From assembly GCA_020696385.1 (NCBI GenBank), contig JAEHCQ010000011.1, forward strand, positions 1 to 14,149: a stretch of 14,149 bases of DNA, given 5' to 3'. The stretch is from Methanobacteriota archaeon. Lineage in GTDB: Archaea > Thermoplasmatota > Thermoplasmata > SG8-5 > JAGLSY01. How positions within the stretch are numbered: the stretch's first letter is position 1; every line of letters begins with the position of its first letter. A model generated the notes under the pieces. It saw nothing but the letters and a program-made list of their open reading frames with translations, made no database searches and had not been told where the DNA came from. Made by a program: the position numbers and the translations under genes. This document shows positions 1 through 14,149 of the stretch, piece by piece.

Positions 1-824
1 AAAAAGAGCAGGCCAGTATTGCAAAGAGTGTTCATTGCTCCGATCCCTGCATAGGTCCCATAAAGACTGGATTCCTCTCCAACAAGAGGTCCACGAACAA
101 AAGTGGTGTTCATGCTGTAAACATCATTGCCAACCTCGAAGACCAGCGCGTACCAGTGATGATACACGGCATTCGTGTCGATATCCACGAATGCTTGGAA
201 TTCCTTTCCATCCAGATAATTGTCATCTAGAACATCGATCGGTTCCAACTGCACGTCCTGAGAGTCCCACCAGAGTTCTCTGGCATACGCAACTCTTAGA
301 TCAATATCTTCCAGATATAGATCATCAAAAGGCGCATCGGAATAAACTGTAACATTGAAGGTATAAATCACTCCTTGAAAATCCTGATAGGGAGTCACAT
401 CCCCGCCTTCAAGAGAATACCAATAAGTTGAGCCAGGTGGAGTGTATCTGCCATCATCCCCCAATTCCACCATGCTGCTGTCTTCCCAGTCCCTTACGAT
501 CTCCGAATGGCCGTAATCGGGCTCATCCATGGTGTAGGTATTGTGAAGCACCAGCACATACACAACGGAGCCAATTATCAAAAATATGGCTACGCCAAAT
601 ACCATGAGGAACTTGATATCACGAATACCAAAAATATAGAAGATACCAAAGGTCGCGGCCACGGTGATGACCAGTATGATAAAGGGTGCCAATGAGCTAA
701 GACCAAGAGGTGTGAGGAATATAAGAGCCAGCAGGAACATATCCAGCATAAGTGCTATCAAGACCCCTATTGGCATAGAATATTTCATTTTACTCAGCTT
801 ATCAATGGCAGGTGGAAGTTCCAT
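1..824 (-). CDS. Hypothetical membrane protein, 3' end outside the window (>=274 aa)
   Basis: Not in the ORF track. Hand translation from ATG at 824 (GAGGG upstream) is open to the window edge: MELPPAIDKLSKMKYSMPIGVLIALMLDMFLLALIFLTPLGLSSLAPFIILVITVAATFGIFYIFG... It has three N-terminal hydrophobic segments, an acidic probably extracellular domain, and a further hydrophobic stretch at the edge. Confidence 0.8.
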   Translation of the reverse strand, partial: MELPPAIDKLSKMKYSMPIGVLIALMLDMFLLALIFLTPLGLSSLAPFIILVITVAATFGIFYIFGIRDIKFLMVFGVAIFLIIGSVVYVLVLHNTYTMDEPDYGHSEIVRDWEDSSMVELGDDGRYTPPGSTYWYSLEGGDVTPYQDFQGVIYTFNVTVYSDAPFDDLYLEDIDLRVAYARELWWDSQDVQLEPIDVLDDNYLDGKEFQAFVDIDTNAVYHHWYALVFEVGNDVYSMNTTFVRGPLVGEESSLYGTYAGIGAMNTLCNTGLLF

Positions 825-900
825 AAGACCCTCGATACACTGCTTATAGATAATATTTAGCACGACTTGTTAGGGAAATTATCCATTGAATAATTACGGC

Positions 901-3030
901 CTACCAGTCAATAGTCCAGCTAACATCACCCGACACCTTCACCCAATACGCCTCACCCCTCTTCAGAACATAGGGGTCGGCCAGGCTCTGAAGCAGATAC
1001 GTGCCCCCGGAATCATAGCCTTCCACAAGCAGAATTCCAGTGACATCGCCCTTCATACTGGCGATGTCATATGCTGTATCGTTCTGAGCAGGATATCCGA
1101 TTAGATTCCAGCCAGCCTTCAAATTTATGGTGGTCGATACAGGATAGTCTCCAGCAAAAGTAAGATCACCATCTCCAAGACTGGTTATCTTTATCCAAAA
1201 GCCGATCTCATGGTCTATCGTGGTAAGGTCGGCCAGGGTGGATGTCGCGGTATTGTAGTGCTTCCAGTGGTCGGTCGAGTCAGTGGCATCATACCAGTAT
1301 GCCTCGCTCCAGGTTGTCGCACCGTCGCCCCATGAATCATCCAGCACCGTGGTTATGGTCTCATCGTTCTGAACAAGAGGTATGGAAATAAAATTCCAGC
1401 CAGTGCTGGTTATCGGAATATCATAAGTTGTCTCTGGAATGTAGTTTATCTCATTATTGGATTGAGCTATCATATTGAGACCATCATCCCCGGAGTTACT
1501 ATTGCCAGTCAGATCGATCGTGTTCGATTCGGACCATACGATCTGCGGCCTCCATTCATTTGCTACAAAGCCAATGTCAATATCCGGATTATAAGCATGA
1601 GCCGCATCTTCTTCATCCGGGAAGGATATCACAACATCCTGATTTGCCCCAGACCATACTGGGGATGCTGCAAATGCATCATCGCAAACTGATTCATGGA
1701 CCTCTTCAGTGCCCATGGTACTAAGAGCATCCAGCTCAGTCCAAACAACATGAACCCTTATGCCGCCAGTTCCAGGATCTGTAGCGATAGTGGGGTTCCA
1801 AACATCATTGCCATCCGAATGACTTATCTGCATATCATTCGCCAGGCCAGTCCACGATGCGGGATCACCGTTTTGTGATGAGCCAGAGTAATATACTTCT
1901 CCGGGAGTGAACAGAACACCATTGTATTGATCCCAAATGGCATGCACACGATCCTCAGAAGCTGCCAATTGAACCCTGCCAGCGAAATTACCATCATCAA
2001 CATCTCGGCTTATGATGGAGATCGGTTCCCATGAATCACCAGTGTCCATCGAGCGAGTGTACAGAGCCTCGGATGACCAGCTGACTGCGCCCTGCGGCAT
2101 ATCCTGTGTCCAGGCAACATGCACGATCCTTCCATCCGCCCCACCTACGGCGATATCGGCCAGATTCGCATTTTCCGTGGCGACAGGATCGCTGATGATC
2201 ACATCACCATCTATGTCGCCAGTCCATGTCATACCCAGGTCGAAGGATCTGGAATATCGTGTTCTGCATATACCATCCCCGCCTCCCCATTCGGACCATA
2301 CGGCATGTATCACGATCGGATTGGAGCTGATAGCAATCTTGGCAGTGTCTATCCAGAAGGAATTCTCGGCCTGGTCTCTGTTGCTGACCAGGCTCTCAGC
2401 TTTATTATCAAATCCAGACCATGTCCGGCCATTATCATCGGACATGGAGTGATGGATCTCGAATGTTCCGTCATCATATCCCTGTACCCAGACCACGTGC
2501 AATGTGCCCATGGGATCTATGGCTATGGAAGGTGATATCGCATTTGTTTGTCCCGTGGTAGTGCCTTCATCAGAATCACTTATTATCGTATCATTCTCAA
2601 ATACTTCATCATTGCTCCATTCCTGACCTCTTTCATCTGGCCATGACATCGAGTAATGTATCTCGGAGAATCCGCCGTGTATCGGATCATTATTGAATTC
2701 CTGCCAGATCGTGTGTATGGAGCCTGCGTATCCATTGCTTATGGTATCGGGATTGGTCGGTGTGACCATGATACTTGGAAATTGTGCATCAAAGGATCCA
2801 TTATCATCAAAGCTGACTATGAAGTCGCCATCCTCGGTCACTCCACGAGGATCGATTGGAATAGGAGCATTGAATGGTGCTGGCTGCGCCTCGGAATTAA
2901 TATAAAAAGGATCTGAAGAAGCCTCATGAATATTAGATGTCAAAGAAATTGAGATCGTGAAACTCATCATCATGATTGCCACCAGTACTACCGAATACAT
3001 GCCCACTGCTTTAGATAATGCGCTCTTCAT
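901..3030 (-). CDS. Secreted/surface protein with Asp-box (BNR, sialidase-like beta-propeller) repeats
   Basis: 709-aa ORF with an N-terminal hydrophobic signal/anchor. Repeated H-x-x-W...YSxSxDxGxTW units (SDDNGRTW, SFDLGMTW, SMDTGDSW). Acidic composition. C-terminal duplicated GWN(F/L)I...(F/Y)W(I/V)K module. Confidence 0.75.
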   Translation of the reverse strand: MKSALSKAVGMYSVVLVAIMMMSFTISISLTSNIHEASSDPFYINSEAQPAPFNAPIPIDPRGVTEDGDFIVSFDDNGSFDAQFPSIMVTPTNPDTISNGYAGSIHTIWQEFNNDPIHGGFSEIHYSMSWPDERGQEWSNDEVFENDTIISDSDEGTTTGQTNAISPSIAIDPMGTLHVVWVQGYDDGTFEIHHSMSDDNGRTWSGFDNKAESLVSNRDQAENSFWIDTAKIAISSNPIVIHAVWSEWGGGDGICRTRYSRSFDLGMTWTGDIDGDVIISDPVATENANLADIAVGGADGRIVHVAWTQDMPQGAVSWSSEALYTRSMDTGDSWEPISIISRDVDDGNFAGRVQLAASEDRVHAIWDQYNGVLFTPGEVYYSGSSQNGDPASWTGLANDMQISHSDGNDVWNPTIATDPGTGGIRVHVVWTELDALSTMGTEEVHESVCDDAFAASPVWSGANQDVVISFPDEEDAAHAYNPDIDIGFVANEWRPQIVWSESNTIDLTGNSNSGDDGLNMIAQSNNEINYIPETTYDIPITSTGWNFISIPLVQNDETITTVLDDSWGDGATTWSEAYWYDATDSTDHWKHYNTATSTLADLTTIDHEIGFWIKITSLGDGDLTFAGDYPVSTTINLKAGWNLIGYPAQNDTAYDIASMKGDVTGILLVEGYDSGGTYLLQSLADPYVLKRGEAYWVKVSGDVSWTIDW

Positions 3031-3100
3031 CTATTCCACCACTAGAATATCATATTGATATCATTTAATTTATAATTTTGCAATGCAAACACAATAGTGT

Positions 3101-6034
3101 TCATTGCCGTATACTTTCAAGAGCCTTTTTCGTTCTTTCCGCCAGGATCTTCATCTCGGCTTTCTCGAAGACAGCCAGGGCATTTTGCAGATGATCCCTT
3201 GCCTTGTCCTTTTCTCCTCTTTGGGAATATGCATCTCCAAAGGCAAGATATGCCATCCCCAGTTTTCCTGGCTCGCCTATTTCTTTTGATAGCACGATTC
3301 CTTTTTCAAAGTGCTCTACAGCCCCAGTCCATTCATCCATTTTGAATAATAATGAGCCCATTATCGTATGTGTTGGCGCGGAAATATCTTTAAAATTATG
3401 CTCTTCAGCGATCTGGATGGCTTTCATGCAATGTCGCTGTGCGTCCTCCAGCTTTCCCAACTCGTACTCGGCCTCGCTTAGATTATTGAGCGCCTGGGCA
3501 ATGCCCCAAGTATCGTCTATCCTCTCCACGACACCCAGATACTTCTCATAATAAGATATCGCGGTCTCATAGTCCTCAAGATCAAAAAAGCAGGCACCCA
3601 GATTATTGTACGTATTGGCCATTCCACTCATATCGCCGATACGGTGTCTTATCTCCAGGCTCTTTTTGTTCATCTCGATCGCCTGTTCCAACTGGCCGGT
3701 CTTACGATATGTGGTGCCGACATTGATATAGGCCATGGCAACGCCTCTGACATCGCCGATCTTCTGCCTCAACTTTAGGCACTTCCCATAGCTGTCCAGT
3801 GCATCATCGAACCTGCCGACATTGTCATAGATGACGCCGAGATTATTGTAAGCATTGGTGATCCCCTGCTCGTAGCCGGATTCGAGCATGTACTTCCGCG
3901 CGCTTTCCCAGGCCTCGATGGTCTTTGGATAATCGCTCATATGCCAGTACACACCGCCCAGGTTCAGATAGGCCTGGGCGACCTCTTTATCATCGCCCAT
4001 CCTCTGGCTGGTATCAAGATAATTCTGCTGTATCTTCAATGCTTTATCGTATTCGCCCTTTCGCAGATACACCTTGCCAAGACCACCATAGGCCCCAGCC
4101 AGCAAAAGCTCATCCTTGGCCTCCTTGGCCTGCTGGATCGCACTTTCAAAGCTCTGAATTGACAGATCATATTCACCCTTGCTGAAGTATATGGATCCCA
4201 GGCTCTTGTCGATGCCAGCAATGAGAGAGCACTCGGTACATGCCTCGCGTGCTTTCTGTGATGCGGATATGGCCTCATCGTACATTCCATTCAATTCATA
4301 CAGACTGGCCAGTGTCGTATTGATGCCCTGGCCTCGTTCCTTTCTCACCCCGCTGATGCCTATCAGGCGAGACGCGTCTTCATAGAAAATTGCCGCTTCT
4401 TTCGGAGCATAATTATTGCTGGCCTTATCTCCAGCCTCAATGGAATAGTCAATGCCCTTATCGTATTCGCCAGTCTGGGAAAAGTGCCTGGCCAGTTTGA
4501 ACAATACGCTATCGATATCATATTCATACAGGAACTCGATGGATTCTCCCGCGATCCTATGCAGGACATTGTGCCACCTCTGGCTCAGATCGGAATATAT
4601 CGCTTCCTGGACCATGCCATGTCGGAAAGTATATTGCCCGTCTTCCATCCGAGATAGTAATTCTTTATCGCAGAGCTCATCCAGGATACCCCGCACCCTC
4701 TGGATGTCCATTTCCGCGCCCATGCTTATCACATGGGGGTCAAAGACAGTTCCCAGGACCGAGGCGAATTCTATCACATGGATGGTATCCAGGCTCATGA
4801 ATTCCAGTTGTTTGGATACAATGTCAGCGGCTGAAGAAGGGATCAATTCTGCATGATCGCTCTTGAATATCCAAAGACCATCCTCATTGAAGATCATCTT
4901 TTGAGCCAGCATTGTTCTCAATACCTCGATTATGAAAAATGGATTGCCACCTATCTCATCATGGATCATCTCTGCCAGGCCATCGGGAATATTCGAGCCG
5001 CCCAAAGTACTGGATATGATCGACCCAATATTTTCGAAGGATAGTCGATCCAGCTGTATTTCCTCAATTATGGATTCCTTCTTCATGGAATTGATCGTAT
5101 CGACAAGCAGGTCGGACATATTATCTGGCTCATAGGTGCAGCAAATCATCACACGCTTATCACGAAGATTTCTTGAAAGGTAAGGTATGGCCATCAAGGT
5201 CGCTTCATCGGCAAGGTGGATATCCTCAAGAAGAAGTATGAGTCCTTTTTCTGCCTTTCCTTCCAATACCTTCTGGACCTTCACCTGAGCTGCCAGTCTC
5301 TCCGCCTCGATGTTCATCGATTCCAATGTCCTTCTGACAGGATATCGATTATTGATCAGCTTGCCGAGCACATCACGGGTTCCGCTCACACTATCCAGAT
5401 CACCATCCCAATCGCGCAGGAGGTCTCCAAACTCAGCCTCGACATTGGCAAGCAGTTTGTTCAGATCGCCCCTCATACGAGGATGCTCCTCACCGGAAAC
5501 AACGCCAGCCAGGAACACGAAATCTCCGTGTTCCAGCAATACTTTTTTGTTTCTGTACTCCAGCCTGCCCAGGCCACCATCGATGGTCGGCATTTCCCCA
5601 TCGCCAAAGGAATCTTTAACAAAATCCTGGACCGCGGTGAGCATGGAGCTGAGAATGTCCTCATCAACACCTTCATCATCGGAACTGGATAGATGAGTTA
5701 TGAGAAGACCTACACGGCTTATCAAGAAAAGCTCATCAAAAGAATTCTGATCCTCAAGGCTGAGGGCTTCAGTATCTCCCAGAACAGCCAGTGCTTCCCT
5801 GAAGGGATTGTAGGGTTCCGAGCTTTCAGTGGAGGTGGCATGGCCGATAGTGGTGGTCACATCCTGGGAACGTGCCTCCTTCATGATGATATGAGCCAGG
5901 TTTGTTTTACCAAGACCAGCCTCACCGCCAATGAACACGGTCTGTCCATTGCCATTCGTCGAGCTGTCAAGCAATTTTCTAAGACGTGCCAGCTCATCTT
6001 CTCTTCCAATAATGCCAGTTGATACTTCCGCCAT
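3101..6034 (-). CDS. STAND/AAA_16-type ATPase with C-terminal TPR array
   Basis: 977 aa. IIGREDEL start, Walker A GEAGLGKT, Walker B LLLLEDIH, GNPFF motif, YTFRHGMVQEAIY, then many TPR-like repeats (AYNNLGVIY, AYINVGTTY, TYNNLGACF). Confidence 0.85.
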   Translation of the reverse strand: MAEVSTGIIGREDELARLRKLLDSSTNGNGQTVFIGGEAGLGKTNLAHIIMKEARSQDVTTTIGHATSTESSEPYNPFREALAVLGDTEALSLEDQNSFDELFLISRVGLLITHLSSSDDEGVDEDILSSMLTAVQDFVKDSFGDGEMPTIDGGLGRLEYRNKKVLLEHGDFVFLAGVVSGEEHPRMRGDLNKLLANVEAEFGDLLRDWDGDLDSVSGTRDVLGKLINNRYPVRRTLESMNIEAERLAAQVKVQKVLEGKAEKGLILLLEDIHLADEATLMAIPYLSRNLRDKRVMICCTYEPDNMSDLLVDTINSMKKESIIEEIQLDRLSFENIGSIISSTLGGSNIPDGLAEMIHDEIGGNPFFIIEVLRTMLAQKMIFNEDGLWIFKSDHAELIPSSAADIVSKQLEFMSLDTIHVIEFASVLGTVFDPHVISMGAEMDIQRVRGILDELCDKELLSRMEDGQYTFRHGMVQEAIYSDLSQRWHNVLHRIAGESIEFLYEYDIDSVLFKLARHFSQTGEYDKGIDYSIEAGDKASNNYAPKEAAIFYEDASRLIGISGVRKERGQGINTTLASLYELNGMYDEAISASQKAREACTECSLIAGIDKSLGSIYFSKGEYDLSIQSFESAIQQAKEAKDELLLAGAYGGLGKVYLRKGEYDKALKIQQNYLDTSQRMGDDKEVAQAYLNLGGVYWHMSDYPKTIEAWESARKYMLESGYEQGITNAYNNLGVIYDNVGRFDDALDSYGKCLKLRQKIGDVRGVAMAYINVGTTYRKTGQLEQAIEMNKKSLEIRHRIGDMSGMANTYNNLGACFFDLEDYETAISYYEKYLGVVERIDDTWGIAQALNNLSEAEYELGKLEDAQRHCMKAIQIAEEHNFKDISAPTHTIMGSLLFKMDEWTGAVEHFEKGIVLSKEIGEPGKLGMAYLAFGDAYSQRGEKDKARDHLQNALAVFEKAEMKILAERTKKALESIRQ

Positions 6035-6140
6035 CGTACCTAAATGTACTTCGTGATATTTAGTTATGGTCTTTCACAAAATCTTGTACAACAAAATCTA
6101 AATACACCTATTTACAATTGTAATAAGTGGTGAAGATGAG

Positions 6141-6458
6141 ATGAAAGAATCAAGGAGATTATTATTAAAGATGCCCCTGGAGATCGCATTCGCATTCAGC
6201 TTTGTTTCATTGTTCTGGTTCGGATTATTCAGTTACCTGGAATATGCTTCTGGAATGACCAGTAAGATACATGCGGAACTACCCTGGTTATCAATGCTAA
6301 TGGCACTGATCACAACTGCGAACTGCCTGGTCATAAGTGTCATGGGATATCTGGACAAGAGCAGCTCGGAGGACGAGTTGGAAAAGTATCTGGTCAAAAT
6401 GGGTGCCTTTCCACTGACCAGCCATACCCCTGTACCAGTATATGTGAATGATCCTTGA
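6141..6458 (+). CDS. Small hypothetical membrane protein (2 predicted TM helices)
   Basis: 105-aa ORF divergent from the ATPase gene, GGTGA ribosome-binding site upstream, two hydrophobic segments. Confidence 0.65.
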   Translation: MKESRRLLLKMPLEIAFAFSFVSLFWFGLFSYLEYASGMTSKIHAELPWLSMLMALITTANCLVISVMGYLDKSSSEDELEKYLVKMGAFPLTSHTPVPVYVNDP

Positions 6459-6474
6459 ATGATCCTTGAATGAT
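6445..6474 (+). repeat. 11-bp tandem repeat (tgaatgatcct x2.7) spanning a stop codon
   Basis: tgaatgatcct tgaatgatcct tgaatgat. The TGA stop at 6456-6458 lies inside it. Confidence 0.9.
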
Positions 6475-6567
6475 ATTTCAGGTCAACTTAAAAAGTTCGT
6501 CCAGTCCAATATTATTCGGTAAGCCAAATCGCAAAGCTTTATGACTTGGCGATGGATTCCAGATGTA

Positions 6568-7545
6568 ATGCCAGAAGGATCAAAAGCGGAGTCCAAAATA
6601 GAACCCAGCATATCGGACAAAGCTCTCGAGGAGAAGGATAAATGCAATCGTGCATCCATTATTCTGAATGCCCTTCTTTTCATTTCAAAGTTCATCATCG
6701 GCATATTATCCATGTCAATGTCCGTATTGTCGGATGCTATCGACAGTGGTATCGATGTCATCACCTCGGCAATGGCCAGGTATTCCGTTAGGAAGGCTCA
6801 TGAACCCGCGGATGAAGATCACAGTTATGGCCATGGAAAATACGAGAATCTATCTGGCTTCATTCAGGCGATCGTCATAGTGATAATCGCCATCGTCATC
6901 ATTCTGGAGGCCATAAGAAGAATTATCAGCGGGGTGGTCCTTGAGAACCTGGACCTGGGCATTATCATCATGATCATCTCCATGATCGTGAAGTTCGGGC
7001 TTTCCCAGAAAATGTTTGGGATATCCAAAAAACATGAGTCCATGGCCATGGAGGCTAATGCGTATAATATGAGGGCGGATGTATGGATGTCATTTGGAAT
7101 ATTGATATCACTGGCTATCATCAGGTTTGGCGAGCCATATGTGGATAATATCGAATATATCGATCCAGTACTGGCAATTATTATCGGCATCATGATAATG
7201 AGATCGGCCTTTGATATTGCGAAAAGATCAAGCCAGGATCTTCTTGACGTGCAGCTTCCAGAAGATGAGCTGAAGATCGTTAAGAGGATCATGGCACAGC
7301 ATGAGACGAAGCTTCTGGATTATCACAGGTTCAGAGCCAGGAAGTCAGGTAATGAGAGGCATATAGACATGCACATAGTTGTTCCGAAAGATATCAGCAT
7401 CCTGGATGCCCATAAGATAACGGATGACATTGAGAATGAGATAAAGGACAAGATAGACAATGCCTCGGTGGTCATCCATGTCGATCCCTGCGAGGGAGAA
7501 TGCACCGCATGCAGTAAGAAAGATGAAGATAAAGATGAAGAATAG
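6568..7545 (+). CDS. Cation diffusion facilitator (CDF/FieF-like) transporter
   Basis: SDAIDS, PADEDHSYGHGKYENL, RADVW, IDPVLA, RARKSG, HIDMH, VIHVDP motifs. Start placed at ATG 6568 rather than 6541 because a TATA-like ctttatga overlaps 6541 (inference). Confidence 0.9.
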   Translation: MPEGSKAESKIEPSISDKALEEKDKCNRASIILNALLFISKFIIGILSMSMSVLSDAIDSGIDVITSAMARYSVRKAHEPADEDHSYGHGKYENLSGFIQAIVIVIIAIVIILEAIRRIISGVVLENLDLGIIIMIISMIVKFGLSQKMFGISKKHESMAMEANAYNMRADVWMSFGILISLAIIRFGEPYVDNIEYIDPVLAIIIGIMIMRSAFDIAKRSSQDLLDVQLPEDELKIVKRIMAQHETKLLDYHRFRARKSGNERHIDMHIVVPKDISILDAHKITDDIENEIKDKIDNASVVIHVDPCEGECTACSKKDEDKDEE

Positions 7546-7565
7546 AGAACTTCATATCTAAAAAA

Positions 7566-8204
7566 TTAAGCATTTACAGCCATATCTGATCTATCCCTGA
7601 TTCTGCCATTTATGCAAATGAATCTCATATCGGATCTCGGCCGTGAATCAACTGGCCGAGGTGCTTGAACGACGTTCTTGGAAGTCTCAGCCTCGATATT
7701 GGACTTGCTGAATACCGTTTTAACATCATCCGGGAACTTATCTTCTGGGATGATTACCCGAACCTTCTTCACAACATATACTGGCCTCAGCCTGATGAGC
7801 TCCCTGGGCGCGCTCTTGCTCTCACTCTTGTTCTTGCTCTTCATCGCCCTGATATCCATGTTCAGGTCTGGATATCTTTTAGAGATCACGATCTTCAATG
7901 ATAATAGCAAGGCCAGGAAGACAATGCATATGAGCATGGTTCCAGGCCAATTGTTTGAAATGGGAGATATGGTCAACTTCTGTTTTTCCATATCCAGTGA
8001 CTGTGTATCCGAAGATCTGGGCTGGGTATCTTCCACTTCGTCTGGTACATCAGAAACAGGAGCAAGATTCGTACTGTCGCCATCTATGCCGATCAAAGTG
8101 CTAGAATCCGAGGCCTCTTCAGCACCGGTGCCAGAAATTAATAAAGTGAATAATATAATTATACTCGATATATAAATGATATTCCTTTTCGATGACCGAA
8201 CCAT
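7566..8204 (-). CDS. Hypothetical protein with signal peptide and one further TM segment
   Basis: 212-aa ORF filling the gap, with an N-terminal hydrophobic leader, acidic linker, TM segment and basic tail. TATA-like AAAAACTACTTATAG upstream on the minus strand. Confidence 0.6.
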   Translation of the reverse strand: MVRSSKRNIIYISSIIILFTLLISGTGAEEASDSSTLIGIDGDSTNLAPVSDVPDEVEDTQPRSSDTQSLDMEKQKLTISPISNNWPGTMLICIVFLALLLSLKIVISKRYPDLNMDIRAMKSKNKSESKSAPRELIRLRPVYVVKKVRVIIPEDKFPDDVKTVFSKSNIEAETSKNVVQAPRPVDSRPRSDMRFICINGRIRDRSDMAVNA

Positions 8205-8316
8205 ACAGATAATGATATGCCCAGGAGCCTATAAGTAGTTTTTCTAATGTTTCTCATAATGGATAGAATTATATTGAAATTAATTTGAAAATAACATGAA
8301 GATATCATAAATAATA

Positions 8317-8363
8317 TCAAAACATAATCAAAATATACTCAAAATATACTCAAAATATACTCA
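8317..8363. repeat. 11-bp intergenic tandem repeat (tcaaaatatac x3.3 plus one degenerate unit)
   Basis: Exact units at 8328, 8339 and 8350; degenerate tcaaaacataa at 8317. Confidence 0.9.
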
Positions 8364-8392
8364 TGAAATGTCCATATATTTTGATGGTCATT

Positions 8393-8803
8393 TCATGCAA
8401 CAAACAGCTTAACTTCGGTCACCTTCTTTGCAGAGCCCATCTCGAAGACCATATCCTTGACCTTCTCCGCCCTGCCAGCAAATATGAGAATATCACAACA
8501 GCTTTCCGAACTTTCACGGAAATCCGTATGCATGAAAGACTTGATGATATCCATGTTCCTGTGACGGATCTTGGACACATCTGGCTCGGCCGCGTGGTCA
8601 TACAGGGCGATAATGATGCCTTCCACCCTGCCGGACATCTTATCAGTATCCATCTTTGATTTCGTAAAAAGATGGATCGCATCCCGTATCAATTCAGAAC
8701 GATTGGAATAGCCCATATCCACGACAAGATCCTCTATATCACGAGCTTGCTGTCCAGGTACGCTAAATGATAATATCTCGGTATCCTTACCCTTGGAGGT
8801 CAT
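8393..8803 (-). CDS. NikR/CopG-family ribbon-helix-helix metal-responsive regulator
   Basis: LSFSVP...GYSNRSELIRDAI RHH domain followed by a NikR_C-like domain (GIIIALYDH, SFMHTD, CCDILIFAG). Confidence 0.85.
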   Translation of the reverse strand: MTSKGKDTEILSFSVPGQQARDIEDLVVDMGYSNRSELIRDAIHLFTKSKMDTDKMSGRVEGIIIALYDHAAEPDVSKIRHRNMDIIKSFMHTDFRESSESCCDILIFAGRAEKVKDMVFEMGSAKKVTEVKLFVA

Positions 8804-9564
8804 TAATGCATCCCACCATGAGACATGAACTTAACCAGCCACATGAGGAAGATACCAAACAGGAAGGTCAGGAAGGCCATGATGGTCCTCCATTTCCTAT
8901 GCTCCTTGTGAAGCTCGGGAATAAGATCACTGGCTGCGATGTAAATGAAACCACCAGCCGCGATAGGCAGGATATAAAACTGGAATTCACCCATCTCCGG
9001 TATCAGGAAATAACCCAGAACTCCGCCCAGCAATGCTGTAAGGGCGGATATGAAATTGAACAGGAGGGCCTTTTTCTTGGGCAGACCCCCATATACCAGC
9101 ACACCAAAATCTCCGATCTCTTGTGGTATTTCGTGAACTGATACCGCGATGGTCGCGATAATACCCAATTCTATGCTTGTGAGAAAGCTGGCTGCTATTA
9201 TCAGGCCGTCAATGAAATTATGAATCCCATCACCGAAAAGATTGATATAGGCGAAAGTGTGAATCTTGCAATCCTTCTCATGACAGTGTCTCCAGAGAAG
9301 TTTTTCCAGAATGAAGAATACCACAAAGCCTACGAGGACCAGCAGAAACATATTGTCCACACCCAGACCGTCCTCGAATTCATGAAGCGCCTCGGGTATC
9401 AGATGGAGAAATGCACCACCCAAAAGTGTTCCAGCAGATAACCCTACAAGACTCAGAAGGATCTTTTTCAATAGTTTATCTGATAATGAGATGGTGAGTG
9501 CTCCGACAAGAGAGAAAAGGCTCATCAAGAAGGTGGCCAGCAAGATCCATGATAGAACAGACAA
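8803..9564 (-). CDS. ZIP-family divalent metal (Zn) transporter
   Basis: GDGIHNFIDG, HEIPQEIGDFGVL, AAGGFIYIAASDLIPELH motifs. TTG start after GAGG. Its stop overlaps the regulator's start (TAATG). Confidence 0.92.
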   Translation of the reverse strand: MSVLSWILLATFLMSLFSLVGALTISLSDKLLKKILLSLVGLSAGTLLGGAFLHLIPEALHEFEDGLGVDNMFLLVLVGFVVFFILEKLLWRHCHEKDCKIHTFAYINLFGDGIHNFIDGLIIAASFLTSIELGIIATIAVSVHEIPQEIGDFGVLVYGGLPKKKALLFNFISALTALLGGVLGYFLIPEMGEFQFYILPIAAGGFIYIAASDLIPELHKEHRKWRTIMAFLTFLFGIFLMWLVKFMSHGGMH

Positions 9565-9599
9565 TTTTATTCCTCATAGAATCTAAAGAAGGCAGAGTA

Positions 9600-9632
9600 T
9601 TAATAATTTTCCACTGAAAGTTATTAACTTTC
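9600..9632. promoter_or_regulatory. Overlapping inverted repeats upstream of the ZIP/NikR-like operon; candidate operator
   Basis: ttaataa-N14-ttattaa (9600-9627) and gaaagtta-t-taactttc (9616-9632), about 35-70 bp upstream of the ZIP start. Operator role is inferred. Confidence 0.45.
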
Positions 9633-9746
9633 TGTAAAATAGTAGTGAATGTTATTAATTGTATTAAAAAATAGAAAATCAAAAGAGCGACACTGCTTAT
9701 TTGACGAGGAGTGTCGCACATGTTCCAGAGTTTACCTACACACCCA

Positions 9747-9785
9747 AGAGTAACTACATGCCCCAGAGTAACTACATGCCCCAGA
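9747..9785. repeat. 18-bp tandem repeat (agagtaactacatgcccc x2.2) containing the infB stop codon
   Basis: Exact units at 9747 and 9765; degenerate relatives extend left to about 9717. Confidence 0.9.
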
Positions 9786-11583
9786 ACTTGTCTTCTTTTC
9801 TCTTGATCGTGCACACCTGCTCCATCACATCCAGCTCATCCGGATTGAGGTCAGAACTGTTCCTCAACTCTTTGCAGTGAGATGACATAATATCAACATA
9901 CAGAACATCATCCTCATCGATCTGGCGACCGCAAGTAGCACCATCTATCGCGACAGCAACCTCGGCACCAGCTATGGCTTCCTTCAGAGATTCATCACCA
10001 TCCCTGATGCTCTTGATCTTACCGATGACGCGACCATCCTCTCTCATGAGGCGCTGGCCGATCCTTATCCTGCCGGCCAGGATTCTTACGCCAACTATCG
10101 CGGGCTTGCTCAATCGGAACTGACAGTCAGGCAAGAGCAGTATCTTGCCAGGATAGACCTTGTCCAAACGGCTTTCAGCATCCAGCTCACGCTTTCTGAC
10201 CTCCAGCCATTCGTCATACTCTTCTATCAGGCGGTAAACGATATCCGCCTGGATGAATTTTAACTCGGAATTGAGAAGCTCTTCCTTCGCATCTGGAAGC
10301 AGATTTACATTGAAGCCAAACATCACACGCTTCAATGGATCATTTGTAGCAGCGGCCTCTATGATATCCCTCCTGGAGACATCACCAACTGCGGCCTTCT
10401 TTATCGGAATGTCAGCATTCTTCGCTTCATAGGCCATTGCTTCAAGGGATCCAATGGCATCCGCCTTTATCATGATGCCATCCTCCACCGTTTCGATGGT
10501 CAGTTGTGAACGGAGGCTTATCTCCTCTATCAGATCATCAAGATTTTCTTTACTGGCCACTCTCAGAGGACCACCAGCGATAACCCCTGTGATATCTTGG
10601 GCCACTAACTTGATACCTGCCGCGGCAGTTACACAATCCTGGGGGTTGAACCTCTCACGCGGATCACGTATCTCATCCAATGCCTTTGGCTTGAGTATGG
10701 CCTTGGCCTTGGTGACCATTGGCTTGCCGGATGTACCCAGCACGATAGTGTCGCCCTTCTTGATCTGGCCTTTGTAAAGAATGACATCCATTGTTGGTCC
10801 GAGACCTTTCTCCTCTTTTATCTCGAGGATGGTGCCCTCGCCCAGGCCAGTCTCATCGGTCCAAAGTTTCTTTTCCAGAAATCTCTGAGCCAGTCCAACC
10901 AGCATGAGCAGGATGTCCGGAACTCCCTCTCCAGTCTTGGCGCTCATCGGAATAAGTGCCAAATTCTTAGAGAAGTCCTCGATCTTATCATAACGATCTG
11001 CTGAAAATCCTTTATCATAAAGATGACCAACAATATTGTAGAATCTCTCATCCAGCAAGGCTTTGATATCTTTGTTCTGCTTCTTGAGAGATACAAGGAA
11101 TGGCTCATCCGGGTGATTGCGCCAGCCAGGCATTAGATCGATCTTATTGAGGGCGATTATGAAAGGTGTTTTCAATTGCTTGAGGATATTTATGGATTCA
11201 ATGGTTTGGGGCTTCAGCCCCTCATTTATATCAATAACAAGAACAGCCAGATCTGCCAGTGATCCACCCCTGGACCTAAGGGTTGTGAAGGAATGATGGC
11301 CAGGAGTGTCTATGAAAAGCAAGCCCGGAACACTGAATTTCTTTTCCCCGATAAGCGGCTTGCATATCTTGTAAACAACATCGATGGGAACCTCTGTGGC
11401 TCCAATATGCTGGGTAATGGCTCCAGCCTCACGTGATACGACAGCGGATCCCCTGATATAATCCAGCAAGCTGGTCTTACCATGATCCACATGACCCAGT
11501 ACACTGACTATGGGCTGGCGGATGATACCGCATTCTACGACTTCTGGATCAGATATTTCTGGATCCGATTTGGACTTTGCCAT
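9772..11583 (-). CDS. infB: Translation initiation factor IF-2 (archaeal aIF5B)
   Basis: RQPIVSVLGHVDHGKT, EAGAITQHIGA, FIDTPGH, NKID, SAKTGEG, IKADAIGSLEA motifs. Archaeal length (603 aa). GGTGG upstream. Confidence 0.97.
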   Translation of the reverse strand: MAKSKSDPEISDPEVVECGIIRQPIVSVLGHVDHGKTSLLDYIRGSAVVSREAGAITQHIGATEVPIDVVYKICKPLIGEKKFSVPGLLFIDTPGHHSFTTLRSRGGSLADLAVLVIDINEGLKPQTIESINILKQLKTPFIIALNKIDLMPGWRNHPDEPFLVSLKKQNKDIKALLDERFYNIVGHLYDKGFSADRYDKIEDFSKNLALIPMSAKTGEGVPDILLMLVGLAQRFLEKKLWTDETGLGEGTILEIKEEKGLGPTMDVILYKGQIKKGDTIVLGTSGKPMVTKAKAILKPKALDEIRDPRERFNPQDCVTAAAGIKLVAQDITGVIAGGPLRVASKENLDDLIEEISLRSQLTIETVEDGIMIKADAIGSLEAMAYEAKNADIPIKKAAVGDVSRRDIIEAAATNDPLKRVMFGFNVNLLPDAKEELLNSELKFIQADIVYRLIEEYDEWLEVRKRELDAESRLDKVYPGKILLLPDCQFRLSKPAIVGVRILAGRIRIGQRLMREDGRVIGKIKSIRDGDESLKEAIAGAEVAVAIDGATCGRQIDEDDVLYVDIMSSHCKELRNSSDLNPDELDVMEQVCTIKRKEDKFWGM

Positions 11584-11702
11584 TGAACCACCTAATCTAA
11601 AATGATATTAAAAGATTTCATAAGGTAGACCATAGCTGAGATCTGAGCCTAATCGCAGAGAAGGATATCTTAATGCGATCTGGCCATAACTACAAATATC
11701 CA

Positions 11703-12068
11703 TTAATGACAGCCATGTCCAGCGCATGCCTGTCCGGGTGTCATCTCTGTCAATTTACCATCGATGATGTTATGAACAGCATCCTTCACGGTCTGGCCAT
11801 CTAGCTTGAAGACCTTGATACCGCCCGCATTCAATTTCATGATCGCTCCGCGACCCATACCGCCAGTGATCACAATATCCACATTATGACCTTCCATTTG
11901 GCCAATTGGATTGCACGTGCCATGCTCATGGTGTTGATTTGAATTATCAACAGCTTCGAATTTCTCTGTCTCGGTATCATAGAAACCAAAGAAAGGCGCA
12001 CTTCCAAAGTGAGCATAGACTTTCGATCCCATTCCATCATCATTCATTATCGGCATGCAGATTTTCAT
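11703..12068 (-). CDS. NifB/NifX-family (dinitrogenase FeMo-cofactor-like domain) protein
   Basis: MKICMP...HFGSAPFF...VDIVITGGMGRGA...GIKVF; C-terminal ACAGHGCH. Confidence 0.85.
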   Translation of the reverse strand: MKICMPIMNDDGMGSKVYAHFGSAPFFGFYDTETEKFEAVDNSNQHHEHGTCNPIGQMEGHNVDIVITGGMGRGAIMKLNAGGIKVFKLDGQTVKDAVHNIIDGKLTEMTPGQACAGHGCH

Positions 12069-12111
12069 TGATACACATCCTAATGTTAACGGCGTTGAGA
12101 TACATGACCAG

Positions 12112-12121
12112 TATATATAAA
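12112..12121 (-). promoter_or_regulatory. Archaeal TATA box for the NifB/NifX-family gene
   Basis: TTTATATATA on the minus strand, about 45 bp upstream of the ATG at 12068. Confidence 0.55.
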
Positions 12122-12143
12122 TCTGCTTAACGATTGTAATTGT

Positions 12144-12203
12144 TCACGCCTTTATCATTATCAGCGACATTTTGAACTTGGTTATAGAATCAAGAGCATG
12201 TGG
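12144..12203 (-). repeat. Distal displaced copy of the cupin 3' end (19 codons + stop)
   Basis: Encodes PHALDSITKFKMSLIMIKA*, identical to the gene. 8 nucleotide differences from 12613-12672, all silent, including TAA->TGA. Confidence 0.92.
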
Positions 12204-12301
12204 CTGCGTTTTTTTCTTTTAAGGCCTTCTGTGCTGGCCAGGCTCCAAAAGAAAAAAATGCCGTTAAATAAGAAAACTCGCCTGGCATGCTCGAAGGCCA
12301 A
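12204..12301 (-). other. Structured repeat element, copy E3
   Basis: Outer stem ggccttc (12223-12229)/gaaggcc (12293-12299), inner stem gccaggc (12237-12243)/gcctggc (12280-12286). Highly similar to 13620-13711. Strand is inferred. Confidence 0.8.
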
Positions 12302-12304
12302 TAC

Positions 12305-12392
12305 GTGCTTACGCCTTTATCATTATCAGCGACATCTTGAATCTTGTTATAGAATCAAGAGCATGCGGTTTATTCGCTGGCATCATCAGCAT
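12305..12392 (-). repeat. Proximal displaced copy of the cupin 3' end (27 codons + stop + 4 nt)
   Basis: Encodes MLMMPANKPHALDSITRFKMSLIMIKA*. 9 differences from 12609-12696: 7 synonymous, plus L->M and K->R. Confidence 0.92.
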
Positions 12393-12605
12393 CCCCTCGG
12401 AAGCCTTTTCTTTTATTGATTTCTGCGCTAGCTCGGGCTCTTGAATCAAGCAAGCTTGACAAAATAGATGCGCAAAATCGCGCATCTAAAAAAGAACAAG
12501 GTTTCTAATATCGAATCAAGCCCATTTCATGTGCTTGATAAAATAGATGCATGGACTATGTCCACATCTAAAAAAGAAAAATCGCCCTCACCTGCTCGAA
12601 ATCAA
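12393..12605 (-). other. Structured repeat element, copy E2 (expanded by two double-hairpin modules)
   Basis: Outer stem ttgatttc (12416-12423)/gaaatcaa (12598-12605). Shares cccc.c.gaagccttttctttt, aaaagaacaaggtttctaat and tgctcgaa with E1. Confidence 0.78.
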
Positions 12606-12612
12606 AGTGTGC

Positions 12613-12951
12613 TTACGCCTTTATCATGATAAGCGACATCTTGAATTTGGTTATCGAATCAAGCGCATGCGGTTTATTTGCTGGCATCAGCAACATTTCG
12701 CCTTTCTTCACAATGAACTTCTCGCCATCAATAGTGATCTCAACTTCCCCATCGAGTATGTGCGCCAGTGCGTCATAAGGCGAAGTGTGCTCGCTCAGCC
12801 CTTGCCCCATGTCAAAGGCGAACAGTGTAATCATTCCCTGGTCCTTCTCGACCAGGGTTCTGCTCACAATAGAGCCATCCTGGTATTTCAGCATCTCTTC
12901 AAGGTTCCAGACCTCTGTATTTTCTCCCAATGTATCTACCTCCGGTTTCAA
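12613..12951 (-). CDS. Cupin domain protein
   Basis: YQDGSIVSRTL, TLFAFDMGQGLSEHTSPYDA, GEMLLMPANKPHAL. TTG start 2 nt after the HMA gene's stop. Confidence 0.9.
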   Translation of the reverse strand: MKPEVDTLGENTEVWNLEEMLKYQDGSIVSRTLVEKDQGMITLFAFDMGQGLSEHTSPYDALAHILDGEVEITIDGEKFIVKKGEMLLMPANKPHALDSITKFKMSLIMIKA

Positions 12952-12953
12952 AA

Positions 12954-13187
12954 TTATACTACAATGGCCTCATAGCCAGCTTCTCTCACGGTCTTGATAA
13001 GAGTGCCATTGGAAACTGCGTCTTCCTTTTTCAATGTGACAATAGCTTTCTTATCTTCAAGACTTACCTCGGCTTTCTTAACGCCAGATGTCTTTTCTAA
13101 AGCCTCTGTCACACGCTTCACGCAGTGTCCGCATGTCATTCCCTCTACCTTCATTTCAATTACTGGTTTCTTCCCAAACATACCCAT
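12954..13187 (-). CDS. Heavy-metal-associated (HMA, CopZ-like) chaperone
   Basis: VEGMTCGHCVKRV...EAGY; GGTGA upstream. Confidence 0.9.
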   Translation of the reverse strand: MGMFGKKPVIEMKVEGMTCGHCVKRVTEALEKTSGVKKAEVSLEDKKAIVTLKKEDAVSNGTLIKTVREAGYEAIVV

Positions 13188-13258
13188 TTACTTCACCATG
13201 ATGTAGAGAGTGTGGAGAGGGCTTAAAGGTATTCCCATTTTTTTGTTTTATAGAAAGA

Positions 13259-13477
13259 TTGACCTCCCCGCCCTTTGGACGGGGCTTCGAATATCAGAGC
13301 ACTCTGTGACTGTCACTCGAACATTCATTGAATATAGTACCCCGCCCGCACAAAGAGATGAATCAAATACTTCAATATGATTTAGTCAATAGCCGTATTA
13401 GATTTTCTGGTCGCGTACAATTGAACATATAATACGCTACCAGAAACACTGTGTTTAGACGGGGCATGCTCGAATGT
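13259..13477 (-). mobile_element. Putative non-autonomous IS200/IS605-end-like palindromic element
   Basis: Minus strand ends ...GAAGCCCCGTCC-AAA-GGGCGGGGAGGTCAA, a subterminal hairpin followed by TCAA as at IS608-type right ends. A second GCCCCGTC...GGGCGGGG arm pair lies at 13458-13465/13340-13347. No ORF. Family assignment is from resemblance only. Confidence 0.5.
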
Positions 13478-13496
13478 ATATGCTTTGTTGATAAAT

Positions 13497-13606
13497 GCAC
13501 TGCTCGAAGGTCAACCCCACTAGCTCAGTCCGACAATATTTCCATCAGCATCCATGTCAATGAATTCAGCCGCTGGCTTCCTCGGTAATCCTGGCATCGT
13601 CATTAT
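13497..13606 (-). repeat. Displaced copy of the fhs 3' end (28 codons + stop + 23 nt)
   Basis: 110-bp direct repeat of 13694-13803 (offset 197) with 5 mismatches (13583, 13586, 13588, 13589, 13592), all synonymous. Confidence 0.95.
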
Positions 13607-13711
13607 CCCCCCAGAAGCCTTTTCTTTTTGGACCTTCTCCGCTGGCCAGGCTCCAAAAGAACAAGGTTTCTAATCCAAAAGAAAACTCGCCTGGCACTGC
13701 TCGAAGGTCAA
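13607..13711 (-). other. Structured repeat element, copy E1
   Basis: Outer stem gaccttc (13631-13637)/gaaggtc (13703-13709), inner stem gccaggc (13645-13651)/gcctggc (13689-13695). Confidence 0.8.
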
Positions 13712-13716
13712 CCCCA

Positions 13717-14149
13717 CTAGCTCAGTCCGACAATATTTCCATCAGCATCCATGTCAATGAATTCAGCCGCTGGCTTCCTTGGAAGACCAGGCATCGTCAT
13801 TATTTCTCCGGCTATCGGAATAACAAAGCCAGCTCCAGCACTTAGACGAACCTGTCTGATGTACAGCTCGAAGCCTTCAGGTGCTCCCAGGAGCTTTTTA
13901 TTGTCAGAGAAAGAATACTGGGTCTTGGCAACGCACAATGGCAGATCACGGTATCCCATGGCCTCCCATTTTTTGATGTCCTTTTTGGCCTCAGGCGAGA
14001 AAACAACAGATTCCGCCCGATATATCTTCTTGGCCAGGATATTCATTTTTTCTTTAATTCCCATCTCCAGAGGATAGGCATAGTCTGGCTTCTTTTCGCC
14101 ACCCTTTGTCTTTGCCGTAATGGCTTCTGCAAGGGCCAGTCCTCCCTCC
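13717..14149 (-). CDS. fhs: Formate--tetrahydrofolate ligase, C-terminal part (5' end outside the window)
   Basis: [39 protein letters not shown] motifs. The frame stays open upstream of 14064 to the edge (EGGLALAEAITAK...YPLE). Confidence 0.95.
   Translation of the reverse strand, partial: EGGLALAEAITAKTKGGEKKPDYAYPLEMGIKEKMNILAKKIYRAESVVFSPEAKKDIKKWEAMGYRDLPLCVAKTQYSFSDNKKLLGAPEGFELYIRQVRLSAGAGFVIPIAGEIMTMPGLPRKPAAEFIDMDADGNIVGLS

What the first reader, a model, noticed from the sequence alone, without database searches (positions are those of the whole stretch)
12144..13803. Candidate new system: a structured non-coding element that comes with a replacement 3' end of its host gene
Seen, in gene orientation (minus strand): fhs-stop-[E1]-fhs last 28 codons-stop, and cupin-stop-[E2]-last 27 codons-stop-[E3]-last 19 codons-stop. 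The same element family separates gene and copy at two unrelated genes, with its TTCGAGCA motif 11-13 nt after each stop. Of 22 gene-versus-copy differences, 20 are silent (one is TAA/TGA) and 2 are conservative, so each copy evolved under coding constraint. Inference: a unit of [new gene 3' end + element] inserts into the gene, keeps it intact and pushes the old end downstream, twice in succession at the cupin gene. This is the logic of attP-carrying integrative elements, but here the unit is only ~160-300 bp, encodes no enzyme and is not tied to one gene. Possible mechanisms are target-primed reverse transcription of an mRNA ending in the element, or integration of a small HUH-generated ssDNA circle. 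I do not recognise a described family with this layout.
Basis: partly seen in the sequence, partly recalled or inferred. Interest (0 to 1): 0.92.

Follow-up and report, generated by a model that had tools for sequence, protein, structure and literature searches.

The report
Hairpin repeat that duplicates gene ends
A small hairpin-forming DNA repeat found throughout a group of uncultured archaea sits just behind genes and is almost always followed by a second copy of that gene's last few dozen bases, a layout that keeps the gene intact and that no described mobile element explains.

Summary
E1-E3 belong to a ~100-nt repeat family with 40 loci in this 2.28-Mb genome. It occurs in 21 of 22 genomes of the order and 24 of 101 sampled genomes of the class. 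A long irregular hairpin is supported by covariation (12 of 14 pairs compensatory). At 28 of 40 loci the element lies between direct repeats of 17-318 nt that are the 3' end of the upstream protein or tRNA gene; only 2 of 139 element-free gene ends reach the same score. Over 24 loci the two copies differ at 94 synonymous and 27 non-synonymous codons, and neither copy evolves faster against a sister species (23 vs 21 sites). Sister genomes show empty sites, shared old insertions and concerted evolution of the copies. Rfam, phage, plasmid and viral searches found nothing. Reverse transcriptase is missing (2 of 22 genomes), which argues against retrotransposition; one IS200-type Y1 transposase is present. 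My best reading is a DNA-level copy-in that duplicates the target's 3' end, followed by gene conversion and allelic exchange. The mechanism is unproven.

The parts
13717..14149 (-). 3' part of the formate-tetrahydrofolate ligase (fhs) gene. It runs off the contig end; stop TAG at 13717-13719.
   Evidence: open frame 13717-14148; ortholog in G002.
13694..13803 (-). Upstream direct repeat at fhs: last 28 codons, the stop and 23 nt, reaching into the first bases of E1.
   Evidence: repeat D2, 110 nt, 95%; z 75.7.
13607..13716 (-). E1, a compact copy of the hairpin element, with tag TTCGAGCAG, inner stem GCCAGGC/GCCTGGC and an A-rich tail ending GGCTTCTGGGGGG.
   Evidence: Covariance model R1: 80.7 bits, E 6.8e-18; alignment A1.
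13497..13606 (-). Displaced copy of the fhs 3' end (stop at 13520-13522), followed by a 12-nt stub of the element's 5' end (13497-13508).
   Evidence: (4 differing codons, all synonymous).
13463..13474 (-). Second solo tag, TTCGAGCATGCC, which starts a different composite hairpin repeat (family 2).
12613..12951 (-). Cupin-domain gene (112 aa). Its last 27 codons (12616-12696) are copy a.
   Evidence: relatives at 54-74% identity.
12393..12612 (-). E2, a long copy of the element with two extra hairpin modules nested in its loop.
   Evidence: partial R1 matches at 12392-12468 and 12530-12597.
12309..12392 (-). Copy b of the cupin 3' end (27 codons plus TAA).
   Evidence: (repeat D1).
12204..12308 (-). 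E3, a compact copy of the second subfamily (tail AAAAGAAAAAAACGC).
   Evidence: R1: 87.8 bits, E 1.2e-19.
12144..12203 (-). Copy c of the cupin 3' end (19 codons plus TGA), followed by the flank that follows the gene in G002.

Best explanation
E1-E3 are copies of a class-wide family of ~100-nt non-coding elements. Each folds as a single strand into a long irregular hairpin. The layout is a conserved 5' tag (CGAGCGAGCAG or TTCGAGCAG), a 7-bp inner stem of free sequence, a T-rich loop, and an A-rich 3' tail.

The element is, or recently was, mobile at the DNA level. It lands 0-70 nt behind the stop codon of a protein gene, or behind a tRNA gene. The insertion event itself duplicates the last 17-318 nt of the target, so the gene keeps a complete 3' end and a spare copy lies behind the element.

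The two copies then stay coding-like for two reasons. They are homogenised by gene conversion. Each can also recombine with the single allele of element-free relatives: the upstream copy through the gene, the downstream copy through the native flank. Recombination between the two copies removes the element and can leave a 12-nt stub.

The step I consider most likely for the insertion is a replication- or repair-linked copy-in. This could be template switching at a stalled 3' end, or capture at widely staggered breaks. It may be helped by the resident IS200-type Y1 (HUH) transposase.

Shown: family, structure, position, duplication, empty and shared sites, coding-like and symmetric divergence, concerted evolution, absence of RT.
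Inferred: the copy-in chemistry, any role of the Y1 enzyme, and the direction of allelic exchange.
For: Family and structure:
- 40 loci in G000.
- 91.1% of cells paired; covariation 0.647 against 0.226 in shuffles (0 of 500 as high) and at most 0.107 when the partners are slid.
- 12 of 14 pairs carry compensatory changes.

Position:
- A co-oriented ORF of at least 80 aa ends within 110 nt upstream at 26 of 40 loci, against 74 of 400 random places.
- tRNA 3' ends are duplicated at C11:632370 and C44:62069.

Duplication:
- 28 of 40 loci against 2 of 139 control gene ends.
- The downstream repeat starts -6 to +15 nt from the element's tail at most loci, often through a G-rich junction.
- Eight loci have identical or nearly identical repeats of 17-60 nt, as expected if the resident sequence is duplicated.

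Parsimony: every one of at least 25 target genes needs a primary event that makes both junctions. A single event that duplicates the target is simpler than an insertion followed by a second illegitimate join.

Imprecise ends, as in copy-choice:
- Shared bases upstream of the tag in copies at different loci (AGTAATAGCC at C33:1416 and C33:161076; ACAATTCC at three loci).
- 0-9 variable bases behind the tail.

Coding-like, symmetric divergence:
- 94 synonymous : 27 non-synonymous codons.
- Differences by codon position 20:13:106.
- The expected synonymous share if the spare copy decayed in place is 35% (p = 4e-22).
- G002 agrees with the upstream copy at 23 sites, the downstream copy at 21 and neither at 12.

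Recombination after insertion:
- At the shared locus C33:175440/L219 the copies are identical within each species, but 8 of 40 sites differ between species.
- At C33:199751/L230 the displaced copies of the two species differ at 5 sites, all at codon position 3.
- Differences cluster at the edges of the repeats.

Turnover:
- 8 of 9 G000 loci examined are unoccupied in G002. These nine were chosen for their long repeats.
- 7 of 17 G002 loci are occupied in G000.
- Stub-like tags sit at 'empty' sites: G001 at the C44:99266 locus, and G002 at the C46:100221 and cupin loci.

DNA-level:
- RVT_1 has 0 hits in G000 and hits in 2 of 22 genomes of the order.
- Y1_Tnp has 1 copy in G000 and is present in 7 of 7 sampled genomes of the order.
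Against: - No enzyme or intermediate is shown.
- Known Y1 (IS200/IS605) transposition makes no target duplication (recalled).
- The element is not next to the Y1 gene in 6 relatives.
- Y1 genes also occur in 21 of 64 genomes outside the order, many of them without the element.
- Element copies within G000 are only 79-97% alike, so no recent burst demonstrates mobility in this genome.
- Dense patches of synonymous differences beside long identical stretches (6 of the last 8 codons at C33:252801; CGC/AGG and CTT/TTA at C11:577123) are also what an imported foreign 3' end would look like.
- At C22:311298 the copy next to the element carries the allele type of G001, G003 and G004, while the displaced copy carries that of the closest relative G002.
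- 12 of 40 loci show no repeat.
- In families f12 and f15 the element lies tail-first against convergent tRNA genes, so the layout is not uniform.
- No read-level confirmation of the window.
Confidence: 0.45

Rival explanations
1. The mobile entity is a unit [gene 3' end + element], for example a small circle made by recombination between the repeats or by an HUH enzyme. It moves between related lineages and integrates additively by homologous (Campbell-type) recombination into the same gene. The direct repeats are its homology arm, and the silent differences are those between donor and recipient alleles.
For: - Long, variable repeats (17-318 nt) fit homology arms better than transposase duplications.
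- Divergence is synonymous and symmetric.
- Alleles are mosaic. At C22:311298 the element-linked patch is the G001/G003/G004 type and the displaced patch plus flank is the G002 type. At C33:252801 and C49:55155 the displaced copy and flank look native.
- Stubs remain at empty sites, as left by pop-out.
- Tandem gene-end/element arrays occur (cupin, C33:72717, C47:27144).
- No dedicated enzyme is needed.
Against: - It explains spread of an existing insertion but not how the element first reaches each of at least 25 different genes.
- At cupin, C11:577123 and C33:199751 the functional copy is the native-looking one.
- Both copies share 118 lineage-specific changes over 834 columns against G002, and only 56 sites differ between them. 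Any donor was therefore very close, or the copies were homogenised.
- Repeats of 17-24 nt are short for homologous recombination.
- Concerted evolution at shared loci shows that coding-like change continues after insertion.
- No circle was observed.
Confidence: 0.27
2. Retrotransposition, SINE-like. Element RNA, alone or as the tail of the host mRNA, is reverse-transcribed at a nick (target-primed). This gives variable-length target duplications and an A-rich 3' end.
For: - A-rich tail.
- Variable-length duplications anchored at transcript 3' ends, including tRNA trailers.
- G-rich junction bases behind the tail.
- One copy reduced to its 3' 38 nt and still flanked by repeats (C11:78049).
Against: - RVT_1 has 0 hits in G000 (94% complete), 0 hits in 7 high-quality genomes of the order and hits in 2 of all 22 genomes. 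The element is in 21 of 22.
- The second short copy (C11:568186) is an internal deletion between GCGAG repeats, not a 5' truncation.
Confidence: 0.05
3. Remnants of site-specific integrative elements (att-flanked mini-elements that lost their integrase), or assembly artefacts of mixed strains or of small extrachromosomal circles threaded into the contig.
For: - Duplicated tRNA and gene 3' ends are the classic attL/attR signature (recalled).
- All genomes but a few are metagenome bins.
- Differences between the copies look like strain polymorphisms.
- Four tyrosine-recombinase hits in G000.
Against: - At least 25 different targets carry the same insert, and the insert has no ORF.
- Repeats as short as 31-62 nt carry 4-7 differences, lie between unique anchors, and so are phased within single reads.
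- The same layout occurs in many independent assemblies and in a closed genome.
- The same difference between the copies (GAG versus GAA) is seen in both G000 and G002 at the shared locus.
Confidence: 0.06

Closest known systems
REP / REPIN elements with their RAYT transposase (bacterial REPtrons), including 'tagged' palindromic repeats
   Same: - Short, multi-copy, extragenic hairpin repeats lying mostly behind genes.
- A conserved short tag beside a stem whose sequence varies. Here the tag is G(C/T)AG beside the stem, and a second hairpin family in this genome shares the TTCGAGCA tag.
- A low-copy Y1 HUH gene in the genome.
- Long persistence in a lineage (shared loci).
   Different: - No long duplication of the host gene's 3' end is described for REPs. 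I found none in searches; for the REP papers I saw listings only.
- The Y1 protein here scores as an IS200 transposase (119.5 bits), not as a RAYT (28.2 bits against a cut-off of 80).
- According to passages of PMC6006769, only the IS200-type subclass is seen in Archaea.
- The element is about 100 nt, with an A-rich tail.
IS200/IS605-derived miniature elements (PATEs) moved as single-stranded DNA
   Same: Hairpin-dependent, non-coding, gene-agnostic, with a Y1 transposase available in trans.
   Different: - That family inserts 3' of a fixed 4-5-nt motif without target duplication (recalled).
- Here there are 17-318-nt repeats and no conserved motif before the repeat.
- There is one hairpin rather than two distinct ends.
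Integrative elements whose attP carries the 3' end of a tRNA or protein gene, and their integrase-less derivatives (CIMEs)
   Same: The logic is the same. The target gene is kept whole, and the displaced 3' end remains as a direct repeat behind the insert.
   Different: - No integrase gene.
- The insert is 90-220 nt.
- There are dozens of different targets instead of one.
- Repeat length is variable.
SINEs / non-LTR retroposons (target-primed reverse transcription)
   Same: Variable-length target duplications, an A-rich 3' tail and a structured non-coding body.
   Different: Reverse transcriptase is not found in 20 of 22 genomes that, with one exception, carry the element.
Mobile ORFs of fungal and other mitochondria that bring a replacement C-terminal coding segment for the gene they enter (recalled, not checked here)
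   Same: The host gene's 3' end is duplicated, the functional copy lies upstream, and the differences between copies are coding-preserving.
   Different: Those units encode a homing endonuclease. Here there is no ORF, and the setting is archaeal chromosomes.

Membership tests
REP/REPIN-RAYT | Multi-copy extragenic palindromic hairpin with conserved structure | tested here: met
   40 loci; covariation 0.647 against 0.226 in shuffles.
REP/REPIN-RAYT | Conserved GTAG (or CGTC) tag at one end of the hairpin | tested here: inconclusive
   The stem is preceded by GAGCAG in most copies of A1 and by GAGTAG in 4 of the 25. The tag is longer than a tetranucleotide and pairs with the 3' side.
REP/REPIN-RAYT | Single-copy RAYT-type Y1 transposase flanked by the repeats | tested here: not met
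   The only Y1 gene is IS200-type (NF033573, 119.5 bits; the RAYT model scores 28.2 against a cut-off of 80). The element is near it in G000 only, behind an intervening tRNA, and not in 6 relatives.
IS200/IS605 miniature element | Insertion 3' of a fixed short motif, without target duplication | tested here: not met
   Repeats of 17-318 nt at 28 of 40 loci; no conserved motif before the repeat.
IS200/IS605 miniature element | Cognate Y1 transposase in the genome | tested here: met
   One intact 143-aa gene; present in 7 of 7 sampled genomes of the order. Whether it is cognate to the element was not tested.
Site-specific integrative element / CIME | Direct repeats (attL/attR) formed by the 3' end of the target gene, with the gene restored | tested here: met
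   (protein genes and tRNAs).
Site-specific integrative element / CIME | One conserved att core recognised by an integrase; one target per element family | tested here: not met
   At least 25 different targets share no sequence with one another; the insert has no ORF.
SINE / TPRT retroposon | Reverse transcriptase available in the host | tested here: not met
   PF00078: 0 hits in G000, hits in 2 of 22 genomes of the order.
SINE / TPRT retroposon | Variable-length target duplication and an A-rich 3' end | tested here: met
Any Rfam family | Match to a curated covariance model | tested here: not met
   0 matches at E<=1 over the whole window, both strands.
Integron attC site | Structure-conserved single-strand hairpin recombined by an integron integrase, within cassette arrays | not tested
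   No search for IntI was made. The elements are dispersed, not arrayed with ORF cassettes.

The most novel reading that the evidence does not exclude
The element together with the adjoining gene 3' end is a self-addressing mobile unit. It is a tiny, enzyme-less DNA that uses a captured piece of a host gene as its address. It integrates additively into that gene in related genomes, always restores the gene with its own coding-preserved copy, and can leave again by recombination. This would be a homology-programmed integrative element, a natural counterpart of 'ends-in' gene targeting with a rescue copy. It would be spread over a whole archaeal class and possibly serviced by a resident, domesticated IS200-type HUH enzyme, which would make it the first REPtron-like system in Archaea.
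Probability: 0.27. Interest if true: 0.92.

Novelty: new variant of a known kind. Interest (0 to 1): 0.8.

Why it matters
If the layout reflects the insertion mechanism, this is a mode of DNA mobility not described for prokaryotes. A non-coding element enters the 3' end of any gene, tRNA genes included, without harming it, because 17-318 nt of the target are duplicated or replaced.

That would explain how a repeat can persist for long periods in compact archaeal genomes. It is found in most genomes of an order and in several families of the class.

It also gives a concrete system for studying gene conversion and allelic exchange in uncultured archaea. The spare copy is a built-in record of past alleles.

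It may supply portable transcription terminators. There are T-runs on both strands, and the tail abuts tRNA ends in some families.

For annotation, the displaced gene ends should not be called as gene fragments or taken as signs of misassembly.

Tried and rejected
**Searches and tests that led nowhere**
- Rfam at E<=1 over the whole window: no match.
- TnpB-type domain PF07282: 0 hits in G000.
- The element was not found in three collections:
  - IMG/VR, by one exact IUPAC pattern scan, which is a narrow test.
  - PLSDB plasmids.
  - INPHARED phages.
- The metagenome scan with the cupin protein gave 47 distant relatives (at most 74% identity), none with the element. It therefore gave no population-level view of the window loci.
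- The genome-contig scan with aIF5B served only to place the organism among uncultured archaea.
- Idea that the free-sequence inner stem is a guide matching the target: rejected. The longest matches to the flanks are 5.56 and 5.92 nt, against 5.61 and 5.68 for stems permuted among loci.
- Idea that the flanks carry orphan 3' ends of other genes (transduction): the BLAST of flanks was swamped by other repeat families and gave no clear case.
- Single-sequence folding energy is not unusual (z -0.1 to -1.1). The case for structure rests on covariation only.

**Reads**
- One public run is listed, with share 0.05.
- No RNA holder is listed.
- Its contigs cover repeat pieces only.
- There was therefore no test of contiguity or of expression.

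**Literature**
- Searches found no description of a repeat with duplicated gene 3' ends.
- Supplements were not available.
- Of the papers, I read passages of PMC6006769 only. The others I saw as search listings.

**Not tested**
- IS110, IS91 and Cas1 families were not searched.
- Taxon names of the G handles are not known to me.
Full report
**What is in the window**

On the minus strand the fhs gene ends with TAG at 13717-13719. It is followed by a 110-nt element (E1, 13607-13716). After E1 comes a copy of the last 28 codons, the stop and 23 further bases (13497-13606). This copy is 95% identical to 13694-13803.

The cupin gene (12613-12951) is followed by:
- E2 (12393-12612);
- a 27-codon copy with stop (12309-12392);
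- E3 (12204-12308);
- a 19-codon copy with TGA (12144-12203).

After the last copy comes the flank that follows the gene in the sister genome G002. TTCGAGCA starts 11-13 nt after each of the three stops.

**A family, not three oddities**

The window is a whole contig (C2) of a 2.28-Mb, 50-contig genome (G000, 94.5% complete). A profile of compact copies finds 40 loci in G000.

Alignment A1 of 25 copies shows four parts:
- a 5' tag (CGAGCGAGCAG, or TTCGAGCAG in a minority);
- a 7-bp inner stem whose sequence differs freely between copies, with both arms changing together;
- a T-rich loop, which in longer copies holds extra small hairpin modules;
- a 3' segment that pairs with the tag, followed by an A-rich tail (AAAAGAAAAGGCTTCC or AAAGAAAAAAGTGG).

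RNAalifold predicts 14 pairs, 12 with compensatory changes. On that structure 91.1% of cells pair. The covariation score is 0.647, against 0.226 in shuffles (0 of 500 as high) and at most 0.107 when partners are slid. Single sequences do not fold unusually well, so the case for structure is comparative.

Rfam has no match.

Distribution of the covariance model R1:
- 21 of 22 genomes of the order;
- 24 of 101 sampled genomes of the class, including families f6 (5 of 5, with closed genomes), f12 (7 of 7), f15 and f19.

It was not found in one IMG/VR pattern scan, nor in the plasmid or phage collections.

**The duplicated gene end is the rule**
- At 28 of 40 G000 loci, the 220 nt before the element and the 260 nt after it share a direct repeat with z>5 against shuffles. 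Repeat lengths are 17-318 nt.
- Among 139 ends of ORFs of at least 200 aa without an element, 2 reach the same score.
- The downstream repeat begins within -6 to +15 nt of the tail at most loci, often across a few G's. The upstream repeat ends 0-67 nt before the tag.
- A co-oriented ORF of at least 80 aa ends within 110 nt upstream at 26 of 40 loci, against 74 of 400 random places.
- Two loci duplicate tRNA 3' ends with their T-rich trailers (C11:632370, C44:62069). One duplicates a 318-nt block holding the 3' end of the Y1 transposase gene and a whole tRNA (C50).
- The layout recurs in 9 of 24 testable loci of other genomes of the order. It also recurs in a closed 3.2-Mb genome of another family (L198, L197). 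It is therefore not an artefact of this assembly.
- In families f12 and f15 the element instead lies tail-first against the 3' end of convergent tRNA genes.

**The spare copy does not decay like a pseudogene**

I compared 24 loci with an ORF of at least 80 aa (18 in G000, 6 in relatives; 516 codons).
- The copies differ at 94 synonymous and 27 non-synonymous codons.
- Differences by codon position are 20:13:106.
- If the upstream copy took only synonymous changes and the downstream copy decayed freely, 35% of differing codons would be synonymous (p = 4e-22).

With G002 as outgroup, over 7 comparisons (834 columns):
- G002 agrees with the upstream copy at 23 sites, with the downstream copy at 21 and with neither at 12. 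There is no rate excess in the displaced copy.
- Both copies share 118 lineage-specific changes.

Differences are often packed at one edge of the repeat beside long identical stretches. Some involve multi-base synonymous codon swaps (CGC/AGG, CTT/TTA).

**Comparison with sister genomes**

Of 9 G000 loci examined (chosen for their long repeats), 8 are unoccupied in G002 and 1 is shared. Of 17 G002 loci, G000 is occupied at 7, empty at 7, and 3 could not be placed.

Polarity is mixed.
- At C33:252801, C22:311298, C49:55155 and the 3' end of C46:100221, the displaced copy and its flank resemble G002.
- At cupin, C11:577123 and C33:199751, the functional copy does.
- At C22:311298 the two copies carry the two allele types that segregate in the genus. 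The G001/G003/G004 type lies next to the element and the G002 type lies in the displaced copy.

Shared insertions show what happens after insertion.
- At C33:175440/L219 the two copies are identical within each species, but 8 of 40 sites differ between species (five synonymous codons and one I/V). This is concerted evolution.
- At C33:199751/L230 the element's 3' half and the junction are the same in both species, and the displaced copies differ at 5 sites, all third positions. G000 has in addition a third, decayed copy further downstream.

Several repeats extend into the first ~12 nt of the element, up to the foot of the hairpin, so that a stub follows the displaced copy (fhs, C33:175440, C33:72717, C49:55155). 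Stub-like tags also stand at 'empty' sites of sister genomes. This fits loss of the element by recombination between the repeats.

**Enzymes**
- RVT_1: 0 hits in G000 and hits in 2 of 22 genomes of the order, with 0 of 7 high-quality genomes.
- TnpB-type domain: 0 hits.
- Tyrosine recombinases: 4 hits, none near an element.
- Y1_Tnp: one intact 143-aa gene in G000. It is an IS200 equivalog at 119.5 bits; the RAYT model scores 28.2, below its cut-off of 80.
- Y1_Tnp across genomes: 7 of 7 sampled genomes of the order and 28 of 71 of the class. It lies in a neighbourhood partly shared with G002.
- The element lies near the Y1 gene only in G000.
- Passages of PMC6006769 state that the IS200-type subclass is the only Y1 subclass seen in Archaea.
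- Element copies in G000 are 79-97% alike to their nearest copy, so there is no recent burst.
- The inner stem is unrelated to the flanks.

**Reading**

The robust inferences are as follows.
- This is a structured, non-coding repeat family.
- It is tied to gene and tRNA 3' ends.
- Its presence goes with a spare copy of the target's 3' end.
- It is gained and lost on the time scale of species.
- The spare copy keeps changing as coding sequence does.

The downstream copy together with its native flank is a perfect recombination partner for the single allele of element-free relatives. The upstream copy is equally part of the gene. The two copies also convert each other. Differences are then imported from functional alleles and look silent, whichever copy receives them.

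Every one of at least 25 targets needs a primary event that makes both junctions. I therefore think the insertion itself duplicates the target. The candidates are a copy-in by template switching or capture at widely staggered breaks at a stalled 3' end. Slightly variable bases at both ends of the element fit this. I give this about 45%.

It explains the mosaic alleles and stubs well, but not the colonisation of new genes. I give it about 27%.

Retrotransposition is disfavoured by the missing RT (about 5%). Artefact or att-remnant readings get about 6%. The rest is unassigned.

**Comparison and novelty**

The element works most like a REP/REPIN or an IS200-type miniature element in form. In outcome it resembles an integrative element that carries its target's 3' end. 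It fails defining features of each:
- there is no RAYT;
- there is a target duplication, where IS200/IS605 makes none;
- there is no integrase and no single target;
- there is no RT.

Four literature searches found no description of such a layout. I rate it a new variant of a known kind (structured non-autonomous repeat). There is a substantial chance that the mechanism is new.

Noticed in passing
window 13248-13480 (minus strand), and about 30 further places in G000: A second, composite hairpin repeat of about 230 nt with several GC-rich stems (GCCCCGTC/GGGCGGGG and others). It starts with the same TTCGAGCATGCC tag as E3. Its 3' end (ATCCACACCCAGC.TAACAAA) directly precedes the element at C11:577282 and C44:216384.
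   Followed up: partly
window 12420-12560 (inside E2); also C33:252801, C33:161076, C50:1548, C44:146219 and others: Small hairpin modules nested in the loop of long element copies: AGATGCG..CGCATCT followed by ATTTT, and ATCAAGC..GCTTGAT. The same modules occur in copies whose inner stems differ, so the element is modular.
   Followed up: no
G000 contig C50:1231-2396 (locus L043): The only Y1 (IS200-type) transposase gene is followed by two tandem 87-88-nt tRNAs. ARAGORN calls both tRNA-Phe(GAA) although they have a long extra arm. The two tRNAs differ by paired changes in the T-arm, and the last ~20 codons of the transposase gene are repeated before the second tRNA.
   Followed up: partly
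window about 9749-9772 compared with G002 locus L225: G002 has an element with a 24-nt repeat behind the ortholog of the window gene that ends at 9772 (aIF5B). The window has no element there.
   Followed up: no
loci L201-L212 (genomes of families f12 and f15): The element's A-rich tail abuts the 3' end of convergent tRNA genes, so on the tRNA strand a T-run follows the tRNA. This suggests use as a terminator.
   Followed up: no
window 13355-13465 compared with G000 C48:120276-120385: There are 110 nt of 100% identity with a stretch near the end of contig C48. This is either a fresh copy of the family-2 repeat or an overlap of contig ends.
   Followed up: no
G000 contig C1 (30.7 kb): The contig has lower G+C (0.423) and two tyrosine-recombinase hits. 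It may be an integrated or extrachromosomal element. No copy of the hairpin element lies on it.
   Followed up: no

What the first reader, a model, noticed from the sequence alone, without database searches (positions are those of the whole stretch)
12204..13711. Compensatory base changes show a conserved secondary structure in E1-E3
Seen: the outer stem changes sequence but keeps pairing: gaccttc/gaaggtc (E1), ggccttc/gaaggcc (E3), tgatttc/gaaatca (E2). The inner stem aggc/gcct (E1, E3) becomes gggc/gccc (E2). The unpaired or weakly paired tgctc next to the outer stem is invariant. E1 looks mosaic, with stems like E3 but its end and central loop like E2. Inference: selection acts on an RNA or ssDNA fold, and the family is larger than the three copies seen here.
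Basis: seen in the sequence. Interest (0 to 1): 0.8.

Follow-up and report, generated by a model that had tools for sequence, protein, structure and literature searches.

The report
Structured mobile repeat behind archaeal genes
The three look-alike stretches are copies of an apparently undescribed, tightly folded, protein-free jumping element of seafloor archaea that lands just behind genes and leaves a spare copy of the gene's end, and whose stems change letters but always keep pairing.

Summary
E1, E2 and E3 are 3 of about 37-44 copies in this 2.28-Mb archaeal genome. Related copies occur in 25 of 41 related genomes searched.

Two nested stems covary strongly. On an alignment not fitted to any structure, 84.6% of cells pair against 65.0% in shuffles, and 84 cells change on both sides against 26.8 (0 of 500 shuffles). 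With 85 distinct copies the figures are 88.3% against 65.7%. Rfam has no match.

New here:
- The 5' T-rich arm pairs with the first A-tract of the loop, and this third pairing also covaries.
- The second A-tract mirrors the first.
- The fixed mismatches read as tandem G.A pairs on the window's minus strand.

The element is insertion-polymorphic: a congeneric genome lacks E1-E3 and all the gene-end copies. In 26 of 34 full-length copies, long duplications of host DNA flank the element (17-232 nt in the 22 curated cases).

No mobilising enzyme was found. The genome has no RVT_1-type reverse transcriptase, its Y1 transposase is IS200-type and not REP-associated, and that gene is not linked to the element. 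The scan met the same gene-end-duplicating habit before on other DNA.

The parts
13611..13713 (-). E1, a short copy. On the + strand: arm 13615-13629; outer stem P1 13631-13637 / 13703-13709; inner stem P2 13641-13651 / 13689-13700; A-tract 1 at 13653-13671; A-tract 2 at 13677-13686. The strand given is the one I judge to fold.
   Evidence: (80 bits, E 3.7e-17)
12399..12606 (-). E2, a long copy. Arm 12400-12416; P1 12417-12423 / 12598-12604; P2 12427-12438 / 12584-12595, in the recurrent ctcgggc/gccctcac form. Two double-hairpin modules are nested in its loop.
   Evidence: (both halves found by nhmmer)
12203..12303 (-). E3, a short copy of another subfamily (arm gcgTTTTTTTCTTTT). P1 12223-12229 / 12293-12299; P2 12233-12243 / 12280-12290.
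   Evidence: 88.7 bits
12439..12492 (.). Double-hairpin module nested in the E2 loop, first of two.
   Evidence: 9 blastn hits in the genome; most listed hits lie at coordinates of other long copies of the element. Folds at -17.8 kcal/mol.
12512..12575 (.). Double-hairpin module nested in the E2 loop, second of two.
   Evidence: 10 hits; folds at -19.8 kcal/mol.
13694..13803 (-). Native 3' end of the formate-tetrahydrofolate ligase gene (stop codon 13717-13719), plus 8 nt of spacer and the last 15 nt of E1. This is the right-hand copy of the duplication.
   Evidence: (D2)
13497..13606 (-). Spare copy of the ligase gene end (105 of 110 identical), ending 9 nt before the E1 arm. It starts exactly at the foot of P2 (ctgctc...).
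   Evidence: The congeneric genome G002 lacks it.
12609..12696 (-). Native 3' end of the cupin gene (stop codon 12613-12615), to the right of E2.
   Evidence: (D1)
12305..12392 (-). Spare copy of the cupin gene end between E3 and E2 (90% identical to the native end).
   Evidence: absent from G002
12140..12203 (-). Older spare copy of the cupin gene end, to the left of E3 (55 of 59 identical to the middle copy).
   Evidence: G002 has a single copy here
9736..9771 (-). Two extra tandem 18-nt copies of the end of the aIF5B gene, stop codon included, with no element between them. In G002 an E3-type copy sits at this very site with a 21-nt duplication that starts at the stop codon.

Best explanation
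E1-E3 are copies of one family of small, non-coding, non-autonomous mobile elements of an order of Thermoplasmata-type archaea.

SHOWN:
- The element is about 100 nt long, or up to about 230 nt when other hairpin modules sit in its loop.
- It has a 5' T-rich arm and an outer stem P1 of 7 positions. The centre of P1 is either Watson-Crick or the fixed TC/TC pair of mismatches.
- A fixed internal loop (TGY / TC) follows, then an inner stem P2 of 12 positions with one invariant T.T.
- The loop holds two A-tracts.
- Stem letters differ from copy to copy, but pairing is kept.
- Copies are present or absent between congeneric genomes.
- Most copies sit with their 3' side against the end of a convergent gene or tRNA. 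Most are bracketed by a long, variable duplication of that gene end, with a unique filler of 0-54 nt.

INFERRED:
- The fold is the cis-acting signal of the element in single-stranded form. It most likely forms on the strand that is sense to the gene ending beside it (the window's minus strand).
- The element spreads by a copying process tied to DNA synthesis or repair at gene ends (template switching). A transposase making a fixed staggered cut is less likely.
- Insertion is tolerated because the duplication keeps the gene whole and because the element carries oligo-T tracts, the archaeal stop signal for transcription, on both strands.
For: Family size and spread.

Covariation of P1 and P2. 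Fixed mismatches inside variable stems: T.T in 84 of 85 copies; the centre of P1 is TC/TC in 63 of 85 and Watson-Crick in 18 of 85.

Mobility:
- G002 carries the orthologous locus without E1, E2, E3 or any spare gene end.
- Of 15 G002 copies examined, 6 are shared with this genome and 4 face a clean empty site here. One faces a different, larger insert here, and 4 could not be placed.
- One further copy of this genome (C46:162753) faces an empty site in G002.

Flanking duplication: the left-against-right flank score exceeds the 99th percentile of 1116 mismatched flank pairs in 26 of 34 full-length copies. In 22 of them, the host-derived left copy ends 0-13 nt before the arm.

Placement: in the ORF listing, a gene on the opposite strand ends within 50 nt of the element's 3' side in 18 of 44 copies. 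A same-strand gene starts that close in 3.

A synthesis or repair origin is suggested by four things:
- Duplication lengths vary (17-232 nt).
- The fillers are unique: 9 of 9 have no second copy in the genome.
- Three duplications end exactly at the foot of P2.
- Tandem gene-end copies occur with no element between them.

Strand: on the minus strand the fixed mismatches read as tandem 5'-GA/3'-AG, and the ctcgggc/gccctcac form reads as U.G plus tandem GA. As RNA, the minus-strand hairpin is predicted to be the more stable in 67 of 73 copies.

The host is an archaeon: its IF2-type factor matches archaeal aIF5B over its full length.
Against: - No enzyme or intermediate was identified.
- No RNA or DNA run holding the stretch could be listed, so nothing is known about transcription.
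- Microhomology, which template switching predicts at the inner junction, was not found: an arm-like patch next to the target scored p <= 0.05 in only 2 of 22 cases.
- Orientation towards neighbouring genes is a bias, not a rule (made with a crude ORF caller).
- The stability difference between strands vanishes with DNA energy parameters (43 of 73) and may reflect base composition.
- G.T pairs (14) and A.C pairs (48) are both rare against 1249 Watson-Crick cells. That fits DNA as well as RNA. In two subfamilies the arm-to-loop pairing holds a G.T that would be A.C on the minus strand.
- This account does not explain the arm-to-loop pairing or the mirror A-tracts.
- The terminator role is inferred from T-tracts alone.
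Confidence: 0.5

Rival explanations
1. The element works as RNA in the 3' untranslated part of the gene it follows (minus strand). The stems carry a U-rich loop with two oligo-U tracts that clamp the element's own A-rich tail into a U.A-U / C+.G-C triple helix, as ENE and MALAT1 elements do. This shields the 3' end from exonucleases.
For: The arm (the tail on the minus strand) is complementary to A-tract 1. Duplex energy is -13.9 kcal/mol with a copy's own partner against -8.9 with other copies' partners (0 of 5000 permutations).

The position of the single G/C agrees across tracts. It agrees between arm and A-tract 1 in 65 of 81 copies. A-tract 2 holds it in mirror order in 49 of 81 (0 of 10000 permutations; diagonal counts 12, 27 and 10 for registers 3, 4 and 5). 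A Hoogsteen strand needs exactly that mirror order.

Tandem GA pairs close the stems on this strand. The minus strand is the more stable as RNA.

The 2026 review of RNA triple helices, in the passages I read, lists such 3'-end elements only for viruses, eukaryotic long non-coding RNAs and plant and fungal transposons.
Against: - With P1 and P2 both formed, the tail starts at the base of a roughly 20-position stem with a 1-nt linker. It cannot reach the loop, so P1, which itself covaries, would have to open.
- The two oligo-U tracts are archaeal stop signals that lie before the tail. Many transcripts should therefore end without it, and nothing defines an RNA end after the tail.
- The element has no promoter of its own.
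- The register changes trace to few independent events: about 20 arm types but only three registers.
- Mirror purine tracts also define H-DNA in double-stranded DNA.
- No expression data are available.
Confidence: 0.15
2. The folded single DNA strand is the substrate of the genome's HUH (Y1) transposase acting in trans, as with REP/REPIN and RAYT or with palindrome-associated elements of IS200/IS605. The invariant T.T and the fixed loop letters would be the protein's handles.
For: The genome has exactly one Y1 transposase gene. Among the 22 genomes of the order (G000 included), 16 have a match to the family (11 with one match, 5 with two or three). The 6 without are 59-83% complete.

Invariant unpaired letters beside hypervariable stems are typical of hairpins read by such enzymes; that point rests on recalled knowledge of IS608 and attC.

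Three duplications break at one and the same point, 5' of CTGCTC at the foot of P2.
Against: - The protein is an IS200/IS605 equivalog (119.5 bits) and fails the REP-associated model (28.2 bits against a cut-off of 80).
- The element lies within 1.5 kb of the Y1 gene in 1 of 20 loci examined, that of this genome only.
- Two genomes that are 91-94% complete carry 5-8 copies of the element but no Y1 gene, and five genomes without the element have Y1 genes.
- From recalled knowledge, this enzyme family inserts without any target duplication. Here duplications of 17-232 nt are the rule.
Confidence: 0.13
3. The element moves in and out by the host's homologous recombination. Crossing-over between the two gene-end copies loops out a small circle holding the element, the filler and one gene end. 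That circle re-enters the same gene in another chromosome copy or cell, Campbell-style.
For: The layout 'gene end - element - filler - gene end' is what a single crossover with such a circle gives.

At one orthologous site the two gene-end copies are 100% identical within each genome (60 of 60 and 42 of 42), while the segment differs by about a quarter between the genomes. That shows ongoing exchange between the copies.

The half of the duplication next to the element is the more alike in 16 of 21 cases, although the way the alignment was made can bias this.
Against: - It does not explain how the element first reaches a new gene.
- It predicts that the filler is a donor's native intergenic DNA. 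For C46:162753 the filler resembles none of the native upstream regions, which are alike in four genomes of the genus.
- The fillers have no second copy in the genome.
Confidence: 0.08
4. It is a SINE-like retroelement: an RNA with an A-rich 3' tail is copied into nicked target DNA, which gives target duplications of variable length.
For: Target duplications of variable length. An A-rich 3' end on the minus strand. Partial copies exist.
Against: No RVT_1 reverse transcriptase was found in this 94.5%-complete genome (0 matches, while the control genomes rang). Partial copies lack either end, not only the 5' end. No T-rich priming site lies at the junction.
Confidence: 0.04
5. There is no selection on a fold. 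The stems stay complementary because inverted repeats in DNA correct each other (templated mutation, gene conversion) and because the copies descend from a few different masters.
For: Wobble intermediates are very rare: 14 G.T in 1431 cells. Clear subfamilies and mosaics exist. Related sequences can beat shuffles without any structure, a caveat of the tool used.
Against: - Self-correction would erase mismatches. Yet T.T (84 of 85) and TC/TC (63 of 85) persist inside stems that otherwise vary.
- Controls that keep relatedness, by sliding the partner, fall to 24-52% paired.
- Orthologous copies in two genomes differ by three double, pair-keeping changes.
- The mirror relation of the A-tracts cannot arise from direct or inverted repeat conversion.
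Confidence: 0.05

Closest known systems
REP / REPIN elements mobilised by RAYT transposases (bacteria)
   Same: Short, dispersed, intergenic, protein-free hairpins in tens of copies. The fold is conserved while stem letters vary. A single-copy HUH transposase gene is present in the genome.
   Different: The Y1 protein here is IS200-type and not RAYT, and it is not flanked by the element (1 of 20 loci). The element is longer, with two stems, an arm and A-tracts, and it is bracketed by long duplications. From recall, REPs have no such duplications.
MITEs (miniature inverted-repeat transposable elements)
   Same: Small, non-autonomous, insertion-polymorphic and flanked by direct repeats of the target.
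   Different: There are no terminal inverted repeats: the arm extends about 20 nt beyond the outer stem on one side only. No parent insertion sequence with the same ends was found. The target duplication is long and variable (17-232 nt) where MITEs have a short, fixed one.
Integron attC sites
   Same: They are recognised as a folded single strand. The sequence varies freely while the structure and a few unpaired bases are fixed. They can stack in arrays.
   Different: The copies read here show no GTTRRRY / RYYYAAC core sites. There are no gene cassettes between copies; what lies between is a partial gene end. No integron integrase was looked for next to them.
ENE / MALAT1-type 3'-end triple helices, including those of plant and fungal transposon RNAs
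   Same: On the minus strand the order is stem, U-tract, middle, U-tract, stem, A-rich tail. One U-tract is the Watson-Crick complement of the tail and the other is its parallel (mirror) match, C opposite G included.
   Different: The host is an archaeon without poly(A) tails. The lower stem is about 20 positions long with almost no linker. The U-tracts are themselves stop signals. Formation of a triple helix is not shown.
Small hairpin repeats that duplicate gene ends, noted earlier by this scan in other archaea (same genome: e1-5102653, e1-5102655; other genomes: e1-1902577, e1-3073912, e1-942903)
   Same: A protein-free folded repeat sits right behind a stop codon or tRNA end and is bracketed by a spare copy of the gene end of variable length.
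   Different: It is a different sequence family: a look-up by sequence found no look-alike. This is the first of them with a large multi-genome covariation test, a third pairing and mirror tracts. Those notes are unchecked AI notes.

Membership tests
REP/REPIN-RAYT | A REP-associated tyrosine transposase (RAYT) gene in the genome | tested here: not met
   The only Y1 protein scores 119.5 bits on the IS200/IS605 equivalog and 28.2 bits on the REP_Tyr_transpos model (cut-off 80).
REP/REPIN-RAYT | The transposase gene is flanked by copies of the repeat | tested here: not met
   The model finds the element within about 1.5 kb of the Y1 gene in 1 of 20 loci from 20 genomes.
MITE | Terminal inverted repeats at both ends | tested here: not met
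   The 5' end is the T-rich arm and the 3' end is the outer-stem half. They are not complementary; the arm pairs with the loop instead.
MITE | Short target duplication of fixed length | tested here: not met
   17-232 nt across 22 host-derived duplications.
MITE | An autonomous parent element with the same ends | not tested
   No pair of ends enclosing a gene turned up among the nhmmer hits, but no dedicated search was made.
Integron attC | R''/R' core sites (RYYYAAC ... GTTRRRY) | tested here: not met
   Not present at the ends of the aligned copies as read. The motif itself is recalled.
Integron attC | An integron integrase and attI next to an array of cassettes | not tested
   Four Phage_integrase matches exist in the genome. 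None lies in the window, and their neighbourhoods were not examined.
SINE / target-primed retroelement | A reverse transcriptase available in the cell | tested here: not met
   RVT_1: 0 matches in the 94.5%-complete genome, while control genomes rang. Other reverse-transcriptase families were not searched.
SINE / target-primed retroelement | Variable target duplication and an A-rich 3' end | tested here: met
   on the minus strand.
ENE-type triple helix | Two U-rich strands facing each other between stems, plus an A-rich tract downstream | tested here: met
   Order of parts on the minus strand.
ENE-type triple helix | One U-strand antiparallel-complementary and the other parallel-matched to the A-tract | tested here: inconclusive
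   Registers agree in 65 of 81 copies (Watson-Crick) and 49 of 81 (mirror), with 0 of 10000 permutations. Only three registers occur and few independent changes, and H-DNA would give the same pattern.
ENE-type triple helix | The triple helix forms and stabilises the RNA | not testable with these tools
   Needs probing, melting and decay assays.
Any Rfam family | A match to a curated covariance model | tested here: not met
   0 matches at E <= 1 in the whole window, both strands.

The most novel reading that the evidence does not exclude
The element is built to form a pyrimidine-motif triple helix. Its two oligo-pyrimidine tracts and one oligo-purine tract keep Watson-Crick register in one pair and mirror (Hoogsteen) register in the other, across subfamilies and across an order of archaea. 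If this forms in RNA, it would be the first ENE/MALAT1-like 3'-end clamp outside eukaryotes and their viruses, carried by a mobile element that installs it behind host genes. If it forms in DNA (an H-DNA-like fold plus a cruciform), the element would spread by stalling replication and provoking template switching. That would also explain the long gene-end duplications seen with unrelated hairpin repeats in other archaea.
Probability: 0.2. Interest if true: 0.9.

Novelty: new variant of a known kind. Interest (0 to 1): 0.7.

Why it matters
Small structured repeats such as REP, MITE and attC are well known in bacteria. This archaeal family combines features that none of them has:
- three covarying pairings;
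- fixed non-canonical pairs that point to one strand;
- mirror purine tracts;
- insertion right behind genes and tRNAs;
- long, variable duplications that keep the host gene whole;
- no recognisable enzyme of its own.

The family is conserved across a whole order of uncultured sediment archaea, yet it turns over between species of one genus. Something therefore keeps moving it.

Working out how it moves could reveal a way of DNA mobility, or of repair-driven copying, that is particular to archaea. The scan has met the same footprint with unrelated repeats in other archaeal groups.

In practice these copies create pseudo gene ends and duplicated tRNA ends that mislead gene callers, and they break assemblies.

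Tried and rejected
- **Rfam:** the whole window, both strands, E <= 1, gave 0 matches.
- **Public sequencing runs** for window 11600-14149: none was listed.
- **Pattern scan of genome contigs** with a 15-base motif: 120 rows, seemingly chance hits, nearly all in unrelated bacteria. The pattern was too short and the scan was wasted.
- **The search for related loci in metagenome contigs** with the N-terminus of the displaced C46 gene: no relative found.
- **Reverse transcriptase (RVT_1):** none found.
- **RAYT reading:** failed.
- **Arm-like microhomology** next to the inner edge of the target: not enriched (2 of 22 at p <= 0.05; combined p 0.63).
- **Filler as a donor strain's native intergenic DNA:** not supported for the one case tested. 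The fillers are unique in the genome.
- **The outer-stem 3' half as target DNA and not element:** rejected, because empty sites lack it.
- **By eye only:**
  - no C/D boxes;
  - no bulge-helix-bulge motif, because the 2-nt and 3-nt loop strands face each other where the motif needs them 4 bp apart;
  - no standard K-turn, because no 3-nt bulge lies next to the tandem GA.
- **Diversity-generating retroelement** for the 110-nt gene-end pair: the 5 differences are not adenine-specific.
- **Literature:** searches found no description of this family.
  - I read passages of PMC6009581, on MITE-like C/D sRNAs in Pyrobaculum; these sit far from genes and no gene-end duplication is reported.
  - I also read passages of PMC13541005, the triple-helix review.
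- **Look-up of earlier scan notes by sequence:** no look-alike.
Full report
**What is in the window**

The genes next to the elements lie on the minus strand:
- the end of a formate-tetrahydrofolate ligase gene (13717-14149);
- a heavy-metal-associated domain protein (12954-13187);
- a cupin (12613-12951);
- a dinitrogenase FeMo-cofactor-family protein (11703-12068);
- an aIF5B translation factor (9772-11583).

The aIF5B matches archaeal aIF5B structures over its full length, and bacterial IF2 only in the GTPase domain. The host is therefore an archaeon. Earlier notes of this scan call it an uncultured marine-sediment Thermoplasmata archaeon; I did not check that name.

**Family size**

- blastn with E1 finds 38 matches in the window's own 2.28-Mb, 50-contig genome.
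- A profile built from 19 short copies finds 62 hits. At E < 0.01 these merge into 44 elements, 34 of them full-length.
- A covariance model (R1) finds 37 matches at E <= 0.01.
- R1 finds matches in 25 of 41 related genomes. That includes all 4 other genomes of the family, 20 of 21 other genomes of the order, and 4 of 19 genomes from other families of the class.
- Rfam has nothing at E <= 1.

**Architecture, on the window's plus strand**

- A 5' arm, of the form (C)CGGAAGCC-TTTTCTTTT in one subfamily.
- The outer stem half, P1.
- The letters TGY.
- The inner stem half, P2, which starts GC-T-GG and is followed by 6-7 variable letters.
- A loop with two A-tracts, of the kind CCAAAAGAA...CAAAAGAAAACTC.
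- The second half of P2, ending CC-T-GC.
- The letters TC.
- The second half of P1.

At least five subfamilies differ in arm and loop. Long copies such as E2 carry one or two double-hairpin modules in the loop. Most listed hits of those modules lie at coordinates of other long copies of this element. At one orthologous site, G002 has the short form and this genome the long form.

**Covariation**

| Alignment | Paired cells | Shuffled | Cells changed on both sides | Shuffled | Partner slid 1-3 columns |
|---|---|---|---|---|---|
| A1: MAFFT, 25 short copies, not fitted | 84.6% | 65.0 +/- 1.4 | 84 | 26.8 | 24-52% paired |
| A2: model-fitted, 88 matches, 85 distinct, >20 genomes | 88.3% | 65.7 +/- 0.8 | 337 | 111 | not given |

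No shuffle out of 500 reached the observed values in either test.

- RNAalifold alone finds 13 pairs, 10 of them with compensatory changes.
- In A2, 14 of the 17 pairs show a change on both sides.
- The middle of P2 alternates between G-C, C-G, A-U and U-A in near-equal numbers.
- Orthologous copies in this genome and in G002 differ by three double, pair-keeping changes.
- One orthologue has a swapped half-stem that breaks the pairing, so mosaics arise.

**Fixed oddities and the strand**

- The T.T mismatch inside P2 is present in 84 of 85 copies.
- The 2x2 centre of P1 is TC/TC in 63 of 85 and Watson-Crick in 18 of 85.
- The junction letters TGY/TC are fixed.

On the minus strand, TC/TC reads as tandem 5'-GA-3'/3'-AG-5'. 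From recalled thermodynamics this motif is stable and can stand in for two base pairs. The recurrent inner-stem form ctcgggc/gccctcac reads there as U.G plus tandem GA, and the loop-closing letters TCC/CTC read as GAG/GGA.

As RNA, the minus-strand hairpin is predicted to be the more stable in 67 of 73 short copies (-26.3 against -22.6 kcal/mol). With DNA parameters the strands are equal. Base composition may contribute to the RNA difference.

G.T cells (14) and A.C cells (48) are both rare beside 1249 Watson-Crick cells. Most of the A.C cells come from the one recurrent form.

I therefore favour the minus strand, which is sense to the adjacent gene. I cannot tell RNA from single-stranded DNA.

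**A third pairing and mirror tracts**

- The arm is complementary to the first A-tract of the loop, and the two change together between subfamilies.
- Duplex energy is -13.9 kcal/mol with a copy's own partner and -8.9 with other copies' partners (0 of 5000 permutations; 74 copies, about 20 arm types).
- Beyond the homopolymer part, the pairing shows true compensatory changes such as GGAA/TTCC against GTAA/TTAC and CCG/TGG against GCG/TGC.
- The number of T after the C in the arm equals the number of A before the G in tract 1 in 65 of 81 copies.
- It equals the number of A after the G in tract 2 in 49 of 81 copies (0 of 10000 permutations; diagonal counts 12, 27 and 10 for registers 3, 4 and 5).

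Tract 2 is thus the mirror image of tract 1. Neither direct nor inverted repeat copying produces that. A pyrimidine-motif triple helix requires it, whether on the minus strand or as H-DNA.

There are limits. The three pairings cannot all form at once, because the arm is joined to P1 by about 1 nt. Only a few independent register changes underlie the statistics.

**Mobility and footprint**

G002, of the same genus, holds the orthologous locus at 81-92% identity. It has one cupin gene end, one ligase gene end, and no E1, E2 or E3. It also lacks the two other repeat families at 13243-13496.

In the other direction, 15 copies in G002 were examined:

| Outcome in this genome | Copies |
|---|---|
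| Shared at the orthologous site | 6 |
| Clean empty site | 4 |
| A different, larger insert | 1 |
| Could not be placed | 4 |

One of the empty sites is window 9749-9771. One more copy of this genome faces an empty site in G002.

The flanks of 26 of 34 full-length copies match each other better than the 99th percentile of 1116 mismatched flank pairs. In 22 of them the repeat is host DNA of 17-232 nt. Its left copy ends 0-13 nt before the arm, and its right copy starts between -15 and +54 nt from the element's 3' end.

Empty sites show that the insert is the element plus a filler on its 3' side. The 9 fillers I tested have no second copy in the genome.

The outer edge of the duplication lies within 3 nt of an open-reading-frame boundary in 8 of 15 protein-gene cases. 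I read these by eye, and I have no sound null model for that count:
- Seven of the eight are at stop codons.
- One is exactly at a start codon. There the 37-nt filler carries GGAGGT 5 nt before the ATG.

Behind tRNA genes the duplication runs a few bases past the tRNA end.

In three cases, E1 among them, the duplication starts exactly at the foot of P2 and includes the last 15 nt of the element.

Window 9736-9771 holds two extra tandem copies of the aIF5B gene end with no element between them.

At one shared site the two gene-end copies are identical within each genome but diverged between the genomes.

**Who moves it?**

- No RVT_1 reverse transcriptase was found.
- The genome has one Y1 transposase. 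It is an IS200/IS605 equivalog and not REP-associated.
- The element lies next to that gene only in this genome, 1 of 20 loci.
- Co-occurrence across 41 genomes is weak and confounded by kinship.
- Four tyrosine-recombinase matches exist; I did not follow them up.

**Reading**

My best account is this. The element is non-autonomous and mobile. Its single-stranded fold is its cis signal. It is copied into gene ends by a synthesis- or repair-linked process that leaves a spare gene end and a filler. It is tolerated because the gene stays whole and because oligo-T tracts on both strands can end transcription. The last two steps are inferred.

The boldest reading not excluded is that the three tracts form a triple helix, in RNA (ENE-like) or in DNA.

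**Prior art**

Four literature searches and passages of two papers gave no description of the family. The scan has noted the same footprint with other repeats, in this genome and in other archaea. Those are unchecked notes and do not count as support.

Noticed in passing
window 13243-13350: Another dispersed repeat family, with a GC-rich hairpin (ccccgccc...ggacgggg). 29 blastn hits in this genome and many in G001-G003. It is absent from the orthologous G002 locus.
   Followed up: partly
window 13355-13496: A further repeat. A 115-nt stretch is 100% identical to G000:C48:120276-120390. Its end (gcatgctcgaatgt) resembles the 3' end of the element studied here.
   Followed up: partly
window 9736-9771: Two extra tandem 18-nt copies of the last codons plus stop codon of the aIF5B gene, with no insert between them. 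G002 has an element exactly there.
   Followed up: partly
window 8309-8363: Four overlapping copies of a 22-nt repeat spaced 11 nt apart (AAATATACTCA-like units) in an intergenic stretch.
   Followed up: no
window 3477-3865: A 29-nt motif recurs at spacings of 120 and 240 nt inside the 977-residue reading frame 3101-6034 (minus strand). This suggests a protein with 40-residue repeats.
   Followed up: no
G000:C50:1231-2396 (L031, L013): Two tRNA-Phe genes (1231-1318 and 1710-1796), each followed by about 160 nt of shared sequence, bracket a long copy of the element. The element's left flank repeats 28 nt of the 3' part of the genome's only IS200-type transposase gene.
   Followed up: partly
G000:C11:492443-492731 and G002 locus L105: Here the element's T-rich arm directly follows the 3' end of a tRNA gene on the same strand, so the arm could serve as that tRNA's stop signal. 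The G000 copy has a 64-nt module in the loop and a swapped, non-pairing inner-stem half.
   Followed up: partly
G000:C47:27143-27602 (L046): Three copies of the element in tandem, each separated by a copy of the start of the neighbouring gene. This is a stack like the E3-E2 stack behind the cupin gene.
   Followed up: no

What the first reader, a model, noticed from the sequence alone, without database searches (positions are those of the whole stretch)
12377..13809. Junctions in two unrelated genes fall at the same position of a shared motif
Seen: cupin GGCGAA|ATGTTGCTGATGCCAG (12702-12681) and fhs GGAGAA|ATAATGACGATGCCTG (13809-13788) match at 16/22 positions, and both duplications start at the bar. 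The displaced copies match each other at 13/16 (ATGCTGATGATGCCAG vs ATAATGACGATGCCAG). Both follow the same element end, GGCTTC(C/T)G(A/G)GGGG. E3 has a different end (AAAACGCAG) and a different junction. TGCCAG also forms the inner-stem arm of E1 and E3. Inference: target choice is sequence-specific and may use base pairing or microhomology with the element.
Basis: partly seen in the sequence, partly recalled or inferred. Interest (0 to 1): 0.78.

Follow-up and report, generated by a model that had tools for sequence, protein, structure and literature searches.

The report
Hairpin elements duplicating archaeal gene ends
Two neighbouring genes of an uncultured sediment archaeon each carry a small gene-less hairpin element followed by a pushed-aside spare copy of the gene's end, and although their two junctions look alike, dozens of sister insertions show only a loose preference for G-rich patches and no shared target motif.

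Summary
A 16/22 match is rare by chance (about 2.5e-5 per pair).

It is not a general target.
- Among 26 junctions of the same element family in this genome, mean pairwise similarity equals chance and the next best pair is 12/22.
- In 37 to 43 junctions, including relatives, nothing is conserved upstream of the junction. Only the first 8 duplicated bases are G/purine-rich.
- Where the element's right end is shortened, the gene carries on the missing end (49/103 positions against 27 expected). That is microhomology.
- Element stems do not co-vary with targets.

The family is a roughly 90-base covarying hairpin (41 distinct copies). It sits at gene ends flanked by 17-318 bp duplications (27 of 35 copies).

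A congener has both sites empty. The two tail copies differ almost only synonymously (65:12), even for changes private to the displaced copy (32:3). So they are alleles brought together by recombination between lineages.

The scan has met the same kind of thing before in DPANN, Asgard and soil archaea.

The parts
12613..12951 (-). Cupin gene (112 aa), intact, ending in tail copy A
   Evidence: ORF list. Pfam Cupin_2, 2.3e-12, covering residues 44-110.
12609..12696 (-). Cupin tail copy A (in the gene): last 27 codons, the stop and 4 nt
   Evidence: Repeat family D1. Junction alignment.
12393..12608 (-). 216-nt element plus 8-nt spacer. Left motif TTCGAGCAGG at 12591-12600, two nested hairpin modules, right end ...AAAAGAAAAGGCTTCCGAGGGG at 12393-12414
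   Evidence: Its modules recur at many loci in the genome.
12305..12392 (-). Cupin tail copy B (first displaced copy), 90% identical to A, with 7 synonymous and 2 non-synonymous codon differences
12204..12304 (-). Third element with its spacer. Left end TTCGAGCATGCCAGGCGAG, right end ...AAAAGAAAAAAACGCAG, joined at a different point of the tail
12146..12203 (-). Cupin tail copy C: the original tail, still followed by the native downstream DNA and the promoter-like TTTATATATA
   Evidence: Its downstream flank is orthologous to the single-tail locus of congener G002.
13717..14149 (-). 3' part of the formate-tetrahydrofolate ligase gene (fhs). It runs off the window and ends in tail copy A
   Evidence: Pfam FTHFS, 8e-50, profile positions 414-556 of 556. 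G002 orthologue is 92% identical up to the stop.
13694..13803 (-). fhs tail copy A: last 28 codons, the stop, and 23 nt that include the element's left motif TTCGAGCAGTGC
   Evidence: Repeat D2.
13607..13693 (-). 87-nt element between the two fhs tails, with stem arms GCCAGGC/GCCTGGC and right end ...AAAAGAAAAGGCTTCTGGGGGG
   Evidence: It is one row of the 41-copy family alignment.
13497..13606 (-). fhs tail copy B (displaced). It has 5 nt differences from A, all synonymous and all 15-24 nt from the junction
13240..13496 (-). A second, different repeat (TTCGAGCATGCCCCGTC ... GACGGGGC) between the displaced fhs tail and the HMA gene. It is absent at this site in G002

Best explanation
The two junctions are two of about 30 insertions in this genome of a lineage-restricted, gene-less hairpin element of roughly 90 nt. 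Its layout is: left motif CGAGCGAGCAGG, a stem arm, T-tracts, the matching stem arm, CCAGCRCAGCGAGG, then a single-stranded-looking 3' tail TTAAAAGAAAAGGCTT[CCGNGGGG].

Every insertion has the same architecture: gene body, tail A, stop, a 0-53 nt spacer, the element, tail B, then the native flank.

Step 1 (inferred). When a copy enters a new site, its G-rich right (3') end pairs with a partly matching G/purine-rich patch some 17-318 nt upstream of the point of entry. The gene end is then copied a second time, by microhomology-primed synthesis or template switching. This is a small-scale version of 'insertion with long target duplication'. It would explain the variably trimmed right end, the microhomology there, and the continuous spread of duplication lengths.

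Step 2 (inferred). Only events in which tail A still reaches the stop codon leave the gene working, so those are the ones seen.

Step 3. The cassette then spreads among related lineages by ordinary homologous recombination, with crossovers inside the gene and the tails, and the two copies convert each other. As a result the two tails are different functional alleles. The allelic nature of the tails is shown; the route is inferred.

On this reading the shared motif splits in two. Its left part (GGNGAA) may be the purine-rich patch that met the element's G-run; across the whole junction set that stretch (-8..-1) shows no G-enrichment (0.28 against 0.26, p 0.23), so this part of the reading is weak. 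The similarity of the next 16 bases reflects two look-alike conserved peptide motifs (G-E-h-h-x-M-P). It is mostly coincidence, with at most a weak extra liking for ATGCC about one helical turn inside.
For: Family and architecture:
- 27 of 35 elements have a flanking duplication of 17-318 bp that starts 0-10 nt after the right motif. Two of the 27 are weak. One further element has the repeat offset by 82 nt, and 7 have none.
- The same architecture is seen in G002 and in G001, G003, G014 and G020.
- 41 distinct copies of about 90 nt have compensatory stem pairs. For example, columns 17/60 read GC 30, CG 10, TA 1, and columns 16/61 read GC 23, AT 13.

Insertions are real and lineage-specific:
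- G002 has single-tail, element-free cupin and fhs loci, and empty sites at 9 further loci: C3, C11_577, C11_662, C33_1, C33_161, C33_252, C44_146, C46_100, C49_55.
- Copy B is followed by the native flank. Copy A is followed by a unique spacer that is unlike the native flank in 17 of 18 cases.

Right junction: microhomology at 49/103 positions against 27.3 expected, G-rich first 8 bases, and right-end lengths that vary from GGCTT to GGCTTCCGGGGGAC.

Alleles, not decay:
- 65 synonymous against 12 non-synonymous codon differences in 12 pairs (p 1e-19 or less).
- Changes private to the displaced copy: 32 against 3.
- Differences are enriched in the outer 40% of the repeat: 59/113, p 0.003-0.006.
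- At sites where A and B differ, G002 sides with A 47 times, with B 33 times and with neither 18 times.

Conversion: at C33:175513 the displaced copy in this genome has gained the spacer and left motif, which its G002 orthologue lacks. The fhs repeat shows the same pattern.

No general target motif.
Against: - Step 1 is inferred from junction statistics only. No intermediate, enzyme or polymorphic population was seen.
- The model does not explain why homology between the two tails stops at the stop codon (-13 to +2 nt) in nearly all loci. It also stops at the T-run after tRNAs and at the promoter edge in a 5'-end case. Selection sets only the lower bound.
- The cupin/fhs pair remains a statistical outlier (about 0.008 after correction).
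- ATGCC at +9..+13 recurs in 4 of 41 independent junctions. A pure microhomology model does not predict this.
- Across the 37 junctions the 8 bases before the bar are not G-rich (0.28 against 0.26, p 0.23), so the GGNGAA part of the reading is not a general rule.
- All genomes are metagenome bins. The structures could not be checked against reads.
Confidence: 0.45

Rival explanations
1. Guided, sequence-specific insertion. A transposase, for instance the genome's single IS200-type Y1 (HUH) enzyme, would read the target by pairing it with a guide in or beside the element's hairpin, as IS608 does. The element would then enter at a defined motif such as GGNGAA|AT..TG..GATGCCNG.
For: - The 16/22 match is unlikely by chance.
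- GATGC starts at +9/+10 in 4 of 43 junctions and ATGCC at +9..+13 in 6 of 43.
- One Y1_Tnp gene is present.
- The element is a covarying hairpin, like IS200/IS605 ends and REPs.
Against: - There is no consensus at -10..-1 and only weak purine bias after the bar in 37 junctions.
- Pairwise similarity of junctions equals chance.
- There is no co-variation of target with the element's own stem or left region.
- Both element ends vary in length, whereas HUH cleavage is precise, and IS200/IS605 elements make no target duplication (the latter is recalled; PATEs and IS605-type elements 'do not cause TDs' in PMC3119063, passages).
- The Y1 gene lies next to an element only in this genome, out of 11 Y1 loci looked at.
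Confidence: 0.12
2. Site-specific integration of att type. A circular cassette (tail + spacer + element) would be integrated by a tyrosine recombinase acting in trans. This is how integrative elements enter the 3' ends of tRNA or protein genes while carrying a replacement end.
For: - The architecture is that of attL/attR with a regenerated gene end.
- tRNA 3' ends are also targets (C11:632501, C44:62155).
- The tails are foreign alleles.
- There are four integrase-family hits in the genome.
- Recombination between the two tails would release exactly such a circle.
Against: - More than 25 different genes are hit, with no shared core at the junctions.
- The right end is trimmed to different lengths.
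- The elements carry no integrase.
- Duplication length varies continuously from 17 to 318 bp.
Confidence: 0.15
3. A transposase makes a long, variable target duplication (as described for IS1634/IS1549-type DDE elements; recalled). The element would be their MITE, and the displaced copy would simply decay.
For: - Variable 17-318 bp direct repeats flank a small element with imperfect inverted T-tract/A-tract ends.
Against: - No DDE_Tnp_1 gene was found in a 94% complete genome.
- Displaced copies do not decay neutrally: 32 synonymous against 3 non-synonymous private changes.
- The ends vary in length and show microhomology.
Confidence: 0.08
4. The cupin/fhs resemblance is coincidence. Two unrelated conserved peptide motifs (cupin [27 protein letters not shown]) happen to be encoded alike, and each happened to receive an insertion at its start.
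For: - No other junction pair resembles these two.
- The fhs 23-mer pattern is conserved in at least 114 unrelated metagenome stretches without any element.
- Both sequences lie inside Pfam domains.
Against: - About 0.008 expected after correction for all 325 pairs.
- The two bars fall at the same codon of the look-alike motif.
- ATGCC recurs near +10 in other junctions.
Confidence: 0.3

Closest known systems
Insertion with long (variable) target duplication. Nobusato et al. 2000 was seen only as a reference entry; Furuta, Abe & Kobayashi 2010 (PMC2853133) was read as passages.
   Same: An insert with no transposase of its own is flanked by direct repeats of tens to hundreds of bp that are single-copy in the empty allele. 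The length varies from event to event. The repeats often overlap the 3' end of a gene. The mechanism is unknown.
   Different: There the cargo is restriction-modification genes of several kb, in bacteria, as single events per genome. No archaeal case survived their screen (passage). Here the insert is a 90-220 nt non-coding hairpin family with about 30 events in one archaeal genome. It shows measurable microhomology at one end, and its tail copies are different alleles.
REP / REPIN elements with their RAYT (bioRxiv 10.1101/2021.07.10.451892 and PMC6006769, read as passages)
   Same: A non-coding hairpin of about 100 nt built of two inverted arms with a variable middle. It is extragenic, sits just behind genes, has tens of copies and is inherited within a lineage. 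The genome holds a single-copy Y1 HUH transposase gene.
   Different: REPINs are said not to have been detected in archaea (passage), and I know of no report that they duplicate gene ends (recalled). The Y1 protein here ends in Y-I-A-V-Q. That is the Y---Q pattern given for the IS200 subclass, which is the only subclass reported in archaea (passage). It is not flanked by elements in relatives.
Integrative elements in the 3' ends of tRNA or protein genes (att sites with a regenerated gene end; the icd/e14 type; recalled)
   Same: Gene body, new end, element, displaced old end. tRNA 3' ends are among the targets, and successive insertions stack up, as at the cupin gene.
   Different: There is no integrase in the element, no common core, dozens of unrelated targets and variable junction positions.
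Carboxy-terminal duplications made by mobile ORFs, GC clusters or double-hairpin elements in fungal mitochondrial genes (recalled; also named in earlier scan notes)
   Same: A mobile insert brings a foreign copy of the gene's last codons and pushes the resident end downstream. The copies differ mainly at silent sites.
   Different: Those inserts usually carry or depend on a homing endonuclease with a defined cleavage site. Here no nuclease and no defined site were found.

Membership tests
Insertion with long target duplication | Direct repeats longer than 30 bp flank the insert and are single-copy in an empty allele of a related genome | tested here: met
   G002 has single tails at cupin and fhs and at 9 further loci. 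The repeats here are 58-110 bp.
Insertion with long target duplication | Repeat length varies between events, and the insert has no mobility gene | tested here: met
   17-318 bp in 27 events. The inserts are 87-216 nt and non-coding.
Insertion with long target duplication | The cargo is a restriction-modification gene unit | tested here: not met
   The insert is a hairpin repeat without an ORF.
REPIN-RAYT | A hairpin of about 100 nt made of two inverted arms, kept by compensatory change | tested here: met
   41 distinct copies. Stem columns show GC/CG/AT/TA exchanges with 38-41 of 41 paired.
REPIN-RAYT | A single-copy RAYT-class Y1 transposase flanked by its repeats | tested here: inconclusive
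   One Y1_Tnp, single in most genomes of the order. It has an element nearby only in this genome, 1 of 11 loci. Its Y-I-A-V-Q end points to the IS200 subclass (passage).
IS200/IS605-type (incl. PATE) | Insertion 3' of a fixed 4-5 nt target, so the left flank is conserved, and no target duplication | tested here: not met
   There is no information at -10..-1, the spacers before the left motif are variable, and long duplications are present.
IS1634/IS1549-type DDE elements | A DDE (IS4-family) transposase in the genome | tested here: not met
   PF01609 gives 0 matches in the 94% complete genome, while 9 of the 14 control genomes give a match.
Tyrosine-integrase att integration | A common core sequence at all junctions and a cognate integrase | tested here: not met
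   No shared core. The integrase homologues are not linked to the elements (linkage was not examined in detail).

The most novel reading that the evidence does not exclude
The elements may be a so far undescribed kind of archaeal mobile DNA, a 'gene-end cassette'. This is a REPIN-like hairpin that needs no transposase-made cut at a fixed site.

It would travel together with a spare copy of its host gene's end, so it can sit inside essential genes without harm. It would move between lineages by homologous recombination through that spare end. It would reach new genes when the sequence beside a donor copy (right end plus the first bases of the old host's tail) finds a look-alike patch in another gene.

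The cupin and fhs junctions lie 1.1 kb apart and share 33 of 40 bases across the right end plus the first 16 tail bases (my own count on the sequences). They would then be a donor-recipient pair caught in the act. The ATGCC signal would be a trace of the same flank-guided choice.
Probability: 0.2. Interest if true: 0.8.

Novelty: new variant of a known kind. Interest (0 to 1): 0.55.

Why it matters
How DNA gets inserted with long target duplications has been open since it was described for restriction-modification genes in 2000. This genome, with a near-complete congener whose sites are mostly empty, offers more than 40 junctions of one small element family. That is enough to show microhomology at one end and recombination between lineages. 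It turns a handful of anecdotes into a data set on which models can be tested.

It would also be the first REPIN-like hairpin family described in archaea, if the passage still holds.

For annotation, the displaced tails look like small conserved ORFs or pseudogenes and should be recognised as scars.

The specific claim of a shared target motif is weak, however, and should not be carried forward as a target site.

Tried and rejected
- In-situ duplication followed by neutral decay of the displaced copy: rejected by the 32:3 synonymous bias of its private changes.
- An RNA or reverse-transcription origin of the new tail: no RT gene (PF00078). The tRNA-linked copies carry the T-run trailer and no CCA. 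In the 5'-end case C46:41025 the repeat runs 38 nt upstream of the start codon (my reading: it covers the TATA-like box, so untranscribed DNA).
- TnpB-guided homing: no PF07282.
- Casposase: no Cas1.
- DDE transposase: no PF01609.
- Known RNA family: Rfam gives only a chance hit, E 0.55.
- Spacers as native 3' flank: 17 of 18 are not similar. One (C33:161208) is, with p 0.004.
- Pairing between stem and target: negative.
- Public sequencing runs for the region: none was listed.
- Metagenome scan with the fhs junction pattern: only unrelated fhs genes came back (at most 72% identity over the tail), and 0 of 80 fetched loci hold an element motif.
- Genome-collection scan with the cupin tail pattern: 0 matches.
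- A strict element pattern found 7 stretches in 3 deposited bins, labelled Thermoplasmata, Methanobacteriota and Methanomassiliicoccales.
- Whether GATGC at +9 marks a type IIS-like cut was considered but not tested.
- Literature searches gave no description of gene-end-duplicating hairpin elements in archaea. These are word searches of an open-access library only.
Full report
**What is in the window.**
All genes of the region lie on the minus strand.
- The cupin gene (12613-12951; Cupin_2) ends in a tail that occurs three times: 12609-12696, 12305-12392 and 12146-12203. The copies are separated by a 216-nt and a roughly 100-nt non-coding insert.
- The fhs gene (stop at 13717; FTHFS to the last profile position) ends in a tail that occurs twice: 13694-13803 and 13497-13606. 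An 87-nt insert lies between the copies.

**The sites are insertions.**
A genome of the same genus (G002, 92% identical in fhs) has both genes with a single tail and no insert. fhs, the HMA gene and the cupin gene follow each other directly there. The most distal cupin tail and the displaced fhs tail are followed by DNA orthologous to G002's native flank. The in-gene copies are followed by a unique spacer and the element.

**The family.**
- Self-comparison of the 2.28 Mb genome and motif pairing found 35 elements. Of these, 27 have a flanking direct repeat of 17-318 bp that begins 0-10 nt after the right-end motif and ends 0-53 nt before the left motif. Two of the 27 are weak. One more has the repeat offset by 82 nt, and 7 have none.
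- By my reading, most repeats are the 3' ends of protein genes on the element's top strand. Three involve tRNA 3' ends and two involve gene 5' ends.
- The basic unit is about 90 nt. 41 distinct copies from this genome and relatives align end to end and keep a long hairpin by compensatory changes. Longer copies hold nested hairpin modules.
- The exact 14-nt right end occurs 21 times here, 10 and 11 times in two congeners, 4 times in G002, once in each of three other genomes, and in none of the remaining 15 genomes of the order. The reversed control gives 0-1.
- A strict pattern over 185,579 species genomes found 7 stretches in 3 bins, labelled Thermoplasmata, Methanobacteriota and Methanomassiliicoccales.
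- Earlier notes of this scan call the organism an uncultured sediment Thermoplasmata.

**Is there a target motif?**
- For random in-frame 22-mers from gene ends, P(>=16/22) is 2.5e-5. The cupin/fhs pair therefore stands out even among all 325 pairs of 26 junctions, where about 0.008 would be expected.
- It stands alone. The next best pairs reach 12, the mean is 5.72 against 5.88 expected, and 3 pairs reach 12 or more against 2.15 expected.
- With 37 junctions (26 from this genome, 4 from G002, 7 from G001/G003/G020), no position from -10 to -1 carries information. Positions +3 and +5 are purine-rich and poor in C (p <= 0.0003; p 0.013 for the maximum over all positions). The first 8 duplicated bases are G-rich (0.35 against 0.26).
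- Six more junctions brought no new case of the motif. One pair of the 43 (from G001 and G003) is probably the same ancestral insertion.

**Microhomology.**
The right end is present in different lengths, from GGCTT to GGCTTCCGGGGGAC. In 21 junctions with a shortened end, the gene continues the missing consensus at 49 of 103 positions (27.3 +/- 4.4 expected; 0 of 10,000 draws reach 49). The first base fits in 14 of 21.

**No pairing with the stem.**
- Targets share no longer words with their own element than with others: 6.0 against 5.97, p 0.46.
- An in-register comparison with the left region gives p 0.32, and with the stem arm p 0.19.
- TGCCAG in the stems of two of the three local elements is thus not part of a general rule.

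**A residual signal.**
ATGCC starts 9-13 nt inside the duplication in 6 of 43 junctions. Without the two discovery junctions it is 4 of 41, against 0.27 expected. The position window was chosen after seeing the data. A blind scan of all 4-mers gives counts of this size in 57% of random sets. I leave it open.

**The shared 22-mer is coding.**
It encodes G-E-(M/I)-(L/M)-(L/T)-M-P in both proteins. The fhs part is conserved at the DNA level in at least 114 unrelated metagenome stretches, and none of the 80 fetched loci carries element motifs. The cupin part looks like the second cupin motif (recalled). Much of the resemblance is therefore a resemblance of two conserved peptide motifs.

**The two tails are alleles.**
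- In 12 pairs, 65 codon differences are synonymous and 12 are not. The expected synonymous share is 0.21, or 0.34 if only the displaced copy were free (p 1e-33 and 1e-19).
- With G002 as outgroup, changes private to the displaced copy are 32:3, those private to the in-gene copy 21:4, and the unresolved ones 14:4.
- A dead copy cannot collect such changes. The two copies must have evolved as working gene ends in different lineages and were then brought together.
- Neither copy is regularly nearer to G002: 47, 33 and 18 sites for A, B and neither.
- Differences pile up near both ends of the repeat: 59 of 113 in the outer 40% (p 0.003-0.006). Import of the whole cassette by two crossovers inside the tails would give this pattern.
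- Four insertions are shared with G002 at the same junction. At one of them, the displaced copy in this genome has taken over the spacer and left motif. This shows conversion between the copies, and it explains why the fhs repeat includes the left motif.

**Enzymes.**
- In the 94% complete genome I found no reverse transcriptase, TnpB, Cas1 or DDE_Tnp_1.
- There are four integrase-family hits and one IS200-type Y1 transposase.
- The Y1 transposase's own tail, together with a downstream tRNA, is duplicated around an element (318 bp, 81% identity).
- The Y1 gene is single-copy in most genomes of the order. It has an element beside it in only 1 of 11 loci, so the link is weak.

**Unexplained.**
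- Homology between the tails ends at the stop codon (-13 to +2 nt) in nearly all protein-gene loci.
- The spacers are not native flank in 17 of 18 cases.
- Import from lineages with unalignable intergenic DNA would explain this, but short, identical repeats fit it poorly.

**Comparison with what is known.**
- The nearest described phenomenon is 'insertion with long target duplication' of restriction-modification genes in bacteria (PMC2853133, passages).
- The nearest element type is the REPIN, said not to have been found in archaea (bioRxiv 10.1101/2021.07.10.451892, passage).
- Haloarchaeal PATEs and SMRs make no target duplications (PMC3119063, passages).
- Earlier notes of this scan report hairpin inserts with displaced, silently differing gene tails in DPANN, Asgard and soil archaea. 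I used these notes as leads only.

**Verdict.**
The claimed target motif is not general. Microhomology with the element's right end is general. The larger phenomenon is a new variant of a known but unexplained kind of insertion.

Noticed in passing
window 13240-13496: A second repeat family (starts TTCGAGCATGCCCCGTC, ends GACGGGGC-like) lies between the displaced fhs tail and the HMA gene. It is absent here in G002 but has similar pieces elsewhere in G002. Elements of the main family have inserted into its end at other loci (C11:636866, L155).
   Followed up: partly
G000 contig C50:1231-2396 (locus L132): The genome's only Y1 (IS200-type) transposase gene has its own last 20 codons, an intergenic conserved stretch and a tRNA duplicated (318 bp, 81% identity) around an element. 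The displaced transposase tail keeps an open frame with conservative changes.
   Followed up: partly
L148 (G020), L166 (G001), L167 (G003): The same orthologous gene (tail ...NGKWL(P)K*) carries an element in three genomes. The junction in G020 lies 12 nt away from the one in G001/G003. This is either recurrent insertion into one gene end or a shifted junction.
   Followed up: no
G000 contig C11:662595-662864: A 5'-end case. The repeat covers the first roughly 50 coding bases of a minus-strand gene, and the unique spacer next to the attached copy supplies a TATA-like box.
   Followed up: no
native flanks after displaced tails (C49:55117 region, C3:2612 region, G002 C22:239225 region): Several native downstream flanks hold fragments resembling the element's left motif (CCGAGCGArC...). 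They may be scars of earlier occupancy of the same sites.
   Followed up: no
G000 contig C11:83,500-132,900: Very long arrays of a diverged 249-bp (83-codon) repeat, i.e. one or more giant repetitive genes.
   Followed up: no
window 12420-12580: Two copies of a hairpin module (TTTTAGATG...CATCTATTTT) are nested in the 216-nt element. The same module recurs inside other elements and seems to be the double-hairpin repeat noted earlier in this genome.
   Followed up: no
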